A program made the position numbers and the translations under genes. The notes beneath the pieces are model-generated. The model was not told the origin of the DNA, did not search any database, and worked only from the letters and a program-made list of their open reading frames with translations. Source: Escherichia phage PHB12. Taken from it: a stretch of DNA of 64,000 bases. The first letter of the stretch is position 1, and the number at the start of each line of letters is the position of its first letter. This document shows positions 1 to 64,000 of this stretch, piece after piece. The DNA lies in the sequence record MK524178.1, one strand, 5' to 3'.

Positions 1-153
1 ACAATTCGGCACGAGCATTAATTTCTTCGAGATCTCGTTCACGTCCAGCCCAAAAACTAGGATTTAGATTACATTCGTAAAAATAATAGTCATTACCGAA
101 CATATCAAACCCATTCCAACTCTCTACCACGTACCGCTCAAAACTAATCATAA
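1..153 (-). CDS. partial ORF: the ATG at 153 opens a minus-strand frame that is still open at position 1 (first 51 codons visible)
   Basis: Manual translation MISFERYVVESWNGFDMFGNDYYFYECNLNP...; occupies the position downstream of nrdG. Confidence 0.3.
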
Positions 154-369
154 TTAAGCCTTTTTATCAAGAACAGAATTCAGTTTGTTAGTAATTTTGT
201 CCAAACGTTCATTGAATTCGCTGGAGGATAATCCCTTTTCCGGAGAAATTAAACTAATCACGAAAAATACAACAGTAAAAGGAATAAGAAAAATAGCTCC
301 AACTGCCATAAACAGAAAGAATGTTACAGTTGTAAGAAAATCAGCTAAACCTTTACGAAATTTATACAT
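154..369 (-). CDS. small hydrophobic (membrane) protein, 71 aa
   Basis: ORF track; ATG start; long hydrophobic stretch FLTTVTFFLFMAVGAIFLIPFTVVFFVISLI. Confidence 0.5.
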   Translation of the reverse strand: MYKFRKGLADFLTTVTFFLFMAVGAIFLIPFTVVFFVISLISPEKGLSSSEFNERLDKITNKLNSVLDKKA

Positions 370-483
370 ATTTTACCCTAATTGATTAACCAAGCATTGA
401 TAAGCACTAAACTATACTGCGAATAAAATTCTGGACCAAAATGAAAAATCATATCATTTATAGTATCCATAATATAATTCAAT

Positions 484-954
484 TTAATCATGTTTCCACA
501 CCCCATCGGTATTTGACCAAAGTCGCTGATTATCTGATCCTCGCCACAGTTTTTTGGTCGGAAAATTTTTCTCATACTTCCCATCAATAATAACATCAAC
601 ATATTTAAGCATTTCTAGTTGTTTAATATCTTCAAACTTATATCCTGTCCACAACCAAATGCTTTTATTGGGATAAAGATTTTTTACTGTTTGAGCAATG
701 CAATGAACAACATCTCTGTTATCAGGATAGAGAGGGTCTCCTCCAGTTATAGTTAATCCTTCTATATAATCATTATTCAAACATTCAATTAATTGTTCTA
801 GCGTTTCATCCGTGAATGGAATACCATTTCTAGCATTCCATGTTGATTTATTATAACACCCTTCACATTTATGCAAACAACCTGTAACGAAAAGAACGAC
901 CCTGCATCCAGGGCCATTCACAAAATCGCAGGGATAAAATCTATCATAATTCAT
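484..954 (-). CDS. nrdG: anaerobic ribonucleotide reductase activating protein (radical SAM)
   Basis: 156 aa with cysteine cluster CLHKCEGC; overlaps the end of nrdD as in T4. Confidence 0.9.
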   Translation of the reverse strand: MNYDRFYPCDFVNGPGCRVVLFVTGCLHKCEGCYNKSTWNARNGIPFTDETLEQLIECLNNDYIEGLTITGGDPLYPDNRDVVHCIAQTVKNLYPNKSIWLWTGYKFEDIKQLEMLKYVDVIIDGKYEKNFPTKKLWRGSDNQRLWSNTDGVWKHD

Positions 955-2768
955 TGGTGTTTAACCCTATGCATGATTTCTTTATTTTTACCGAGATTAA
1001 ATCCGCGTTCGTTCGGATTTCCAAGATAACCGCATGTTCTTCTTATGGTGTTCATCTTTTTAGGATCAGTTTCTCCACAAACTGAACAAACAAATCCGTT
1101 TTCAGTAGGAGTCATTTCATGGGTACTTCCGCATGTAAAACATTTATCTACTGGCATGTTAACACCAAAATAATCTAAATGTTGCGCAGCATAATCCCAT
1201 ACGGCCTCAAGTCCTTTTAAGTTATTTTTCATATCAGGAAGTTCAACATAAGAAATGTGTCCGCCGGTCGCAATGAAATGATATGGTGCTTCGCGAGAAA
1301 TCTTTTCAAACGGAGTAATATTTTCTTCTACCGAAACGTGGAAACTATTAGTGTACCAGCCTTTATCAGTAACATCTTTTACACTTCCATATTTCTCAGT
1401 ATCAAGTTTACAGAAGCGATAGCACAGGTTTTCAGCGGGTGTAGAATACAAGCTAAAAGCAAAACCAGTTCTTTCGGTCCACTGCTTAAGACGAGCATTC
1501 ATTTTAGTTAAAATTTCTTGTCCAATATCACGACCGACAAGAATATTCAATTCGTGAATACCAATGTATCCTAAGGACACCGAACTTCTACCGTTTTTAA
1601 ATAACTCAATTATATCATCGTCAGGTTTCAGACGAACCCCAAATGCACCTTCTTGGTAAAGAATAGGAGCAACTGTTGCTTTAACTCCTTTTAATGAACT
1701 AATTCTACACATCAATGCTTCAAAACACAGATCCATTCGTTCATTAAATAGCTCAACAAATTTCTGTTCATTGAATTGTGTTCCAATATAAGAATCTAAC
1801 GCAATACGAGGAAGATTCAGTGTTACAACACCAAGATTATTACGTCCATCAAGAATTTCATTACCAGTCGAATCTTTCCATACACTCAAGAAACTACGAC
1901 AACCCATTGGAGAAACAGGAATAGATGAACCAGTGATAGCTTTATTGTTCTTAACTGAAATAATATCAGGATACATTCTTTTGCTTGCACACTCTAGAGC
2001 AAGCTGCTTAATATCATAGTTCGGGTCGTCTTTATAAAGATTGACACCCTCTTCAACGAACATAACAAGTTTAGGGAAAATAGGAGTTATTCCATCACGA
2101 CCAAGGCCTTTAATGCGGTTTTTAAGAATTGCCTTCTGAATCATTCGTTCAGTCCAATCGGTTCCCGTACCAAATGTAATTGTTACAAAAGGCGTTTGTC
2201 CGTTTGAACTAAAGAGAGTATTTACTTCATATTCATAAGCTTGGAATGCATCGTATACGTCTTTTTCTGTTTTAGATTGGGCATAATTCAACGCATCAGC
2301 GATTTGCCATTTTTCTGCATCCTCAATATGTTTTGCATAGGTGCGTTTAACATAAGGAGAAAGTACTTTATCTACATTCGCAAAAGTCGTTCCGCCATAT
2401 TGATGGGAAGCGACCTGTGCAGTAATTTGTGCCATAATTGCAGTAGCAACACCGATCGATTTAGGCGTTTCAATTTGAGCATTACCTAGCTTAAATCCGT
2501 TCTCAAGCATTCCTTTTAAATCTACTAAACAGCAATTAGTAAACGGAAGAGCAGGAGAATAATCAATATCATGGAAATGGATAATTCCGCTTTCATGTGC
2601 TTTCATAATAAAAGACGGGACCATATTTTTGGCAATGTGCTTAGACACAATACCAGCCATAAGGTCCCGTTGAGTTGGAAAAACACGAGAATCTTTATTA
2701 GCATTCTCGTTCAAAAGATCTTTATTAGTTTTATGAATTAATCCTTCAATTTCTTTTTCAATTTTCAT
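951..2768 (-). CDS. nrdD: anaerobic ribonucleoside-triphosphate reductase (class III)
   Basis: 605 aa; C-terminal glycyl-radical motif RRTCGYLG; uninterrupted reading frame. Confidence 0.92.
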   Translation of the reverse strand: MKIEKEIEGLIHKTNKDLLNENANKDSRVFPTQRDLMAGIVSKHIAKNMVPSFIMKAHESGIIHFHDIDYSPALPFTNCCLVDLKGMLENGFKLGNAQIETPKSIGVATAIMAQITAQVASHQYGGTTFANVDKVLSPYVKRTYAKHIEDAEKWQIADALNYAQSKTEKDVYDAFQAYEYEVNTLFSSNGQTPFVTITFGTGTDWTERMIQKAILKNRIKGLGRDGITPIFPKLVMFVEEGVNLYKDDPNYDIKQLALECASKRMYPDIISVKNNKAITGSSIPVSPMGCRSFLSVWKDSTGNEILDGRNNLGVVTLNLPRIALDSYIGTQFNEQKFVELFNERMDLCFEALMCRISSLKGVKATVAPILYQEGAFGVRLKPDDDIIELFKNGRSSVSLGYIGIHELNILVGRDIGQEILTKMNARLKQWTERTGFAFSLYSTPAENLCYRFCKLDTEKYGSVKDVTDKGWYTNSFHVSVEENITPFEKISREAPYHFIATGGHISYVELPDMKNNLKGLEAVWDYAAQHLDYFGVNMPVDKCFTCGSTHEMTPTENGFVCSVCGETDPKKMNTIRRTCGYLGNPNERGFNLGKNKEIMHRVKHQ

Positions 2769-3238
2769 TTTAAACTCTTTCTAAGCTGCTTTTTGAATGA
2801 AGCTATTAATTGTGTTTTGGTATCAGATTCATTATATTCAAATCCTCTTTGAAGCATCTCAGCCATCATTTCCTCTTTACCTAGTCTTGAGAACTCTTTA
2901 GTTTTGTCTGGAACAAAATTAGGATGGATATTATTATCAGAATAATCTTGTTTCAAATAAGCAAGAAGAGCTTCAAGCCATTCTAAGTAGTCAACGTTTT
3001 GTCCTTTCAAACCGGAACGGTTGAACTTATGCTTCATTTGGCCTTCTGCTGCGTTGCACAGATTACAGAGTAACCCACGAACTCTACCTGCTTTTGGCCC
3101 GTTTAATTCGTGGTCGTGGTCAAGATGGTTACCTTGAACATCAGGGTCTAATTCACGGTGGCAAATAGGACACTTACCATTCTGTGCATCATAAAATTTT
3201 TGTTTTTCTTCTTTATATTTTGCGCCTGATAATAACAT
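2765..3238 (-). CDS. 49: endonuclease VII (Holliday junction resolvase)
   Basis: 157 aa, near-identical to T4 gp49 as recalled (CPICHRELDPDVQGNHLDHDHELNGPKAG...). Confidence 0.93.
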   Translation of the reverse strand: MLLSGAKYKEEKQKFYDAQNGKCPICHRELDPDVQGNHLDHDHELNGPKAGRVRGLLCNLCNAAEGQMKHKFNRSGLKGQNVDYLEWLEALLAYLKQDYSDNNIHPNFVPDKTKEFSRLGKEEMMAEMLQRGFEYNESDTKTQLIASFKKQLRKSLK

Positions 3239-3243
3239 GATAA

Positions 3244-3276
3244 ACCCTTACCTTAAATAGATAAGGGTATTTATAA
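3244..3276 (-). promoter_or_regulatory. late promoter TATAAATA plus a stem-loop that sequesters the gene 49 Shine-Dalgarno
   Basis: Minus-sense TATAAATA sits directly upstream of inverted repeat ACCCTTA/TAAGGGT, whose 3' arm carries the SD (AAGGTAAGGG) before the ATG at 3238. Confidence 0.6.
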
Positions 3277-3277
3277 T

Positions 3278-3448
3278 TTAGTAAACGTTATAAAAGTTAC
3301 GATGAGAACGTTTAGCTTTGCGAAGCTGACGTTTAGTAGGACGAACTGTAAATGGTTGTCCAGAGAAAAAATTCGGATCGGTTTTAATAAGCAAATACCA
3401 ATCATGCTTGCCATTTTTTAATAAACGGTACAATAATTTAACTTGCAT
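3278..3448 (-). CDS. small basic protein (about 56 aa from the first in-frame ATG)
   Basis: ORF track frame (65 aa from TTG); first in-frame ATG gives MQVKLLYRLLK...; basic C-terminal tail. Confidence 0.4.
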   Translation of the reverse strand: MQVKLLYRLLKNGKHDWYLLIKTDPNFFSGQPFTVRPTKRQLRKAKRSHRNFYNVY

Positions 3449-3576
3449 AATAATCTCTTCCCATTTCCATATCAATTAATTCATTTATTGAAGGCTCATC
3501 ATAACATGTTTCTTCGTCGTTGTAAACTGTTTCGACGTCTGGCTCAACAGTCTCCCATCGAGCCGAATACCACGGT

Positions 3577-3912
3577 TTAACCGCGGAGCTTATTGAGCTC
3601 TTCATAATAAATCCAGGATTCTAGCCCAGACGGCAAATCAGATTCAACATTCCACAGAAGCTCTTCGATGGCTTGTAGGCGATTATATTCTTCAACAGTA
3701 ATAGTAACCATTGTTTCAGGCTTTTTAACCATCATGTCATTCATCAGAATGTACAGGTCTTCACAAACAGCCGGGTCGTCCCATGTCCATATTTCAGCAT
3801 CTCGAACCAATGAAGTCGGAATCGAATTTAAAACTTCAAGCTTAGTAGGAGCGTCAGGGCCGAGAAGAGTTGCTACAAATTTATATGCTTTGGCGAAATC
3901 AATATCGTTCAT
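3577..3912 (-). CDS. hypothetical protein, 111 aa
   Basis: ORF track; acidic protein; stop overlaps the next gene. Confidence 0.55.
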   Translation of the reverse strand: MNDIDFAKAYKFVATLLGPDAPTKLEVLNSIPTSLVRDAEIWTWDDPAVCEDLYILMNDMMVKKPETMVTITVEEYNRLQAIEELLWNVESDLPSGLESWIYYEELNKLRG

Positions 3913-4172
3913 TTAAAATATTCTCGCAGTTGGTCGAATCCACCAATATGACTTCCGTCAGGAGCAAACACTTGAGGCATAGTCAATCCGACTTGTGATT
4001 CACGTCCAAGCTTAACCAGAAGCTCAGCAATTTTCTCATCATCAAAAACACCCTTTTCTGGCATAACATTAATGAATTCGAATGGCTGTTTCTTAACAGT
4101 CAGCAATCGTTTCGCATTATCGCAATAAATGCATTTATGAATAGTAGAGTCGTACCCGTACACTTTAAACAT
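3909..4172 (-). CDS. nrdC: phage thioredoxin/glutaredoxin
   Basis: MFKVYGYDSTIHKCIYCDNAKRLL... closely matches T4 NrdC as recalled; CxxC active site; start refined to the internal ATG (87 aa). Confidence 0.9.
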   Translation of the reverse strand: MFKVYGYDSTIHKCIYCDNAKRLLTVKKQPFEFINVMPEKGVFDDEKIAELLVKLGRESQVGLTMPQVFAPDGSHIGGFDQLREYFK

Positions 4173-4578
4173 TATTTTTCCTTTCATCAATTAAATATGC
4201 AACGCCAAATACAATACATGTAATAAAACCTGTGATACAGATAGAAACCAACAACACTGTACCAAAGAACCAAATCAAGTTATCTTTAGTAGTTTGTTTG
4301 ATATCCATCTCACGAATTTCTATAGCTATCGTATCACCTTTATTCAGAAGCGTATAAAACGATGGCGATACACGCCTGTCAAAAACTCGACCTTGTTCAT
4401 CTTTATAAACTGCAATAAATTCCAATTTAGAATATTTTCCTGTAGATTGTCCTGAAATTAATTCCACTACCTCTACAGGAATTACTTTAGTTTCCATGTA
4501 AGTATTCTGGCTGTTCCAAATGAATGGAATGATGGCAAAAACTAAAGCTGCAATAAAACAACGAAGGCTATATCTCAT
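4165..4578 (-). CDS. membrane protein with N- and C-terminal TM segments, 137 aa
   Basis: ORF track; hydrophobic segments at both ends flanking a soluble middle. Confidence 0.55.
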   Translation of the reverse strand: MRYSLRCFIAALVFAIIPFIWNSQNTYMETKVIPVEVVELISGQSTGKYSKLEFIAVYKDEQGRVFDRRVSPSFYTLLNKGDTIAIEIREMDIKQTTKDNLIWFFGTVLLVSICITGFITCIVFGVAYLIDERKNNV

Positions 4579-4883
4579 TATAATGTTCTCTCAAATTTGT
4601 GGAAGCATTTACGGCATTTCAATTTCAAGTTATCAGTGGTCCAGTTAACCAGTTGGACTTGGATAGTTCCACATTCCGGGCATGGATGTTTTGCTGCCGA
4701 TTTGGCAGCATTTTCACGTCGTTCAACCATTTTCATTATTTCGTTCCATGCCGGAGGAACGAACTCTTCTTCACCGTGGATTTTATCTCGCTGAACAAAT
4801 TCAATCTTTGAACTATCGTCAATAAACTTAACCAAGCCATGATTAGTGCTCATATCAATATCCTCTAAAAGACGTAGTTTCAT
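4578..4883 (-). CDS. small protein with C-terminal zinc-ribbon, 101 aa
   Basis: CPECG...CRKC cysteine pairs in the C-terminal 35 residues. Confidence 0.55.
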   Translation of the reverse strand: MKLRLLEDIDMSTNHGLVKFIDDSSKIEFVQRDKIHGEEEFVPPAWNEIMKMVERRENAAKSAAKHPCPECGTIQVQLVNWTTDNLKLKCRKCFHKFERTL

Positions 4884-5833
4884 TATAAAACCTCAATAGC
4901 ATTTCGTAAACCATCAGCTTTTGCATTCAGAGCTTTTAATGATTTAGTTTGTTCTGCAATCTGGGCTTCGACTTCTTTCAGACGAGATTTGAGATATTCG
5001 CGTTCTTCTCTTAAATTATCAACTTTTTCTACTTTAGTCTCTTTAATAGGCTTAGGTTTATACTCGTTAGGGTTCTTCAACTTAATTTGAATGCGAGAAC
5101 TGTATAACATTGAACCATTATCTTCAGTTTCATCATACATTTCTACCACGTCCATAGTCTGTAACATCATACGAAGTTTATAAGACAGCGAACGAACGGT
5201 TTTGTTGCGCTTATTAATTTCTTCGGCTTTCATGGTACCGAGATTACGTGAGTAGTAATAAGGAACCTGGATATCAATTGATAACGATGCAGCGCCATTA
5301 CCGGTTGGTTTGAATACTGCAGTAACCCAATCTTTAACATGAACTTTATTTGTACGACCATCACCGCCTGTGAATAATTTACGTGAATGTTTAAAAAGCA
5401 TATTCACTTGGTTATTGAATTCACAAGCAAATTTATCAGCAAATTTAGTTTCAGGAATGGTAGATAACCAATCAGCCAAATGAGTCTTTTTAACATCGTT
5501 AATAATAGTAAATTCAACCAAATCAGTTTTAGATGTCACAGATTTAATAAAGCTCGGCTTCATAAAGTTTTTAATGTTATCTCGAGCTACAGTAGAAGAT
5601 AATAAACGAGAACGTTTGAACCATTGAAGCAGTGTCCCTAATGAATGAGAATACGCATTCTGAGTATCTTTACAGATATGATTTTCTTGGCCTGTGTATG
5701 TACCAAAATCGCGAAGAATGCCACTTACTACAACTCGGTGTGGAACATCAAATCCTAATAAACCAGAAGCACGTTGGGCATGAACGTTAGCGATAAGACC
5801 TGCAAAATAATCAACATAATGTGAACGTGTCAT
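4883..5833 (-). CDS. hypothetical protein with C-terminal coiled coil, 316 aa
   Basis: ORF track; heptad-like tail (LREEREYLKSRLKEVEAQIAEQTKSLKALNAKADGLRNAIEVL). Confidence 0.6.
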   Translation of the reverse strand: MTRSHYVDYFAGLIANVHAQRASGLLGFDVPHRVVVSGILRDFGTYTGQENHICKDTQNAYSHSLGTLLQWFKRSRLLSSTVARDNIKNFMKPSFIKSVTSKTDLVEFTIINDVKKTHLADWLSTIPETKFADKFACEFNNQVNMLFKHSRKLFTGGDGRTNKVHVKDWVTAVFKPTGNGAASLSIDIQVPYYYSRNLGTMKAEEINKRNKTVRSLSYKLRMMLQTMDVVEMYDETEDNGSMLYSSRIQIKLKNPNEYKPKPIKETKVEKVDNLREEREYLKSRLKEVEAQIAEQTKSLKALNAKADGLRNAIEVL

Positions 5834-5895
5834 AATATTTTCCTCTCGTTAAGATAGAAAGATTATACTCCAACCATCCTTGGTTGTAAACTGAT

Positions 5896-6825
5896 TTATG
5901 ATTTTAATGCATTCATTGCATTAAAAAGTTTAGAGTATTGCAACTGGAGTTTGGTAACTACTTGTTGAGCATCACGAAGCTTAGCTTGTGCTTTGTCAAG
6001 TTCAACAGACAGTTGGTCCACAGTGGCTTTGATTTGATTATAATAGTAATCTTCGGCAGGAAGAAGACCGTTAGAGATTTCCAGTTTAGTCGACGGTGTG
6101 CCGTTAAACATAACAGGTTGTGCTGAAGCTGCATTAATCTTACCGATAGTCGGGGCGACAATAATTGACGCTTCGAACGTTGCATTTTCCTTTTTAAGAT
6201 TTTGATAGTATTCAGAGTCTTTGTGCCACCATGGCGCAGGAACCTTTTTACCAATAGATACACGAGCCTGGATAGCGATATGGCCCTTATTCTTGATAAC
6301 GTCGATAATATTAAGCTCACGAGAATAAATTGCTTTAATCTGGTGGATATTATCACCTAACACTTCCAACGCTTGGTGGAATACACGAGCAACGTTATCA
6401 TTCTTAGGTTTATACGTAAGAGTGAACTCGTTCTCACTGATAACCATGATTTCTAACTTATCGTAAGTATATTTCAAATGTTTCATGTTAATTGCTTGAG
6501 GACGAATACGAGAAGCAATGGCCATCAGATTGTTAAGGTTATTCCGGAACTGCTTAGCGAAATATTGTCCTTCACCGCCAATACAAAAATTACGAAGTTT
6601 CTGTTTGGCTAATAAACGGCTGAACTCACCATTTTTAATGAACTCTTTAACGGGTGTGTTAGTAACGCATTCAAATTGAGTAAACTTACGAGAAGTAATC
6701 CCATAATATGAACAGATTTCCTCAATCTCTTCAGGAGTCTTTACAGGCATACGGATAGGATTAGGACCTGGGGTATATGCGTTAGAGGTAAATTCTTTGA
6801 TAAGTTCTCTACGTGTAATAGCCAT
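5896..6825 (-). CDS. hypothetical protein with C-terminal coiled coil, 309 aa
   Basis: ORF track; own upstream promoter cassette; possibly a distant paralog of the 316-aa neighbour (shared YYY patch). Confidence 0.6.
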   Translation of the reverse strand: MAITRRELIKEFTSNAYTPGPNPIRMPVKTPEEIEEICSYYGITSRKFTQFECVTNTPVKEFIKNGEFSRLLAKQKLRNFCIGGEGQYFAKQFRNNLNNLMAIASRIRPQAINMKHLKYTYDKLEIMVISENEFTLTYKPKNDNVARVFHQALEVLGDNIHQIKAIYSRELNIIDVIKNKGHIAIQARVSIGKKVPAPWWHKDSEYYQNLKKENATFEASIIVAPTIGKINAASAQPVMFNGTPSTKLEISNGLLPAEDYYYNQIKATVDQLSVELDKAQAKLRDAQQVVTKLQLQYSKLFNAMNALKS

Positions 6826-6880
6826 TTTATATTCCTCATGTTGAAAAATTTATTATACTCCAACCATCCTTGGTTGTACA

Positions 6881-7876
6881 TCATTCCTTAAGAAGTTTTA
6901 CTACTTGAATAAGATTAGCTCGTTCTGTTTTATTTTTACTGTTTAAGCCTGCTAATCGTGAGATTTCATCATCAGTCTGTTGAATAGTTACATTAAGTTC
7001 GCTAATCAAAGCTTCAAAGTATTTGATTTGCTCAGCATGTTTTGATTCAAATTTCTGAACCGGAATAACGTCCTGGTTTAGTTCATCAATAAGGTCTTTA
7101 AGAGCATCTTCTTGATTGATATCATATTCAACTTCTTTTATTTCTTCAACGAGCTCGTCTTTATATCTAACGTCTTTTAGTCCTGGTGATGGTCCTGAAA
7201 TCTCTTCTTTAAGAGTACAAACATATCCAATACGGTATCCAATGCCGTCTCGCTTGATATCAACTTCGTCAATAAATCCACAATGTTTAAGACCAGAGCC
7301 GATTAGGTCAAAATATCCTTGACGTCGTCCTTCAAACGTTACACGAACTACTAAGACAGTTTTACCTGCAACCTTTTGAAGCTCACATTTATAAAAGTCT
7401 GTTGAACCTGAATAACGTGGATGAGTTTTAAAGTTCATCTGACGATCTAGGCCCATTTGTAAGCGTGCTGATACGGCCATAAAACGTGTTTGGTTCTCGT
7501 TAAGATGAGCAACAATCCATTTCAAAGGCATTTTACACTGTTCACGACCGAACAAATCAGTACGTCCTAGATTACGCAGGATGTTGTTAGAGTTAATCAT
7601 CGACAGAACGTTAAGTTTATTCAGCGCGCTGAAGATTCCATCGGCCATTGATTTTCCGTAACCTTTACACGCTTTAATAAGCGCTCGCGGTAGATTAGTA
7701 TAAATTTCAGACGGCATATGAAAATCAAATTTACTAGTCAGTAATTGATGAACTTGGATAGCAATTTGCTCATAATTAAGTGCTCTGCGATCATTATGGT
7801 CTTTAAACCACACTTTAATCTGTGAAGCACATAAACCGTTAATTTCATGTTTTACCGCATCAGATGTAATGCTCAT
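6881..7876 (-). CDS. hypothetical protein with C-terminal coiled coil, 331 aa
   Basis: ORF track; acidic linker followed by a coiled-coil tail. Confidence 0.6.
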   Translation of the reverse strand: MSITSDAVKHEINGLCASQIKVWFKDHNDRRALNYEQIAIQVHQLLTSKFDFHMPSEIYTNLPRALIKACKGYGKSMADGIFSALNKLNVLSMINSNNILRNLGRTDLFGREQCKMPLKWIVAHLNENQTRFMAVSARLQMGLDRQMNFKTHPRYSGSTDFYKCELQKVAGKTVLVVRVTFEGRRQGYFDLIGSGLKHCGFIDEVDIKRDGIGYRIGYVCTLKEEISGPSPGLKDVRYKDELVEEIKEVEYDINQEDALKDLIDELNQDVIPVQKFESKHAEQIKYFEALISELNVTIQQTDDEISRLAGLNSKNKTERANLIQVVKLLKE

Positions 7877-7938
7877 AACTATTTCCTCAGATTGAATTGG
7901 AACTCAAAACCATTATAACCCGTCCTTGGGTAAAGCGT

Positions 7939-8466
7939 TTATGCGTGAACCGTCTTTAAACGTTCTTCAAATTTCCGAAGAGTACTAATACGTTCTGCTT
8001 TCTGTTTTGTATAGTTTGCAATACGTTCTGAAGTGAGAGCGTATCGTTCGTTTACTGTTTCTTTCATGAAGTCAGGGATTTCACGAGAAGCTTTAATTTC
8101 ATCAAACTTATCGAGTACTGCCTGGTCTTCAGCGATTAAATTTTCGTACATCTCGATATCTTTCTTGATAAACTCGATATCTTCCTGGGTTACTTTGGAT
8201 AAACGAGATGCTTTATCCTTTTTGTACTGCTCGTTAGTTTCACGAGACCAGAATAATGTACGTTTTTTGTTAGTGTTTTTGTAGACTTCCACAATTCCAA
8301 CTGAATCGATGATAGCAATCCAATTCCAGTGAGATTTGAAAATCTGACCTCCGTCCACGGTAATCTCGTTACCATAAGCAACGTCATTAAAGAACTTGCT
8401 TTGTGCTTCAGATTTAAATTTACCGTCGTTATAATTTACCAGGTTGAAAATATCTTTAGCGTTCAT
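7939..8466 (-). CDS. hypothetical protein, 175 aa
   Basis: ORF track; charged helical C-terminal half. Confidence 0.55.
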   Translation of the reverse strand: MNAKDIFNLVNYNDGKFKSEAQSKFFNDVAYGNEITVDGGQIFKSHWNWIAIIDSVGIVEVYKNTNKKRTLFWSRETNEQYKKDKASRLSKVTQEDIEFIKKDIEMYENLIAEDQAVLDKFDEIKASREIPDFMKETVNERYALTSERIANYTKQKAERISTLRKFEERLKTVHA

Positions 8467-8484
8467 GTTTTACCTCCAGTAGTT

Positions 8485-8522
8485 GATAGGTCTATAATAA
8501 CATAACCATAGACCTTGTAAAC
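8485..8522 (-). promoter_or_regulatory. early promoter with embedded palindrome (PeSL-type cassette)
   Basis: Minus-sense GTTTAC, 17-nt spacer, TATTAT; inverted repeat GGTCTAT/ATAGACC spans the -10 region. Confidence 0.6.
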
Positions 8523-8524
8523 AA

Positions 8525-8866
8525 CTAAAAGAAACTTTTTTCGGTATTTTTTCCACTGAACCAAGCGGATTGGGTAGTATTTTTCCGTTGGTGTTCGATA
8601 CGAATGCGATATTCATTCCTGATGGCGCAGAGTTCACCTCGGAAGTCGCCTGCCAACTTTACCTGCTTTCGGTCTAGATTTATTAAGGCCTGAGTCTTCG
8701 CGGCCAAGAGCAGTCTCTTGTAGTCTCCTTCTTCACAATCGGTTTTATAAACTCTATTGGTATATCCGTTGATAACTTCTTTATCATAGTCCTCGACGGA
8801 TTGTTTCATAGCTTTGGAAAAAGTCTGACCTGCGTTATAAAGATTGTAAATAAATTGTTCAAACAT
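8525..8866 (-). CDS. hypothetical protein, 113 aa
   Basis: ORF track. Confidence 0.5.
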   Translation of the reverse strand: MFEQFIYNLYNAGQTFSKAMKQSVEDYDKEVINGYTNRVYKTDCEEGDYKRLLLAAKTQALINLDRKQVKLAGDFRGELCAIRNEYRIRIEHQRKNTTQSAWFSGKNTEKSFF

Positions 8867-8876
8867 AATTTCACCT

Positions 8877-9878
8877 TTATTTCAGAAGTGTAACTTCAGA
8901 GATTTCCTCCCAACCGTCTTTATCAGTTGAAATAAAATCTGCTACATAAAGAGCCGTACGTAATGATACATTGCGAAGACGAGATACGTTAGCCTTCATC
9001 CAGGACAATGCTTTATACGTTTCTGCATCTGTCAGACCACGTTTCTGCATCATGTCAGTAGATAATATTACATCTTCAACTCGAACCATAATCTCTTCAT
9101 TAGAGTGTACTCCAAGGTCGAGATACACTGAACGAGATACTAAAGCTTGAAGGTGCGGGGCAAGCTTCGAACCGCGTTCTAACTCTTTATCGATATCAAC
9201 GTTTGTAATGAAAACGATAGTACCTTCAAACACAAATTCTTTATCAATACCCTTATCATCGAGATAAGACGACGCAGTGCTCCAGCAAACTTTGCGTTTA
9301 TCTCCAGTATCTAATGCTGCTTTAAGAAGGTTCAAGATGTCCATATCCGAGAATACGTCAACGTCGTCGATTAAGAGAACGCTGTCTGCATCACGGTTGA
9401 GCCAAAGTTGTTCGTAAAGGCCTATACCAGAGATTTTACCATTAATGCTTTTGTATTTGATGAAACCGTTATCATTAGCATTATTAAGCGCTTTATCCAG
9501 AGAATACGTCTTACCAATACCTGCTGCACCTGAAATAATGAGTGAACGAATTTTGCCATCGATAATGCCATTCGTCATCATGTTCATTACTTTAAAGCGT
9601 TTGTTGATACGAGTTTTCATATCTTCACTGCTTTCAACAACTGCAACTGGTGATGTCTCAGCTCCTTCCATTACGATGTCTGATTTGAAGACCCATACTC
9701 CACGTTCAGAACCATCAATCATAACGAAAATTTTACCATCACCTAAGTGGGAACATTCAGGATTAAGCTTTGCCGGGAACCATGTCTTTGTGGCAACATA
9801 AGAACCAGAGATTTCGTTATTACGATAGATACCTTTTTTGATTTGAACGTTGAACATTTTATTCTCCAATTTACTCAT
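8877..9878 (-). CDS. P-loop ATPase (AAA+-like core) with a 100-aa N-terminal extension, 333 aa
   Basis: Walker A ISGAAGIGKTYS, Walker B VLLIDDVD, sensor-1-like VFITNVD. Confidence 0.7.
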   Translation of the reverse strand: MSKLENKMFNVQIKKGIYRNNEISGSYVATKTWFPAKLNPECSHLGDGKIFVMIDGSERGVWVFKSDIVMEGAETSPVAVVESSEDMKTRINKRFKVMNMMTNGIIDGKIRSLIISGAAGIGKTYSLDKALNNANDNGFIKYKSINGKISGIGLYEQLWLNRDADSVLLIDDVDVFSDMDILNLLKAALDTGDKRKVCWSTASSYLDDKGIDKEFVFEGTIVFITNVDIDKELERGSKLAPHLQALVSRSVYLDLGVHSNEEIMVRVEDVILSTDMMQKRGLTDAETYKALSWMKANVSRLRNVSLRTALYVADFISTDKDGWEEISEVTLLK

Positions 9879-9926
9879 TTCGTTTCGATAGGTCTATAAT
9901 AACATGTTTAAAGCAAAAGTAAACAA

Positions 9927-10145
9927 TTATTTGCGACGAGATTTTTTGGTAAGAGGTTGAAAGAACACTGCTTTACCTGCAGGAGTCAAAGTAACTCGTA
10001 ATGCATTACCGATTCCCAAGGATGCTTTAACAAGACCTTTAGATTTCAGTTCACCGAATGCTTGACGTTGGTCTGCATCACGAGTGTTAACCATAAGACC
10101 TTTATCACCAGCTTCACGAATCATTTCTAACATTTTGGTTTTCAT
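9927..10145 (-). CDS. small winged-helix-like protein (about 72 aa from the internal ATG)
   Basis: Internal ATG preceded by SD GAGGAG; helix-turn-helix-like MLEMIREAGDKGLMVNTRDADQRQAFGELKSKGLV. Confidence 0.5.
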   Translation of the reverse strand: MKTKMLEMIREAGDKGLMVNTRDADQRQAFGELKSKGLVKASLGIGNALRVTLTPAGKAVFFQPLTKKSRRK

Positions 10146-10230
10146 TTTGTTCTCCTCTTGTTTTGATAGGTCTATAATAACATATCCTAAAAGCATGTAC
10201 ACCACTTTTTAAAAATATTTTGACCCCCTA

Positions 10231-10248
10231 AAGGGCCCGAAGGCCCTT
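10231..10248 (-). terminator. GC-rich hairpin just downstream of the nucleotidyltransferase gene
   Basis: AAGGGCC-cgaa-GGCCCTT perfect 7-bp stem with tetraloop, followed by a U-containing tract on the minus transcript. Confidence 0.5.
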
Positions 10249-10249
10249 A

Positions 10250-11239
10250 TCATTTATAGTACGAATTGTGGTTTTCTAAGTAGACTTGCTCAAGGAAATC
10301 ATCCCAGAAACTCATATCTACTTTTTGTTGCATACCGTTCTTGGCAGCTTGTTCTGATGCTTGTTCAACTTTGTCAACGATATCTTCTAGGAATTCTTGT
10401 ACAGTTTTAAACGTATGTTTACCAAGCTTAACATCTAGAATAAATGGAGCATCCCGAAGTGGGTAAACCAGGTCGCCGGTTTTATAAATTTCTAATAGTT
10501 GAAGTCCACCACGACATGCATGACTCAATGCTTTCCAGTCAATACCTTCGTTAGCTTCTGCCTTACGAGCACGTTCGCCATAGTTCTCTTCCAGTTTAAC
10601 CAGGATGGCATTGAACTCTTTATTGGTTAATGTGTCTTGGAATTTACGGTCTAACAGATTATAGAACGTTTGCTTACCTGTTTTCTCGTTTTCGGTTTCA
10701 ACCCACGAAGCAAATTCACCTACGGGCAGAACATTCTTCATATGTGATAAACGAATTACTGCACCATTATCAAAGTATTGTCCCCATTCGTTAGAACGTT
10801 TAAGGGCTTGTCGAAGAACAGCCAGTCGAGAACCCTTGACACCATATTTAGAAGCTTGCTTACGGACATACCCTAAATAAGATTTCATGTTAGTAGTATA
10901 GAAACGAGACCTGTTGTCTTGAATATACTTCCACACGTCAGGCAAATCAGATTTAACTACTAGACTTTGCGGAGTGTGAAGCATATCTAATGCGACAGTT
11001 TCACCATCCATAGCTAGTTTAAAGAAATATTTGAGACTATACAACTCGTGGTCCACGTCGTCTTTTGTGTTCTTAGAAGATGTGTTATTCGTGTTCTTGC
11101 TCATGTGTTCTTTAACGTTACCAGTCAAGATATCACGAGCATGAGGGACATAAATTTCTTTAAAATCGACGTCAGATTCAGGAGTAGACGTTCCATAAAG
11201 GTGACTACCAAAGTAGCCTTTCATAATTGTTTTCATCAT
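10250..11239 (-). CDS. Pol-beta-superfamily nucleotidyltransferase, 329 aa
   Basis: N-terminal GS-x9-SDVDF motif (YFGSHLYGTSTPESDVDF) typical of minimal nucleotidyltransferases. Confidence 0.65.
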   Translation of the reverse strand: MMKTIMKGYFGSHLYGTSTPESDVDFKEIYVPHARDILTGNVKEHMSKNTNNTSSKNTKDDVDHELYSLKYFFKLAMDGETVALDMLHTPQSLVVKSDLPDVWKYIQDNRSRFYTTNMKSYLGYVRKQASKYGVKGSRLAVLRQALKRSNEWGQYFDNGAVIRLSHMKNVLPVGEFASWVETENEKTGKQTFYNLLDRKFQDTLTNKEFNAILVKLEENYGERARKAEANEGIDWKALSHACRGGLQLLEIYKTGDLVYPLRDAPFILDVKLGKHTFKTVQEFLEDIVDKVEQASEQAAKNGMQQKVDMSFWDDFLEQVYLENHNSYYK

Positions 11240-11709
11240 TTAGCCTTATATTCAAGAGTAGGACAGACTTTTTCTTTACGAGCTTTAAGGTATTCACCTA
11301 TTAATGATTTCTTACGTTCAATAGGCTCAAGTCCATTTTTAATTCGTTCTTGGTTTTTCGCAATGAGCTCGATTTCTTTATAATATTTTCTGTCGTTATA
11401 TTTGTCTAACAACCAAGACGGACCAATTATCAACCCGGCAGCAATAAAAGCCATGACTGCTACTATTAAAATGCCTACGCCAATTGAGGCTGGAACTAAT
11501 GTCCATAGACTGCTAAAAACAAAGAATTTAGTTAAAATTTCCTGGCCAATGATTACGACTGCTGCTAAAATCGCAAATCCGATAATTGAAACAGACAATA
11601 CCGGGATTAACGTTTTCCAAAAATAAGCACACAACGTTTTCGGGCGATTCCATGTACTATTGAACGCGGCATAAATTTTAAAGTGCCAAGAGTTTTCATT
11701 GATAATCAT
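11236..11709 (-). CDS. multi-pass membrane protein, 157 aa
   Basis: Three hydrophobic segments, then a charged C-terminus. Confidence 0.55.
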   Translation of the reverse strand: MIINENSWHFKIYAAFNSTWNRPKTLCAYFWKTLIPVLSVSIIGFAILAAVVIIGQEILTKFFVFSSLWTLVPASIGVGILIVAVMAFIAAGLIIGPSWLLDKYNDRKYYKEIELIAKNQERIKNGLEPIERKKSLIGEYLKARKEKVCPTLEYKAK

Positions 11710-11718
11710 AATAATTCC

Positions 11719-12249
11719 TTATTTCAAAGTCGGGATAATAGAATCAAGATAAGCTTTAAGAGCAACTGCTTCATCTTTGTCTAATGTAATGATATGTTGA
11801 CGAAGGTCATCAATTTGACGAATAACTACGACATCACCATCTTCATAAGAAGGATTAACGCCTAAGACCGTTGTAGAGTCAGAGTTGGCCGGATTTGTAA
11901 TAAAAGCATTACGGCATTTAGCCCATTGAAGTTTGGCCTTTTTGGCTGTTTCAGATTCCACGAATTCTTTCACCTTAGTGACGAATGTTTTCCAATTATT
12001 AATAGAAAAACATTCGTCTTCAGTTTCGATATTAACCCCACTATAAAGTCCATGATAAAAACGAACTTGAAGGTCTTCGTCAATGTTAATTACAGATGCA
12101 TGGCCCGGTGGATTGAGTTTCAAAATCTTGTCCAGTTCCATAGGAAGAATAGTAACCGCATCATCTTCTTGTGTCAGAACGTAAGCACAACCACGTTTTT
12201 CTATACATAAATCACCAAACAACTCAGTCGTTTCAATTACCGTTTTCAT
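11719..12249 (-). CDS. hypothetical protein (about 176 aa from the ATG at 12249)
   Basis: ORF track frame; ORF-track start is TTG, first ATG gives MKTVIETTELF.... Confidence 0.55.
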   Translation of the reverse strand: MKTVIETTELFGDLCIEKRGCAYVLTQEDDAVTILPMELDKILKLNPPGHASVINIDEDLQVRFYHGLYSGVNIETEDECFSINNWKTFVTKVKEFVESETAKKAKLQWAKCRNAFITNPANSDSTTVLGVNPSYEDGDVVVIRQIDDLRQHIITLDKDEAVALKAYLDSIIPTLK

Positions 12250-12250
12250 A

Positions 12251-12432
12251 TTATTCACCAATTAAAGTTTCAACAAAATTCACTAAATCATTCTGACAAG
12301 CATCAACCTGATTTTCATAAAAATCTCCGTTATCATTTACCGCGTGATAAGCTACATCATTCAAATCTGAATCGGCTTCACGTAAGTCACGGATAAGGTC
12401 CATCAATTTATTAGCTTGTTCACGGGTCATTT
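12251..12432 (-). CDS. small ORF, about 59 aa, below the ORF-track cutoff
   Basis: Manual translation MTREQANKLMDLIRDLREADSDLNDVAYHAVNDNGDFYENQVDACQNDLVNFVETLIGE; stop abuts the downstream start. Confidence 0.4.
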
Positions 12433-12594
12433 TACCATACTCGTTTCAATAAGATTCACTATGCCGTTTACCATGTTATAAGTAAACATCGGATAATTGT
12501 ATTGTACTACAACATAAGCGATAAGCAAAAGTTTCATTTTGTTCTCCATTTGTTTTGGTAGGATTACTATATCATAGTCCTACCAAGACGTAAA

Positions 12595-12801
12595 CTACCG
12601 ATTGTGTTTTAAATGTTGATAAAGCTCTTCAACTTGTTTAGGGTCCAAAACAATTAAGTCATTTTCTTGGCGAAGATAAATCCATCCCTTATCCCCAGGA
12701 CCATTTTTACAAAACATCACCACCGTATCATCATCTTCAGCGCTTTCAGGTAAAAGTTCAAGTACACCGTCTTCAGATTTTCCAGTATAATCGTAAAGCA
12801 T
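12595..12801 (-). CDS. hypothetical small acidic protein (about 68 aa)
   Basis: ORF track frame; ATG at 12801 preceded by SD GAGGT. Confidence 0.5.
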   Translation of the reverse strand: MLYDYTGKSEDGVLELLPESAEDDDTVVMFCKNGPGDKGWIYLRQENDLIVLDPKQVEELYQHLKHNR

Positions 12802-12808
12802 AATGACC

Positions 12809-12988
12809 TCACATAATCTCGTTAACATACATTTGCAATTCGGTGTGGGCAGATGCCATCTTTTTCATTGCCTTATTGATATCGATATCACCGTCTTCAC
12901 ACCCGTGGGCATTTTCCCAATCGGATACAGCGTTAGCGTACTCTTCAATCAAAAACATTAACTTAGAAATTTTTTCTTTACGTGACAT
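12809..12988 (-). CDS. hypothetical small protein (about 59 aa)
   Basis: ATG at 12988 preceded by SD GAGGAG and an early-promoter cassette. Confidence 0.5.
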   Translation of the reverse strand: MSRKEKISKLMFLIEEYANAVSDWENAHGCEDGDIDINKAMKKMASAHTELQMYVNEIM

Positions 12989-13060
12989 AACGTTCTCCTC
13001 TAGTAAGTAAGGTCTACTATAACACAACCTGAGGAGAAGTAAACTGCTAAATGCAAAAAA

Positions 13061-13086
13061 AGCCCCAACCTTTCGGAAGGGGCTTT
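13061..13086 (-). terminator. hairpin terminator (copy 1 of a 28-nt direct repeat)
   Basis: AGCCCC...GGGGCT stem with U-tract on the minus transcript (and a T-tract on plus). Confidence 0.55.
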
Positions 13087-13088
13087 GA

Positions 13089-13646
13089 TTAGTTTTTGTA
13101 ATATCGTAAAGGGTTGATATGGAATGAAAGCATTGCGCGTGGAATAGGACGACTCAAAAGACTCTTAAGTTTCCAACCACAATAAACACGCAGATAAAAT
13201 GTAATACCACCAACCTTAAGATAAGGTATAGCAGCGAATAATCCCCATGCAGACTCGTTCCAAACTAAAAGATATCCATGATGTGCCGGATCAGGAGATC
13301 CAGATTTAGTTTCGGCGTTGCCTTTATAGTGCCATTCTGATGAAGCTTCGCGACCTAAAACATGATACGAAAAATTATATGCTTTGTTGCGCCATAGCCA
13401 AGCTACGCGTTGAGCATATTTACCTATAACAGGAATTTTACGTATTTTAGACCAACGTTCAACATGGCCGCGGTCACCATCGATAGGATTATCGTAAGTC
13501 ATCATCCAGTCAAAGCCATAAGGTAGTTTACCGGTTTTTTCACTATGGAATGGAACTACAAATGGTGCTAGAATAATTGCTAAAATCGCTGCGATCCAAT
13601 CTATAGGAACAAGAACAACCCAACTTATATATTTTAAAAATTTCAT
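13089..13646 (-). CDS. membrane-anchored protein at the rI.-1 position, 185 aa
   Basis: N-terminal TM segment; minus-sense TATAAATA (late promoter consensus) and SD GAGAGGA immediately upstream. Confidence 0.6.
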   Translation of the reverse strand: MKFLKYISWVVLVPIDWIAAILAIILAPFVVPFHSEKTGKLPYGFDWMMTYDNPIDGDRGHVERWSKIRKIPVIGKYAQRVAWLWRNKAYNFSYHVLGREASSEWHYKGNAETKSGSPDPAHHGYLLVWNESAWGLFAAIPYLKVGGITFYLRVYCGWKLKSLLSRPIPRAMLSFHINPLRYYKN

Positions 13647-13683
13647 ATATCCTCTCTTAGTTTACAAGGATATTTATACAAAA

Positions 13684-13706
13684 AGCCCCAACCTTTCGGA
13701 AGGGGC
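13684..13706 (-). terminator. hairpin terminator downstream of rI (copy 2 of the 28-nt repeat)
   Basis: Same CAAAAAGCCCCAACCTTTCGGAAGGGGC sequence as at 13055-13082. Confidence 0.55.
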
Positions 13707-13713
13707 AGGTAAA

Positions 13714-14016
13714 TTAGATAGATGTAGGCTCTAATTTTATTTTCATGAACTCGGCAAATTGTCTGGCAGTTTTTATGCCTTGTTCATGACATTCAAATGC
13801 ATCATCACAGGGGCTATTTTTGTAATGCTTTACCATATACTTATAGAATTTTTCAGAATTCTCGACATTTTGAATTTCAAACAAAGTATATACGTTTTTA
13901 ATCCCTGATTCCATAAAGTTATCAAAATATGGGTCGGTATACGCAGTGCCAACGATAGGAGTTGTTGCTGCAAAAAACCCCAGCATCGCCACAATGGCTA
14001 TCGCTCTTAAGGCCAT
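13714..14016 (-). CDS. rI: lysis inhibition regulator (antiholin)
   Basis: 100 aa; signal-anchor N-terminus and FMESGI...YKN.PC motifs resemble T4 RI as recalled. Confidence 0.85.
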   Translation of the reverse strand: MALRAIAIVAMLGFFAATTPIVGTAYTDPYFDNFMESGIKNVYTLFEIQNVENSEKFYKYMVKHYKNSPCDDAFECHEQGIKTARQFAEFMKIKLEPTSI

Positions 14017-14028
14017 ATAGGCCTCCTG

Positions 14029-14241
14029 TTAATTTTGGCCAGTATTTATTTTTCGCCTTTGGACGGCCTTAACATCTGCGAGGTATTTTTCCAGCTTACG
14101 CTTACGAGTATAATCTGCTTTAGAACCGGTTTGACGGATATCCTCATTTAAATGAGAAATAGAATGTCCTAATTCTCTTCGGATTTCATCCAATTGGGTT
14201 ACAGTAAGATTACGAAGTTGTCTTTCGTTTAATTGCTGCAT
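14029..14241 (-). CDS. hypothetical protein at the rI.1 position, 70 aa
   Basis: ORF track; sits between rI and tk. Confidence 0.5.
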
Positions 14242-14268
14242 ATATACCTCTTGGTTAGATATTAGTAT

Positions 14269-14850
14269 TTATAACAACCCTGTCAAATCATTCCAATGCT
14301 TCCGGCATAATGACACATATCTATCGGTGTCACCAATTTCAATTTGACTGCCATCTGTAATTGGAAGTCCGTCTTCAGTGACTCTAGCTACCATTGTGGC
14401 CTTTTTACCACAATGACAGACACCTTTAAGTTCAACAAGCTTATCGGCAATAGCCATTAATGCTTGAGAACCTTCAAATAGATTACCTTTAAAATCTGTT
14501 CGTAGTCCATATGCCATTACCGGCACATTGTATACGTCAACAATACGACTAAGTTGATACACCTTTTCAGTAGTTAAGAACTGAGCTTCGTCAACAAATA
14601 CACAATGAATATCCTTTTGTGCTGCAGCCCATTTATAGAATTCAAAGATATCCATGTCTTTTGTAATTATATTGGCGTCCTGACGAATACCAATACGAGA
14701 GACTATTTCACCTTTTGAATCGCGAGTATCAATAGCCGGTTTAAGAACTAATACACCCATGCCACGTTCTTTATAGTTATGTGCGGCAGTAAGTAATGAA
14801 GCAGACTTACCAGCGTTCATAGCGGCATATGTAAAAATTAAACTAGCCAT
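14269..14850 (-). CDS. tk: thymidine kinase
   Basis: 193 aa; P-loop MNAGKSASLL and C-terminal zinc cysteines (CHCGKKAT...CRKH). Confidence 0.92.
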   Translation of the reverse strand: MASLIFTYAAMNAGKSASLLTAAHNYKERGMGVLVLKPAIDTRDSKGEIVSRIGIRQDANIITKDMDIFEFYKWAAAQKDIHCVFVDEAQFLTTEKVYQLSRIVDVYNVPVMAYGLRTDFKGNLFEGSQALMAIADKLVELKGVCHCGKKATMVARVTEDGLPITDGSQIEIGDTDRYVSLCRKHWNDLTGLL

Positions 14851-15040
14851 AAGAGTCCTTAGTTAAATTTTCTAAATATGTTTCTAAATCATTTTCAGCT
14901 TTATCGATAGATTTTACTAATTCGTAGTATGTTTCAGCATCTCCATAATCCGAAGCCAATTCAAAAGATAAATCTCGTTCTAAACCAATAATTTCGCTGA
15001 TTAAAAATCGTATTTCATTCTTTTGTTCGCGAGTAATCAT
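14843..15040 (-). CDS. small acidic protein, 65 aa
   Basis: ORF track; translationally overlapped with its neighbours. Confidence 0.5.
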   Translation of the reverse strand: MITREQKNEIRFLISEIIGLERDLSFELASDYGDAETYYELVKSIDKAENDLETYLENLTKDSYG

Positions 15041-15228
15041 AAGGAATTTATATAATCAATAAGTTCTTGTTCTTTATCGTCGAAATCTTTACACAGTTCT
15101 TCATATTCATCGGTATTAAAAGGACCGCATTCATCACAAACTTTTTCCAATTCATTGTTTTTATCCATAACTTCATGAATAAGAGAAAACAGTCTGTCTT
15201 TTTGTTCTTTGCTTAAACTCATAACCAT
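15037..15228 (-). CDS. small acidic protein, 63 aa
   Basis: ORF track; overlapping start and stop with neighbours. Confidence 0.5.
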   Translation of the reverse strand: MVMSLSKEQKDRLFSLIHEVMDKNNELEKVCDECGPFNTDEYEELCKDFDDKEQELIDYINSL

Positions 15229-15446
15229 GTCACCTTTAAGCAGTATTCTTCTACATGTTGTTTACGACCTTTCTTATCAATAAAGGTATATTCAACGAAT
15301 GTTCCAATGTAGTCTTTATCTACATCATGTGGACTATTAATTGGGCATTTAGTACGACAAATGCGTTCCCATTGACGAATAATTACTGCCTTATTCTTTG
15401 GGTCGTATGGATGTGGATAATGTATATTCATAATAATGGTTCCCAA
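15219..15446 (-). CDS. small protein, 75 aa
   Basis: ORF track. Confidence 0.5.
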   Translation of the reverse strand: MGTIIMNIHYPHPYDPKNKAVIIRQWERICRTKCPINSPHDVDKDYIGTFVEYTFIDKKGRKQHVEEYCLKVTWL

Positions 15447-15925
15447 TCAACAATCACAATTTCTAGTTTAGTGGAATACGTATCTAAAATCTCTTCGATG
15501 ACAACCCAGTTTCCACCACCGATACCTGCACCAATTCTTGGCATATAAATTACAGGCTTTGTTATCTTATTCTTTCCGAATTCATTTAATTCTATTATAC
15601 AATTCATTAAAGCAAAGTACTCAAAATTAGGTCCCGGCTCAAACTGTGTATAAAGATTAAAGCAATAAGCTTTATGGGTCTTAAAATATTTTTCATAAAC
15701 CGAATAAGTCCCGAGTTTAGACTCGTCTCCGAATTCGGTTTGAAGTTTATCGGCTTCTAAAATTTTTGGATAAGCCTTTGCTAATTGTCCTGCCACACCA
15801 GCGCCCATTGTATGAAAACAATTACACCCATGAGCAATATTATTACCTTTAGAAAACAGGGCGACAATATCGCCCTTGATATAGTTTTTAATCACTTGCT
15901 GCAAGTCCTCTAGTATAAGAGTCAA
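15428..15925 (-). CDS. macro-domain-like protein (possible ADP-ribose binding or hydrolase), 165 aa
   Basis: Glycine-rich loops GNNIAHGCNC...MGAGVAGQLAKA and PRIGAGIGGGNW resemble macro-domain signatures; motif-level only. Confidence 0.4.
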   Translation of the reverse strand: MTLILEDLQQVIKNYIKGDIVALFSKGNNIAHGCNCFHTMGAGVAGQLAKAYPKILEADKLQTEFGDESKLGTYSVYEKYFKTHKAYCFNLYTQFEPGPNFEYFALMNCIIELNEFGKNKITKPVIYMPRIGAGIGGGNWVVIEEILDTYSTKLEIVIVDWEPLL

Positions 15926-16235
15926 CTAGACGGTCCACCATAGAATTGCATGCTGCCTTATCTTTAGGTTCCGCCACCGAGCATTCTAATATTTGCCATT
16001 TTTTATGATATCGTTTAATTAAGGTAGACGCCTTGAACCTACTAGACGCCCCATCTTTTTCTCCGTCTTTATATGCGTATAACAATTTTTGTGAAAAATC
16101 TACTTTACACTCTTGACTTTTACCACAATAATCAGATGCCGTTCTGTTTGTATACTCCGTTACATCAGTATATGTAGTATTAGCAAGAGCGTTAAATGAA
16201 ACCAAGCCAACTATTAAAGCCAACATTTTGGTCAT
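15888..16235 (-). CDS. secreted protein with signal peptide, 115 aa
   Basis: N-terminal signal-like MTKMLALIVGLVSFNALA. Confidence 0.5.
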   Translation of the reverse strand: MTKMLALIVGLVSFNALANTTYTDVTEYTNRTASDYCGKSQECKVDFSQKLLYAYKDGEKDGASSRFKASTLIKRYHKKWQILECSVAEPKDKAACNSMVDRLVDSYTRGLAASD

Positions 16236-16774
16236 TCTTTTATTTCCAGTAGTTTATTTGATTTAAGGTAATTAGCCTTTTCTAGGACTTCAGAAGCATA
16301 TTTACTTCCAGCACTTGTCTTCCATCCCGCATTATATGAGGATATAGCTTTTCTTATATCCCCGTTATGTATATTTAACCAATAAGAAAATTCGATATAA
16401 GCCCATCTGGCTGAATTAGACCGCTTAGATAGCATTTTCTTAATTTGGGCATCAGTCATATTATAACCAAGCTGGTTAATTCTTGCCCTCATTGTCGGTA
16501 GATAATTTTGGAACATTCCATACGCATGGTGACCTTTCTTATCTTTAAGATTAATACCGGCAGATGATTCCTGCCATAGTATTGCGGCCATTATGTATCC
16601 AAGTCCTTTCTTATGCATATTTTCATGCGTTTTAAATTTTCCATCCTTAGAAAACTGTTCCCCAAACTGATAAGCATAATTCAAGTTATCGAGTTGGACA
16701 TTACTAAAAGTATGCTCGGAGCTATGTGCTGATAACGAAAGAGCAAATAGACCAGCGAGTAGTGCTTTTCTCAT
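16232..16774 (-). CDS. secreted lytic-transglycosylase-like protein, 180 aa
   Basis: Signal peptide plus SLT-type catalytic motif AILWQESSAG. Confidence 0.6.
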   Translation of the reverse strand: MRKALLAGLFALSLSAHSSEHTFSNVQLDNLNYAYQFGEQFSKDGKFKTHENMHKKGLGYIMAAILWQESSAGINLKDKKGHHAYGMFQNYLPTMRARINQLGYNMTDAQIKKMLSKRSNSARWAYIEFSYWLNIHNGDIRKAISSYNAGWKTSAGSKYASEVLEKANYLKSNKLLEIKE

Positions 16775-16782
16775 GTTTACCT

Positions 16783-17241
16783 CTAGATTTTAATCACTGC
16801 TTTAGAAGCTTTTCCTGGTAGTCGTTTATTGTTAATAATAGCCATTCTGCATTGAAGAGTCTTCATTTTGAATGCTGGATTTTCACGACAAACTGTAAGT
16901 CCTAACCAAAGATTTCCATCAGTTATTTCTAAACGGCCTGGGCGATATTCGACACCTTCGACAAAATCTTCATCAACATCTGGACGGGCCGGCATTGATA
17001 AAAATTCTGCAACTTCTTTAACATGATTTTTTACTTTACGAAATAATTCAAAAACGTAGTTCTCATCTATTTCTCTCTGGATGGCACGATCTAAGAGATG
17101 TTGAGAATACTTGATATGAAAGCCTGGTAGTCCAAGAGACTTTGCAGCATCTTTTATACCGGCATTTATTTTGCGGAACTCCGTTTCAAAGATTCGACGG
17201 AGTTTATTACGGCGGATAAAAACGTCTGAATTGATAGTCAT
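16783..17241 (-). CDS. regB: RegB site-specific endoribonuclease
   Basis: 152 aa; MTINSDVFIRRNKLRR...LQCRMAIINNKRLPGKASKAVIKI closely matches T4 RegB as recalled. Confidence 0.9.
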   Translation of the reverse strand: MTINSDVFIRRNKLRRIFETEFRKINAGIKDAAKSLGLPGFHIKYSQHLLDRAIQREIDENYVFELFRKVKNHVKEVAEFLSMPARPDVDEDFVEGVEYRPGRLEITDGNLWLGLTVCRENPAFKMKTLQCRMAIINNKRLPGKASKAVIKI

Positions 17242-17302
17242 TTTGATTTCTCCTCTAGTTGACAGGTCTATAGTAACACAACTAGAGGAGAAGTAAACTA
17301 CT

Positions 17303-17518
17303 TTATTGATAAAATGGAGTTAAAGCCCAAGATTCTTTAGATACCATGTTGGCGAAATGCCTCATCTCTTCGATTTGGCGACGACGCTGGTCAGCATAGT
17401 CTTCTTCGCCTTCTTCCTTACAATCTTCAAGGTCTTCTTCAAGATACTTTAAGTATTCACTACAAATTTTGTTGACCTTTTCTTGAAAGTCCAATAACCC
17501 AGTAATAGTAGAAGCCAT
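17303..17518 (-). CDS. small acidic protein, 71 aa
   Basis: ORF track; own early-promoter cassette upstream. Confidence 0.5.
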   Translation of the reverse strand: MASTITGLLDFQEKVNKICSEYLKYLEEDLEDCKEEGEEDYADQRRRQIEEMRHFANMVSKESWALTPFYQ

Positions 17519-17784
17519 TAGTATTTTTCCTCAGGTCGAAATACTGCACGACATGCCCACATGCTGGCTTCTTTTAGATGTTGCTTAGCATACTTAAGAG
17601 CCTGCACTGCATCCATATCTTCTTTGGTTTGTTGCTCTGATTCATTTTCTTTCAAGATATATGCTTCTTCAATCAGAGCATCAAACATCAATCCAAGACG
17701 GACTTCTGCATCTTTAATAGCGTTCACTTTACTGATTTTATCATCGGTATGCGGCTTGTAGCCTTTGATGTCTTCAATCGACAT
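17518..17784 (-). CDS. vs.4: Vs.4-like protein (Acb2 cyclic-nucleotide sponge family), 88 aa
   Basis: Internal ATG with SD GAGGAAAT; MSIEDIKGYKPHTDDKISKVNAIKDAEVRLG...KEASMWACRAVFRPEEKY resembles T4 Vs.4 as recalled; position between regB and the YfiD-like gene. Confidence 0.7.
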   Translation of the reverse strand: MSIEDIKGYKPHTDDKISKVNAIKDAEVRLGLMFDALIEEAYILKENESEQQTKEDMDAVQALKYAKQHLKEASMWACRAVFRPEEKY

Positions 17785-17998
17785 AAGGAATTTCCTCATC
17801 GGTGGCAAGGTCATATTCGACCAATTGGATAGGCTCGTTAATACCATATCCACGTACAGTGATATCGGTTGTCGGATATTTTCCAGTAATATCACCCATT
17901 CTAAATGCTTCAGTGAATGATTGCTCGCCTGAGCAACTAAACCAGGCGGCAAAACATTTTAAAACATCTTCAGACCCTTCTATAATCAATTTAGCCAT
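17774..17998 (-). CDS. small protein, 74 aa
   Basis: ORF track; stop overlaps the vs.4 start. Confidence 0.5.
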   Translation of the reverse strand: MAKLIIEGSEDVLKCFAAWFSCSGEQSFTEAFRMGDITGKYPTTDITVRGYGINEPIQLVEYDLATDEEIPYVD

Positions 17999-18360
17999 TA
18001 TAGACTCTCAGTAAAGGTACGAGCGATAACGTCGCGTTGCTGTTCTGGAGTCAGAGAGTTAAAGCGAACTGCATAACCGGATACACGGATGGTCAGCTGT
18101 GGATATTTTTCCGGATGCTTAACTGCATCTTCCAGAGTTTCACGACGCAGAACGTTAACGTTCAGATGTTGACCACCTTCAATTTTAACTTTAGGTTGAT
18201 GTTCAATTTCAATTTCACGGGCATTCAAACCGTAGAAAATTTCCGGGTCTACAATAGCGTCTTCTTTAAAAGTCTTAGAGACGATAATCCGGGCTTGAGT
18301 ACCGTCTTCAAAATAAATAGTGCCTTTATGTGCACCTTCAAGAATTTGATATGCTTTCAT
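17998..18360 (-). CDS. glycyl-radical spare-part protein (YfiD/GrcA-like)
   Basis: C-terminal two thirds match E. coli YfiD as recalled, including RVSGYAVRF. Confidence 0.85.
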
Positions 18361-18366
18361 ATAACC

Positions 18367-18675
18367 TCAATTAGAAAATAAATTTATCCAAGATTTTTCT
18401 TTAATCAAAAATGGGTCGGAATTAAACGCCATTAAACTTTGAGTGATTAATCCCTTAAATGGCCCATCAATAAATTCCATTTTGAAATGTGGAATACTAG
18501 TCATCAACCGTGCATTAGGAGCAGTACAAAGAACGTGCTGCCCTGCGAACGGACCTTTAGTCAAACGATATCGTTTAGGTTTAAAATGGTAAATCTCGTA
18601 ATTTTCTACAAGAGCCCTTTTATTGCATACTGGGCTGTTATAACAATACTCAAAAACTTCAATAGTGGTCATCAT
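18367..18675 (-). CDS. hypothetical protein (about 102 aa from the internal ATG)
   Basis: ORF track frame; likely start MMTTIEVFEY. Confidence 0.45.
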   Translation of the reverse strand: MMTTIEVFEYCYNSPVCNKRALVENYEIYHFKPKRYRLTKGPFAGQHVLCTAPNARLMTSIPHFKMEFIDGPFKGLITQSLMAFNSDPFLIKEKSWINLFSN

Positions 18676-19211
18676 TGCATTCCAATCACAAAAAATTGAG
18701 GACGAGCAATACCGCCGATGCAATATTTGCTTTTGCAGCAGTGCTGTACTGATTTAATATGGACATTGTAAATCTTATCCATATCAGGAGCTTTAATAGG
18801 CTCGTCAATTATATACAGAATACGAGAAAGCGTTAATCCACGGAATTTAGAACCTTCATTGCCAATAAAACTACGGACAGAATCAGTAAATAAACGGAAT
18901 CGAATATCATCGCTAGAATAACGAGAAAATTCTTTTTTAATGTTGCCAACAGAAATTTTAGCATAAGCTGAAGTATTAGAAAGAACAATAACTGTTCCAC
19001 CGTCGTACAGCCAATTAACAGCAAAATTAGTTACTGCGGTCGATTTACCTGATTGTCTGCCGCCGTCTAAACGAAGTGTACAGTACTGCTTGAGTACGTC
19101 TTCAAATGGCGGGATATAACCATTCTTACAAATTTCTTCTACTCTAGCATCAGAATGGTGTGTAAAAGCATTCATCAGGGATAGATAAGGTCCGGTTAAA
19201 AATGTTCTCAT
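18672..19211 (-). CDS. small P-loop NTPase, 179 aa
   Basis: Walker A GGRQSGKST and Walker-B-like ILYIIDEP. Confidence 0.6.
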   Translation of the reverse strand: MRTFLTGPYLSLMNAFTHHSDARVEEICKNGYIPPFEDVLKQYCTLRLDGGRQSGKSTAVTNFAVNWLYDGGTVIVLSNTSAYAKISVGNIKKEFSRYSSDDIRFRLFTDSVRSFIGNEGSKFRGLTLSRILYIIDEPIKAPDMDKIYNVHIKSVQHCCKSKYCIGGIARPQFFVIGMQ

Positions 19212-19484
19212 TTAGTTTCTCTTTTAGGTTGGGCTGTTCCGTGGCACATGAATTGTCCATTTCTGTATTTACCCATTACCGCACTTGGGCTCGACCTTAT
19301 TACAGGTTGGCGGGAATCCCTCATAGAATCATGAGGTCCAGGTTGTTCCCATGTTATTTGAATGTAAATATTTTTGCCTTAATACTTATACCAGTGTGGC
19401 TTCATTAAAATTTTTTCATCGAGTCATTTTACCTCTCCAAGTAATTATGAATATACTATCACAATTTTAGGAGAAAGTAAACTG

Positions 19485-19787
19485 TTATTTACCTTTAATT
19501 ACTTTAGCTGCTTCGATAGCCGCTTGCTGAAGGTCGTCCATAGACATACCGAATTTAGAAGCAAAGTTATCAATTTTCTTTTCGACAGCATTCAAAGGCT
19601 TGGCCTGTTTACCTTCATTAGCGCCAGGAAGAGCGAGAATACGCTCTTTGTCAATATAAAGGCTTACAAGTTTCTTACGGTCTTTATCGGATAAATCATG
19701 AAATGAATGGGCCTTTTTATTTATAGCGGCTTCTAATTTACCTGCACTCACTCGCGCTTCAGTAATAAATTCTTGATATGTTTTCAT
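19485..19787 (-). CDS. internal-protein-like head protein with capsid-targeting leader, 100 aa
   Basis: Begins MKTYQEFITEA, the T4 internal-protein targeting sequence, ending in an LxE-type protease site. Confidence 0.7.
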   Translation of the reverse strand: MKTYQEFITEARVSAGKLEAAINKKAHSFHDLSDKDRKKLVSLYIDKERILALPGANEGKQAKPLNAVEKKIDNFASKFGMSMDDLQQAAIEAAKVIKGK

Positions 19788-19828
19788 ATGTTTCCTTTAA
19801 ATGTAAATAGGCCTAAGTATCGGCCTTA

Positions 19829-20407
19829 TTAATTACCACGGGCTGCATTAGCAACGGCATAAGCGTACTGAACATTAGCGTCTTTAAACGTACCTTTAGA
19901 GGTGTCTATTTCTGCCTTAAAGCCGCCTTTAGCCATAACATCGGCAAATTCTTTACGGAAGGCCATTGCATCAAGACCCTTCCATGATGATTTATGCTTG
20001 GCAAATTCAAGACCTGCGAAGTTGACAGCTTTAGCCAATTTATTATCAATGACCCATTTACCGGCTTTAGGCACAAACTTCGGGCCTTTTTGTTTAGAGA
20101 ACAGTTTTAAATTCCAGCGACGAAGATCACTGTCGGCTTTAACAAAAGCTGCGTCTAAGTTACTAGCAACAACATCTTCAATATGAGCAAATTTAAGTCC
20201 GTCAACTTCAATATTTAGATCGTTACGCCAGCGAAGTCCTTCCCAAGCGAAGGCTTTAAAATCAGAAGCTTTTGTGGCTAGATATCGTTCAAGTGGAGCA
20301 GTTTTAGGGTCGAAGCCGTTTCCACCACGATAAGTCCACTCGTCCTTATTAATGCCTTGAGCTTTTCCTGCAAAGGCCTCGGCGATAAATTCTTTATATG
20401 TTTTCAT
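19829..20407 (-). CDS. internal protein (IPIII-like), 192 aa
   Basis: Begins MKTYKEFIAEA; length close to T4 IPIII. Confidence 0.7.
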   Translation of the reverse strand: MKTYKEFIAEAFAGKAQGINKDEWTYRGGNGFDPKTAPLERYLATKASDFKAFAWEGLRWRNDLNIEVDGLKFAHIEDVVASNLDAAFVKADSDLRRWNLKLFSKQKGPKFVPKAGKWVIDNKLAKAVNFAGLEFAKHKSSWKGLDAMAFRKEFADVMAKGGFKAEIDTSKGTFKDANVQYAYAVANAARGN

Positions 20408-20470
20408 TTTTGTTTCCTTGTTTGTTTTGATAGAGTAATTATACCATATTAATACTTAAGCGTAAACTGT

Positions 20471-20731
20471 TTAAGCTTTACCGCCGGAAATAATTCCGAA
20501 GTTGTTAAAATCGTATCCAATATCGTCGACATCTACTTTAGGGCTTGCTACAACATAAGCAATTTCACTACGTTTTGCATAGGTGTTGATTTCTTTACCA
20601 TCGCCACCTAAGAAAGAATACCCATTACGTTTTAATGAGCCAAAGTCTTCCGCATCACCAATGAAAGCTTTAACTTTAAATTTGGGGTCTTTGGCATCTG
20701 CTTCAATGATAAATTCTTGATACATTTTCAT
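20471..20731 (-). CDS. internal-protein-like protein, 86 aa
   Basis: Begins MKMYQEFIIEA. Confidence 0.65.
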   Translation of the reverse strand: MKMYQEFIIEADAKDPKFKVKAFIGDAEDFGSLKRNGYSFLGGDGKEINTYAKRSEIAYVVASPKVDVDDIGYDFNNFGIISGGKA

Positions 20732-20739
20732 TTTTTTCC

Positions 20740-21153
20740 TTAGTAAATTGATTTACCATAGTATTTGTACCAAGTCGGACGTTGAGCAATTTTTTCATCT
20801 AAGCGTGCTTGACTTATCGCAATGGACGCTTCGGACGGGACGTAATTATTACGAAATTCTACAGGAATGTCGGAAATATCCTGGACTGTCGTGTCCTTGA
20901 TTTTGAAACCACGTTTCAAACATTCGGTGATTAGCTCGATTTGACGTAAACGTAAAAATTCGAGTTTGTCGTAAAAGAATGTTACGTGACCTGTGCCTAA
21001 GATAAATGTTGGAGAGATTTTAAAATCTTTTACACGTTTACCGTTTTGAACATGTTTACGGACTGCACCAAATACGCGTGGTAATTCACGATACTCAGCC
21101 ATAAGATGTTGGTCGGTCAGTTCGGAAACGAGTGTTAAATTGATACGAGTCAT
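20740..21153 (-). CDS. denV: endonuclease V (pyrimidine-dimer DNA glycosylase)
   Basis: [12 protein letters not shown]...[10 protein letters not shown] closely matches T4 DenV as recalled; start refined to the internal ATG. Confidence 0.92.
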
Positions 21154-21211
21154 AATTTCCTCCAAGTAGTTGATGAATGTATAGTATCAAAGTCCTTGGA
21201 GGAAGTAAACA

Positions 21212-21493
21212 CTATTTTTCTGAAGCGCCCGAAATATATTTTTCAAGACGTTGTTTCATCAGCGAGCCGTTCTTAGCGATTTCTTCCGGTTTATCGCACA
21301 TACGCAACAAGGCTTCAAGCTTAACGATATCACTGGTACGTTCAAATTTGCGAGTATCTATCTTACTAGCAAGTTCAGAAATACGTGCTAATAGACTTTC
21401 AGCTTCAACCAAAGCTGCACCTAGCTTAGTTGCAAATGTGTCAGTAGCTTCGTTAAGAATAGATTCTGATAAAAATTCACTATATGTTTTCAT
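21212..21493 (-). CDS. internal-protein-like protein (about 93 aa)
   Basis: From the internal ATG begins [11 protein letters not shown]. Confidence 0.6.
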
Positions 21494-21978
21494 ATATACG
21501 CTTTCCAAGTTCCTGTTTTAAATGTTGAGATTACGCGTTTCGCGCGATTAGGTGTCTGACGATACCATTTAGATTGGGCTAGATTTACTGCCGCTTCGTC
21601 CCAACGTTTCTGTTGAAGCATACGAAGAGAATTAGTAAAACCAGCGACGCCTGCTACACCCATTTGGAAGACCATATTGACCAATGCACATCGACGAACT
21701 GCATCTAAAGAATCATATACCGGTTTAAGTTTAGCATTACCCAAGATTCCGCGAACGGCTTTATCAACGTCTTCATTAAATAGCTTTTCAGCCTCATCAA
21801 GGGTAATTGTACCGTTGCATTTACGTCCGATCATTCTGTCAAGTTCAGCTTTAGCTACGGCTAAAGACGGGTTCTTTGTTACTAAATGGCCTATGCCAAT
21901 CGTCCAAAAGCCTTCAGTGTCTTTGTATAAAGACAGTCTAAGACCTTCGTCATTACGAAGCATTTCAAATATATTCAT
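21490..21978 (-). CDS. e: lysozyme (endolysin)
   Basis: [15 protein letters not shown]...[12 protein letters not shown] closely matches T4 lysozyme as recalled; SD sits in a hairpin (ATACCTCC/GGAGGTAT) at 21980-22005. Confidence 0.93.
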
Positions 21979-22012
21979 AATACCTCCCACGTTTATAGGA
22001 GGTATTTATTAC

Positions 22013-22471
22013 TTATAAGAGGGTAGTGAGCACCTTATATAATGATTTGCCCATTACATATTCCCATTGAGAAGGTTTAATTAAAGCGAATGCATCAAAT
22101 TCAGGAATCTGTCGTCCATCCGGGAACGTATGATAGGAATTACAAACACTGTTTCTGAATTGCTCGTGCTCTACAGGGATGGTATATAAGAACAGATGAA
22201 TATTCTTATTGTCTGAGTAATGATGTTCACCTAGGTCTTTCAGGAAGGCAGGGTCATATTGTGTAAACCCAGTTTCTTCTTCGCATTCACGAATAGCGGC
22301 TTCGATAGGAGATTCACCGGGCTCGACACGACCTTTAGGAATATCCCACCGATGAGCTAATGCACCTTTAGGACGAGAACCAGTTACACGGCCCATGAAT
22401 AACTCTTTATCTTCGGTAAGGAAAATAATACCGGCTGATAGTTCTTTCACTTTATTTTTCTTACTCATCAT
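22013..22471 (-). CDS. nudE: Nudix hydrolase
   Basis: Nudix box GRVEPGESPIEAAIRECEEETGF. Confidence 0.85.
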   Translation of the reverse strand: MMSKKNKVKELSAGIIFLTEDKELFMGRVTGSRPKGALAHRWDIPKGRVEPGESPIEAAIRECEEETGFTQYDPAFLKDLGEHHYSDNKNIHLFLYTIPVEHEQFRNSVCNSYHTFPDGRQIPEFDAFALIKPSQWEYVMGKSLYKVLTTLL

Positions 22472-22712
22472 CTCGGTCCCATGATTTGGCCATTAATTCG
22501 GACATAAATTCTTCAATGCGCGTTTCTTTAGATGGACTTTCACTATTAGAGACCGCAAGTTTGTAATCTGCAATAGGACAGAACATATCAAGGTCCATAT
22601 TAAGGTCGTCTTTGATTTTTTCTTCTGACACATCTTTATCGTATGTGTACAGATAACTATCACATGATTCTGATTTAATGTAAATTGCTATACTCATCTC
22701 AAATTCCTGCAT
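22461..22712 (-). CDS. small acidic protein, 83 aa
   Basis: ORF track. Confidence 0.5.
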   Translation of the reverse strand: MQEFEMSIAIYIKSESCDSYLYTYDKDVSEEKIKDDLNMDLDMFCPIADYKLAVSNSESPSKETRIEEFMSELMAKSWDRDDE

Positions 22713-23173
22713 TCGGTAATAAAACGTTCAACTTCATTATTCTTGGCTTTTATCTTGTCTTTATGTTCTTGTAAACTACTTTTAATAAGATTAATAATGA
22801 TGGCGGCGGTACCGCCGCCAATGATGCCACCAACAACGCTTATGATACTAGATGCTAATAAGATAGCAATAATATCAACAAAACCGAAAGAACTCACCTT
22901 AGTACTGAAAAACCATATAGATGGTACAAATATAATCCATCCTGTTATCCATTGGCACTTATTGAAAAACTTTTCAAGCTCAGCTTGAGTTGTTCGTATT
23001 ACTTCATCGATAGGTTGATATCCATTAATGTATCTGTTCACGATAATACCTGCTGGCTGGTCGATTTTAAATTCTTGGCAAATATGTTTCACTAAGTAGG
23101 ATGGACATCCTGTCCAATCTACTGAATAGTATGAAATACCTTCATTGCCATCGTCTATATTATTGTTAATCAT
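22694..23173 (-). CDS. membrane protein with C-terminal RFITECR tail, 159 aa
   Basis: Two hydrophobic segments; tail shared with four other ORFs in this block. Confidence 0.55.
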   Translation of the reverse strand: MINNNIDDGNEGISYYSVDWTGCPSYLVKHICQEFKIDQPAGIIVNRYINGYQPIDEVIRTTQAELEKFFNKCQWITGWIIFVPSIWFFSTKVSSFGFVDIIAILLASSIISVVGGIIGGGTAAIIINLIKSSLQEHKDKIKAKNNEVERFITECRNLR

Positions 23174-23859
23174 TACCAGCCTTCCATAGGGAATTCCAGA
23201 TAAACTTGAGCATTGACACGAATTTCATTGGTAATCTTTTTAACTCGGTCTGTATTACGAGATACACGTCCGAACCAACGCCATCCATTACTAATTGCAC
23301 GAGAACCAGTGTGCCATGTTTGCCAATCAAACTGAAGAAGAGTACGATCTGGAGCTTCCCATTTCTCTAGTTCACCTTTTTCAATTTTTTCGAGGACTTC
23401 TTTGTGCCACTGACGATAGATAAGTTCGCCATCAGGAATCTGACTGAACTCTGCAGTTCCTGTTGCAAAATGAGTAGGACACACGTCAGCGTTAACAAGA
23501 CCAAGAATATGTTCAGACAAATAGCGAGGATTGTCATAATCAGGTTGTCCTGCAGTAATAAAATGTTGTCCTGTTGGAATATCTGGGCGTGGTACGTCAT
23601 CATGGTGATATCCAGGAATAGCAGGGTACCAACCAGGCATCAGCATGTGGACTCGTGAATCAAATACTACATCCGAGTCTTTCCAATCGTCAGGAAGATT
23701 TTGGATAAAGCTACGAGTAATTGGGCCGCCATTATCAAAAGCAAAATTCAAATCGCAGTTAAAGAACATAGGCTCGTTTTTAATCTGGTCGTTTTTAATC
23801 GCATGAGCAAAACCGCCTACTGCACGAGCTTGACTATTAAACACTTTAGAACTATTCAT
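23173..23859 (-). CDS. hypothetical protein, 228 aa (possible Fe/2OG-oxygenase-like, very tentative)
   Basis: ORF track; His/Asp-rich patch GYHHDDVP; no firm family assignment. Confidence 0.5.
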   Translation of the reverse strand: MNSSKVFNSQARAVGGFAHAIKNDQIKNEPMFFNCDLNFAFDNGGPITRSFIQNLPDDWKDSDVVFDSRVHMLMPGWYPAIPGYHHDDVPRPDIPTGQHFITAGQPDYDNPRYLSEHILGLVNADVCPTHFATGTAEFSQIPDGELIYRQWHKEVLEKIEKGELEKWEAPDRTLLQFDWQTWHTGSRAISNGWRWFGRVSRNTDRVKKITNEIRVNAQVYLEFPMEGW

Positions 23860-23860
23860 A

Positions 23861-24166
23861 TTATTTTCCTCGACATTCTTTAATGAAATTTTCTAGATTG
23901 GTAGATTCAATAGCTTTTTTACGAGCTTCTGCGTGTTCTTCTTCGGACAATTTACATTTATAATTGACCCAGACATTATGGTCGAAACTAGTCGTAGCAT
24001 ATAATAACAATGCTCCAACGAATAGCAAAAACGGCGATAAGAATACAAAACCAGGAACACCATCCATATCGTAAGCCTTTTGTAATACTGCAACAGAAAG
24101 GGCTGCGTAAAAAGGTGATGCAAATATTGTTAAAAGACCAATTCGGTTGGTTTCGCCTAATTTCAT
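23861..24166 (-). CDS. two-TM membrane protein with C-terminal ENFIKECR tail, 101 aa
   Basis: Hydrophobic helices LLTIFASPFYAALSVAVL and FVFLSPFLLFVGALLLY. Confidence 0.55.
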   Translation of the reverse strand: MKLGETNRIGLLTIFASPFYAALSVAVLQKAYDMDGVPGFVFLSPFLLFVGALLLYATTSFDHNVWVNYKCKLSEEEHAEARKKAIESTNLENFIKECRGK

Positions 24167-24185
24167 AATATTCTCCTCATGTTTT

Positions 24186-24226
24186 AATAGGACTACTATA
24201 ACATAGTCCCTATAATTGTGTAAACA
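24186..24226 (-). promoter_or_regulatory. early promoter with palindrome (PeSL-type cassette)
   Basis: Minus-sense GTTTAC; inverted repeat TAGGACTA/TAGTCC over the -10 region. Confidence 0.55.
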
Positions 24227-24237
24227 GTTTTGTGAAG

Positions 24238-25194
24238 TTATTTGAAAGGTTTTACCATATGGAAATTTTGTTTGAAACGTTTGACGTAATCATCATGTCC
24301 TAAGCTTTGGTACATACTTACTACTTTGCTGTAGTTTTCCCAGGCGTATTCACGGAACCAACCGGAGGTGATGCTTGTACAGACTTTTTCCAATGCCATC
24401 ATGAAACTGGCTTCAGGGTTAATTTTAAAGTCATTAGGAATCTGAGAACGTTCTAATGCTAGTACACATGATTCTTCGTATACACCGGCCAACTTGACCA
24501 TTTCTGGTAATGATTCGAACTTCTCGCGTGAGGTCATGACTTCAGAACCATCTTTCATATAAAATGTATACGCTGGACGGTCTGTTAGCGCAATGGCTTC
24601 ATGAATAGTATCATGGTCATATGTATAGATGCCATCTTTAAAGAACGCACTTTTAGAAGTGTCAAGAACTGGGTGAACATAGTTCAAGGTTTCTTTCTGG
24701 CGTTTCAGCATAATTTCAGTAAGTTCATCGTTCAGTGTAACACCTTTACCACGAAGATACTGAATATGGTTCATAGTCTTTAAAAAGAACGGATTATTTT
24801 TCTTGAAACGATGAGACATCTTAATTGCAAGACATATCTCAGGAGTCGCCCAGTAAAACCCGTTCAAACGGTCTTTAGTCAAATTTTTCTTGGCGTATTT
24901 TAAAAGGTCATAAGAAGACGTGAAATCTTCAGGAGTGAGTTCACCGACTAATTCACGGGCATTAGTGATTGCCGGAACAATATATGCTTCAAAATGAGTT
25001 TCGCGTCCATTATGGAAGCATTTGAAAACTTGGACATCAGGGTTATCTTGATGAACATATACACCCATCATTTGATTTTTGAACGCATTCCAAGAACATT
25101 GGTCTGCAATAAAGTCCCAATCACTATTTTTGATAGCGCTAGAATCAATAAGACCGTGATAGTGAAGTGCACGAGAACCAATAACTAACATCAT
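24238..25194 (-). CDS. hypothetical protein, 318 aa (possible nucleotidyltransferase-like N-terminus)
   Basis: N-terminal IGSRAL...SDWDF; spacing is atypical for a Pol-beta motif. Confidence 0.5.
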   Translation of the reverse strand: MMLVIGSRALHYHGLIDSSAIKNSDWDFIADQCSWNAFKNQMMGVYVHQDNPDVQVFKCFHNGRETHFEAYIVPAITNARELVGELTPEDFTSSYDLLKYAKKNLTKDRLNGFYWATPEICLAIKMSHRFKKNNPFFLKTMNHIQYLRGKGVTLNDELTEIMLKRQKETLNYVHPVLDTSKSAFFKDGIYTYDHDTIHEAIALTDRPAYTFYMKDGSEVMTSREKFESLPEMVKLAGVYEESCVLALERSQIPNDFKINPEASFMMALEKVCTSITSGWFREYAWENYSKVVSMYQSLGHDDYVKRFKQNFHMVKPFK

Positions 25195-25222
25195 AATATT
25201 TTCCTCGGATTAATTCATTAAC

Positions 25223-25462
25223 TTAAATTTCACGACATGCGATATCATATTCATCCCAGAGGTCATCGTGTGAAGCCTCTACTAATGGAACGATTGTACC
25301 ATTTATGTCTTCATTATAAGGGCAAATTGTACAGTGCGCATCTTCGAATCGGATGCCTTTGTGTTCAGATTTTTTATAACGCATATCGAATATCTTTGCA
25401 AACTTTTCACGAGTAATGGTTTTAGCAACCACTTTGGTTCCAATACTTTCATAATAAATCAT
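25223..25462 (-). CDS. small Cys/His-containing protein, 79 aa
   Basis: ORF track; HCTICPY motif. Confidence 0.5.
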   Translation of the reverse strand: MIYYESIGTKVVAKTITREKFAKIFDMRYKKSEHKGIRFEDAHCTICPYNEDINGTIVPLVEASHDDLWDEYDIACREI

Positions 25463-25480
25463 TGTGGACTCCGTTTAATT

Positions 25481-25521
25481 TGATAGGACTACTATAACAT
25501 AGCCCTATCTTGTTGTAAACT
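25481..25521 (-). promoter_or_regulatory. early promoter with palindrome (PeSL-type cassette)
   Basis: Minus-sense GTTTAC plus near-copy of the TAGGACTACTATAACATAG element. Confidence 0.55.
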
Positions 25522-25524
25522 GTT

Positions 25525-25722
25525 TTAGCAAGAATAACTAGATGATACCCAGCCTTGAACAGTGATACTATTGTGGGATAATGAGATCGCGTCCTGGAGA
25601 TTCAGACCTGCGTTATCTTCAATCCATAACGTAACTTCTTCGCTTTCTTCTGTTGCAATTTGGAACAGGTTTTCCAGAGCAGCTACTGCCGTACGTACAG
25701 CACAATCTAATTCACGAGACAT
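25525..25722 (-). CDS. Cys-tail family member (ends WVSSSYSC), 65 aa
   Basis: C-terminal G-W-V-S-S-S-x-x-C shared with two adjacent paralogs. Confidence 0.6.
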   Translation of the reverse strand: MSRELDCAVRTAVAALENLFQIATEESEEVTLWIEDNAGLNLQDAISLSHNSITVQGWVSSSYSC

Positions 25723-25731
25723 ATGGTTTCC

Positions 25732-26004
25732 TTAGCAAGTGTGAGAAGATGCGATCCAACCACCAGTTTCGAGGCTTAGGTTGTAGTCGTATTGGTAAAC
25801 GTCGGCCCATTCAGCATAGCCGTTTTTTGTACAACGTTCAAGGTCGGCTTTAAGCTGTCCGGGTGAATGATATGTTCCACCCATACCATAAGCTGGATAC
25901 AAGTCGAATGTTGTGTTTTGTTTATCAGCAATTTCTTTGGCAGCCTCAATAGCTGCATAGATTTTTGCTACAGCTTCAGCCAGTTCGGTTTGTTCTTTAG
26001 ACAT
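25732..26004 (-). CDS. Cys-tail family member (ends WIASSHTC), 90 aa
   Basis: Same C-terminal motif; the stop codon is followed directly by the SD of the next gene. Confidence 0.6.
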   Translation of the reverse strand: MSKEQTELAEAVAKIYAAIEAAKEIADKQNTTFDLYPAYGMGGTYHSPGQLKADLERCTKNGYAEWADVYQYDYNLSLETGGWIASSHTC

Positions 26005-26013
26005 AATGATTCC

Positions 26014-26319
26014 TTAGCACAACGCAGAAGACGAAACCCAAGCACCTTCAGTAATAACGTAACCATTACCTTCACGCTTAACATCGCCACCATTATTTTC
26101 AATTTCATCTTTCATCCACTGGGATACGATTTCACCCTTAGGATAATAAGTACGACCGCTACCATAATCACCTACAGAAAATGATACGGCATATTGGTCT
26201 GCGATCTTTGTTGCTTCTTCTTCGATACGTTCAGCTTGGTTCAGAAGTTTATAAATTGCATCTGAAGCGGATTTGGCATCATTAAACTCTGGTACTTTAA
26301 TTTCAATAATCTTACTCAT
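26014..26319 (-). CDS. Cys-tail family member (ends WVSSSALC), 101 aa
   Basis: Same C-terminal motif; N-terminal amphipathic helix. Confidence 0.6.
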   Translation of the reverse strand: MSKIIEIKVPEFNDAKSASDAIYKLLNQAERIEEEATKIADQYAVSFSVGDYGSGRTYYPKGEIVSQWMKDEIENNGGDVKREGNGYVITEGAWVSSSALC

Positions 26320-26675
26320 TTTCTACATTCCTTAATAAAGTTTTCTATTGTTTCATTTTCACGTCTAGCTAGGAGTTCATTATAACTAATCATTTGAGAA
26401 GCGTAAACTTTTTTATTTTTCTTGTTATGGTTTATAAAATCGTAGTAAAAATAGACTACAGTACAAAAGGATGCGATGGATGCAAAGGCTTGGGTATACC
26501 GTAAGTCCTGCCATTGGTCTGTGAATCCACCAGAGTTCCCTATAAATCCTAACACAACGCCGTCAATAAGAAATCCAACTAATCCAAAGGCAAATCCCAT
26601 GCCAATACTCATAATAAAAATTAGAATGTTCTCACCAAGAGAAGGCCATACGGTTAAGAGTTGAGGCTTTTGCAT
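26316..26675 (-). CDS. membrane protein with C-terminal ENFIKECR tail, 119 aa
   Basis: Hydrophobic segments ILIFIMSIGMGFAFGLVGFLIDGVVLGFI and FASIASFCTVVYFYY. Confidence 0.55.
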   Translation of the reverse strand: MQKPQLLTVWPSLGENILIFIMSIGMGFAFGLVGFLIDGVVLGFIGNSGGFTDQWQDLRYTQAFASIASFCTVVYFYYDFINHNKKNKKVYASQMISYNELLARRENETIENFIKECRK

Positions 26676-27079
26676 CTTATTTCCTTAACGAATTCCATAG
26701 CTTCTTCATATTCATACTTTTTAACAGCTTCATCATACTGAGCTTGGGCTTTTGCGCACTGAACTTTCCACTCACGAACTCGAGCTCTGTGATGACGGCC
26801 TTGGTGCCAATATCCTACCCAGTTAATAGGCATTAATAAAAATGGTACAATAAGTGGTGCGACGAACATTAATGAAAATGCTGCATCAGACGATATAACT
26901 TCACTAGAATCTAAAACAGCTCCTATAATCATAAAGATTAAAAATGCTAAAGCTAAAATAGGGCCAAATAGTACTTCGTTTGGGATTAATTTACGTTTGT
27001 ATTCATACGCCCAAGGCTTAATTGGCATGTATAGGGTTGGCTTTGACATATTCTCTACATTCCATAATAAATTGCTCAA
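26654..27079 (-). CDS. membrane protein with C-terminal EFVKEIR tail, 141 aa
   Basis: Two TM segments; likely start at the internal ATG (MSKPTLY). Confidence 0.55.
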   Translation of the reverse strand: MSNLLWNVENMSKPTLYMPIKPWAYEYKRKLIPNEVLFGPILALAFLIFMIIGAVLDSSEVISSDAAFSLMFVAPLIVPFLLMPINWVGYWHQGRHHRARVREWKVQCAKAQAQYDEAVKKYEYEEAMEFVKEIRCKSLNS

Positions 27080-27635
27080 GGATTAAATTGTTAGTGAAAT
27101 TAGGACTAACAACCATAGTTTCATAAAGCGCATCAATAGCACTTAAAGCATCAACTCTTTTAAGCAAAGGCTTGCCTTCATACATAGTTTCAGAATCGAC
27201 GATTAACGTAAAGTAGTATTTTTTATTATCGACTAGAACTTCTGTATCGATATAAAACATATTAGACCTCAGAAGCTTATCTCTAAAACCATAATAATCT
27301 TCAGAGCGTTCGCTGATATATTCCAATTCAGTGTTTAAACAACAAACAGACCACGTAGGAGCAACGAAATCAGTGAATCTAATATCATGGTCTGCAACTA
27401 GTTTAGCAATAGCTCCGATATCATTAATCATGATACCTGGGGCTAATAAAGATTTTCGGTTATTTGCATATTCAGTTGTCTCATAAGAAGCTGACCAGTA
27501 CCATTTACGTCCGGTTGCAACATATCGTAATGAATCGACTAAAGACGTAGGTGGATTTACCTTATCTCGGAACTCTTCGAACATTGAGTCAATATCATTA
27601 TTTTGGTTTCGCATGTTAACTCCTTTATTATCCAA
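27018..27635 (-). CDS. soluble protein carrying an EQFIMECR motif near its C-terminus, 205 aa
   Basis: ORF track; probable start at the internal ATG (MRNQNN). Confidence 0.5.
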   Translation of the reverse strand: MDNKGVNMRNQNNDIDSMFEEFRDKVNPPTSLVDSLRYVATGRKWYWSASYETTEYANNRKSLLAPGIMINDIGAIAKLVADHDIRFTDFVAPTWSVCCLNTELEYISERSEDYYGFRDKLLRSNMFYIDTEVLVDNKKYYFTLIVDSETMYEGKPLLKRVDALSAIDALYETMVVSPNFTNNLILEQFIMECREYVKANPIHAN

Positions 27636-27663
27636 AAGGAGGACCGGAGTCCTCCGTATTATT

Positions 27664-28272
27664 TTATTTCAAAGAGTTAATATATTCTTGTACATCAGCA
27701 GAAGTGGTTTCGACACCGGCTGGAGTGCCGTTGAACGTTTCAACACGAGTCAGAGTGTCTTCGATATCAACCTTAGTCAGTGCAGCAATTTCAATCACAT
27801 CATCAGCCGTAGAGATACCAAGAGCATTGGCTGCTCGAGTTTCACGAATGTATTCGAGTTTGATTGCCAGATTCTGACGAGCGTCATCAAGTTCAACCAC
27901 CTTACGAGCAATTTCAATTCGCATAGCGGCGTACCCGTCAGCTTTTGTATTAAGTTGTTCGGCAGTTCGACGATACAGAAGACCAAGCTTAGCATGCATG
28001 GTAACATCTTGTCCTTCAGCCAAGAGCTTACGAATTTCACGTTCCTTAGAAGCGGCTTGCTTGTTCTTTTCATTAACAAGTTCGCGAATACGTTTTTCTT
28101 CATTAATAGATTTAATAGAAGCCGTTTTTAGTTCTTTGATTTGGGTAATCAACTTATCTGCAGCTGCGTTATACTGTTCTTCGACAGTCAGATTTTTAGC
28201 CATAGCAGTACCCAGTTTAGTGCGGATGAATTCAACAAGTTTCTTCAGTGTGTTCATATTATTACCTTTCAA
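27664..28272 (-). CDS. coiled-coil protein, possibly PspA/IM30-like, 202 aa
   Basis: Heptad-rich and charged throughout, with the length and composition of PspA-family proteins; no motif-level proof. Confidence 0.45.
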
Positions 28273-28327
28273 TTGGTGGTTTATTATCCAATGAGAGCAT
28301 TATACTCTGCTCTCAAGAGTTTGTAAA

Positions 28328-28555
28328 TTATTTTTTAATCAAATTGACATAAAATTCTGCATCTTCAGGGTGCATGCCTTCGCAGTATTCTTCAACCATG
28401 AACTTCTTAACAGCTTCATAAGGGCCACTCAGATTAAGCTTGGTTGTCCAGAACTTGGAATCTTGGGCTGAATCGATACGAACTTCAGGGTGACGGTTGC
28501 GAATAACTTCTTCAGTGTATTCATAATCAACGACATCAATACTAACTGTAGCCAT
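28328..28555 (-). CDS. small acidic protein, 75 aa
   Basis: ORF track. Confidence 0.5.
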   Translation of the reverse strand: MATVSIDVVDYEYTEEVIRNRHPEVRIDSAQDSKFWTTKLNLSGPYEAVKKFMVEEYCEGMHPEDAEFYVNLIKK

Positions 28556-28601
28556 TTTGTTTTCCTCTTGATTTGATGTGATTACTATAACATAAACTTA
28601 C

Positions 28602-28766
28602 TTAGATGTAAATTATTTCAACGTCACCTTTAGCTGCTTTATAACCTTCAGCCCAAGATACAACAGAGTTTTTATCCGAGGATTCAAATTCAGGCATTGG
28701 ACTTTCACCGATATTCACACAGTATGTTTCTTCATTTTCATCGAACCAAATAATTAAAGTAGTCAT
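28602..28766 (-). CDS. small ORF, 54 aa, below the ORF-track cutoff
   Basis: Manual translation MTTLIIWFDENEETYCVNIGESPMPEFESSDKNSVVSWAEGYKAAKGDVEIIYI; SD GAGGAG and a promoter cassette upstream. Confidence 0.45.
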   Translation of the reverse strand: MTTLIIWFDENEETYCVNIGESPMPEFESSDKNSVVSWAEGYKAAKGDVEIIYI

Positions 28767-28937
28767 TTTGTTTACTCCTCTGTAGTTGATAAGTCTATAG
28801 TATCATGTCCTTAGAAGAAGTAAACATCTTTATGAAATATTTTTATGCCCTAGATACCAAAAGGCCCCAACCATAAGGAAGGGGCTAAGCCTTGCGGCAA
28901 CCTTGTCGGGGTTCCACCTGCTAAGGCAAGTGTTTGT

Positions 28938-29095
28938 ACGAAACGCCGGGATTCGAACCCGGTTATTAAGCAGTTGACGCTACTCAATATTTTTAAAAGG
29001 CCATATCTCGACCATATCCGAACGTTCCGTCAAAAACGCTACTCGGCTTATAGCAAAGATATTTCCTCGAATCGATAATTCGGTGCGCCGTTTCT
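28938..29095 (-). ncRNA. candidate stable RNA with a tRNA-like T-arm and acceptor 3' end (possibly related to T4 species 1/2 RNAs)
   Basis: Minus-sense CCGGGTTCGAATCCCGG followed by CGTTTCG, with complementary GAAACG about 150 nt upstream; too long for a tRNA; no long ORF. Confidence 0.3.
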
Positions 29096-29197
29096 GCTGT
29101 GATGTAAGGGGATATTAACGAATCATAAAGATTTATTAAGACCAGTCCTTACACAGGGAACATCAGTCCGACGACTTGCCGGTAGCGACCCGGCTTC

Positions 29198-29542
29198 TTA
29201 TTTTGGCATATTATCAATTTGCTCTCGACGCCGACGCCATAGATTAATCGCTTCATTAACACATTCGGCGTTTAGTATATGACGGCAATAATATAATGAT
29301 TCGCGTTTCTGAAACCGATGTTGCAATGGGATTTCGTTTAAAAGGTCTTTGCGATCAAAGTATTCAAAACTAGTTAACCCGGAACGGTTTTTAATGAACT
29401 TCCAATGACCAAATTCATTTTGGAAATAAACGTAATCAGCGTGTTGATATAACGAATTAATCAACCGGTCGGAAATAACTGTATCCTGTTCGTTAAAATA
29501 AAACGTTAAATCATGAACTACCAGATAAACATTGCCTTTCAT
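29198..29542 (-). CDS. hypothetical protein (about 114 aa from the internal ATG) between the tRNAs and the RNA region
   Basis: ORF track frame; the alternative-start extension would overlap tRNA-Arg, so the internal ATG (MKGNVYLVVHD) is preferred. Confidence 0.45.
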   Translation of the reverse strand: MKGNVYLVVHDLTFYFNEQDTVISDRLINSLYQHADYVYFQNEFGHWKFIKNRSGLTSFEYFDRKDLLNEIPLQHRFQKRESLYYCRHILNAECVNEAINLWRRRREQIDNMPK

Positions 29543-29560
29543 ATTTTCCTCACTTAAAAT

Positions 29561-29637
<77 letters not shown>

Positions 29638-29643
29638 AATATA

Positions 29644-29717
29644 TGACCCAGACCAGATTCGAACTGGTAACCTTTCCCTTATGAGGGGACTGCTGCTAAC
29701 CGTTGAGCTACAGGGCC
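29644..29717 (-). tRNA. tRNA with anticodon CAT (Ile-lysidine or Met type)
   Basis: T-arm ACCAG-TTCGAAT-CTGGT and anticodon loop CTCATAA; acceptor and D stems each carry one mismatch in my hand fold. Confidence 0.5.
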
Positions 29718-29796
29718 TAAATAACTTTCTATTATGAAAGGCACTTTAGAGCACCTTTGGTAATAGAGGGTATGAATTAATAATAACACATAATTC

Positions 29797-30312
29797 TTAA
29801 AGCAAATCAACCATTTTAACGGTTGGCAAAACAATTTCTTTTTCAATATAAGCAAATTCGACACGTTCAACTACACGCAAGAAATCGTAATCATAGTATT
29901 CAGAAGCATAGCCAAGAATATCAATAAGTCCTTGAGATATCTCATCGCCTTTCACAAAGAACAGGTCGAATACGCGGGCTTCGTCTTCTTCAGATTTATC
30001 ACCAAGGTCGACTTCAATATCAAAGACCTTTTTAATAAATTCCGGTTGGAGTTGGTCTGAGAACAGTCCTTCAACCAGATATTCGTAGATAATAAGCGAG
30101 CAACGTCCGAATGGTGTATTACCGCAATAACGTTCGGCTTTAGTGCTAGAATGACGGCTCTTAAATTTCTTAAAGAGATATTTAAACTGTTGGAGCTCAT
30201 GCTCTTCCACTTCAAACAATGTTTTGGTTTTATAGTTGTCACCATCACTTTCATATGTAGTGACATCAATTACGTAGCCCTTAGGAATTGTACTGCCTAA
30301 ACGAATATTCAT
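29797..30312 (-). CDS. hypothetical protein, 171 aa
   Basis: ORF track. Confidence 0.55.
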   Translation of the reverse strand: MNIRLGSTIPKGYVIDVTTYESDGDNYKTKTLFEVEEHELQQFKYLFKKFKSRHSSTKAERYCGNTPFGRCSLIIYEYLVEGLFSDQLQPEFIKKVFDIEVDLGDKSEEDEARVFDLFFVKGDEISQGLIDILGYASEYYDYDFLRVVERVEFAYIEKEIVLPTVKMVDLL

Positions 30313-30316
30313 TTAA

Positions 30317-30607
30317 TCACCATACCATATTAATGTAAGTATACTCAATACATTCAAGATTTAAAGGATTCTTGAAAATATCATATTCAAGAGGGCCTTT
30401 TTCTGTTTCAATAAAGAAATCAAAGTTAACTGTGTTAAATTTATCGTCTTCGCAGAGTAATTTAACCTGTGAAGACGAACGGTCGATATAAACCTTTTCA
30501 ACCTCAAAGTTAGTCAGAATACCGTAGTCATCGACTAGTGCTTTAGCTGCACGTTGGTCGCTTTCATATCCATTCTCAACGGATTTTACCTTAGCATAAA
30601 GAATCAT
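30317..30607 (-). CDS. hypothetical protein, 96 aa
   Basis: ORF track. Confidence 0.5.
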   Translation of the reverse strand: MILYAKVKSVENGYESDQRAAKALVDDYGILTNFEVEKVYIDRSSSQVKLLCEDDKFNTVNFDFFIETEKGPLEYDIFKNPLNLECIEYTYINMVW

Positions 30608-30984
30608 GAATGTTCCACCACTTCAAAGGTATGAGCATCAACAATATGGTACCAGTCAAAATTTTCTTCTGCGTTTTTATAAATTTCGCGAAGAGCTTCA
30701 ACAGTTTTTCCTGTAGCAACAAGATCATCAATACCACCAAGAGGATAACAGTCATAACCAGCAAACAGAAGGAAATTAATAGTTTCTGTAGGTTCTGGAT
30801 GCAGAACACCGTTATCATCTACCACTTCAAAGAAAGTGTAAGAAGGAGTACAAGTTTTAATCCAAGCCCATGCTTGAGCCGCTGAATCAAATGGTCTGCG
30901 TATCAAACGACAATCCGGGTCTTTAGAAGGATTTGCTTCAAAATCCGCATATACGTGATATTTCATTTTACTCACCTTTTGCAA
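30604..30984 (-). CDS. hypothetical protein, 126 aa
   Basis: ORF track; likely start MKYHVYADF. Confidence 0.5.
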   Translation of the reverse strand: MQKVSKMKYHVYADFEANPSKDPDCRLIRRPFDSAAQAWAWIKTCTPSYTFFEVVDDNGVLHPEPTETINFLLFAGYDCYPLGGIDDLVATGKTVEALREIYKNAEENFDWYHIVDAHTFEVVEHS

Positions 30985-31165
30985 TTTTATCCATAACGAT
31001 AGCGATTAAGCCGATTAGAAATGCTACTACCAATGAGATAGAGTTTTCGGTTGTTGTCAGTAGTCCACAAATGAATCCTACAAACATCGAAAAACTAAAA
31101 GCCATTGAAGCAATTACTACAGCAACATTACGAATCAGTTCAGCGCGTTTCATTTTATTCTCCAT
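30968..31165 (-). CDS. small two-TM membrane protein, 65 aa
   Basis: Hydrophobic segments VAVVIASMAFSFSMFVGFICGLL and LVVAFLIGLIAIVM. Confidence 0.5.
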   Translation of the reverse strand: MENKMKRAELIRNVAVVIASMAFSFSMFVGFICGLLTTTENSISLVVAFLIGLIAIVMDKIAKGE

Positions 31166-31180
31166 TTACTCATTTGTTTT

Positions 31181-31219
31181 GATAGGACTACTATAACATA
31201 GTCCTATAGGCTTGTATAC
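31181..31219 (-). promoter_or_regulatory. early promoter with palindrome (PeSL-type cassette, copy A)
   Basis: TTGATAGGACTACTATAACATAGTCCTAT element with a GTATAC -35-like hexamer. Confidence 0.55.
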
Positions 31220-31221
31220 CT

Positions 31222-31485
31222 TTATTTCAAATATATTGCGTATTTTTTATAGCCACCAGGCTCGTGTCGAAGACCTTTATCATTCGCAAAACGTTGAATG
31301 TTATTGAACTGGTTTTCATCAAGTTCGGATGTGTCAAATACGAAAAAGTTTCGTTTGTTACCAAGCGTGATATGCGGAGTTAAGTCAATGTTATACAAAT
31401 TAAGAATATCAGCAATAACCTGATTAACCGCTTTGTTAATTTTCACACCAGATGATTCTGAGATGAATTCGTTGAAAGTTTTCAT
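31222..31485 (-). CDS. internal-protein-like protein (about 87 aa)
   Basis: From the internal ATG begins MKTFNEFISES. Confidence 0.6.
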   Translation of the reverse strand: MKTFNEFISESSGVKINKAVNQVIADILNLYNIDLTPHITLGNKRNFFVFDTSELDENQFNNIQRFANDKGLRHEPGGYKKYAIYLK

Positions 31486-31506
31486 TTTAGGTTCCATTTG
31501 GTTGTT

Positions 31507-31547
31507 TTGATAGGACTACTATAACATAGTCCTATCATGTTGTAAAT
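31507..31547 (-). promoter_or_regulatory. early promoter with palindrome (PeSL-type cassette, copy B)
   Basis: Same TTGATAGGACTACTATAACATAGTCCTAT element as at 31178; -35-like GTAAAT on plus. Confidence 0.55.
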
Positions 31548-31858
31548 TATTTTATGCCTTTAGAAGAAATGGTATTTTGGCGTTTGACCCCTGTTTGTGA
31601 AAAATCGTGGTTATCGATTTGGTCAACTCGCATAACACCAAATGCGGATTTAATTTTGGCTTTTGAACCTTTTTTGATACTAATTACCATATAAGTATCA
31701 TTTTTCTTATATTCGAAATTTGTTACTTCAACGCCTTGATTAGAAATTGACTTAATAATAGCATTAGCGTATTCATCATCTAACGGACCGTTAGTGTTAA
31801 TAATAAAATTTTTATCCGCTTTAGTAGCTTCCGCGATGAATTCTTGATAGGTTTTCAT
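31547..31858 (-). CDS. internal protein (IPI position), 103 aa
   Basis: Begins MKTYQEFIAEA; lies immediately before 57B as ipI does in T4. Confidence 0.65.
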   Translation of the reverse strand: MKTYQEFIAEATKADKNFIINTNGPLDDEYANAIIKSISNQGVEVTNFEYKKNDTYMVISIKKGSKAKIKSAFGVMRVDQIDNHDFSQTGVKRQNTISSKGIK

Positions 31859-31884
31859 TTTATTTCCTTGAGGTTGTTTATTTG

Positions 31885-31922
31885 ATAGGATGATAGTAAC
31901 ACACCATCATCCTTATGTAAAC
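31885..31922 (-). promoter_or_regulatory. early promoter with palindrome upstream of 57B
   Basis: Minus-sense GTTTAC, 17-nt spacer, TACTAT; inverted repeat AGGATGAT/ATCATCCT. Confidence 0.55.
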
Positions 31923-31935
31923 TGTTTTGTGAAAA

Positions 31936-32621
<686 letters not shown>

Positions 32622-32625
32622 TTTA

Positions 32626-33360
32626 TCACCTTAAGATTTTTTCAATTTTAGAATAAAGCTCTTCTAACGAGCCGTCGTTTGTAATAACTAAGTCGCCTTC
32701 TTCAATAGGCAACCCAGCTTCTGTAATATGTTTATCAGTGGATTCCGTACCAGAACGAACCACATGAATAACTGTAGCACCCATCGCTCTAGCGGTTTCC
32801 ATTTCATGGACTTGGCGTGTATCGGTCACAACGTAGTAATCGAAATCACTTCCAATATAATCCATATAGTTTAATGCAAAAAGCTTAACCCAATACATAC
32901 GGTCAAATAAATTAACGACAACATCCGTACCGAGGGCTTGCATAAGACGGCGGATTGACCATGTGTCGTTGATATTATTTATAGCTTCACGCAGGGCTTC
33001 ATATGGTTTAATATCTAGATACGAATATCCACCTTCTAACGATGATAACACTTTAACATTATTAATCGGTAAATATTGACTTTGCAAATAAATTAGCGCT
33101 TCTTCCATTAATTCAATAACATCCAATTTATTGAGATTTAATGGTGTTTCACGGTCGTATCCAATGCCTTCAAAGTATTCATATTTCAACTTGGTGAATA
33201 CATCCGGGTTTTCGGCGTGTTTACGCTCCCAAGCTATTGCTAGAGCGTCTTTAATTGGATATGCTAATTGATATTTTATGGATTTAAAGTTTGAATTGAT
33301 GTAATCAGCAGTAGTGTCTTTACCACTACGTTTGATGCCGCTTAAAAAGATTAGCTCCAT
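32626..33360 (-). CDS. 1: deoxynucleoside monophosphate kinase
   Basis: 244 aa; P-loop LSGIKRSGKDT. Confidence 0.88.
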   Translation of the reverse strand: MELIFLSGIKRSGKDTTADYINSNFKSIKYQLAYPIKDALAIAWERKHAENPDVFTKLKYEYFEGIGYDRETPLNLNKLDVIELMEEALIYLQSQYLPINNVKVLSSLEGGYSYLDIKPYEALREAINNINDTWSIRRLMQALGTDVVVNLFDRMYWVKLFALNYMDYIGSDFDYYVVTDTRQVHEMETARAMGATVIHVVRSGTESTDKHITEAGLPIEEGDLVITNDGSLEELYSKIEKILR

Positions 33361-33414
33361 AGGTTTTTCCTCATATAATTTATGAACGATTATAACATAT
33401 GGAGCTAGAAGCGA

Positions 33415-34005
33415 TTAGCGCAAGGAAGGGTGTCTAGAAATGGATTTAGATTCGGCAGCCTGACGTGGTTGTTGAGATACAATGACTTCGCCATCCTTTT
33501 CTATCGTCATATACGCGTAATGAATAGTTGCTACGCAAGTAACGGCAGGGTCAGAGTCTTCAGTGTAACTAAATTCAATTTCGCTCAAATCGGAAATCCA
33601 TGGTTTATAGAAATTTGCCGTCAAAACCACTTCAGTCTTATTGTTGTTTAAAATGTGCAAAGTAACAAACTCAGGACCATCGGAGTGGGCCGTATTATGT
33701 CCGGTTATATAGTTATTAGTGCTGAGCATCCATTTATACATGTTCATCCAGGACGTCATGTCTTCATCAACTATAAATCGTACAATAAAGGGGTCATATT
33801 CAAATGTAGTGCCTGCACGCATTGCACGCCCTAACCCCATTGTGCCTGTCACAGTTTCAACAACAGGAATTCTCACACCTGGCAACGGCGCTGTTTGGGC
33901 ATTGAGCACAAAACCTGAAGTTCGTGTACTATCCGGGATATCCACAACAAAGTTTGTTATATTTGTTTGATTAAAAATCTGTCTCGCTGGACGAGTCATA
34001 AGCAC
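33415..34005 (-). CDS. 3: tail completion / sheath stabiliser
   Basis: Position between gene 1 and gene 2 and size match T4 gp3; no distinctive motif. Confidence 0.6.
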   Translation of the reverse strand: MLMTRPARQIFNQTNITNFVVDIPDSTRTSGFVLNAQTAPLPGVRIPVVETVTGTMGLGRAMRAGTTFEYDPFIVRFIVDEDMTSWMNMYKWMLSTNNYITGHNTAHSDGPEFVTLHILNNNKTEVVLTANFYKPWISDLSEIEFSYTEDSDPAVTCVATIHYAYMTIEKDGEVIVSQQPRQAAESKSISRHPSLR

Positions 34006-34101
34006 CTCAAAAACGCTTTAATAAAAATGCAGTATAATGGTTTTAGGTCTCTTCCATTAATCCGGTTCAACAGAATATCAGAAGAACGGAAGAGAATAGA
34101 A

Positions 34102-34923
34102 TTAAGATTTCCAAACAGTATTCGCAGAGAAACGTTTTCCTTTTGACATAAATTGCTGAGTAGGTAACATGATTATGTTAGCCCAGTCTTTAGGAGCTAT
34201 TTCTGTTATTGTTCCTATAATGTGGCCTGGCAGGTATGCTTTAATCATTTTGTCAGCACCTTGAAATCCTTTCACCTTGCTCCAGTCTATCTTCAACTTT
34301 GTGTTATTAGTAATAGTAGTTGTGCTAGCATATTGCTTCAGCAATTCTTCAAGAAACTGTTGACGTGCTTTAGGTGGGATATAGTGCAAGTTTAGCCCAT
34401 ACATCAAATTATGTTTACCTAATCCCAAATAAATAATCAAAGGATATCGGTCCCAATACGGCAGAGTATCTTTATGTTTAGCATCATACACGTAAGTATA
34501 AATTTTGCCTGGCGTAGGCTTGACTACTTTATGACCTTTTACACTTTTCTTAATTGTTTCAACAAACCACTTAGATGATTTGTTGTTTACTGCTGCGCCT
34601 TCATTTCTAATCTTTTCTCGTATTGAACTGCGAAACGAGTTTATCATCAGAAGTTGACGTTCTTGCTTATTGAGTTTATTTTTAGGTTTAGATTCAAGCG
34701 TTTCAATTTTCTGTGCAGTCTTAATAGATGATGCATATCTAGACATTGCAGATGTAAACGACGAGTATTTTATTCCTTTTGATTCTGCAAATGCTTTTGC
34801 AGTGATTCCTTTCTCTTTAGCTTTCTTGTATTCTAATCCTATCTCAATCCATTTTCTTTCATTCATAGACTGAGCAATCTTAGGGGCTTGTACGCCTTCA
34901 GATATAATTTGGAATATGCTCAT
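34102..34923 (-). CDS. 2: DNA end protector protein
   Basis: 273 aa; position and length match T4 gp2. Confidence 0.8.
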
Positions 34924-34925
34924 AA

Positions 34926-35519
34926 TTACCCCTTGTATCCGAGTTTTCTAAGACCATCTTCGGTTAGAACTCGAAATTTTATATTTCTCTTTTCAGCAAC
35001 AGCTGACGCCGCTTTCCATTTATCACAGTTCACAGACCAGGTATATATTTCATTCATATAACGTTTCTTTGCTGCAGTAGTAAGATTTGCAGGCTTAATA
35101 GGTGGTTGAGTTTCTTTCTTTGGTTTTATTTCTACAAAGAACTCTTGACCTGATGCATCTTTCATCCATATGTCCATATAGTATCGACGTTTCTTACCTT
35201 CAGCATTACAAAAATATGGAATTACTGCCGTTTCGCTGCCCCACGCAATAATTTCTGGATTTTTATCCAACCATTCGAAAAAGAATTTTTCCCAGTTTGA
35301 ACGATACGTTATTTTGGTATGGTCTCCACGGTATTTTTTTAAATTTTTTGGGACCCATTTACCAGAGTAGGCCATGTTGTCCTCCTTATAAATAGTATTA
35401 TTATTTATACCAATTTCATATTGGAAGGAGACTATCTTGTTATTTACATTCTTCGACCCAATAGGATATAGTGCTAAAACAGTTAATAAGAACGCACCTA
35501 CTATTCCTATGACAGACAT
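34926..35519 (-). CDS. 4: head completion protein
   Basis: C-terminal about 149 aa begin [11 protein letters not shown]... as in T4 gp4; the ORF-track N-terminal extension is probably untranslated. Confidence 0.8.
35388..35395 (+). promoter_or_regulatory. late promoter TATAAATA upstream of gene 53
   Basis: Exact T4 late-promoter consensus about 45 nt before the gene 53 start. Confidence 0.6.
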
Positions 35520-36012
35520 ATTTCGTAACTATAAAGAGTACTTTAAGCGTGTTGCTGCCAATTATAGATTACGTTCTTATTATATTAAAGGCTCTCCACG
35601 TCCTGAAGAACTAGCAAACATAATTTATGGCAACCCTCAATTATACTGGGTCCTTTTGATGTGTAATGACAACTATGATCCGTATTATGGTTGGATTACA
35701 TCTCAGGAAGCAGCGTATCAAGCTTCTATTCAGAAATATGCTAATGCTGGCGGCGACCAAATTCTTTATCATATTAACGAAAAACGCGAGAAATTTTATA
35801 ACTTAGTTTCATATCCAGATGAGCCATTAGTATGGTATGATAAAGGCGATAAAGCTCGTAAGTATCCACAATATAAAGGACCTTTAGCTGCAGTAGATAC
35901 TTATGAAGCGGCAGTATTAGATAATGAAAAACTTCGTAAAATAAAAATTGTTGCAAAAGAAGATATAAACTCGTTTATCACAGATTTGATTCGTGAGATG
36001 GAGATTGCATAA
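35437..36012 (+). CDS. 53: baseplate wedge protein
   Basis: 191 aa; [27 protein letters not shown]... closely matches T4 gp53 as recalled; TTG start. Confidence 0.88.
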   Translation: MLFTFFDPIGYSAKTVNKNAPTIPMTDIFRNYKEYFKRVAANYRLRSYYIKGSPRPEELANIIYGNPQLYWVLLMCNDNYDPYYGWITSQEAAYQASIQKYANAGGDQILYHINEKREKFYNLVSYPDEPLVWYDKGDKARKYPQYKGPLAAVDTYEAAVLDNEKLRKIKIVAKEDINSFITDLIREMEIA

Positions 36013-37745
36013 TGGAAATGATTAGCAGTAGCCTTAATTGGTTCGTGGGTGTTGTCGAGGACAGAATGGACCCATTAAAACAAGGGCGAGTTCGAGTTCG
36101 AGTCGTTGGTCTTCATCCGGCGCAGAGAACACAAGGTGATGTACAAGGTATTCCTACAGAAAAACTTCCATGGATGACTGTTATTCAGCCTATTACGTCT
36201 GCATCAATGTCAGGTATTGGTGGTTCTGTTACAGGTCCTGTTGAAGGAACTCGAGTATATGGTCATTTCTTAGACAAATGGAAAACAAACGGGATTGTAC
36301 TTGGTACATATGGCGGAATAGTACGTGAAAAGCCTAATAGACTTGAAGGTTTTTCAGACCCGACAGGCCAGTATCCGCGACGTTTAGGTAATGATACGAA
36401 CGTATTAAACCAAGGTGGTGAAGCTGGTTATTATTCGAACTCTAACGTAATTCAAGATAACAACTTGGATTACGGTATAAACCCAGACGATACAGATTTA
36501 GCAAATATCCCAGAAGATGATGACCCTAATTTTACAATAACAGAAATGTTACGTCGTGATGAAGGTCTTCGTGATAAAGTGTATTGGGACCATCTCGGAT
36601 ATCCTACAGTAGGTATTGGACACCTTATCGTAATGGAAAAGACCCGAGATATGTCTCGAATTAATAAATTGTTATCTGATCAAGTAGGGCGTGAAGTAAC
36701 AGGAAATCCCGGGACTATTACATTAGAAGAAGCAACAGCTCTATTTGAGAAGGACCTTGCTAAGATGCAGAAAGACATTCGTTCTAATTCTAAAGTAGGT
36801 CCTGTTTATGCTAAAATGAACAGATCTCGCCAAATGGCATTAGAAAACATGTGCTTCCAGATGGGCGTTGGTGGTGTAGCAAAATTCAATACTATGCTTA
36901 AAGCAATGGCCACAGGCGATTGGAAAACCGCATACAAATCCGGACGCGATTCGTTATGGTTCCAACAGACTAAAGGGCGTGCTTCACGTGTAACAACAAT
37001 TATTTTAACCGGTAACATGGAATCATACGGTGTTCCTGTTAAAACACCGCCTTCGCCTGGTGTTGGTGCCGATTTAGTTACTAGAAATACCGATCCAGAA
37101 GACCCGGCTGGTCCTCCTGTTCCGTTAGATTCACGTATCCTTTTTAAAGAACCAGAATCAAGTTATCGTGGTGAGTATCCATACGTTCATGCTATGGAAA
37201 CAGAAAGCGGTCATATCCAAGAATTTGACGATACTCCAGGTAATGAACGTTATCGCTTAGTTCATCCAACAGGGTCATATGAGGAAGTTTCTCCGTCTGG
37301 GCGTCGTACTCGTAAAACTGTAGAAGACCTTTTTGACATCACTAACGGCGATGGGAATTTCCTGGTTTCTGGTGATAAACTTGTTAACGTTGGTGCTAAC
37401 GAAATATATTATAACATGGCAGACCGCCTCCATCAAATAGACGGCAACGACACAATCTTTATTCGTGGCAACCAAGTTAAAACTGTTGAAGGTGATGGAA
37501 CTCTTTACGTTAAGGGCAATATCAAAATAGTCGTTGACGGGAATGCAGATATTCTTGTTAAAGGTGATGCTAAAACTCAGGTCGAAGGGAATCATGATTA
37601 CACCGTCAACGGAAACGTTAAATGGACTGTTAATGGTAATGTTGATATGACTGTTGCCGGGGATTGGGCAGAAACAATGTCTACAATGAGCTCGGTAGCT
37701 TCAGGACAATACACTGTTGACGGATCTCGTATTGATATTGGGTAA
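36012..37745 (+). CDS. 5: baseplate hub and tail lysozyme (cell-puncturing device)
   Basis: 577 aa; central lysozyme domain and C-terminal VxGxxxxx beta-helix repeats. Confidence 0.93.
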   Translation: MEMISSSLNWFVGVVEDRMDPLKQGRVRVRVVGLHPAQRTQGDVQGIPTEKLPWMTVIQPITSASMSGIGGSVTGPVEGTRVYGHFLDKWKTNGIVLGTYGGIVREKPNRLEGFSDPTGQYPRRLGNDTNVLNQGGEAGYYSNSNVIQDNNLDYGINPDDTDLANIPEDDDPNFTITEMLRRDEGLRDKVYWDHLGYPTVGIGHLIVMEKTRDMSRINKLLSDQVGREVTGNPGTITLEEATALFEKDLAKMQKDIRSNSKVGPVYAKMNRSRQMALENMCFQMGVGGVAKFNTMLKAMATGDWKTAYKSGRDSLWFQQTKGRASRVTTIILTGNMESYGVPVKTPPSPGVGADLVTRNTDPEDPAGPPVPLDSRILFKEPESSYRGEYPYVHAMETESGHIQEFDDTPGNERYRLVHPTGSYEEVSPSGRRTRKTVEDLFDITNGDGNFLVSGDKLVNVGANEIYYNMADRLHQIDGNDTIFIRGNQVKTVEGDGTLYVKGNIKIVVDGNADILVKGDAKTQVEGNHDYTVNGNVKWTVNGNVDMTVAGDWAETMSTMSSVASGQYTVDGSRIDIG

Positions 37746-37748
37746 TAT

Positions 37749-38264
37749 ATGGCACAAATACTTCCTTTAAATACCGACTTAGGAGAAGACATGGAAGGGG
37801 CGTCTATTGACGTCCTTTTTACTCCACAGTTAGAAACAACCGAAACTTTAGTGTCAATAAATATAACAGATTATGAACCAACACAAGGCATTACAGTTGA
37901 CGGTAATCACTTATATGGAATATACGAAAGCGTATTTAGCTTTTCTTCAGATGCATTGAAATACCGATTAAATGATGATTTTGAAACCGCATCTTCATGG
38001 GATGATTTACCGAAAGATGAATCCACACAGTTATATTTGTGGAGAGCTCCTCAGAATCTTCGTAAAGTGTTTAGTTATACGGTTGAAATGATTTATAACC
38101 ACCAAGAAGAAAGTTCATCAGGCGGTTCTAGAAGTGACTCTGCTACAGAACCTCCACCGGCTCCAGTACAAAAAACTCTTACTAAGGTTTATACAAAAAC
38201 TATAGTAGGAAATTGGAGCAAATGGGCTCAACAATTACGAAACTATGTTTATGCGAGGCCATAA
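37749..38264 (+). CDS. 5.1: gp5.1-position protein, 171 aa
   Basis: Position between genes 5 and 5.4. Confidence 0.6.
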
Positions 38265-38266
38265 AA

Positions 38267-38560
38267 ATGTCTGGATTAAGTTACGACCAGTGCGTTACAA
38301 CAGGTCATGAAGCATGGCCTCCTACAGTAATTAATGCTTCTCAATCTAAAGTATTCACTGGCGGTATTCCTGTTCTTGTGGCAGGAGACCAAATAACACC
38401 TCATACAGAAATTAAAAAACCGTACGAGACTCATGGTGGTGTTACTGAACCTCGTACATCTAAAGTATATGTCACCGGTAAAAAGGCCGTTCAAATGGCT
38501 GACCCAATTTCATGCGGGGATACTGTTTCTCAGGCCTCGTCAAAAGTCTTTATAAAATAG
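38267..38560 (+). CDS. 5.4: PAAR-repeat spike tip protein
   Basis: 97 aa from the ATG at 38267; PAAR-like size and position. Confidence 0.8.
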
Positions 38561-38568
38561 GAATTAAA

Positions 38569-40539
38569 ATGGCAAACACTCCTGTAAATTATCAGTTAGT
38601 CAGAACGGCGAATGCTATTCCCGAAATTTTTATCGGGGGCACATTTGCCGAAATCAAACAGAACATTATCGAATGGCTCAATGGGCAGAATGAATTTCTT
38701 GATTATGATTTTGAAGGTTCGCGTTTAAACGTATTGTGTGACCTTTTAGCATATAACACTCTTTACATCCAACAGTTCAGTAATAGTGCAGTGTATGAAA
38801 GTTTTATGCGTACTGCAAACTTGCGTAGTTCTGTTGTACAAGCGGCTCAAGATAACGGATATCTGCCTTCATCTAAATCAGCAGCACAAACAGAAATTAT
38901 GCTCACATGCACGGATGCATTAAATAGAAACTATATCACCATTCCACGTGGCACTCGTTTCTTAGCATACGCTAAAGATACTTCTGTTAACCCGTATAAC
39001 TTTGTTTCTACTGAAGATGTCATTGTAGTTAAAGATAAAAATAATCAATATTTCCCACGTCTTAGGTTAGCTCAGGGACGTATTGTTCGCACTGAATTAA
39101 CATTTGATAAATTAAAACCTATCATTATTCGCGATAAGAACATCGATCGTAATTTGGTTAAATTGTATGTTGACGGAGCAGAATGGATTAACTGGACTCG
39201 CAAATCGATGGTTCATGCTGGTTCTACTTCAACCATTTATTATATGCGAGAAACTGTTGACGGGAACACTGAATTTTATTTTGGTGAAGGTGAAATCTCT
39301 ATTAACACATCAGAAGGTGCTTTAACATCCAACTACATTGGTGGCCTTAAACCTGTCCAGGGTTCTAAAATCGTAATTGAATATATTTCTACTAATGGTG
39401 CTGAAGCAAATGGTGCAGTAGGATTCTCTTATGCTGATACATTAGCTAATATCACAGTTATTGGAATTAATGAAAACCCGAGTAATAACCCTGACTTCGT
39501 TGGTGCGGATGGCGGTGGCGACCCTGAAGATATTGAACGTATCCGTGAATTAGGTACAATTAAACGCGAAACTCAACAACGATGTGTGACCGCGACTGAT
39601 TACGACACATTCGTCTCTGAGCGATTTGGTTCTATTATTCAAGCGGTTCAGACATTTACGGATTCATCTAAGCCTGGGTACGCATTTATTGCTGCTAAAC
39701 CTAAGTCTGGGTTATATTTGACTTCCGTCCAACGAGACGATATTAAAAATTATCTTAATGAGTATAACTTAGGGACGATAACTCCTGTTGTTATTTCTCC
39801 TGATTATTTGTTTATTAAAATGAATATTCGTGTTACGTATGCATTGAACAAATTACAGGAATCTGAACAATGGTTAGAAGGCCAAATTATTAATAAAATC
39901 GACCGTTATTATATTGAAGACGTGGAAATTTTTAACTCGTCATTCGCAAAATCTAAAATGTTAACGTATGTCGATGACGCAGATATTTCTATCATTGGTT
40001 CGTCTGCGACTATTCAAATGGTTCGCGAGGTACAGAACTTCTACAAAACACCTGAAACAGGTATTAAATACAATAACCAGATTAAAGATAGAACATTAGA
40101 ATCTAACGTGTTTTCATTTGATAGTTTACGCGTTGACCCTGAAACGGAAGTTACTATTAAATACGACGTTCGCATTGTAGGTTCAGATAGAAATGACCGA
40201 GGCATTGGACAAGTTATTATTGGCCCGTTTGCGGATGGCGACGTTATAGAAAACGCTTATATTCAACCATATACTGGTGACGATTTTAATAAACTTAATG
40301 TTAAGGACGGAAGAAACAAATATTACTCTATAGGTGAAGTAAATTATCCGGCTGATTCAATTTATTGGAATATAGCTAAAATTGATTTAACTTCTGATAG
40401 GTTTGAAGTTCAAACTATTGAACTCTATTCGGACCCAGCTGATGATGTTATCTTTACTAAAGACGGGTCGTTAATTGTATTTGAAAATGACTTACGTCCG
40501 CAATATTTAACCATAGATTTGGAGCCTATTTCACAATGA
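38569..40539 (+). CDS. 6: baseplate wedge protein gp6
   Basis: 656 aa from the ATG at 38569; canonical position. Confidence 0.88.
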   Translation: MANTPVNYQLVRTANAIPEIFIGGTFAEIKQNIIEWLNGQNEFLDYDFEGSRLNVLCDLLAYNTLYIQQFSNSAVYESFMRTANLRSSVVQAAQDNGYLPSSKSAAQTEIMLTCTDALNRNYITIPRGTRFLAYAKDTSVNPYNFVSTEDVIVVKDKNNQYFPRLRLAQGRIVRTELTFDKLKPIIIRDKNIDRNLVKLYVDGAEWINWTRKSMVHAGSTSTIYYMRETVDGNTEFYFGEGEISINTSEGALTSNYIGGLKPVQGSKIVIEYISTNGAEANGAVGFSYADTLANITVIGINENPSNNPDFVGADGGGDPEDIERIRELGTIKRETQQRCVTATDYDTFVSERFGSIIQAVQTFTDSSKPGYAFIAAKPKSGLYLTSVQRDDIKNYLNEYNLGTITPVVISPDYLFIKMNIRVTYALNKLQESEQWLEGQIINKIDRYYIEDVEIFNSSFAKSKMLTYVDDADISIIGSSATIQMVREVQNFYKTPETGIKYNNQIKDRTLESNVFSFDSLRVDPETEVTIKYDVRIVGSDRNDRGIGQVIIGPFADGDVIENAYIQPYTGDDFNKLNVKDGRNKYYSIGEVNYPADSIYWNIAKIDLTSDRFEVQTIELYSDPADDVIFTKDGSLIVFENDLRPQYLTIDLEPISQ

Positions 40540-43500
40540 CAGTAAAAGCGCCAGCAGTCACGAGTCTCAGATTATCTAAATTGTCCGCAAACCAAGTTCA
40601 AATTCGCTGGGATGAGGTTGGCGCTAATTTCTACTATTTTGTGGAAATAGCTGAGACCAAAACAGCTAATGGGGAAGCAATTCCCCGTAATAGCTATAGA
40701 TGGACTAATTTAGGATATACCGCTGATAACAATTTCTTTGAGTCTGGTTTAAATTCATTAACAACATATATGATGCGTGTGGCTACAGCAGCGGAGGGAT
40801 TTGAGCAGTCTGATTGGAGATACACCGAAGAGTTTGAAACATTTGAAATAAACGCTTATACATTCCAACATATGATTGAAATGCAATTAGCTAATGAGTT
40901 TATTTCTGAAAAATTTACAAAAAATAATACCAACTACGTTGATTTTAATAATGACACGATCATGGCAGCACTGATGAGCGAGTCGTTCCAATTTAGTCCT
41001 GCATACACCGATGTGTCATCGATTAGAAATTTTATAATTGGCGAAAATCAGTATCATGAAATCCAGGGGCATATCCAGGACGTATGTAAAGATATAAATC
41101 GAGTATATCTAATGGAATCTGAAGGAATTCTTTACCTTTTTGAAAGATTCCAACCTATTGTAAAAGTGTCTAATGATAAAGGCCAAACATGGAAAGCGGT
41201 TAAATTGCTTAATGACCGTGTAGGATATCCACTTTCACGAACCGTATATTACCAATCAGAATATACGACGTATTTGCTCGGCTATGATAAGATTTTTTAC
41301 GGGCGTAAATCATCCGATATTCGTTGGTCTGCTGATGATGTTCGTTTCAGTTCACAAGATGTAACATTTGCTAAAATCGGGGACCGATTAAATTTAGGTT
41401 TTGATGTAGAGATTTTCGGTACATACGCGTCATTACCAGGAAACGTATCACGTATTGCAGAAGCTATTACTTGTAATGATGACTATGTTTATATTGCGGC
41501 CAGAGATAAAGTTCGCTTCGTTAAAACCAGTAACGCTCCTATTGATTCAGATCCATTATCTCCGACCTATTCCGAACGATTGTTTGAACCTGAGACGTTT
41601 ACAATAACAGGCAACCCTAAAGCAGTTTGTTATAAAATGGATTCTGTTGGTGGAAGAATATTCGCTCTTATTATTGGTGAAGTCGAAAACGTTAATGACG
41701 ACCCAAGAACAAAGCCTATTTTGGATTCCGTTGATAAAGGTGTATACGTTTTAGACCATGACGCTGGAACATTTAAAAGGATATTTGGTAATACCGAAGA
41801 AGAACGCCGTCGTATAGAACCGGCTTTCACCAATATGTCTACTGATGGTGTTGAGCTTTATATCTCTTCTAGTAATTTTAAATTTTTAGAATCTGATATT
41901 GTTGACGACCCAGAAACGCAATCTAAGTATGGACTTTTAGGAGCAGTTAAGTATGAATATCCTAGAGAATGGCTCGCAGATAAACATTACCATATGATGA
42001 TTTTCGCATCAAACGAAGAAAGTAATTGGGAAACTTTTTCACCAACTCCTATGCAGTATTATGCAGAACCTTTCTTTAGTTATTCTAGAAAATCAGGCAC
42101 ACGTTCTTGGATTAATAACTCTGATAGAGCGGTAGTGATTTATTCTGATTTGCTTTACACAAAGGTAGTGGAAGGCCACCCTAGCACTTCACCTGATCGT
42201 AAAGTTCATGAATACTGGAACGATGGTGATTGTAAGATTGTTATGCCGAATATAGAATTCACTGGATTTAAAAAATACGCATCTGGTATGTTGTTTTATA
42301 AATCATCAGGTGAAATAATTTCATATTACGATTTTAGTTATCGTGTTAGAGATAACGTTTCTATAATTTGGAAGCCCACTAACGTATTTTTGACCTCCTC
42401 ATTACAAAACCAAGAAAAAGAAACTTCTTGGGTTCCTGTTGAAGAGACAGGTCTAGCTGACCCGGATTTACGCCCATTACTCACTACAATGATGCCAGAG
42501 TCTTATCTGTTGGATAATACAAACTTTGAAGCATTTTGTGAAGCGTATATTCAATATCTTTCTGATGGATACGGGACTCATTATAATAACTTATTGAATT
42601 TGATTAAAAATAAATACCCACGAGAAGAACACGCATGGGAATATCTTTGGTCTGAAATTTATAAACGGAACATTTATTTGAATGCTGAGAAACGTGATCT
42701 AGTTTCTAGGTTCTTTGAGTCCAGAAGTTACGATTTTTATTCTACTAAAGGAACTGAAGCGTCGTATAAGTTTTTGTTTAAAGTTCTTTATAACGAAGAC
42801 GTTGAAGTGGAAATTGAGTCATCTGCTGGAACAGAGTACGATATCATAATTCAATCTGATTCTATAAGTGAAGATTTGGTTGGACAAACTATATACACCG
42901 CTACAGGTAGATGTAATGTTACATATTTAGAAAGAAGCTATTCTAAAGGTAAATTACAATGGACTGTGACTATTCATAACCTTTTAGGTAGGCTTTTAGT
43001 CGGTCAAGAAGTAAAAGCCGAAAGACTAGCAGATTTTGAAGGTGAAATAGTTCGCGGTATTAAAGGTAAAGAACTTGCCCAAAACACTATTGATTATTTT
43101 AATCGTGGTAGAGCTTATTACGTCATGAAAATAAAGTCAAATCTTCCATCCTCTCGTTGGAAATCTGACGTACTACGTTTTGTACATCCGGTAGGATTTG
43201 GATTTATTGCAATAACCTTATTAACAATGTTTATTAATACAGGATTAACGCTTAAACATGTTGAAACTATTATTAATAAATATAAAAATTATAAGTGGGA
43301 TTCCGGACTGCCTACGGAATATGCAGACCGCGTCGCTCGTTTAGACCCTCAAGGTAATGTAGAATTCAATCCTGTTACAGGTGAAGTAATTTATGATGCC
43401 GGTCCTTATGCCGGTATCGAATACCCTTTACCTGCAAATTATAACGAAGAAAATGATAACTCTATTTTCCAAGGACAATTACCGTCCGAACGACGCAAGC

Positions 43501-43634
43501 CAATGAGCCCATTATTTGATGCATCAGGTACAACGTTCTCTAGATTTAGAGAGCTTGTTAATGAAAGATTGTTAGATAACGTGGGAAATCCTAGAGACCC
43601 GATTAATCCACCACAGGTTAAATTAGATGAATGA
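40536..43634 (+). CDS. 7: baseplate wedge initiator gp7
   Basis: 1032 aa, the same length as T4 gp7. Confidence 0.9.
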   Translation: MTVKAPAVTSLRLSKLSANQVQIRWDEVGANFYYFVEIAETKTANGEAIPRNSYRWTNLGYTADNNFFESGLNSLTTYMMRVATAAEGFEQSDWRYTEEFETFEINAYTFQHMIEMQLANEFISEKFTKNNTNYVDFNNDTIMAALMSESFQFSPAYTDVSSIRNFIIGENQYHEIQGHIQDVCKDINRVYLMESEGILYLFERFQPIVKVSNDKGQTWKAVKLLNDRVGYPLSRTVYYQSEYTTYLLGYDKIFYGRKSSDIRWSADDVRFSSQDVTFAKIGDRLNLGFDVEIFGTYASLPGNVSRIAEAITCNDDYVYIAARDKVRFVKTSNAPIDSDPLSPTYSERLFEPETFTITGNPKAVCYKMDSVGGRIFALIIGEVENVNDDPRTKPILDSVDKGVYVLDHDAGTFKRIFGNTEEERRRIEPAFTNMSTDGVELYISSSNFKFLESDIVDDPETQSKYGLLGAVKYEYPREWLADKHYHMMIFASNEESNWETFSPTPMQYYAEPFFSYSRKSGTRSWINNSDRAVVIYSDLLYTKVVEGHPSTSPDRKVHEYWNDGDCKIVMPNIEFTGFKKYASGMLFYKSSGEIISYYDFSYRVRDNVSIIWKPTNVFLTSSLQNQEKETSWVPVEETGLADPDLRPLLTTMMPESYLLDNTNFEAFCEAYIQYLSDGYGTHYNNLLNLIKNKYPREEHAWEYLWSEIYKRNIYLNAEKRDLVSRFFESRSYDFYSTKGTEASYKFLFKVLYNEDVEVEIESSAGTEYDIIIQSDSISEDLVGQTIYTATGRCNVTYLERSYSKGKLQWTVTIHNLLGRLLVGQEVKAERLADFEGEIVRGIKGKELAQNTIDYFNRGRAYYVMKIKSNLPSSRWKSDVLRFVHPVGFGFIAITLLTMFINTGLTLKHVETIINKYKNYKWDSGLPTEYADRVARLDPQGNVEFNPVTGEVIYDAGPYAGIEYPLPANYNEENDNSIFQGQLPSERRKPMSPLFDASGTTFSRFRELVNERLLDNVGNPRDPINPPQVKLDE

Positions 43635-44631
43635 TTCAAGTGTTGTCTATCGTGCGATAGTTACTTCAAAATTTAGAACTGAAAAAATGTTGAATTTCTA
43701 CAATTCAATAGGTGATGGTGATAATAAAAACACCATCTTTATAACGTTTGGTCGGTCTGAACCATGGGCTGCTAATGAAAATGAGGTGGGCTTCGCCCCA
43801 CCATATCCAACAGACTCTGTTTTAGGTGTAACAGATATGTGGACTAACATGATGGGTTTAGTTAAAGTTATCCCATCTATGTTAGACTCGGTTATTCCTA
43901 GACGTGACTGGGGAGATATTCGTTATCCAGACCCTTATACATTCAAAATAAATGATATAGTCGTATGTAATACAGCCCCATATAATGCCACTGAAGTCGG
44001 GGCCGGATGGTTAGTATATCGTTGCGTAGATGTTCCTGATGTTGGGATGTGTTCTATTGAGTCTCTCGACAACAAAGAAGAATGTCTTAAATTAGGTGGT
44101 AAATGGACTCCGTCTGTTAGGTCTTTAACCCCTCCTGAAGGCCGTGGAGATGCTGAAGGGATTATCGAAGTTGGTGATGGATATATATGGGAGTATCTTT
44201 ATGAGATTCCGCCTGATGTGTCTATAAACCGATGTACTAATGAATATATAGTCGTTCCATGGCCGGAAGAAGTTAAAGAAGACCCTGCTCGTTGGGGATA
44301 TGAAAACAATCTAACCTGGCAGCAAGATGATTTTGGCCTTGTTTATAGAGTTAAAGCAAACATAATTCGTTTTAAAGCCTATTTAGACTCAGTTTATTTC
44401 CCTAATGCAGCACTGCCAGGTAATAAAGGATTTAGACAAATTTCTATTATCACAAACCCCTTGGAAGCTAAACTCCGTCCTAATGACCCTAATATAAAGG
44501 CTGAAAAGGATTATTATGACCCCAGAGATTTACAGCGTCATTCTGGTGAAATGATTTATATGGAAAACCGTCCACCTATTATTATGGCAATGGATCAAAC
44601 CGAAGAGATCAATATTTTGTTTATGTTCTAA
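43627..44631 (+). CDS. 8: baseplate wedge protein gp8
   Basis: 334 aa; canonical position. Confidence 0.9.
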   Translation: MNDSSVVYRAIVTSKFRTEKMLNFYNSIGDGDNKNTIFITFGRSEPWAANENEVGFAPPYPTDSVLGVTDMWTNMMGLVKVIPSMLDSVIPRRDWGDIRYPDPYTFKINDIVVCNTAPYNATEVGAGWLVYRCVDVPDVGMCSIESLDNKEECLKLGGKWTPSVRSLTPPEGRGDAEGIIEVGDGYIWEYLYEIPPDVSINRCTNEYIVVPWPEEVKEDPARWGYENNLTWQQDDFGLVYRVKANIIRFKAYLDSVYFPNAALPGNKGFRQISIITNPLEAKLRPNDPNIKAEKDYYDPRDLQRHSGEMIYMENRPPIIMAMDQTEEINILFMF

Positions 44632-44635
44632 TTTA

Positions 44636-44660
44636 GGGAGACTTCGGTCTCCCTTTCGTG
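44636..44660 (+). terminator. intrinsic terminator after gene 8
   Basis: GGGAGAC-ttcg-GTCTCCC hairpin followed by TTTCGTG; identical hairpin recurs after gene 23. Confidence 0.7.
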
Positions 44661-44668
44661 TATAAATA
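44661..44668 (+). promoter_or_regulatory. late promoter TATAAATA for gene 9
   Basis: Exact consensus about 25 nt upstream of the gene 9 ATG. Confidence 0.7.
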
Positions 44669-44693
44669 GTATAAACTATTAAGGATTAGCCAC

Positions 44694-45557
44694 ATGTATA
44701 TTCAAACTCCAAAACAATTGATTGACGTTGGCGAAATTGGTAACGCTTCTACAGGCGATATCCTTTTTGACGGCGGTGTTAAAATAAACAATGATATAAA
44801 TGCTATTTACAATGCGTTTGGTGACCAACGAAAAATGGCAACTGCTAATGGGACAGGACCAAATGGACAAATAATCCATGCCACTGGATACTACCAAAAA
44901 GGAGGCCCTACTGATTATTTCACCCCTGTTCCAGTAGGAAGTAGACACGACATAGATGCTTCTACCGGTGGTGTTATTGTTACTGTTGCTAGAGGTGAAC
45001 TCGGCGATTCCGTGGAATTTATAAATTCAAACGGGTCAATTTCTGTAAACAACCCATTAAGTATCCAAGCATTAGATTCTATTAAAGGTGTTGCAGGTAA
45101 TTTAGTTATAACTACACCTTATACTAAAGTTACTCTTCGTTGTATTTCTTCTGGTGCAGGCGGTTCAATATGGGATTATTCTACAGAAAGTATGTTTAGT
45201 CATACCGAAATTCCTGTAGACGGGACATGGAATATTATTTCAGACTATGTCAATATTCCTCTATTTTATAAAACTGAATATAATGCTGCTAAACTTTTGG
45301 TTACATGCCAATCTGCCAACGGCAGAAAAATTAAATCATGCGAAATAAATATTCTAATAGATACAATTAATTCAAGAGTTATTTCAACCGAATACGCAGT
45401 GATGCGCGTTGGTAATGATAACGAAGAAGATGAAATTGCGAATATTAGTTTTTCGATAATTAACAATTTTGCCACTATGACAGTTTCTTCACATATAAAT
45501 GGTCTTCGAGTGGCAGCTAAAGTTATTTCAACTCAGAAAATTAGGGTCGCTCAATAA
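44694..45557 (+). CDS. 9: baseplate protein gp9 (long tail fibre socket)
   Basis: 287 aa; canonical position. Confidence 0.9.
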   Translation: MYIQTPKQLIDVGEIGNASTGDILFDGGVKINNDINAIYNAFGDQRKMATANGTGPNGQIIHATGYYQKGGPTDYFTPVPVGSRHDIDASTGGVIVTVARGELGDSVEFINSNGSISVNNPLSIQALDSIKGVAGNLVITTPYTKVTLRCISSGAGGSIWDYSTESMFSHTEIPVDGTWNIISDYVNIPLFYKTEYNAAKLLVTCQSANGRKIKSCEINILIDTINSRVISTEYAVMRVGNDNEEDEIANISFSIINNFATMTVSSHINGLRVAAKVISTQKIRVAQ

Positions 45558-47371
45558 TGAAACAAAATATTAAAATTGGGAACGTCGTTGATGACGGACA
45601 AGGCGATTACCTTCGTCGTGGTGGTGCAAAAATTAATGAAAACTTTGATGAGTTGTATTATGAATTAGGCGATGGCGAAGTTCCGTATTCCGCTGGTGCC
45701 TGGAAAACATACCATTCTTCAGATGGACTTAATTTAGCTGCTGAATGGGGTAAATCATACGCAATTGATACTTCAACAGGGCGTGTTTCTATAAATTTAC
45801 CTAAAGGAACAGTGGAAGATTATAATAAAGTAATTAGAGCCCGTGATGTATTCGCCACATGGAATATTAACCCTGTAACATTAATTGCTGCCAGTGGTGA
45901 TACTATTAAAGGTTCTTCTAGCCCAGTAGAAATCAATGTGCAGTTTTCAGACTTAGAATTAGTTTACTGCTCTCCTGGGCGCTGGGAATACGTTAAAAAT
46001 AAACAAATAGACAAAATTACTAGTTCTGATATTAGTAGTGTAGCTCGTAAAGAATTTTTAGTCGAAGTTCAAGGTCAAACTGATTTTCTTGATGTATTTG
46101 GGTCTGTTTCTTATAATGTGAATAATATCCGTGTAAAACATCGTGGTAACGAATTATACTACGGTGATGCGTTCAGTGACAATAGTGACTTTGGTTCTCC
46201 AGGAGCTAATCCTGGAGAAATCGTTGCATTAGATGGTAAAAACATCCGTTTAAGACAACCATGTAATATTGGCGACACCGTACAAATTGAAACCTTTTTG
46301 GATGGGATTACACAATTACGCAGTTCTTATTCTCGCCGCCAAATACGTATTTTAGATTCGAAATTAACAACCCGTCCTTCCTTAGAAGGAAGTGTATATG
46401 TCGCTGATTTGTCAACTTTGAAATCTATTCCTTTTTCGGCATTTGGAGTTAATCCTTCAGAACCGGTCAATACCAATTCTTTAGAAGTTCGTTTTAATGG
46501 TATTCTTCAAGAATTAGCTGGTACTGTTGGTTTACCTATGTTCAGATGTGAAGGTGCTGATGCAGAAACTTCTACCGAGTGTTCAGCTTTAGGTGGGACT
46601 TGGGTTACATCTAACACCGATTATTCTATTGAATATGATGATAACGATGCAACTATTGCACGTGCTTTAGTCTTTGACCGTAAGTTTGAAGACCAAGACA
46701 TTATTGATATTACATGGTTTAATAACGATTTAGGCACTTTATTAAGTATCGATGACATTTTAGATACAACTGATGAAAAGTATGTCGCACAAGGTGCAAC
46801 CGTAAATGTGACCGGCGATGTGGCTTTGACCGATTTCAATAATATCGGATGGCCTAATGTAGAATCTGTTCCGGCATATAGCAGGGAATTCTCATCTATT
46901 GCAAATATTTTTAACACTATTTACCCTGTCGGTACTATTTACGAAAATGCAGTGAACCCTAATAACCCAGCCACGTATTTAGGATTTGGTTCTTGGAAAT
47001 TATGGGGACAAGGAAAAGTATTAGTTGGATGGAACGACGATATTAGCGATCCTAATTTTGCATTAAATAATAACGACCTTGATTCTAGCGGGAATCCTAC
47101 ACATACCGCCGGTGGAACAGTCGGAACAACGTCTAACACACTAACTAATTCTGATTTACCTCCTACTCAAACTGACGAGAAAGTTCTTATTTCCGATGAG
47201 AACGGTACAATTATTATTGGTGGATGTCAATACGACCCTGATGCAGAAGGTCCTATATACACCAAATACCGTGAAGGCCACGCCACAACGAATAGTACAC
47301 ACATACCGCCTCAAGCCGTAAATAATATTCAACCGTCAATTACCGTATACCGTTGGGTAAGGATTGCATAA
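45557..47371 (+). CDS. 10: baseplate wedge protein gp10
   Basis: 604 aa; canonical position. Confidence 0.9.
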
Positions 47372-48030
47372 TGACAATACTTAATACTAAAGCGGGAGTA
47401 ATATCCCGCGAAGCAGATTTTTTAGGATTTAGAAAAAATCCTACTCAAATTGATATTTTAAACAACCAAGGCGTAGGTTCTGTAACCATTTCTCAATTGG
47501 CAAAAGGATTCTACGATGATAACGTAGAATCTGCAATAAACGATGTTCATAATATTGCTAGAGCAGATGTAGGAACAGTTACAATTAACACCTCAGGTGT
47601 ATCTCCTGAAGGAACTTCACAGGTAGATTATTGGTCCTTTAGTGGAAGTGTAACTGACCCTAGTTTGCCCGATGGAAGCCCTGTTATTGTAAAAGTTTAC
47701 GGGCTTCCTGTTAATGCTACTGTAGGTATGACAGCCGACGAATTTGTTGTACAATTACGTACTACTCTCCAGAATGCGATTTCCGACCAATTGGCTATTG
47801 CAGAGTATAAAGATGACCCTACTGTTGGGACTAAATTACAAATAACATATTTAGATAACCAAAGACACGTACTCCCAACGTATTCCGCTTATGGTATCAC
47901 GGTTTCTCAAGAAATAGTGTCTCAGGCTAAGTCCGGGTACGGCACTTGGAATTTACTAGGTGCGCAAACCCTTACTCTTGACAACCATAATTCACCTACA
48001 ACCTTTTATTATTTTGTGAGAACCGCATGA
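47371..48030 (+). CDS. 11: baseplate wedge protein gp11
   Basis: 219 aa from the ATG overlapping the gene 10 stop (TAATG); matches T4 gp11 as recalled. Confidence 0.9.
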
Positions 48031-49577
48031 GTAACAATACATATCAACACGTTTCAAACGAATCTGTATATGTTGAATTTGACCCTACCGGGTCAAATTT
48101 TGATAGTTCAATAACCAATGTCCAGGCAGCCTTAGCCTCAATTAGCGCATACGGTGTTAAAGGTGTTCCGGACGCAAGCGAAGCAGAAAAAGGTGTAATT
48201 CAATTAGCGTCAGAACAAGAAGTTCTTGATGGATTTAATAGTACTAAAGCCGTTACACCAGCCACATTAAATGCAAGACTTCAGTATCCGAACGCGTCAG
48301 AAACACAGTACGGCGTAACTAAATATGCAACACAAGAGGAGGCCATTGCTGGCACTTTAGACACTGTTTCTATTACTCCGCTTAAATTAAACCAAACTAT
48401 TGATAACACTTTCTCTACTCGTTATTCAACAGAAACAACTAACGGTGTTATTAAAATTGCAACTCAAACCGCTGCACTTGCTGGGTCTGATGACACCACA
48501 GCAATGACTCCGCTTAAAACGCAACAATTAACAATAAAATTAATTTCTCAAATAGCTCCTAATAACGACCCGGCTTCAGAATCTATTACCGGTGTTGTGC
48601 GTTTAGCTACGGTGGCTCAAACACGTCAAGGAACTCTTCGCGAAGGATATGCAATTTCCCCGTATACCTTTATGAATTCTGTTGCAACACAAGAATATAA
48701 AGGTGTTATACGTCTAGGAACACAAGCGGAAATTAATAGCAATTTGGGAGATGTTGCTGTAACAGGTGAAACGCTAAATGGTAGAGGAGCTACCGGTTCT
48801 ATGCGTGGAGTCGTAAAATTAACGACGCAGGCTGGTATTGCCCCTGAAGGCGATAGCTCTGGAGCATTAGCATGGAACGCAGATGTAATTAATACACGCG
48901 GTGGGCAAACTATTAATGGTTCTTTAAATTTAGATCACCTCACAGCAAATGGAATTTGGTCGCGTGGCGGAATGTGGAAAAACGGTGACCAGCCAGTTGC
49001 AACAGAGAGATATGCATCTGAACGTGTTCCTGTTGGAACAATTCAAATGTTCGCAGGTGATAGCGCTCCTCCAGGTTGGGTTTTATGTCATGGTGGGACC
49101 ATTTCTGGAGACCAATTTCCGGACTATCGAAATGTGGTTGGAACAAGATTTGGCGGTGATTGGAATAATCCTGGAATTCCGGATATGCGCGGTCTTTTTG
49201 TTAGAGGAGCTGGTACTGGCAGTCATATTTTAAATAATCGGGGCCAAGACGGCTATGGAAAGGATAGATTAGGTGTAGGATGTGACGGCATGCATGTTGG
49301 TGGTGTCCAAGCACAACAAATGTCATATCATAAACATGCCGGTGGATGGGGCGAATATCAACGTCATGAGGCACCGTTCGGAGCATCCGTATATCAAGGT
49401 TATTTGGGTACTAGAAAATACTCTGATTGGGATAACGCATCATATTTCACAAATGACGGCTTCGAATTAGGTGGTCACCGCGACGCAACAGGCACTCTTA
49501 ACCGTGAAGGACTTATCGGATATGAGACTCGTCCATGGAATATATCTTTAAATTATATTATTAAAGTCCATTACTAA
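48027..49577 (+). CDS. 12: short tail fibre protein gp12
   Basis: 516 aa; canonical position. Confidence 0.9.
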
Positions 49578-49586
49578 GGGTAAAAA

Positions 49587-51029
49587 ATGATCGAATTAAA
49601 AAGTCTACCATATGTTGATGGCCCTCCTGATGAGGGTCAAAAACGTTTAAACTGGATTAAAAATTCAGAAGAAATAACTGGCGCTGATACGTTATACGGT
49701 TCTGAAGGAGTAATGAACCGTCCAATAACAGAAGTTCAACGAAATGTAGAAACAATTAACGATAACGTTAAGACTATCGCAGAATCTTTAGATACCGCTA
49801 ATGCTGATATTGTCACAATTAAAAGTATCTTGGATGTTTCTGGTGACGTAGATGCTTTAGCACAAATTGGACATAACACTGATGATATTGAAGTATTAAA
49901 ACACACTGTAAATTCACACGGTGTTGATATTTTAAACACTGAAGAAAAACTAGATGATACTATTGCTAATATCGGAGTAGTTAATCCAGAAACAGATTCG
50001 GTGTATCGTACGGTGCGTAACGACCTTCTTTGGATTAAAACCGAATTAGGGCAATATACTGGACAAGATATTAATGGTGTCCCAACCGAAGGTAATGAAA
50101 GCACCGGGATGAAACGACGTATTATTACTAACAGTTCAGTGTTGGTTGACCAAGGCGTTCGTTTAACCGAGTTAGAAAATAAATTTGCCGATTCTGATGT
50201 TGGGGCTCTGACAACTGAAGTTGAAAACCTCCGTCAAGAAATAGGTCCTAGACCATCGTTAACAGTACCGGTTTACACTCGTTTATCTGGTATTGATTCA
50301 TCCATTTCTATCCAAACCAGAGATATTGCGGCATTAAAAGATTTTGTTGGATATCCTAATTCAACCGCTATTAAAACTCAAGTCGAGGCCAATCGTCTTT
50401 CTATATCAGCAATAAATTCAGACATTAACTCGCCTGGTGGTATTAAACCACGTTTGACAACGTTAGAAACTACTGTAGGCTCTCCAGATTTACCGACTAC
50501 TCTTCAGGGTAAGATCAAATTAAATACCGATTCCATTTCAGGTATTAACACAGTTTTAGGTGTTGATTCTTCTAGTGGTTTACGTTTTAACGTAGCATGG
50601 CTTAATCAGGTGGTTGGCGTTGATTCAAATGGTGGACAACCTGAACCGGCTGGTTCACTTTTATATAGGACTCGTATTCTTGAAACGGGTGTTACTGACC
50701 TAGGCAATAACATTCAAAACGTTCAAACCGAATTGGGAACTAATTCGTCCGGTATTAAAGGACAAGTGACTAGTTTAAATAAACTTATAAGCGGCACTAA
50801 CCCAAACGGTCAAACCATAGAAGAACGTGGTATATTGCCAACAGTTAAAAACCATGACACGACAATTATGGCTTTAACTACGCGTGTTACCACTTTAGAA
50901 ACAGACCTTGCTGCAGCAGAAGCAGAAATTCAGGCCCTTAAAGAGGCTGGATATATCGAAGATGCTCCTTCAGACGGTAAATTCTATGTTCGTAAAGATG
51001 GTGCTTGGGTTGAACTTCCTACAGCTTAA
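49587..51029 (+). CDS. wac: fibritin (whisker antigen control)
   Basis: 480 aa coiled-coil-rich with C-terminal foldon-like GYIEDAPSDGKFYVRKDGAWVELP. Confidence 0.9.
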   Translation: MIELKSLPYVDGPPDEGQKRLNWIKNSEEITGADTLYGSEGVMNRPITEVQRNVETINDNVKTIAESLDTANADIVTIKSILDVSGDVDALAQIGHNTDDIEVLKHTVNSHGVDILNTEEKLDDTIANIGVVNPETDSVYRTVRNDLLWIKTELGQYTGQDINGVPTEGNESTGMKRRIITNSSVLVDQGVRLTELENKFADSDVGALTTEVENLRQEIGPRPSLTVPVYTRLSGIDSSISIQTRDIAALKDFVGYPNSTAIKTQVEANRLSISAINSDINSPGGIKPRLTTLETTVGSPDLPTTLQGKIKLNTDSISGINTVLGVDSSSGLRFNVAWLNQVVGVDSNGGQPEPAGSLLYRTRILETGVTDLGNNIQNVQTELGTNSSGIKGQVTSLNKLISGTNPNGQTIEERGILPTVKNHDTTIMALTTRVTTLETDLAAAEAEIQALKEAGYIEDAPSDGKFYVRKDGAWVELPTA

Positions 51030-51035
51030 TGAAAA

Positions 51036-51049
51036 GGGCCTTCGGGCCC
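51036..51049 (+). terminator. hairpin after wac
   Basis: GGGCC-ttcg-GGCCC stem-loop; weak T-tract, so possibly an RNA-stability element. Confidence 0.45.
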
Positions 51050-51061
51050 TAAAGGATTTAT

Positions 51062-51988
51062 ATGTCAGGTTATAATGCACAAAACCCTAAAGAATTAAAG
51101 GATGTAATATTACGTCGTTTAGGCGCTCCTATTGTAAATGTTGAATTAACTACAGATCAAATTTATGATTGTATTTCACGAGCGTTAGAACTTTATGGTG
51201 AATACCATTTTGACGGGTTGAATAAAGGTTTCCATGTATTTTTTGTTGATGACGAAGAAAAATACCGTCACGGCGTATTTGATATGCGTGGTTCTAACGT
51301 ATTTGCTGTAACAAGAATTATAAGAACAAACATTGGCTCTATTACTTCAATGGATGGTAATGCAACTTATCCTTGGTTCACTGATTTCCTTTTAGGAATG
51401 GCCGGTGTTTCAGGTGGTATGGGTAGTAATTGTGGTAAATTCTATGGACCGAACGCTTTTGGCGCTGACCTTGGGTATTATTCTCAATTAGTATCTTATA
51501 TGGGTATGCTTCAAGATATGATTGCTCCTCTTCCAGATTTTTGGTTTAACTCTGCAAACGAGCAATTAAAAGTAATGGGTAACTTTAGACAGAAAGATGT
51601 CATTATTGTTGAATCGTATGTTCGTTCTTATATTGAGACCCATAAGATGGTAGGAAATACAGTAGGTTATGGGCAGGTCGGTCCTCGTGATTCATGGTCT
51701 ATTTCTGAACGTTATGATAATCCAGACCATAATTTGGTCGGACGACGAGTTGGTGAAGATCCTGCAACTAAACAAGGCGCATATAACAACCGCTGGGTTA
51801 AAGATTATGCAACTGCATTAGCTAAAGAGCTTAATGGGCAAATTCTTGCTAAACATCAAGGTATGATGTTACCGGGTGGCGTCACTGTTGATGGGGTTCG
51901 ATTAATTGAAGAAGCTCGTTTAGAGAAAGAAGCTTTACGAGAAGAGTTATATTTACTGGACCCTCCTGCTGGTATTTTGGTAGGTTAA
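51062..51988 (+). CDS. 13: neck protein gp13
   Basis: 308 aa; canonical position. Confidence 0.88.
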
Positions 51989-51989
51989 T

Positions 51990-52754
51990 ATGGCAACTTA
52001 TGATAAAAATCTTTTCGCCAAACTAGAAAATCGCGGTGGGTATTCTCAGACAAATGAGACCGAAATCCTCAATCCATTTGTCAATTTTAATAACTACGAG
52101 AATAGTCAGACATTAGCCGATGTTCTAGTGGCAGAAAGCATACAGATGCGCGGTATTGAATGTTTTTATGTTCCACGTGAATATGTTGCTGTGGACCTTA
52201 TCTTTGGTGAGGACCTTAAAAATAAATTTACTAAAGCATGGAAATTTGCTGCATATCTGAACTCATTTGAAGGTTATGAAGGAGCGAAATCGTTCTTCAG
52301 CAACTTCGGAATGCAAGTTCAAGACGAAGTTACATTATCTATTAACCCAGGTCTTTTCAAACACCAGGTCAACAATCAGGAGCCCAAGGAAGGTGATTTA
52401 ATATACTTCCCAATGGACAACAGTTTGTTTGAGATTAACTGGGTTGAACCATATGACCCATTCTATCAAGTAGGTAAAAATGCGATTCGTAAAATTACTG
52501 CAGGCAAGTTTATTTACTCTGGTGAAGAAATCAATCCGGTGCTTCAGAAAAATGAAGGTATCAATATACCTGAATTTAGTGACTTGGAACTTAACCCTGT
52601 TAGAAATCTTGACGGTATCCATGACATTAATATCGATGAATATTCTGAAGTTGAGCAAATCAATTCAGAGGCAAGTGAATACGTTGAGCCGTATGTAGTA
52701 GTTAACAACCGTGGTAGACAAAATTCACCCTTTGATGACGGATTTATGAATTAA
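51990..52754 (+). CDS. 14: neck protein gp14
   Basis: 254 aa; canonical position. Confidence 0.88.
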
Positions 52755-52803
52755 TAAATAGATAAGATAAAGCAAACACCGGTCGAAAGGCCGGTTAGGA
52801 GAA

Positions 52804-53628
52804 ATGATGTTTGGCTATTTTTACAACTCGTCGTTCAGGCGATATATCACAATGATGGGCGATTTGTTTTCAAATATCCAAGTTAACCGTCAATTGTCTA
52901 CAGGCAATAAATTAATTAGGGTTCCTATTACGTATGCATCTAAAGAGCACTTTATGATGAAACTTAATAAATGGACCTCTATAAACTCACAAGAAGATGT
53001 GGCTAAAGTCGAAACTATTCTACCACGTATAAATCTCCAAATGGTAGATTTCGTTTATAACCCAACGTTTAAAACGAATATATTGAATAACTCTCTTTTG
53101 AGTAAATCGACTAAGGATATTGTAGACCAATACAACCCATCACCAATTAAAATGATTTTTGAACTGAGCATCTTTACTCGTTATGAAGATGATATGTTCC
53201 AAATCGTTGAGCAAATTATTCCATATTTTCAGCCGCATTTTAATACGACTATGATTGAGCAATATGGGCAGGATATTCCATTTGAAAGGGATATTAAAGT
53301 CGTATGGATGTCAGCAGCAATGGATGAACAAATAGACGGTGATAATTTATCCCGTCGACGTTTAGAGTGGTCATTAACATTTGAAGTAAATGGATGGATG
53401 TATCCTCCGGTAGGCGCAGCAGAAGGCCTTATTAAAACGACTTATCTTGATTTTCATGCTAATGAACGAGACCTTCAAACAGCCGCCAGCGTTTTTGAAT
53501 CAGTTGATACAGAAATTAAACCGAGAGACGTTGAAGCACAAGATTGGAATGGCGAAGTTGAACAAACTTATACTCATGATATTCCAATCCCGACTCCACC
53601 AACCCCTCCTGGTCCTAGAAAACAATAA
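52804..53628 (+). CDS. 15: tail sheath stabiliser / tail terminator gp15
   Basis: 274 aa beginning MMFGYFYNSSFRRY as in T4 gp15. Confidence 0.9.
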   Translation: MMFGYFYNSSFRRYITMMGDLFSNIQVNRQLSTGNKLIRVPITYASKEHFMMKLNKWTSINSQEDVAKVETILPRINLQMVDFVYNPTFKTNILNNSLLSKSTKDIVDQYNPSPIKMIFELSIFTRYEDDMFQIVEQIIPYFQPHFNTTMIEQYGQDIPFERDIKVVWMSAAMDEQIDGDNLSRRRLEWSLTFEVNGWMYPPVGAAEGLIKTTYLDFHANERDLQTAASVFESVDTEIKPRDVEAQDWNGEVEQTYTHDIPIPTPPTPPGPRKQ

Positions 53629-55954
<2,326 letters not shown>

Positions 55955-55981
55955 AAATAAAGCAAATTAAGAGGAATTAAA

Positions 55982-57964
55982 ATGGCACTTCTCTCTCCGG
56001 GCGTTGAGCTCAAAGAAACTACCGTACAGAGTACTGTAGTTAATAACTCCACTGGTACTGCTGCCCTGGCTGGAAAATTCCAATGGGGACCGGCATTCCA
56101 GATTAAACAAATCACTGATGAAGTTGCATTAGTTGATATGTTTGGTACTCCTAATACGGATACAGCAGATTATTTCATGTCTGCTATGAACTTCCTTCAA
56201 TATGGTAATGACCTTCGTGTTGTGCGCGCAGTTGATCGTGATACTGCTAAGAACTCATCTCCTGTAGCAGGTAATATTGAATTCACAATCTCTGCTGCTG
56301 GTAGTAACTATGCAGTTGGTGATAAAATTATCGTTAAGTATTTGACCGAAACTGTTGAAGCAGATGGTTATGTCACTTCAGTTGATGTCGATGGTAAAAT
56401 TCTTAACATTTATATCCCAACCGGTAAAATTATTGCTCGTGCAAAAGAAATTAATGAATATCCGGCATTGGGTTCTAACTGGACCGCCGAAGTTGCCAGT
56501 TCTTCTTCTGGACTTTCTGGCGTTATTACAATTGGTTCTATCGTAACCGATTCGGGTATTCTGTTAACTGAAGTTGAAACTTCTGAAGAAGCTATTACTT
56601 CTCTAACTTTCCAAGAATCTATTAAAAAATATGGTGTCCCAGGCGTAGTTGCTCTTTATCCTGGTGAACTTGGCGACCAGCTTGAAATCGAAATCGTATC
56701 TAAAGCAGACTATGACAAAGGTGCTTCAGCCCAGTTAAAAATTTATCCTGATGGTGGTACTCGTGCATCTACGGCTAAAGCAGTGTTTGGATATGGCCCA
56801 CAAACTGATGACCAATATGCAATTATCGTTCGTCGTAACGATGCTGTAGTTCAGAGCGTAATTCTTTCTACTAAACGCGGTGAACGCGATATTTATGGTA
56901 GTAATATCTTTATTGATGATTTCTTTGCTAAAGGCGCAAGCAATTATATTTTCGCTACGGCACAAGGTTGGCCAAAAGGTTTCTCTGGCGTAATCAAACT
57001 GAACGGTGGCTTATCATCTAATGAAACGGTTGACGCTGGTGATTTAATGGAAGCTTGGGATTTGTTTGCTGACCGCGAATCTGTTAATGCGCAGTTGTTT
57101 ATTGCCGGTTCTTGTGCAGGTGAATCTTTAGAAGTTGCTTCTACAGTTCAGAAACATGTTGTAGCAATTGGTGATTCTCGCCAAGATTGTTTGGTTCTTT
57201 GCTCACCGCCACGTGCAACTATAGTCGGTATTCCTGTTAATCGTGCAGTTGATAATCTAGTTGATTGGCGTACTGCGTCAGGAACTTACACTGATAATAA
57301 CTTTAATATAAGTTCTACTTATGCTGCTATTGACGGTAACTATAAATATCAATATGACAAATATAATGACGTGAATCGTTGGGTTCCATTAGCTGCTGAT
57401 ATTGCTGGTCTTTGTGCTCGCACAGACAATATTTCTCAGCCTTGGATGTCTCCTGCCGGTTATAACCGTGGACAAATTCTTAACGTTATTAAGCTTGCAA
57501 TTGAAACTCGCCAACCACAGCGTGATCGTTTGTATCAGGAAGCTATTAACCCTGTTACTGGTACCGGTGGTGATGGGTATGTTCTGTATGGTGATAAAAC
57601 TGCCACTTCTGTTCCTTCGCCATTTGACCGTATTAACGTTCGTCGTTTGTTCAATATGGTTAAAACGAACATTGGTTCAGCATCTAAATATCGTCTGTTT
57701 GAATTGAACAACGCATTTACCCGTTCTTCTTTCCGTACAGAGACTTCTCAATATCTACAGGGTATTAAAGCTCTTGGTGGTGTATATAACTTTAAAGTTG
57801 TTTGTGATACTACCAATAACACCCCAGCAGTTATCGACCGTAATGAATTTGTAGCTACTTTCTACTTACAACCTGCCCGCTCGATAAATTATATTACGTT
57901 GAACTTTGTAGCAACAGCAACTGGTGCCGATTTCGACGAACTAATTGGTACTGTAAGCGGCTAA
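55982..57964 (+). CDS. 18: tail sheath protein
   Basis: 660 aa; canonical position. Confidence 0.93.
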   Translation: MALLSPGVELKETTVQSTVVNNSTGTAALAGKFQWGPAFQIKQITDEVALVDMFGTPNTDTADYFMSAMNFLQYGNDLRVVRAVDRDTAKNSSPVAGNIEFTISAAGSNYAVGDKIIVKYLTETVEADGYVTSVDVDGKILNIYIPTGKIIARAKEINEYPALGSNWTAEVASSSSGLSGVITIGSIVTDSGILLTEVETSEEAITSLTFQESIKKYGVPGVVALYPGELGDQLEIEIVSKADYDKGASAQLKIYPDGGTRASTAKAVFGYGPQTDDQYAIIVRRNDAVVQSVILSTKRGERDIYGSNIFIDDFFAKGASNYIFATAQGWPKGFSGVIKLNGGLSSNETVDAGDLMEAWDLFADRESVNAQLFIAGSCAGESLEVASTVQKHVVAIGDSRQDCLVLCSPPRATIVGIPVNRAVDNLVDWRTASGTYTDNNFNISSTYAAIDGNYKYQYDKYNDVNRWVPLAADIAGLCARTDNISQPWMSPAGYNRGQILNVIKLAIETRQPQRDRLYQEAINPVTGTGGDGYVLYGDKTATSVPSPFDRINVRRLFNMVKTNIGSASKYRLFELNNAFTRSSFRTETSQYLQGIKALGGVYNFKVVCDTTNNTPAVIDRNEFVATFYLQPARSINYITLNFVATATGADFDELIGTVSG

Positions 57965-57977
57965 TAAGACGCCTGAT

Positions 57978-58004
57978 GGGCTATTTCGGTAGCCCATATA
58001 AATA
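57978..58004 (+). promoter_or_regulatory. hairpin followed by late promoter TATAAATA upstream of gene 19
   Basis: GGGCTA-tttcg-GTAGCCC stem-loop at 57978-57995, then TATAAATA at 57997-58004. Confidence 0.65.
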
Positions 58005-58077
58005 TAACTATATCGTTTAAAAATTAATTCTATGGGCATCTGGTTAATCCTAAGCCCATATTACTACAGAGGCTAAT

Positions 58078-58569
58078 ATGTTTGTAGATGACGTAACTCG
58101 TGCCTTCGAATCAGGTGATTTCGCTCGCCCTAACCTGTTTGAAGTAGAAATCTCTTATCTTGGGCAAAACTTTAGCTTCCAGTGTCGTGCTACTGCTCTT
58201 CCTGCTGCGATCGTTGAAAAGGTTCCTGTTTCTTATATGAACCGTAAAATTAACGTGGCCGGTGACCGTACATTCGATGATTGGACTATTACAGTAATGA
58301 ACGATGATGCTCATAGCATTCGTCAGAAATTTGTTGATTGGCAAGGTATTGCAGCAGGACAAGGTAATGAAATTACCGGTGGTAAACCTGCTGAATATAA
58401 AAAGACTGCTATCGTTCGTCAATTTGCTCGTGATGCTAAAACTGTCACTAAAGAAGTTGAAATTGTTGGCTTGTGGCCTACTAACGTTGGCGAAGTATCT
58501 CTTGACTGGGACAGCAATAACGAGATTGAAACGTTCGAAGTAACTCTTGCTCTTGATTGGTGGGAATAA
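58078..58569 (+). CDS. 19: tail tube protein
   Basis: 163 aa; canonical position. Confidence 0.92.
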   Translation: MFVDDVTRAFESGDFARPNLFEVEISYLGQNFSFQCRATALPAAIVEKVPVSYMNRKINVAGDRTFDDWTITVMNDDAHSIRQKFVDWQGIAAGQGNEITGGKPAEYKKTAIVRQFARDAKTVTKEVEIVGLWPTNVGEVSLDWDSNNEIETFEVTLALDWWE

Positions 58570-58616
58570 TCTGGTTGGGGAGAAATCCCCAGCTTCCCGT
58601 GATGACGGAGAAGTCC

Positions 58617-58624
58617 ATATAAAT
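58617..58624 (+). promoter_or_regulatory. late promoter TATAAATA for gene 20
   Basis: Exact consensus about 30 nt upstream of the gene 20 ATG. Confidence 0.7.
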
Positions 58625-58653
58625 ATAACTATAATTCCCATTCGGAGAATACA

Positions 58654-60225
58654 ATGAAATTTAATATCTTAAGTTTGTTTGCTCCATGGGCAAAAATGGA
58701 CGAACGTGATTACAAAGACCAAGAAAAAGAAAATTTAGAATCTATCACCACACCAAAATTAGACGACGGCGCTAAAGAATATGAAGTATCTGAAAATGAA
58801 GCACAGCAAACATATAATGCTATGTTTCAGAGAATGTTCGGTAGCCAAGAACCAGGGCTCAAATCAACCCGTGAATTAATCGATACGTATCGAAATTTGA
58901 TGACGAACTATGAAGTGGATAATGCAGTCTCTGAAATAGTTTCTGATGCTATCGTATATGAAGATGATACAGAAGTCGTTTCTATAAATTTAGACAACAC
59001 AAAATTTAGTCCAAATATCAAATCAATGATGTTGGATGAATTTAACGAAGTGTTAAATCATTTATCTTTCCAACGTAAAGGTTCAGATCATTTTAGACGT
59101 TGGTATGTGGATTCTCGAATTTTCTTCCATAAAATTATTGACCCTAAACGCCCTAAAGAAGGTATTAAAGAGCTTCGTCGTTTAGACCCACGCCAAGTTC
59201 AATATGTCCGTGAAGTTATTACAACCACTGAAGCCGGTGTTAAAATAGTCAAGGGTTATAAAGAATATTTCATTTATGACACATCACACGAATCTTATGC
59301 TTGTGATGGTCGCATATATGAAGCTGGCACAAAAATAAAAATCCCTAAAGCCGCGATTGTTTATGCCCATTCTGGTTTAGTTGATTGTTGTGGTAAAAAT
59401 ATCATTGGTTATTTGCATCGGGCTATTAAGCCGGCGAACCAATTAAAACTTCTCGAAGATGCCGTCGTAATTTATCGTATTACTCGTGCTCCCGATCGTC
59501 GTGTATGGTATGTTGATACAGGTAATATGCCCTCAAGAAAAGCAGCAGAACATATGCAACATGTTATGAATACGATGAAAAACCGTATTGCATATGATGC
59601 TACTACAGGCAAGATTAAAAACCAGCAGCATATTATGTCGATGACCGAAGATTATTGGTTACAACGACGTGATGGTAAAGCGGTAACAGAAGTTGATACA
59701 TTGCCGGGTGCAGATAATACTGGAAATATGGAAGATGTACGTTGGTTCCGTAATGCGCTTTATATGGCTTTACGTATTCCTATTACCCGTATTCCAAGTG
59801 ACCAAGGTGGTATACAGTTTGATGCTGGTACTTCTATTACACGAGATGAATTGTCATTTGGTAAATTTATTCGTGAGCTGCAACATAAATTTGAAGAGAT
59901 ATTCCTAGACCCGCTTAAAACTAATTTAATTCTTAAAGGAATTATTACAGAAGATGAGTGGAATGATGAAATAAATAATATTAAGATAAAATTTCATCGG
60001 GATAGTTATTTCTCGGAATTAAAGGATGCTGAGATTCTGGAGCGTCGCATTAATATGCTTCAGATGGCCGAACCATTTATTGGTAAATATATTTCTCACA
60101 GAACAGCTATGAAAGATATTCTTCAGATGTCTGACGAGGAAATTGAACAAGAGGCTAAGCAAATTGAAGAAGAGTCGAAAGAGGCTCGTTTCCAAGACCC
60201 CGACCAAGAACAAGAGGATTTTTAA
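58654..60225 (+). CDS. 20: portal vertex protein
   Basis: 523 aa; canonical position. Confidence 0.93.
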
Positions 60226-60452
60226 TGGACGATTTAATTCAAGCTATTAAATCAAACGACCTCGTTGCTACTCGAAAGTTTTTTGAAAGTGCAATGGCAG
60301 AAAAAACGGTTCGTTTGATTGAAGCACGCAAAGCAGAAATCGCTTCTCAATTTTTGATTGAAGGCGAAGAACCCGAAGAAGAGAAAGCTTCGGAAGACGA
60401 CGCTGATGAAGGCGATGACGACGAAGACGAAGATGATGAGGACGATGAATAA
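60225..60452 (+). CDS. 67: prohead core protein gp67
   Basis: 75 aa with poly-acidic C-terminus. Confidence 0.85.
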
Positions 60453-60877
60453 TGTATCTTATCCCTGAATCTTATGAATTGGTACTCGAAAATGTCGAAG
60501 CACTTATTCCTGAAGCACAGGGCCGAATCGATGCATTGTCTTCTGCTCTCGATATTGACGATATAAATACTATTATCGAGAACATGCTTGAAACTGAAAC
60601 GGATTTAGCTGTTGCAATGGCTTCCATTATTAATGAAGAACAGTTAAATGAGTTTATCGTTAAACATGTTTCTTCTCGTGGTGAAGTCACTCGCACTAAA
60701 GACCGTAAAACTCGTGAACGTAACGCGTTCCAAACAACCGGTCTTTCTAAAGCAAAACGTAGACAAATCGCTCGTAAGGTCGTTAAAGCTAAAAAAGCTA
60801 ACCCTTCAGGCCAAGTTAAAGGCTTGCGTAAGCGTAAAAAAGCTCTTAAACGTCGTAAAGCATTAGGATTAAGCTAA
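60452..60877 (+). CDS. 68: prohead core protein gp68
   Basis: 141 aa with basic C-terminus. Confidence 0.85.
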
Positions 60878-61518
60878 TGAATAAACCCGAGTTACTTATT
60901 GAAACTTGGGGTCAACCCGGTGAGATTATTGATGGCGTTCCAATGTTGGAATCTCATGATGGAAAAGATTCTGGCTTAAAACCAGGGCTTTATATAGAAG
61001 GTATTTTTCTTCAGGCAGAGGTTGTTAACCGAAATAAACGTTTATATCCTAAACGCGTTTTGGAAAAAGCAGTAAGTGACTATATTAAAGAACAAGTCGC
61101 AACCAAACAAGCCCTTGGAGAATTAAACCATCCACCTCGTGCAAATGTTGACCCTATGCAAGCCGCTATCATTATTGAAGATATGTGGTGGAAAGGAAAC
61201 GATGTATATGGACGTGCTAGAATTATTGAAGGCGACCATGGTCCCGGCGATAAATTAGCTGCTAATATACGAGCTGGTTGGATTCCAGGTGTTTCCTCTC
61301 GTGGTCTTGGTTCTTTAACCGACACCAATAAAGGGTACCGTATCGTGAACGAAGGATTTAAATTAACCGTCGGCGTAGATGCCGTATGGGGACCTTCTGC
61401 TCCAGATGCTTGGGTTACTCCTAAACAAATATCAGAATCAGAAAATTCGGTGGAAATCACCAAAAACAGTGCTGACGAAGCATTTAAAGCTCTCGCAGAG
61501 AGTTTAAAAGCATTATAA
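60877..61518 (+). CDS. 21: prohead core protease
   Basis: 213 aa; canonical position. Confidence 0.9.
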   Translation: MNKPELLIETWGQPGEIIDGVPMLESHDGKDSGLKPGLYIEGIFLQAEVVNRNKRLYPKRVLEKAVSDYIKEQVATKQALGELNHPPRANVDPMQAAIIIEDMWWKGNDVYGRARIIEGDHGPGDKLAANIRAGWIPGVSSRGLGSLTDTNKGYRIVNEGFKLTVGVDAVWGPSAPDAWVTPKQISESENSVEITKNSADEAFKALAESLKAL

Positions 61519-61521
61519 ATA
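61514..61521 (+). promoter_or_regulatory. late promoter TATAAATA for gene 22
   Basis: Exact consensus about 30 nt upstream of the gene 22 ATG. Confidence 0.65.
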
Positions 61522-61551
61522 ATAATGTAATCTAAACCACAGGACACTAAA

Positions 61552-62364
61552 ATGATCAAAGAACAACTTTTGAAAGAAGCTCAGAACATCGAGACTTCAG
61601 TTGCTCTTAATAGTGTTTTCGAATCAGTAGAACTGTCTCCGGACGTTAAAGCTAATTTCAGCACTGTATTCGAAGCCACCGTTAAGCAGGAAGCAGTCAA
61701 ACTGGCTGAATCTCATATCAAAGCCATCGCCGAAAAGGCTGAAGAAGAAGTTGAAAAGGCTAAAGAAGATGCTGAAGAGAAAGCTGATAAAAAATTGGCT
61801 GAACAAGCTTCTAAATTCCTAGACCATCTTGCAAAAGAATGGCTCGCAGAAAACCAAATCGCAGTTGATAAAGGCATTAAAGCTGATTTGTTCGAATCCA
61901 TGCTTGGTGGTCTGAAAGAACTGTTTGTTGAACATAACGTTGTTGTTCCAGAAGAATCTGTAGATGTTGTAGCAGAAATGGAAGAAGAGCTGGCCGAACA
62001 TAAAGAAGAAACCGCTCGTTTGTTCGAAGAAGTTACCAAACGTGATGCATATATCAATTACGTTCAGCGTGAAACCGCTATTAATGAAAGCGTAAAAGAC
62101 CTGACTGAATCTCAGAAAGAAAAAGTTATTGGCCTGGTTGAAGGTATGGATTATTCTGACGCATTTGGTACTAAGTTAACTGCTATTGTAGAAATGGTTA
62201 AAGGTTCTACTAAAGAAGAAGCCGCTATTACCGAAAATATAAATACAGTTGACAATGACGCTGCCGGTCTTAATTTTGTTGCCGAAGCAGTTGACACTAC
62301 CACAACTCAGGTAGAACAGAATTCTAATGTAAGTTTATATGCGAAAGTCGCATCTCGTTTCTAA
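61552..62364 (+). CDS. 22: prohead scaffolding core protein
   Basis: 270 aa, highly acidic and helical. Confidence 0.9.
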   Translation: MIKEQLLKEAQNIETSVALNSVFESVELSPDVKANFSTVFEATVKQEAVKLAESHIKAIAEKAEEEVEKAKEDAEEKADKKLAEQASKFLDHLAKEWLAENQIAVDKGIKADLFESMLGGLKELFVEHNVVVPEESVDVVAEMEEELAEHKEETARLFEEVTKRDAYINYVQRETAINESVKDLTESQKEKVIGLVEGMDYSDAFGTKLTAIVEMVKGSTKEEAAITENINTVDNDAAGLNFVAEAVDTTTTQVEQNSNVSLYAKVASRF

Positions 62365-62381
62365 TTTAAAGGTTAACACAA

Positions 62382-63950
62382 ATGACTACTATCAAAACTA
62401 AAGCTCAGCTCGTAGACAAATGGAAAGAACTGCTGGAAGGTGAAGGCCTGCCGGAAATCGCTAATAGCAAGCAGGCTATTATCGCTAAAATCTTCGAAAA
62501 CCAGGAAAAAGATTTCGAAGTATCCCCTGAATATAAAGACGAGAAAATCGCTCAGGCATTTGGTTCTTTCTTGACCGAAGCTGAAATTGGTGGTGACCAT
62601 GGTTATAATGCTCAGAACATCGCAGCAGGTCAAACCTCTGGTGCAGTAACCCAGATTGGGCCAGCAGTTATGGGTATGGTTCGTCGTGCTATTCCTAATC
62701 TGATCGCTTTTGATATTTGTGGTGTTCAGCCTATGAACAGCCCTACCGGTCAGGTATTTGCTCTCCGTGCAGTATATGGTAAAGACCCTATCGCTGCTGA
62801 CGCTAAAGAAGCTTTCCATCCGATGTATGCCCCAGACGCGATGTTCTCTGGTCAGGGTGCTGCTAAGAAATTCCCAGCTCTGGCTGCTAGCACACAAACC
62901 GTTGTAGGTGATATCTATACTCACTTCTTCCAGGAAACTGGTACTGTGTATCTGCAAGCTTCCGCTGTAGTAACAATCGATGCTAGTGCTAACGATGCAA
63001 CTAAACTGGATGCTGAAATTAAGAAACAAATGGAAGCTGGTGCACTGGTAGAAATCGCTGAAGGTATGGCTACTTCTATCGCTGAACTTCAGGAAGGCTT
63101 CAATGGTTCTACCGACAACCCGTGGAACGAAATGGGCTTCCGTATCGACAAACAAGTTATTGAAGCTAAATCTCGTCAGCTGAAAGCAGCTTACTCCATC
63201 GAATTGGCACAAGACCTCCGTGCAGTACACGGTATGGATGCTGATGCTGAACTGAGCGGTATTCTTGCTACTGAAATTATGCTGGAAATCAACCGTGAAG
63301 TTGTTGACTGGATTAACTACTCCGCTCAGGTTGGTAAATCTGGTATGACTAATATCGTTGGTTCTAAAGCTGGTGTATTTGACTTCCAGGACCCGATTGA
63401 TATCCGTGGTGCTCGTTGGGCCGGTGAAAGCTTTAAAGCTCTGTTGTTCCAGATTGATAAAGAAGCAGTTGAAATTGCTCGTCAAACCGGTCGTGGTGAA
63501 GGTAACTTCATTATCGCTTCCCGTAACGTAGTTAACGTACTGGCTTCAGTTGATACTGGTATTTCTTACGCTGCACAGGGTCTGGCTTCTGGTTTTAATA
63601 CCGACACTACTAAGTCTGTATTTGCCGGTGTACTTGGTGGTAAATACCGCGTATACATAGACCAGTATGCTAAACAGGATTACTTCACCGTTGGTTACAA
63701 AGGCGCTAACGAAATGGACGCAGGTATCTACTATGCTCCGTACGTTGCACTTACCCCACTGCGTGGTTCCGATCCTAAGAACTTCCAGCCGGTAATGGGC
63801 TTTAAAACTCGTTACGGTATCGGTGTTAACCCGTTTGCTGAAAGTTCCCTGCAGGCTCCAGGTGCTCGCATCCAGTCCGGTATGCCGTCTATCCTGAACA
63901 GCCTTGGTAAGAACGCTTACTTCCGCCGTGTATATGTAAAAGGCATCTAA
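62382..63950 (+). CDS. 23: major capsid protein
   Basis: 522 aa; closely matches T4 gp23 as recalled (MTTIKTKAQLVDKWKELLEGEGLPEIANSKQAIIAKIFENQEKDF...). Confidence 0.96.
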   Translation: MTTIKTKAQLVDKWKELLEGEGLPEIANSKQAIIAKIFENQEKDFEVSPEYKDEKIAQAFGSFLTEAEIGGDHGYNAQNIAAGQTSGAVTQIGPAVMGMVRRAIPNLIAFDICGVQPMNSPTGQVFALRAVYGKDPIAADAKEAFHPMYAPDAMFSGQGAAKKFPALAASTQTVVGDIYTHFFQETGTVYLQASAVVTIDASANDATKLDAEIKKQMEAGALVEIAEGMATSIAELQEGFNGSTDNPWNEMGFRIDKQVIEAKSRQLKAAYSIELAQDLRAVHGMDADAELSGILATEIMLEINREVVDWINYSAQVGKSGMTNIVGSKAGVFDFQDPIDIRGARWAGESFKALLFQIDKEAVEIARQTGRGEGNFIIASRNVVNVLASVDTGISYAAQGLASGFNTDTTKSVFAGVLGGKYRVYIDQYAKQDYFTVGYKGANEMDAGIYYAPYVALTPLRGSDPKNFQPVMGFKTRYGIGVNPFAESSLQAPGARIQSGMPSILNSLGKNAYFRRVYVKGI

Positions 63951-63974
63951 TCTTAATTGATTAAATCTTATTTT

Positions 63975-63999
63975 GGGAGACTTCGGTCTCCCATTTTTG
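63975..63999 (+). terminator. intrinsic terminator after gene 23
   Basis: GGGAGAC-ttcg-GTCTCCC hairpin followed by ATTTTTGG. Confidence 0.75.
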
Positions 64000-64000
64000 G

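What the first reader, a model, noticed from the sequence alone, without database searches (positions are those of the whole stretch)
23173..25194. Two larger enzymes-in-waiting inside the membrane-protein block
The 228-aa ORF has a His/Asp-rich patch (GYHHDDVP) that could be a metal site. The 318-aa ORF starts with a GS...SDWDF arrangement faintly reminiscent of nucleotidyltransferases. Both are flanked by members of the FIxECR-tail family and have their own promoter cassettes. I cannot assign either with confidence.
Basis: inference. Interest (0 to 1): 0.45.

Follow-up and report, generated by a model that had tools for sequence, protein, structure and literature searches.

The report
Phage dioxygenase and tail-linked nucleotidyltransferase
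The two ORFs are real, widely conserved phage genes: one is predicted to be an iron/2-oxoglutarate dioxygenase and the other a nucleotidyltransferase, and they are not a pair, because the transferase instead travels with small proteins that all end in the same serine-cysteine tail.

Summary
The window is an RB69-type (Mosigvirus) T4-like phage. The 228-aa ORF is the RB69ORF132c homologue and the 318-aa ORF is the RB69ORF134c homologue. Both lie in a ~3.1 kb, 8-gene insert between e.2 and e.3 that T4 lacks.

**228-aa ORF.** The model is confident (pLDDT 90.5). All top structural matches are PhyH-type Fe(II)/2OG dioxygenases. No Pfam model detects it. It is the most conserved gene of the region.

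**Not a pair.** 57 of 80 dioxygenase loci lack the transferase within 10 kb.

**New observation.** 78 of 80 transferase loci carry 1-4 small acidic proteins ending W-x-S-S-x-x-Cys-COOH. 195 of these 205 ORFs lie on the same strand within 2.5 kb upstream. There are none in 942 kb of control loci. In the window they are ORF136c, 137c and 139c.

Substrates are unknown. Both enzyme assignments rest on prediction only.

The parts
23173..23859 (-). 228-aa predicted Fe(II)/2-oxoglutarate dioxygenase (RB69ORF132c homologue; phrog_1843; no Pfam family)
   Evidence: ORF. RB69 annotation. PHROG. AF2 pLDDT 90.5. The top 50 Foldseek PDB hits are almost all PhyH-type 2OG oxygenases.
23590..23613 (-). GYHHDDVP patch (residues 83-90). 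H85-x-D87 are the proposed Fe(II) ligands.
   Evidence: H85 is invariant and D87 >=90% conserved in 111 diverse homologues. Position 86 varies (H/L/V/C) in distant homologues.
23278..23313 (-). H183...R194 (H-x10-R): proposed distal Fe ligand and 2OG C5-carboxylate-binding arginine
   Evidence: R194 is invariant and H183 >=90% conserved. Both lie on consecutive predicted strands, 182-185 and 192-201. A weak profile alignment puts them on the equivalent His and Arg of the BesD halogenase.
24238..25194 (-). 318-aa predicted Pol-beta-type nucleotidyltransferase (RB69ORF134c homologue; phrog_2141)
24892..25191 (-). N-terminal NTase core (Pfam DUF7277, residues 2-101), with G6-S7 (25174-25179), D25-x-D27 (25114-25122) and E69 (24988-24990)
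   Evidence: Pfam E=1.4e-27. The five residues are invariant. They are also kept in 248-263 aa actinophage versions.
24280..24837 (-). C-terminal helical domain (Pfam DUF7275, residues 120-305). It is the most conserved part of the protein and has no solved-structure match beyond its first helices.
25223..25462 (-). ORF135c (79 aa), first gene of the promoter-to-318-aa transcription unit
   Evidence: The gap to the 318-aa ORF is 28 nt.
25483..25519 (-). Early-promoter cassette upstream of ORF135c (TTTACA-N17-TATAGT, with the inverted repeat GGCTA..TAGTCC)
24187..24224 (-). Early-promoter cassette upstream of ORF133c (TTTACA-N18-TATAGT, with the inverted repeat GGACTA..TAGTCC)
23861..24166 (-). 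ORF133c (101 aa), a hydrophobic protein with an FIKECR tail. It is translationally coupled to the 228-aa ORF (1-nt gap).
22694..23173 (-). e.2 homologue (159 aa, FITECR tail). Its start overlaps the stop of the 228-aa ORF.
25525..26319 (-). Three tandem small acidic proteins: ORF136c (25525-25722), ORF137c (25732-26004) and ORF139c (26014-26319). All end W-[VI]-[SA]-S-S-x-x-Cys-stop. They are the conserved genomic partners of the nucleotidyltransferase.

Best explanation
These are two independent accessory early genes inside an RB69-type insertion in the nudE/e.2-e.3 hyperplastic region.

(1) The 228-aa protein is an Fe(II)/2-oxoglutarate-dependent dioxygenase with a PhyH-like double-stranded beta-helix. 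H85 and D87 (in the GYHHDDVP patch) and H183 hold the iron. R194, eleven residues after H183, binds the 2OG C5 carboxylate. The enzyme would use O2 and 2OG to hydroxylate, or oxidatively dealkylate, a substrate that is still unknown. Because it is unusually strongly conserved, the substrate is probably a conserved host or phage molecule. This last step is inference.

(2) The 318-aa protein is an active Pol-beta-superfamily nucleotidyltransferase. G6-S7 position the NTP, and D25, D27 and E69 hold the two Mg2+ ions. The core is closest to MenT/AbiEii toxins and ANT/Lnu enzymes, and it is joined to a phage-specific helical domain (DUF7275). It transfers an NMP to a hydroxyl acceptor.

Its conserved genomic partners are 1-4 upstream small acidic proteins whose only invariant feature is a C-terminal W-x-S-S-x-x-Cys tail. 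I infer that the transferase acts on that tail (nucleotidylylation of a tail serine) or is controlled through it.

Shown (computationally predicted): the folds, the motifs, their conservation and the gene linkage. Inferred: catalysis, the acceptors and the biological role.
For: **Identity and context.** The window is 96-97% identical to RB69-like phages; RB69 annotation is. T4 has nudE, e.2 and e.3 adjacent.

**Dioxygenase.**
- The AF2 model has pLDDT 90.5.
- The Foldseek top 50 are almost all PhyH-type 2OG oxygenases: ColD, GriE, HygX, EctD, proline hydroxylases, SnoK and SptF, with probability 0.77-0.99 and E about 1e-3.
- H85 and R194 are invariant, and D87, H183 and R198 are >=90% conserved, in 111 sequences of 32-54% identity.
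- The only weak PDB profile hits are BesD-type Fe/2OG halogenases, aligning H183 and R194.
- One GenBank record annotates it '2OG-Fe(II) oxygenase', and a UniRef cluster is named 'Phytanoyl-CoA dioxygenase family'.
- It is the most conserved shared gene in 18 of 20 T4-like loci. Median identity is 81%, against 72.5% for lysozyme e.

**Transferase.**
- Pfam DUF7277 plus DUF7275.
- Invariant GS / DxD / E.
- The model has pLDDT 92.6.
- Foldseek finds 5uvd and MenT1 at probability 1.00.
- The catalytic motif is kept in minimal actinophage versions.

**Independence of the two genes.**
- 57 of 80 dioxygenase loci have no transferase within 10 kb.
- 56 of 80 transferase loci have no dioxygenase.
- In Aeromonas phage contigs the two genes lie >100 kb apart, and the tail proteins stay with the transferase.

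**Tail-protein linkage.**
- Strict tail pattern: 96 ORFs in 56 of 80 loci, all on the same strand, 45-2020 bp upstream.
- Relaxed pattern: 78 of 80 loci, with 195 of 205 ORFs upstream within 2.5 kb.
- Control: 0 hits in 57 control loci (942 kb, 7683 ORFs).
- The whole 64-kb window has only 3 hits, all just upstream of the transferase unit.
Against: - No sequence-level match to any curated 2OG-oxygenase or NTase family, or to any PDB chain, for either protein.
- TM-scores for the dioxygenase are low (0.25-0.41), and the loop carrying H-x-D is the least confident part of the model (pLDDT 66-77).
- No coordinates were available, so the geometry of the proposed sites was not checked.
- The C-terminal two-thirds of the transferase has no structural analogue, so the acceptor cannot be read from structure.
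- The tail-protein link is purely positional.
- More distant transferase homologues lack such neighbours: Stenotrophomonas phage Moby at 39% identity and DSS3_VP1 at 26%.
- In this window a promoter cassette and ORF135c lie between the tail-protein genes and the transferase gene.
- The 80 loci are not phylogenetically independent. I count roughly 8-10 independent phage groups.
Confidence: 0.72

Rival explanations
1. The 318-aa protein is a MenT/AbiEii-like tRNA 3'-end nucleotidyltransferase. It would either extend host tRNA acceptor ends to shut off host translation, or rebuild damaged 3' ends as RNA repair. The upstream small proteins would be its antitoxin-like inhibitors or timers rather than its substrates.
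For: - MenT toxins have small cognate antitoxins; MenA1 is 68 aa (PMC10435456).
- In phage DSS3_VP1 the homologue lies ~1.2 kb downstream of a phosphoesterase gene and an RNA ligase 2 gene.
- Calcineurin-like phosphoesterases lie downstream in 14 loci.
Against: - No match to the DUF1814/AbiEii Pfam model at E<=1.
- ANT(2'') and LnuA, which act on small molecules, score almost as well.
- Several tandem paralogues that share only a C-terminal tail are not what a one-to-one antitoxin looks like.
- No RNA ligase lies next to the gene in the 80 IMG/VR loci.
- No tRNA genes are adjacent in the window; the nearest are at 29561-29717.
Confidence: 0.2
2. The two large ORFs work together in one pathway, for example by activating and then oxidising the same substrate.
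For: They lie ~0.4-2 kb apart on the same strand in ~24 T4-like enterobacterial and Aeromonas phage loci. Homologues are adjacent genes in Serratia phage 4S (locus tags 00243 and 00244).
Against: - 57 of 80 and 56 of 80 loci have one gene without the other within 10 kb.
- In the contigs of L017, L021 and L023 (the same contigs as L119, L111 and L113) they are >100 kb apart.
- They lie in different promoter units here.
- Their phage host ranges differ: 472 records against 735, and only the transferase is common in Acinetobacter, Pseudomonas and Vibrio phages.
Confidence: 0.05
3. The 318-aa protein is a small-molecule nucleotidyltransferase of the ANT/Lnu type. It would inactivate or build a metabolite, antibiotic or nucleotide signal, and the tail proteins would be unrelated neighbours.
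Against: The strict positional linkage to the tail proteins across unrelated phage groups, with zero background, is hard to explain by chance. The very strongly conserved large C-terminal domain has no counterpart in ANT or Lnu enzymes.
Confidence: 0.15
4. The 228-aa protein is a cupin-like metal-binding protein that is not a 2OG-dependent oxygenase. It could be an isomerase, a 2OG-independent oxygenase or a regulator.
For: No 2OG-oxygenase Pfam model matches any of the 111 family members. TM-scores are low. The Foldseek list also contains non-2OG cupins: ThoJ, and DUF4867 whose function is unknown.
Against: The invariant Arg is exactly where PhyH-type enzymes bind 2OG, at +11 from the distal His (the spacing is from my own recollection of the PhyH and EctD structures). 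H-x-D, not H-x-G/A, is conserved. Nearly all top hits are 2OG enzymes.
Confidence: 0.1

Closest known systems
PhyH-type Fe(II)/2OG dioxygenases (phytanoyl-CoA hydroxylase, EctD, GriE, HygX/EvdO, SnoK, free-proline hydroxylases, BesD halogenase)
   Same: The predicted double-stranded beta-helix; the H-x-D...H facial triad; an Arg about 11 residues after the distal His; the small single-domain size.
   Different: - No curated HMM detects it.
- It is a phage-borne family: 737 clusters at 50% identity and 472 phage records.
- It is far more conserved than its neighbours.
- Its substrate is unknown.
- Tandem-duplicated forms exist whose second copy is degenerate.
Cyanophage 'phytanoyl-CoA dioxygenase domain' core gene and 2OG-Fe(II) oxygenases of T4-like cyanophages (Sullivan et al. 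2010, PMC3037559)
   Same: T4-like phages carrying PhyH-like or 2OG oxygenases of unknown role.
   Different: tblastn of the 228-aa protein lists no cyanophage among its main host groups, so homology to the cyanophage genes is not shown. The role proposed for cyanophages, drawing down 2OG under nitrogen stress, has no obvious counterpart in enterobacteria.
MenT/AbiEii (DUF1814) nucleotidyltransferase toxins (MenT1, MenT3/TglT, MenT4)
   Same: They are the best structural matches. They share a Pol-beta core followed by a helical region, with small proteins encoded upstream.
   Different: - No DUF1814 HMM match.
- The protein is about 120 aa longer, with a distinct, highly conserved C-terminal domain.
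- It is phage-encoded and virtually absent from bacterial genomes. Only 5 MAG contigs were found among 185,579 species genomes.
- The upstream partners are tandem paralogues sharing a Cys-terminal tail.
ANT(2'')-Ia and LnuA antibiotic nucleotidyltransferases
   Different: Those are 158-175 aa enzymes acting on small molecules. They have no DUF7275 domain and no partner proteins.
Protein-modifying Pol-beta-fold enzymes: MntA (AMPylates HepT), GlnE, DrrA, and the holo-ACP synthases CitX/MdcG that attach a nucleotide-derived group to a Ser of a small carrier protein (from my own knowledge; not verified here, and a literature search for CitX/MdcG found nothing)
   Same: In concept only: an NTase-fold enzyme encoded next to the small protein it modifies on a hydroxyl side chain.
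   Different: No sequence or structural match was seen to these families, and modification of the tail proteins is untested.
PeSL promoter/stem-loop cassettes of T4-type hyperplastic regions (Arbiol 2010, PMC2839356; Comeau 2014, PMC4122927)
   Same: Repeated early-promoter cassettes (TTTACW-N17-TAYWAT type) with an inverted repeat, located between accessory genes in a hyperplastic region.
   Different: Here the inverted repeat overlaps the -10 box instead of preceding the promoter. RB69-type cassettes are not described in the text I read.

Membership tests
Fe(II)/2OG-dependent dioxygenase superfamily | Double-stranded beta-helix fold | tested here: met
   AF2 pLDDT 90.5. The Foldseek PDB top 50 are almost all 2OG oxygenases, probability up to 0.99. 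This is a predicted structure; TM-scores are only 0.25-0.41.
Fe(II)/2OG-dependent dioxygenase superfamily | H-x-D/E...H iron-binding facial triad | tested here: met
   H85 is invariant; D87 and H183 are >=90% conserved in 111 homologues. The motif is present in distant members.
Fe(II)/2OG-dependent dioxygenase superfamily | Basic residue binding the 2OG C5 carboxylate, ~10-11 residues after the distal His | tested here: met
   R194 is invariant (H183 +11). It aligns with the equivalent Arg of BesD in a weak profile hit.
PhyH family (Pfam PF05721) or any curated 2OG-oxygenase model | Significant match to the family HMM | tested here: not met
   No Pfam hit at E<=1 for the window protein. No 2OG-family hit in the 111 members at E<=0.01. 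There is only a sub-threshold PF13759 hit (E=0.007) in the second half of one fusion protein.
Fe(II)/2OG-dependent dioxygenase superfamily | 2OG- and O2-dependent turnover | not testable with these tools
   Needs biochemistry.
Pol-beta-like nucleotidyltransferase superfamily | hG[GS] ... [DE]h[DE]h plus a third carboxylate on the adjacent strand | tested here: met
   G6, S7, D25, D27 and E69 are invariant in 61 homologues. The GS-to-DxD spacing is 17 residues, somewhat longer than the classical 9-13. The motif is kept in actinophage versions.
Pol-beta-like nucleotidyltransferase superfamily | NTase alpha/beta core fold | tested here: met
DUF1814 / AbiEii / MenT toxins | Match to the DUF1814 (AbiEii) HMM | tested here: not met
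   Only DUF7277 and DUF7275 are reported at E<=1.
DUF1814 / AbiEii / MenT toxins | C-terminal motifs III and IV (PMC10435456) | tested here: inconclusive
DUF1814 / AbiEii / MenT toxins | Cognate antitoxin encoded next to the toxin; toxicity through tRNA acceptor-stem extension | not testable with these tools
   Small proteins are encoded upstream, but their role and any tRNA activity need experiments.
RlaP (RNA-ligase-associated Pol-beta NTase; Iyer et al. 2021, PMC7824862) | Family HMM match and association with RNA ligase genes | tested here: not met
   No such Pfam hit. No RNA ligase cluster lies among the neighbours in the 80 loci. A single case, DSS3_VP1, has an RNA ligase 2 gene nearby.
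   In T4, nudE, e.2 and e.3 are contiguous. The RB69 record gives neither ORF a T4 counterpart. The whole T4 genome was not searched directly.

The most novel reading that the evidence does not exclude
The nucleotidyltransferase and the tandem small acidic proteins ending W-x-S-S-x-x-Cys-COOH form a previously undescribed phage protein-tagging system. The enzyme recognises the shared tail and nucleotidylylates one of its serines, or uses it to prime or attach a nucleotide-derived group. The variable bodies of the small proteins would then be activated or targeted against different host factors early in infection. Separately, the dioxygenase would be a very widespread phage enzyme acting on a conserved host macromolecule or nucleotide, not on a secondary metabolite.
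Probability: 0.2. Interest if true: 0.8.

Novelty: new variant of a known kind. Interest (0 to 1): 0.5.

Why it matters
Both genes are abundant and uncharacterised. The dioxygenase family occurs in 472 phage genome records and comprises 737 clusters at 50% identity. The transferase family occurs in 735 records spanning T4-like phages, jumbo phages, Phapecoctavirus, Otagovirus, Acinetobacter phages and actinophages.

Giving them enzyme classes with named catalytic residues makes them directly testable by point mutants, Fe/2OG turnover assays and NTP labelling.

The near-obligate linkage between the transferase and proteins that share only a Cys-terminal serine-rich tail points to a specific and cheap experiment: co-expression followed by intact-mass spectrometry. 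That experiment could reveal a new kind of phage-encoded protein modification, or a toxin/regulator pair. I found no paper that mentions either Pfam domain or either RB69 ORF.

Tried and rejected
**Sequence searches that found nothing useful**
- Pfam, NCBIfam and PADLOC scans gave only DUF7277/DUF7275.
- PDB sequence searches with single sequences and with profiles.
- A PHROGs scan of 111 dioxygenase relatives found only unknown-function families.

**Functional pairing of the two ORFs.** Rejected on distribution.

**Ideas about the transferase's C-terminal domain**
- HEPN, PHP or HisJ relatedness: only a meaningless weak TIGR01856 hit.
- The GenBank names 'prohead assembly scaffold protein' and 'HNS-dependent expression A' for homologues are treated as mis-annotations.

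**Other rejected or empty leads**
- ORF135c as an FIxECR-family member: its ending is not conserved.
- A homologue search for the tail proteins found only hypothetical phage proteins, with no fusions and no Pfam domains; they fall in phrog_899 and phrog_4882, both of unknown function.
- Fusion partners of the dioxygenase: only tandem self-duplications.
- Bacterial genomes: 5 hits, all MAG contigs.
- Annotated neighbours of the transferase (metallophosphoesterase, DNA ligase, SIR2, RNR) are generic early genes and uninformative.
- Literature searches for the domains, the ORF names, or a phage NTase with Cys-terminal small proteins found nothing.

Full report
**Where we are.** The window is a T4-like phage of the RB69 group (Mosigvirus). 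Positions 22000-27000 are 96-97% identical to RB69, JK42, AV116 and more than 100 other records. Against the RB69 annotation, the 228-aa ORF (23173-23859, minus strand) is RB69ORF132c and the 318-aa ORF (24238-25194, minus strand) is RB69ORF134c. Both are 'hypothetical' there, with no T4 counterpart noted.

The order on the minus strand is: e.3, ORF139c, ORF137c, ORF136c, [promoter cassette], ORF135c, 318-aa ORF, [promoter cassette], ORF133c, 228-aa ORF, e.2, ORF130c, nudE, e. In T4, nudE, e.2 and e.3 are contiguous. The RB69 type therefore carries a ~3.1 kb, eight-gene insertion in this hyperplastic region.

**Checking the observation.** The ORFs and both sequence patches are present as described.
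- The promoter cassettes are real repeats. GGGMCTATGTTATAGTAGTCCTAT occurs four times in the window, all on the minus strand, against none in 100 shuffles.
- Each cassette holds a T4-type early promoter, TTTACA-N17/18-TATAGT with an extended TG. This matches the TTTACW...TAYWAT consensus given for T4/PST PeSL cassettes (PMC4122927).
- The cassettes stand in front of the small ORFs 135c and 133c. The 318-aa ORF follows ORF135c after 28 nt. The 228-aa ORF follows ORF133c after 1 nt, and its stop overlaps the e.2 start.
- ORF133c and e.2 carry the F-I-x-E-C-R tail, and it is conserved in e.2 homologues. ORF135c does not carry it.

**The 228-aa protein.**
- *No curated match.* No Pfam, NCBIfam, PADLOC or PDB-sequence match exists. 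It belongs to phrog_1843, of unknown function.
- *Size and conservation of the family.* The word-indexed search finds 1292 clusters at 90% identity. An exhaustive profile search finds 737 clusters at 50% identity. In 46 close homologues, H85, H86, D87, D88, H183, R194 and R198 are invariant. In 111 homologues of only 32-54% identity, the invariant residues are exactly H85 and R194. D87, H183 and R198 are >=90% conserved, and position 86 varies.
- *Structure.* The AlphaFold2 model is confident (pLDDT 90.5, pTM 0.88) and mostly beta. Of the 50 best Foldseek hits in the PDB, almost all are PhyH-type Fe(II)/2OG dioxygenases: ColD, GriE, MysH, HygX, EvdO2, EctD, SnoK, SptF, SadA and proline hydroxylases. 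Probabilities reach 0.99 at E about 1e-3, but TM-scores are modest at 0.25-0.41.
- *Active site.* H183 and R194 sit on consecutive predicted strands. Their +11 spacing is the spacing I recall for PhyH and EctD (own knowledge). The only weak profile hits in the PDB are BesD-type Fe/2OG halogenases, which align precisely this H...R segment. Conservation of H-x-D rather than H-x-G/A argues for a hydroxylase-type enzyme and not a halogenase.
- *Existing names.* One GenBank record (NRG-P0074) calls it '2OG-Fe(II) oxygenase', and a UniRef cluster is named 'Phytanoyl-CoA dioxygenase family'.
No curated HMM recognises any of the 111 members, so membership of the PhyH Pfam family as such is not shown.

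**What the dioxygenase might act on is open.**
- It is the most conserved shared gene in 18 of 20 T4-like loci. Median identity to the window protein is 81%, against 72.5% for lysozyme e, 72% for the transferase and 62.5% for NudE. I read this as a constraint from a conserved substrate or partner (inference).
- Outside T4-like phages its neighbours vary. In about eight loci it sits next to or near a NAMPT gene, with NMNAT-Nudix, PRPP synthetase or a macro domain in some of them.
- In Gordonia phage ClubL it is translationally coupled to an RtcB-like RNA ligase. In Mycobacterium phage Nanosmite an RtcB gene lies 2.2 kb upstream.
- In the window it is three genes from nudE. These are hints towards nucleotide, NAD or RNA chemistry and not evidence.
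- Tandem fusions of two copies exist, with a degenerate second copy. These suggest a dimeric enzyme.

**The 318-aa protein.**
- *Domains and motifs.* Pfam gives DUF7277 (residues 2-101) and DUF7275 (120-305); the PHROG is phrog_2141, unknown function. In 61 homologues of 45-75% identity, G6, S7, D25, D27 and E69 are invariant. These are the hG[GS]...[DE]x[DE] plus third-carboxylate signature of Pol-beta-type nucleotidyltransferases. They fall at the start of helix 1, the start of strand 2 and the middle of the long strand 64-73.
- *C-terminal domain.* The rest of DUF7275 finds nothing, although it is the better conserved half. It has many invariant charged, His and Cys residues and is still 48-53% identical in Acinetobacter phages.
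- *Minimal versions.* Actinophage proteins of 248-263 aa keep GS, DxD and E in a shortened core fused to the same domain.
- *Distribution.* The family occurs in 735 phage records and is essentially absent from bacterial genomes. Only five hits were found, all on MAG contigs, among 185,579 species genomes.
- *Conclusion.* It is not detected by the DUF1814/AbiEii or RlaP models. I therefore file it as a Pol-beta NTase that resembles MenT and ANT enzymes, not as a member of those families.

**The two are not a pair.**
- Of 80 IMG/VR loci centred on a dioxygenase homologue, 23 also contain the transferase and 57 do not.
- Of 80 loci centred on the transferase, 24 contain the dioxygenase.
- All joint cases are T4-like enterobacterial or Aeromonas phages that share this hyperplastic region.
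- Three Aeromonas phage contigs carry the two genes more than 100 kb apart (the contigs of L017/L119, L021/L111 and L023/L113).

**What the transferase does travel with.** Clustering its neighbours showed one family of small proteins (60-140 aa) immediately upstream in most loci.
- *Sequence features.* Their bodies are poorly conserved (mean column identity 27%). They have an N-terminal helix ending in ...IADE, often followed by Y-G-x-G-x-x-Y. All end in G-x-W-x-S-S-x-x-Cys as the last residue. In an alignment of 18 diverse members, only the initiator Met and the terminal Cys are invariant, and W, S, S are >=90% conserved.
- *Strict tail pattern* (W[VILMAT][SAG]SS..C at the C-terminus): 96 ORFs in 56 of 80 loci. 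All 96 are on the transferase strand, 45-2020 bp upstream. None lie downstream or on the other strand within +/-10 kb.
- *Relaxed pattern:* 78 of 80 loci and 205 ORFs, of which 195 are upstream within 2.5 kb.
- *Controls:* both patterns find nothing in 57 control loci without the transferase (942 kb, 7683 ORFs). In the whole 64-kb window the strict pattern finds three ORFs, namely ORF136c, ORF137c and ORF139c, directly upstream of the transferase unit.
- *Breadth:* the loci come from at least 8-10 unrelated phage groups, including T4-like phages, ~360 kb jumbo phages, Phapecoctavirus-like, Otagovirus (checked in phiPsa315) and Acinetobacter Ac42-like phages.
- *Limits:* more distant transferase homologues (Moby at 39% identity, DSS3_VP1 at 26%, and the actinophage versions) lack such neighbours.
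- *Other properties:* the small proteins are acidic, with pI 4.0-4.7. Their only relatives are hypothetical phage proteins, in phrog_899 and phrog_4882.

**How it most likely works.**
- *Dioxygenase.* Fe(II) is bound by H85, D87 and H183. 2OG is anchored by R194. O2 activation then leads to hydroxylation or oxidative dealkylation of an unidentified, probably conserved, substrate early in infection.
- *Transferase.* Two-metal NMP transfer from an NTP to a hydroxyl acceptor.
- *Tail proteins.* Several paralogues that share nothing but a C-terminal tail look like a set of proteins presented to one enzyme through a common handle. I therefore favour the tail serines as the acceptor, or the tail as the docking element, at about 0.3 for direct modification. 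An antitoxin-like regulatory relation with a MenT-like tRNA-directed activity is the main rival.
- All of these steps are inference. Only the folds, motifs, conservation and gene linkage are shown, and the folds are predictions.

**Novelty and verdict.** Both proteins are uncharacterised members of well-known enzyme superfamilies. The dioxygenase assignment already appears in at least one database record. What appears to be new is the architecture of the transferase (NTase core plus DUF7275) and its near-obligate association with Cys-terminal tail proteins. I found no literature on either domain or either ORF. The finding is moderately interesting and directly testable.

Noticed in passing
window 25525-26319 (-): ORF136c, ORF137c, ORF139c: Three tandem small acidic proteins (pI 4.0-4.7) all end W-[VI]-[SA]-S-S-x-x-Cys-stop. 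The same tail family lies just upstream of the nucleotidyltransferase in 78 of 80 related loci and is absent from 942 kb of control loci.
   Followed up: yes
window 24187-24210, 25483-25506, 31182-31205, 31510-31533 (all -): A 24-nt cassette, (G/A)GG(A/G)CTATGTTATAGTAGTCCTAT, occurs four times against 0 expected. It contains the -10 box TATAGT of a T4-type early promoter inside an inverted repeat (GGACTA/TAGTCC), which makes it PeSL-like. The two copies near 31.2-31.5 kb were not examined.
   Followed up: partly
window 22694-23173, 23861-24166, 26316-26675, 26654-27079, 27018-27635 (-): e.2, ORF133c, e.3, e.4 and e.5 share a C-terminal F-[IV]-x-E-[CI]-R motif. It is conserved in e.2 homologues of other T4-like phages (...FI[EK]ECRK). 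The 228-aa ORF is translationally coupled between two of them.
   Followed up: partly
L001 7025-7331 (RB69 AY303349) vs window 26014-26319: The RB69 reference record has one extra T after GTGG. This splits the gene into RB69ORF139c (71 aa) and ORF138c (34 aa), whereas the window has a single intact 101-aa ORF. The RB69 tail also reads WVSSPALC instead of WVSSSALC.
   Followed up: yes
L003 (IMGVR_UViG_2706795553_000001): A sibling phage with a 96%-identical dioxygenase plus ORF133c, e.2 and nudE shows no match to the transferase, ORF135c-139c or e.3-e.6 within 10 kb. The transferase and the tail proteins are missing together there.
   Followed up: no
L032, L044, L060, L066, L073 (adjacent); L064, L077, L081 (nearby): In non-T4-like phage contigs the dioxygenase gene sits directly after, or near, a NAMPT gene. 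An NMNAT-Nudix gene, a PRPP synthetase or a macro-domain gene lies in some of these neighbourhoods, which together make an NAD-salvage setting.
   Followed up: partly
L164 4004-4672 (Gordonia phage ClubL gp74); L166 (Mycobacterium phage Nanosmite gp132): Actinophage homologues of the dioxygenase lie next to, or 2.2 kb from, an RtcB-like RNA ligase. Nanosmite also has a metallophosphoesterase and an RF-1-like gene just downstream.
   Followed up: no
P0255, P0289, P0343, P0383, P0388: These 387-482 aa proteins are tandem duplications of the dioxygenase domain. In P0388 the second copy has lost the H-x-D motif.
   Followed up: partly
L107 8918-9142 (cluster c9): One small-protein variant carries the tail motif twice: an internal ...DWLSSSC... 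and a terminal ...IWESSSC. Other variants end WASSRC or W-T-Y-S-S-Q-D-C.
   Followed up: no
L170 (phage DSS3_VP1, Naomviridae): A 26%-identical homologue of the transferase lies ~1.2 kb downstream of a phosphoesterase gene and an RNA ligase 2 gene. This is the only RNA-repair-like context seen.
   Followed up: no
window 29561-29717 (-): tRNA-Arg(tct) and tRNA-Met(cat) are the only tRNA genes in the window. This contrasts with the eight-tRNA cluster at the equivalent place in T4.
   Followed up: no

Follow-up and report, generated by a model that had tools for sequence, protein, structure and literature searches.

A conserved C-terminal tail in tandem early proteins of T4-like phages is linked to the gene for a predicted nucleotidyltransferase

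The window analysed here is a 64,000-nt stretch of Escherichia phage PHB12 (MK524178.1). Mosigvirus phages such as S143_2, HX01, APCEc01 and RB69 match the region at 98-99% identity, and the window is Mosigvirus (RB69-like). Three short open reading frames lie head to tail on the minus strand: ORF3 (26014..26319; 101 aa), ORF2 (25732..26004; 90 aa) and ORF1 (25525..25722; 65 aa), homologues of RB69ORF139c, RB69ORF137c and RB69ORF136c, respectively. ORF3 and ORF2 are full members of the protein family described below, ORF3 with an N-terminal helix, a YGSGRTYYP core and the C-terminal tail AWVSSSALC, and ORF2 with a YGMGGTYHSP core and the tail GWIASSHTC. ORF1 is a reduced member that has a helix, a C-terminal hairpin and the tail GWVSSSYSC, and lacks the YGxGG core. 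The tail codons occupy 26017..26040 in ORF3 (W V S S S A L C), 25735..25758 in ORF2 (W I A S S H T C) and 25528..25551 in ORF1 (W V S S S Y S C), all on the minus strand, and in each case a TAA stop codon directly follows the tail cysteine. Valine is encoded by GTT in ORF3 and by GTA in ORF1; serine is encoded by TCG/TCT/TCT in ORF3, by TCT/TCT in ORF2 and by TCA/TCT/AGT in ORF1. ORF2 and ORF3 are 29% identical over 73 aa (E=3e-6), while ORF1 aligns with ORF3 over the C-terminal 41 aa (E=1e-3) and has no counterpart of the protein's middle. A sequence-only reading of this DNA had described three adjacent minus-strand ORFs with a shared tail, mixed serine (TCT and AGT) and valine codons within the tails, and tandem diversified paralogs; all three descriptions are borne out by these codons and alignments. 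No further ORF in the 64-kb window matches the tail or the family HMM. We estimate from residue frequencies, rather than from the output of a tool, that such a C-terminal pattern would arise by chance in about 1e-7 of ORFs, and a chance origin of three side-by-side tails is excluded.

Each of the three ORFs has a Shine-Dalgarno sequence. For ORF2 and ORF1 this is TAAGGA, positioned 6 nt before the ATG and overlapping the preceding stop codon; for ORF3 it is AAGGA, 9 nt before an ATG that overlaps the stop codon of e.3. The trio is kept as ORFs in at least 136 phage records (coverage of at least 80%). In the annotated relative SA79RD, the counterparts of the trio (RB69ORF136c, 137c and 139c) lie downstream of e.3 and upstream of RB69ORF134c, within the ipII...e...tRNA...ipI stretch. 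In T4, e.2 abuts e.3 with no insert, and the trio is an insertion between these two genes, in agreement with the earlier proposal that the region is variable relative to T4. Neither a tail ORF nor a DUF7275 gene was found in the 75 kb of T4 that we scanned (1-50 kb and 55-80 kb). The "sulfurtransferase" label that appears under this region in phages F27 and JK36 refers to the e.4 homologue rather than to the trio, and the labels "tail completion protein" and "major capsid protein" in RefSeq HX01 have no support from any search and were treated as spurious.

A putative early/middle-type promoter, GTTTAC-N17-TATAAT with a GCTT MotA-like box, lies at 26379..26407 on the minus strand, inside the 3' end of e.3, and would drive the trio; the same site was marked as a middle promoter by the SA79RD annotators. 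A second putative promoter, of early type (TTTACA-N17-TATAGT; 25491..25519, minus strand), lies just after ORF1 and would drive a 79-aa ORF and a nucleotidyltransferase gene, both described below; it overlaps a hairpin that others have annotated as a terminator. The late promoter sequence TATAAATA is absent from the minus strand between 19.7 and 33.0 kb, the nearest copies being at these two positions. Given the promoter inside e.3, the annotation in SA79RD and the absence of TATAAATA between 19.7 and 33.0 kb, the trio looks like an early/middle transcription unit. We conclude that the three ORFs are real, translated early/middle genes and true paralogs.

These signals bear on the earlier suggestion that the proteins are injected, which would mean that the trio is packaged in the phage head and delivered into the host, like the T4 internal proteins IPI, IPII and IPIII. 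The locus does lie between the ipII and ipI genes. The T4 capsid-targeting sequence ends in L/I-x-E, and the N-termini of ORF2 (MSKEQTELAE|A) and of some ORF3 relatives (MNKIEIAIPE|Y) bear a superficial resemblance to it. However, the promoter is of early/middle type and there is no TATAAATA on the coding strand within 5 kb upstream; moreover, N-termini across the family are not conserved and form no capsid-targeting sequence, and the family also occurs in phages that are not T4-like. With an early/middle-type promoter, no late promoter between 19.7 and 33.0 kb, and no capsid-targeting sequence, injection is unsupported, and we regard it as very improbable.

To define the family, a profile built from seven relatives was searched against 1.84 billion cluster representatives, with a threshold of E<=1e-3. 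The family comprises 173 clusters (50% identity), with nearly all members being 70-120 aa long and aligned to the very last residue. A terminus of the form W-x-[SAPTG]-S-[SNG]-x-x-C is present in 137 of the 153 representatives that were fetched (~90%), and in 97 of 98 further family matches; a few family members have one extra residue beyond the cysteine. Within the 137 tails, the tryptophan, the serine at position -4 and the cysteine are invariant, and 134 of the tails also have the serine at -3. Position -5 is occupied by S, A or P, and positions -9/-8 are mostly G-G. Family members are short (median 89 aa) and acidic (median net charge -9), and for 76 of the 137 the tail cysteine is the sole cysteine. 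The remainder of the protein is far more variable: in an alignment of 140 sequences the mean column identity is 18%, and the elements that are kept are a helix (...EAExIADExG), the YGMGGTYYP core and the tail. A 953-aa protein with five weak family matches (P0058) is a helicase with repeated helical domains, and was set aside as a false positive.

Codon usage across the family indicates what is being conserved. Among 104 distinct tail DNA sequences, Ser(-4) is encoded by TCN in 77 and by AGY in 27, Ser(-3) by TCN in 71 and by AGY in 33, and the cysteine by TGC in 68 and by TGT in 36. Since both serine codon classes and both cysteine codons are used, selection acts on the peptide, as the sequence-only reading had argued from the three tails in the window. 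Bodies of other types have the same tail as well: the 52-70-aa ORF1-type proteins, and proteins of 139-173 aa with extra N-terminal domains. The tail thus behaves as a portable module. The family HMM itself matches ORF3 (E=3e-24) and ORF2 (E=4e-23) strongly, and ORF1 with E=3e-4. In PHROGs, ORF3 and ORF2 both fall into phrog_899 (E=1.3e-22 and E=1.9e-18, respectively), and ORF1 into phrog_4882 (E=6.7e-36), neither of which has an assigned function; the ORF1 subfamily recurs in further T4-like phages.

The earlier reading had not recognised the family, and our searches agree with it. None of the 140 aligned members has a Pfam domain, the trio has no match in Pfam, NCBIfam or PADLOC, and our literature search found no paper on RB69ORF136c/137c/139c, the tail family, or DUF7275/DUF7277. 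The names given to family members in their source records are all "hypothetical protein" bar one, a "seryl-tRNA synthetase" label on a 112-aa member that is evidently spurious. The profile searches and structure prediction that had been put forward as a check returned PHROGs and uncharacterised relatives only, with no relative in the PDB. This large phage family is thus unnamed, and it lacks both a Pfam model and a relative of solved structure.

The AlphaFold2 model of ORF3 (pLDDT 88) has a long N-terminal helix and a small sheet. The tail tryptophan lies in the last strand, S-S-x-x forms a short terminal helix, and residues 91-100 have a pLDDT of ~85. A Foldseek search of the PDB with this model found no relative (best E=0.86), a search of BFVD returned family members alone, all uncharacterised, and a comparison of the tail-protein profile with PDB sequences gave spurious helix matches only. 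Likewise, a comparison with the acidic DNA mimics Ocr, Arn and ArdA was negative, there being no PDB match to the ORF3 model with E<0.8.

Because AlphaFold2 places the tail within the fold of a small protein, the tail may be structural rather than a free handle. Specifically, it could serve the small protein itself, as a structural or metal/redox element, with the tryptophan packing in the core, the two serines capping the last helical turn, and the cysteine ligating a metal or forming an inter-subunit disulfide. The good confidence with which the strand and the short terminal helix are predicted fits this idea, as does the near-invariance of the YGxGGxY core in the same proteins, and the 76 of 137 members without another cysteine would fit a single shared ligand. 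Nonetheless, bodies without the YGxGG core, or with other domains, have the same tail, which is hence not tied to one fold; and complete invariance of three polar residues at a fixed C-terminal position, on bodies that are less than 25% identical, would be rare for a cap. A purely structural role would, in addition, leave unexplained the gene linkage that we describe next. We consider such a role to be quite unlikely.

The most informative feature of the locus, which the sequence-only reading missed, is a near-obligate linkage between the tail genes and a downstream nucleotidyltransferase (NTase) gene. In the window, ORF1 stops (25525) 331 nt upstream of the start (25194) of a gene on the same strand (24238..25194, minus strand) that encodes a 318-aa protein, the homologue of RB69ORF134c. 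This protein matches the Pfam families DUF7277 and DUF7275 (E=5e-78 and 1e-27) and is a predicted Pol-beta-fold NTase. The trio and the NTase gene are separated in the window by the putative terminator, the early-type promoter and the 79-aa ORF (25223..25462, minus strand; phrog_3723), the last of which is missing from most distant loci and lies outside the conserved core.

We looked at this linkage from three directions. Starting from the family, seven of seven distant members (from Myxococcus phage Mx1, a 371-kb jumbo contig, a 122-kb contig and four further contigs) have a DUF7277+DUF7275 gene zero to two genes downstream on the same strand. Starting from the NTase, we used the DUF7275 protein to fetch 80 loci from IMG/VR (38-97% identity) and scanned their six-frame ORFs; upstream of the NTase gene these loci contain 176 tail/family ORFs, all of them on the strand of that gene and none on the opposite one, and a further 6 lie downstream. 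Upstream arrays of 1-5 tail ORFs are present within ~2 kb in 71 of the 80 loci, and variant tails (WVQSSC, WDSSTC, WDSSSC and WESSESSEC) are found directly upstream in four of the nine exceptions. The gap between the array and the NTase gene ranges from 2 to 1622 nt (median 435), and is often just 2-22 nt, or the genes overlap. Starting from the motif, we searched all of IMG/VR with the exact DNA pattern for G-x-W-x-S-S-S-x-x-C-stop. This yielded 33 stretches, 31 of which are real tail ORF ends; 29 of the 31 are on contigs that carry the NTase, and for the other two the downstream DNA is too short to decide.

The linkage extends well outside the T4-like phages, to Phapecoctavirus AV125, Otagovirus phiPsa300, Acinetobacter phage AC4, Myxococcus Mx1 and jumbo contigs of 360-370 kb. 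In bacteria and archaea, by contrast, a scan of 185,579 species (one genome per species) found the NTase only five times, always on contigs from metagenome-assembled genomes, and four of those five contigs have tails upstream. At the sensitivity of that scan, the module is essentially phage-only. No fusion of a tail protein to the NTase (a Rosetta-stone protein) was found among 120 NTase homologues. Synteny is evidence of shared function or regulation, not of contact. Among the features of the locus, this linkage gives the strongest pointer to function.

The NTase has more than 2,000 homologues, all unnamed, and is found in 733 phage records. Its only Pfam matches with E<=1 are DUF7275 and DUF7277; there is no sequence match to the PDB, to AbiEii/DUF1814 or to RlaP, and nothing meaningful in NCBIfam or PADLOC. 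An alignment of 45 sequences has invariant residues G6 S7, D25 x D27 and E69, which together make up the hG[GS]...[DE]h[DE]h...h[DE]h signature of Pol-beta-type nucleotidyltransferases (motifs I/II); motifs III/IV could not be assigned from sequence, and many further invariant residues lie in the helical C-terminal domain. The AlphaFold2 model is a confident one (pLDDT 90.9). Its best Foldseek matches in the PDB are all nucleotidyltransferases: NTase-like 5uvd (E=9e-4), followed by MenT1 (8an4) and the MenAT1 complex (8an5), with E=2e-3 to 9e-3 and a probability of 1.0 (for MenT1, TM 0.33 on the query and 0.50 on the target). Further matches include Cid1, CCA-adding enzymes, TM1012, OAS1 and ANT(2''). 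T4 NrdC.11 was considered as the T4 counterpart of this protein and rejected; NrdC.11 is RlaP (it matches PF10127) and has no similarity to the window NTase.

The NTase is 38-75% identical across genera, far more conserved than the bodies of the tail proteins, and this high conservation matches the invariance of the tail. Within the clade of NTases that are linked to tails, two segments are invariant: REKETxxYxHP (165-175) and KVCTSITSGWFRE (270-282, which includes Cys272). Distant DUF7275 homologues from KVP40, Gordonia ClubL, Streptomyces Faust and Vibrio K412 keep the catalytic residues and lack both of these segments, as well as the insert at 45-110, and there are no tail ORFs near the DUF7275 genes of these four phages. 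The correlation between loop and tail involves few lineages and is imperfect, since Roseophage DSS3_VP1 is discordant: it keeps the KVCT..SGWFR loop, yet has no tail ORF within 3 kb. The median pI of the NTase is 6.1; the enzyme is not basic, and simple charge complementarity with the acidic tail proteins is therefore not evident.

Because the linkage to the NTase gene is near-obligate, oriented and often translationally coupled, we take the trio to be the variable component of a module with two parts. We propose that the tail proteins would form the upstream, variable half of this conserved module and the DUF7277-DUF7275 NTase its downstream half, and that the invariant tail would be the element recognised by the NTase. 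Such recognition could take either of two forms. In the first, an invariant serine or the terminal cysteine would be the acceptor of a nucleotidyl or phosphoryl group transferred by the NTase. In the second, the tail, perhaps together with the N-terminal helix, would plug and regulate the NTase active site, much as MenA1 does. In either form, the fast-evolving bodies of the 1-5 paralogs might differ in the host targets or RNA substrates for which they are specific, with one handle common to them all. The contact between tail and NTase, the chemistry of the tail and its biological role are all matters that we infer, and our proposal that the tail is a handle by which the NTase binds or modifies the tail proteins is tentative; we give it slightly less than an even chance.

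An alternative possibility is that the tail proteins are stand-alone, host-directed effectors, such as anti-defence proteins, the other role that the sequence-only reading had suggested, or inhibitors of a conserved host protein, with the tail binding a host target. Linkage to the NTase would then reflect a shared pathway or co-regulation; for example, both partners might counter attacks on tRNA or RNA. The tail proteins are indeed small, acidic, early and tandemly diversified, and they are encoded in a variable region of the genome, all of which would suit effectors. Moreover, genes for an RNA ligase, PNKP or a phosphoesterase adjoin the NTase gene in several unrelated phages, and the frequency with which they do so suggests an RNA-repair or counter-defence neighbourhood; ligase-associated RNA-repair NTases of jumbo phages are a known theme (RlaP; PMC7824862). 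Nevertheless, this reading requires a host target that is invariant across Enterobacteria, Myxococcus, Acinetobacter and Pseudomonas, and the arrangement of the genes (same strand, immediately upstream, often overlapping) is tighter than ordinary pathway clustering. There is also no PADLOC match and no known anti-defence fold among the tail proteins. We think it unlikely that the tail proteins act as host-directed effectors in this way.

If the tail is instead a handle for the NTase, a more specific and more speculative version is that it marks all of these proteins as substrates of a new enzymatic protein modification, carried out by the DUF7277-DUF7275 protein. The enzyme could O-nucleotidylylate or phosphorylate Ser(-4)/Ser(-3); elimination and cysteine attack might then close a lanthionine-like ring at the C-terminus, or the cysteine thiol might form a covalent link. 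Such a system would amount to one enzyme with many tagged clients, in which 1-5 fast-evolving early proteins would be activated or armed through an eight-residue tail. We judge this version unlikely, though it has a real chance of being right.

A two-part phage system of this kind has not previously been described, and the linkage supplies a testable hypothesis for two sets of "hypothetical" early genes together. It spans very different large phages (T4-like, rV5-like, Otagovirus, Mx1 and the 360-370-kb jumbo contigs). Should the tail turn out to be modified, the module would amount to a new system of protein modification; if the tail proteins act as regulators of a MenT-like NTase that acts on RNA ends, it would represent toxin-antitoxin-style control of tRNA or RNA chemistry by a phage, in host takeover or counter-defence. 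Either way, annotators of hundreds of phage genomes can now treat the tail and the NTase as one module.

Several known systems share individual features with this module. T4 IPI, IPII and IPIII are likewise small and diversified, and their genes lie in the same variable region of T-even genomes; unlike them, the trio has no conserved capsid-targeting sequence or late promoter, and its family is acidic. In the DsrC/TusE sulfur carriers, which are small proteins, function rests on a cysteine in a C-terminal arm, and lanthipeptide precursors have serines 3-4 positions before a cysteine. The tail family shares with these a conserved cysteine in the C-terminal region and serines 3-4 positions before it. 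However, there is no DsrC Pfam match, no Pfam domain of a RiPP maturase (LanB/C/M/KC/L, radical SAM and similar) is encoded by the window neighbours or at the seven distant loci, and the partner enzyme of the tail family has a predicted Pol-beta NTase fold.

Closer parallels are found among systems that include an NTase. In the HepT-MntA type VII toxin-antitoxin system, an NTase encoded beside its protein substrate nucleotidylates a conserved residue of that substrate; the minimal NTase MntA modifies its target, a HEPN RNase, on tyrosine. The module in the window differs in having no HEPN domain, and in its gene order and the fold of the partner. Pol-beta RlaP NTases of phages associate with RNA ligases (PMC7824862), and the NTase described here is similarly of a phage Pol-beta type that repeatedly neighbours RNA ligase, PNKP or phosphoesterase genes, but it does not match the Pfam RlaP family (PF10127), and no tail-protein partner has been described for RlaP. 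MenT toxins extend the 3' ends of tRNAs, and MenA1, a helical protein of 68 aa, blocks the MenT1 active site and induces auto-phosphorylation of MenT1 (PMC10435456, PMC11375011). Our module resembles MenAT1 in that the gene for a short, helix-rich protein directly precedes that for an NTase with a predicted Pol-beta fold. The model of the window NTase also matches MenT1/MenAT1 chains (Foldseek E=2e-3, probability 1.0, with a TM of 0.5 on the target), and the enzyme may share the bi-lobed fold of MenT. In contrast to MenAT/AbiE, the window NTase has no DUF1814/AbiEii sequence match, and the tail proteins have no similarity to MenA1; furthermore, they occur as phage-borne early genes, in tandem arrays of 1-5, with an invariant C-terminal W-x-S-S-x-x-C. 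The combination of an invariant terminal tail, tandem arrays and a phage-only distribution has no described counterpart. Among known kinds of system, the nearest is an NTase whose small cognate protein is encoded upstream, as in MenAT1.

Genes for RNA ligase (Rnl1 or Rnl2), PNKP or metallophosphoesterase adjoin the DUF7275 nucleotidyltransferase, the downstream partner of the tail family, in several unrelated phages. The nucleotidyltransferase lies beside such genes or a tRNA cluster at L004/L005 1-2819, L094 2500-4763, L090 2357-3004 and L100 265-1810; among the 80 IMG/VR loci found via this protein, Rnl1 or PNKP is encoded at most 6 kb away in approximately 9-11, and in Gordonia phage ClubL a tRNA cluster is approximately 1.2 kb away. 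This neighbourhood hints that the substrate of the nucleotidyltransferase is an RNA end. Separately, at L008, a 64-kb contig, a gene at 10139-10339, approximately 4 kb downstream of the module, matches Pfam Gad2, a Gabija anti-defence protein that is also a predicted nucleotidyltransferase.

Four loci (L050, L051, L053 and L076) have the nucleotidyltransferase without an upstream tail gene. All four have an ORF ending GTYAWCSSSMEC on the opposite strand, approximately 6 kb downstream (at approximately 12.6-12.9 kb in L050, L051 and L053, and at 12023-12463 in L076), indicating that the tail family is still there, unlinked to the nucleotidyltransferase. In two divergent loci (L083 413-3421 and L086 4362-7367), the nucleotidyltransferase gene is preceded by a tandem run of five family members and followed directly by a sixth. 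Tails in these arrays are loosened (GWKNSSSYC, GGWYSSHC, WEGSAC and GWQPSAGTC), and may be a guide to which tail positions are free to drift.

In the RB69 reference genome, RB69ORF139c (P0002), the homologue of window 26014-26319, is cut to 71 aa, ending QWYEK, and hence lacks the tail; RB69 has a frameshift here, or else its sequence was misread. The RefSeq record of phage HX01 (NC_018855.1) names the homologue of window 25732-26004 "tail completion protein" and a small neighbouring gene "major capsid protein"; none of our searches backed either name.

Five minus-strand proteins near the trio share another C-terminal motif, x-F-[IV]-x-E-[CI]-R, that is unrelated to the W-x-S-S-x-x-C tail. They are encoded at 22694-23224, 23861-24166, 26316-26675 (e.3), 26654-27079 (e.4) and 27018-27635 (e.5); the instances are ERFITECRNLR, ENFIKECRGK, ENFIKECRK, EFVKEIRCKSLNS and EQFIMECREYVK, and several of the proteins have hydrophobic, membrane-like stretches. 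Akin motifs are found in T4 e.3, e.4 and e.5 (EFVIDCRKIK, KFVKESRCKSQS and KFVKECREYVK).

Follow-up and report, generated by a model that had tools for sequence, protein, structure and literature searches.

The capsid-targeting sequence (CTS) is the sole conserved feature of diverse internal (defense) proteins (PMC3012670). All three internal proteins of T4 (Ip1, Ip2, and Ip3) are specific inhibitors, each of a different GmrSD type IV restriction enzyme, and many other Ips are uncharacterized (PMC12373910). As summarized in two later papers, Repoila et al. reported PeSL-like elements at both variable IP loci in 1994 (PMC2839356; PMC4122927); the locus considered here, the Ip7 and Ip9 genes, and their flanking elements had already been described in that year, and the slot has been known since then to carry different injected-protein genes in different phages. 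T4 was found to have a single ipI between 57B and trna.4, as stated in the initial annotation of the DNA analyzed here.

T-even phages maintain an exchangeable repertoire of injected counter-defense proteins, and the locus described below illustrates how: a constant leader, serving as an "address label," together with constant borders would let unrelated cargo be swapped, which probably tunes host range. We put at roughly 0.85 the probability that the ipI locus of the RB69-like phage PHB12 holds two unrelated IP cassettes, with injected anti-defense cargo, that are exchanged via conserved borders.

The 57B-trna.4 slot of phage PHB12 and its promoter-hairpin elements

We analyzed a 64,000-nt stretch of PHB12 DNA (the window), which identity and gene order both place among the RB69-like Mosigviruses. 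The 1.55-kb region around the ip genes is 96 to 98% identical to about 20 Mosigvirus genomes, including PTE-Eco05, SF, mogra, and phiE142, and an RB69 alignment covers 84% of it. The exact ipA-ipB array is common in sequenced Mosigviruses and present in about 26 sequenced phages, and the phenomenon that it represents is already known. All genes of the region lie on the minus strand and follow the transcription order 1 > 57A > 57B > ipA > ipB > trna.4 > trna.3 > trna.2 > tRNA-Met > tRNA-Arg. The features of the slot and its surroundings are as follows.

32626-33360, minus strand: gene 1 (dNMP kinase)
32976-32983, minus strand: TATAAATA, candidate late promoter inside gene 1; T4 has the same motif at the equivalent gene 1 position (L003 3006-3013, minus strand)
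32391-32621, minus strand: 57A
31936-32391, minus strand: 57B, Acb1-type anti-CBASS phosphodiesterase (Pfam Acb1, 6.7e-59; synteny with mogra, RB69, and T4)
31870-31921, minus strand: E1, predicted early-type promoter of ipA (promoter scan; hairpin of -15.4 kcal/mol, z -3.9)
31547-31858, minus strand: ipA, Ip7-family internal head protein, 103 aa (phrog_2667, 1.8e-38)
31495-31546, minus strand: E2, predicted early-type promoter of ipB (promoter scan; hairpin of -17.5 kcal/mol, z -6.4)
31222-31485, minus strand: ipB, Ip9-family internal head protein, 87 aa (phrog_7673, 4.8e-49)
31167-31218, minus strand: E3, predicted promoter-hairpin before trna.4, at the downstream border of the array (promoter scan; hairpin z -2.7)
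30968-31153, minus strand: trna.4, small membrane protein (phrog_1692, 1.7e-32; annotated trna.4 in RB69, T4, and T2)

The slot is bordered upstream by 57B and downstream by trna.4, both conserved. Because the adjoining 57B is, by its Pfam match, Acb1, an anti-CBASS nuclease, the array lies in a counter-defense neighborhood. The mogra annotation names the two products "internal head protein 7" (ipA) and "Ip9 putative internal head protein" (ipB). An Rfam search over positions 29000 to 33500 matched two tRNAs and nothing else; the promoter-hairpin element had no match.

The initial annotation reported two ORFs with MKTFNEFISES and MKTYQEFIAEA leaders, and both were found intact (ipB and ipA, respectively). 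It also placed the genes upstream of 57B, each behind its own copy of one repeat. That assignment of repeats to genes was mistaken because it was read along the plus strand, whereas the minus strand is the coding one: despite their lower plus-strand coordinates they lie transcriptionally downstream of 57B, as ipI does in T4, and the copy at 31507-31535 precedes ipB, whereas that at 31179-31207 lies past ipB, ahead of trna.4. In front of the MKTYQEFIAEA gene stands instead the diverged element at 31870-31921. The two repeat copies themselves are exact, one of them having been given a start (31178) that is off by one base.

The mechanically called ORF of ipB begins 4 codons earlier, at 31497 (MEPK...). 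This in-frame ATG, 4 codons before MKT, is present in both ipB (31486-31497, minus strand) and RB69 ipI (L002 3114-3125, minus strand), and it is used as the start in the RB69 annotation but not in that of mogra. The MKT start is more likely, since GGAA stands 9 nt before it and the MEPK start has no Shine-Dalgarno sequence. A second annotation difference concerns the RB69 counterpart of ipA, RB69ORF156c (L002 3160-3486), in which TAT stands in place of the TAA stop of the window (31547-31549); the RB69 ORF is thus 5 codons longer (YFTTR) and overlaps the -35 box belonging to the element that follows.

In a consensus scan, E1, E2, and E3 all scored as promoters with a TG extended -10, matching at 9 to 10 of 12 positions. 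E1 consists of TTTACA (31921-31916), a 17-nt spacer, and TG-TACTAT with the -10 at 31898-31893, and embeds the hairpin AGGATGATGGTG/TACTATCATCCT. E2 has TTTACA (31546-31541), N17, and TG-TATAGT ending at 31518, with an embedded 12-bp hairpin, TGATAGGACTAT/GTAGTCCTATCA; E3 reads TATACA-N17-TG-TATAGT and has a hairpin identical to that of E2. Each predicted hairpin, of 10 to 12 bp, covers the spacer, the -10 box, and the next ~10 nt, with energies of -12.7 to -17.5 kcal/mol and z-scores of -2.7 to -6.4, i.e., far more stable than dinucleotide shuffles. There is no T-run after the hairpin, and the scan turned up no canonical terminator on the coding strand within the array.

The 29-nt repeat TTGATAGGACTACTATAACATAGTCCTAT occurs exactly at 31179-31207 (in E3) and 31507-31535 (in E2), with a 1-mismatch copy at 25480-25508; shuffled sequence gave an expectation of 0 matches. 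The repeat shared by E2 and E3 is exact over 34 nt, and an extended form of 43 nt is 91% identical. E1 resembles the E2/E3 repeat in layout and differs from it in stem sequence (76% identity over 21 nt). The T4 element before ipI has the same architecture as E1, and T4, RB15, T2, and other phages have equivalent elements with unrelated arms that fold at the same place. The exact center of the hairpin varies from element to element. Within the GGACTA family, 13 unique copies show almost no variation; a compensatory A-T to G-C change and a G-U intermediate were each seen once.

A 24-nt core of the repeat occurs five times in the window, against 0 expected, always on the minus strand (12559, 24188, 25484, 31183, and 31511). 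The three copies outside the array precede small genes that do not encode IPs.

12543-12594, minus strand: core-bearing element before a 40-aa ORF (12427-12549)
24173-24224, minus strand: core-bearing element before a 101-aa membrane ORF (23861-24166)
25468-25519, minus strand: core-bearing element before a 79-aa ORF (25223-25462)

Since these three copies precede non-IP genes, the element is a general early-type promoter/hairpin unit of the lineage and not an IP signal. The census rests on the specific 24-nt core; a generic promoter-plus-hairpin regular expression matched 21 times across the window and ~11 times in shuffles, and is not discriminating. The 40-aa ORF at 12427-12549 shares its first codons (MENKMK) with trna.4.

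Slot content and breakpoints among related phages

For a survey of the slot, 36 further loci were fetched through 57B. Among the 37 loci having both 57B and trna.4, the slot contained 0 to 4 leader-flagged genes, and the 57B-trna.4 gap ranged from 71 to 1658 nt; in one surveyed locus, five IP-like ORFs were discerned by eye. Clustering of the cargo gave 19 families, 17 of which, mutually unrelated, occur at the 57B slot (39 arrays examined). Gene order varies as well: Ip7 comes before Ip9 in the window, mogra, and phiE142, and Ip9 before Ip7 in RB15, F25, L022, and L029. The synteny comparison called for in the initial annotation thus revealed an array of cassettes with different contents in related phages, which upholds the cassette half of its proposal of "duplication or cassette insertion."

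The remaining 2 of the 19 families, ipII-like and ipIII-like, were found only at the second IP locus of the window (19485-21493, minus strand), which accounts for four of the six leader-bearing genes in the window and comprises the following features.

21490-21990, minus strand: e (lysozyme)
21212-21493, minus strand: Ip5-like gene
20740-21165, minus strand: denV
20471-20731, minus strand: 86-aa IP, also a phrog_2667 match
19829-20407, minus strand: ipIII-like gene
19485-19787, minus strand: ipII-like gene

The order of transcription here is e > Ip5-like > denV > 86-aa IP > ipIII-like > ipII-like. The corresponding T4 order is e > ipIII > ipII > denV, whereas in the window denV is interleaved and there are two extra cassettes. 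The Ip5-like family and family 5 occupy the 57B slot in other phages and the e/denV locus in the window; families move between the two IP loci.

Two comparisons locate the breakpoints at the 57B slot. Collinearity with RB69, at 97.7% identity, holds over 32500-31459, a stretch that takes in 57B, E1, ipA, and E2 and reaches into the leader codons of ipB; the ipB cargo (31458-31220) is unrelated to RB69, and homology is back at 31219, where E3 starts. In two viral contigs that are among the closest relatives by 57B, L007 and L009, this gene is 97 to 98% identical to that of the window and the slot has no ip gene, being a 71- to 75-nt gap with a single promoter-hairpin element (L007 4453-4524; L009 3211-3286). 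Homology of the window to these contigs extends to 31916, in the E1 -35 box, and again from 31237, making the array (31915-31238) an indel. At the L007 junction the two flanks overlap by ~25 nt, and exactly one element remains. The RB69 and the L007/L009 breakpoints alike fall in leader-coding and promoter-hairpin sequences, and the L007/L009 pattern is the product that would be expected of recombination between repeated borders. We suggest that each cassette border consists of a putative early-type promoter, TTTACA-N17-TG-TAnnnT, with a hairpin across the -10 region, and that short homologies in these borders and in the leader-coding DNA could let cassettes be gained, lost, replaced, or put in a new order among related phages.

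The element might instead be a plain early promoter of the lineage that plays no part in shuffling, the slot varying by illegitimate recombination or through homology of the leader DNA alone. Such an explanation, which we consider unlikely though worth keeping in view, would account for the copies in front of non-IP genes (12559, 24188, and 25484) and for arrays in which ip genes abut without an element; moreover, the observation of Repoila et al. is described in PMC4122927 as made "without detailing a mechanism." Against it stand the coincidence of the RB69, L007, and L009 breakpoints with elements and the exactly one element left at the L007 junction, and short homologies of <50 bp suffice for T4 recombination (PMC2839356). 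The abutting genes do set a limit on the role of the borders. Adjacent ip genes in several related arrays are no more than 10 nt apart, with no intervening element, and the promoter-hairpin therefore cannot be the sole recombination substrate; the ~30-nt leader-coding homology must also be a crossover site.

Altered forms of both families occur among the relatives. The "ip7" of phage OLB35 (P0017, 77 aa) is a leaderless chimera in which a middle part of Ip7 is fused to the last 32 residues of Ip9, and truncated Ip9 forms are present in phage FL31 (P0016, 54 aa) and in a metagenomic sequence (P0027, 71 aa). These three forms can be taken as signs of ongoing array decay or recombination.

The ipA and ipB proteins and their relatives

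In PHROG searches, residues 1 to 103 of ipA aligned to positions 1 to 101 of the 101-position phrog_2667 profile, and residues 1 to 87 of ipB to positions 1 to 90 of the 90-position phrog_7673 profile, full length in both cases. ipA shares 99% identity with RB69ORF156c and, over 100% of its length, 66% with T2 Ip7; ipB is 71% identical to RB15 Ip9 and 73% identical to RB32 Ip9. The first 10 codons of ipA (31829-31858) encode the exact T4 capsid-targeting sequence, MKTYQEFIAE (10/10 match), and those of ipB (31456-31485) encode MKTFNEFISE, a 7/10 match. The leader of T4 IPI, MKTFKEFTST, is further from the MKTYQEFIAE consensus than that of ipB. An (L/I)-x-E sequence at the end of the leader is the site of the T4 prohead protease, gp21. 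The predicted protease sites are IAE|A in ipA and ISE|S in ipB, and cleavage there would leave mature proteins of 93 aa (pI 9.5) and 77 aa (pI 9.0), respectively; predicted masses of the mature pair are 8.8 and 10.3 kDa. An AlphaFold2 (AF2) model of ipA predicts a ferredoxin-like core and a basic, disordered tail.

Pseudogene status of either gene, raised in the initial annotation as an argument against its reading, did not hold up. Both are intact, each is present in ~26 GenBank phages at at least 95% identity, and both are under purifying selection (dN/dS 0.03 to 0.17; 0.03 to 0.11 for ipA alone), synonymous sites being saturated between ipA/ipB and their Tequatrovirus orthologues. Pfam returned no family above threshold for ipA or ipB, with sub-threshold chance matches only, and a PDB sequence search with the two profiles gave no matches, hence no solved structure, IPI* included. 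A word-indexed homologue search found 17 relatives of ipB and 8 of ipA, all T4-like. Literature searches on Ip5, Ip7, Ip8, and Ip9 returned nothing relevant (inositol-phosphate and interview papers only), and one for RB69ORF156c found nothing.

By analogy with IPI, IPII, and IPIII of T4, ipA and ipB would each comprise a ~10-residue N-terminal capsid-targeting sequence and a small basic cargo domain. The leader would dock the protein in the scaffolding core of the prohead and would then be cut off by gp21 after (I/L)-x-E, and the mature proteins would remain with the packaged DNA, reaching the cell together with it. Once injected they probably disarm a host defense before any phage gene is expressed, the likeliest targets being particular modification-dependent (GmrSD-type) restriction enzymes. 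For packaging and cleavage this proposal draws on the sequence motif. As regards the target, the initial annotation called for comparing the mature regions with T4 IPI, and BLASTP aligned residues 1 to 12 or 1 to 14 only. Because ipA and ipB are unrelated to mature IPI, a GmrSD test modeled on IPI has the standing of an analogy. What Ip7 and Ip9 inhibit is of practical interest in phage therapy, targets being known only for Ip1 to Ip3.

It is conceivable that ipA, ipB, or both are ordinary early cytoplasmic proteins with a leader-like N terminus and are neither packaged nor injected. The adjoining promoters are of the early type, with no late promoter motif directly upstream of ipA or ipB, and siphoviruses have homologues of the Ip9 cargo that lack the CTS. 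We nonetheless regard this as quite improbable given the exact T4 CTS of ipA and an ipB leader closer to the consensus than that of T4 IPI. Across the alignments of ipA and ipB orthologues, moreover, the (I)-x-E motif is kept and the residues that follow it vary. As for timing, TATAAATA in gene 1 is conserved, and the minus strand shows no canonical terminator between it (32976-32983) and the ip genes; late read-through from this motif could supply 57A-57B-ipA-ipB during prohead assembly.

The Ip9 cargo also occurs outside T4-like phages. Two unrelated phages have it without a capsid-targeting leader, as stand-alone genes of 72 to 74 aa, and in Ackermannviridae it lies inside, or at the end of, a protein of 860 to 965 residues, with putative structural genes adjoining.

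L043 1492-1716: stand-alone Ip9 cargo, Seuratvirus KS_S4
L045 1507-1725: stand-alone Ip9 cargo, phage SHAK7858 (~44-kb Escherichia phage)
L044 1-1734: Ip9 cargo in Kuttervirus allotria gene 82 (a further homologue is P0032)

Several metagenomic homologues of the cargo have the leader and others do not. An exhaustive HMM search with the Ip9 profile matched only 19 cluster representatives; one of these, P0042, a LysM-repeat protein, is regarded as spurious. Because CTS-less homologues exist in other phage families, the Ip9 cargo can work uninjected. We tentatively suggest that it may be a portable domain of ~70 residues that phage families deliver by different routes: leader-fused and injected in T4-like phages, free-standing in Seuratvirus and the ~44-kb Escherichia phage, and embedded in a larger protein in Ackermannviridae. 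If the domain neutralizes a single widespread host defense, and if Ip7 and Ip9 carry "one Ip, one GmrSD variant" over to new targets, the array would supply two new injected anti-defense proteins. The leaderless and embedded forms are a modestly new side observation.

That the array arose by tandem duplication, as the other half of the initial proposal had it, making ipA and ipB paralogues of one ancestral ipI-type gene, was rejected as highly improbable: the 12-residue leader common to both, leader-coding DNA 79% identical over 34 nt, and the similar flanking elements would fit such an origin, but ipA and ipB share residues 1 to 12 and nothing beyond, neither resembles T4 IPI past the leader, their PHROG families and predicted topologies differ, and each has its own orthologues elsewhere, in other orders and combinations.

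Comparison with T-even IP loci and PeSL

The array with two unrelated, exchangeable cassettes agrees with the T-even 57B-trna.4 IP locus in its slot, its leaders, its Ip7 and Ip9 families, and the type of its intergenic promoter/stem-loop; Tequatrovirus Ip7 and Ip9 proteins, however, are only 64 to 74% identical to the Mosigvirus versions described here. T4 IPI and its mature form, IPI* (pI 9.0), resemble ipA and ipB in locus, leader-plus-cleavage design, mature size, and pI, but the mature part of IPI* has no sequence similarity to either. In the RB69 array, 57B-ORF156c-ipI-trna.4, the ipB cargo is the one point of difference from the window: the second slot of RB69 holds a true IPI orthologue, whereas the window has an Ip9-like gene there.

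The other described system to which the locus can be compared is PeSL of RB49 and phi1 (Arbiol et al. 2010, PMC2839356; Comeau et al. 2014, PMC4122927), in which, as here, a repeated promoter plus stem-loop surrounds variable small genes. PeSL and the window elements are alike in having junctions of insertions, deletions, or replacements inside the element (here, with RB69, L007, and L009), and the strong sigma-70-like early promoter of PeSL has its counterpart in the predicted promoter sequences of E1 to E3. They differ in the stem-loop, which in PeSL is G+C-rich, with polyG/polyC, stands beside the promoter, and is a terminator, whereas the window hairpin is AT-rich, overlaps the spacer and -10 region, and has neither a polyG/polyC stem nor a T-run. 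The PeSL authors class the T-even IP elements as analogues, not homologues (PMC2839356).
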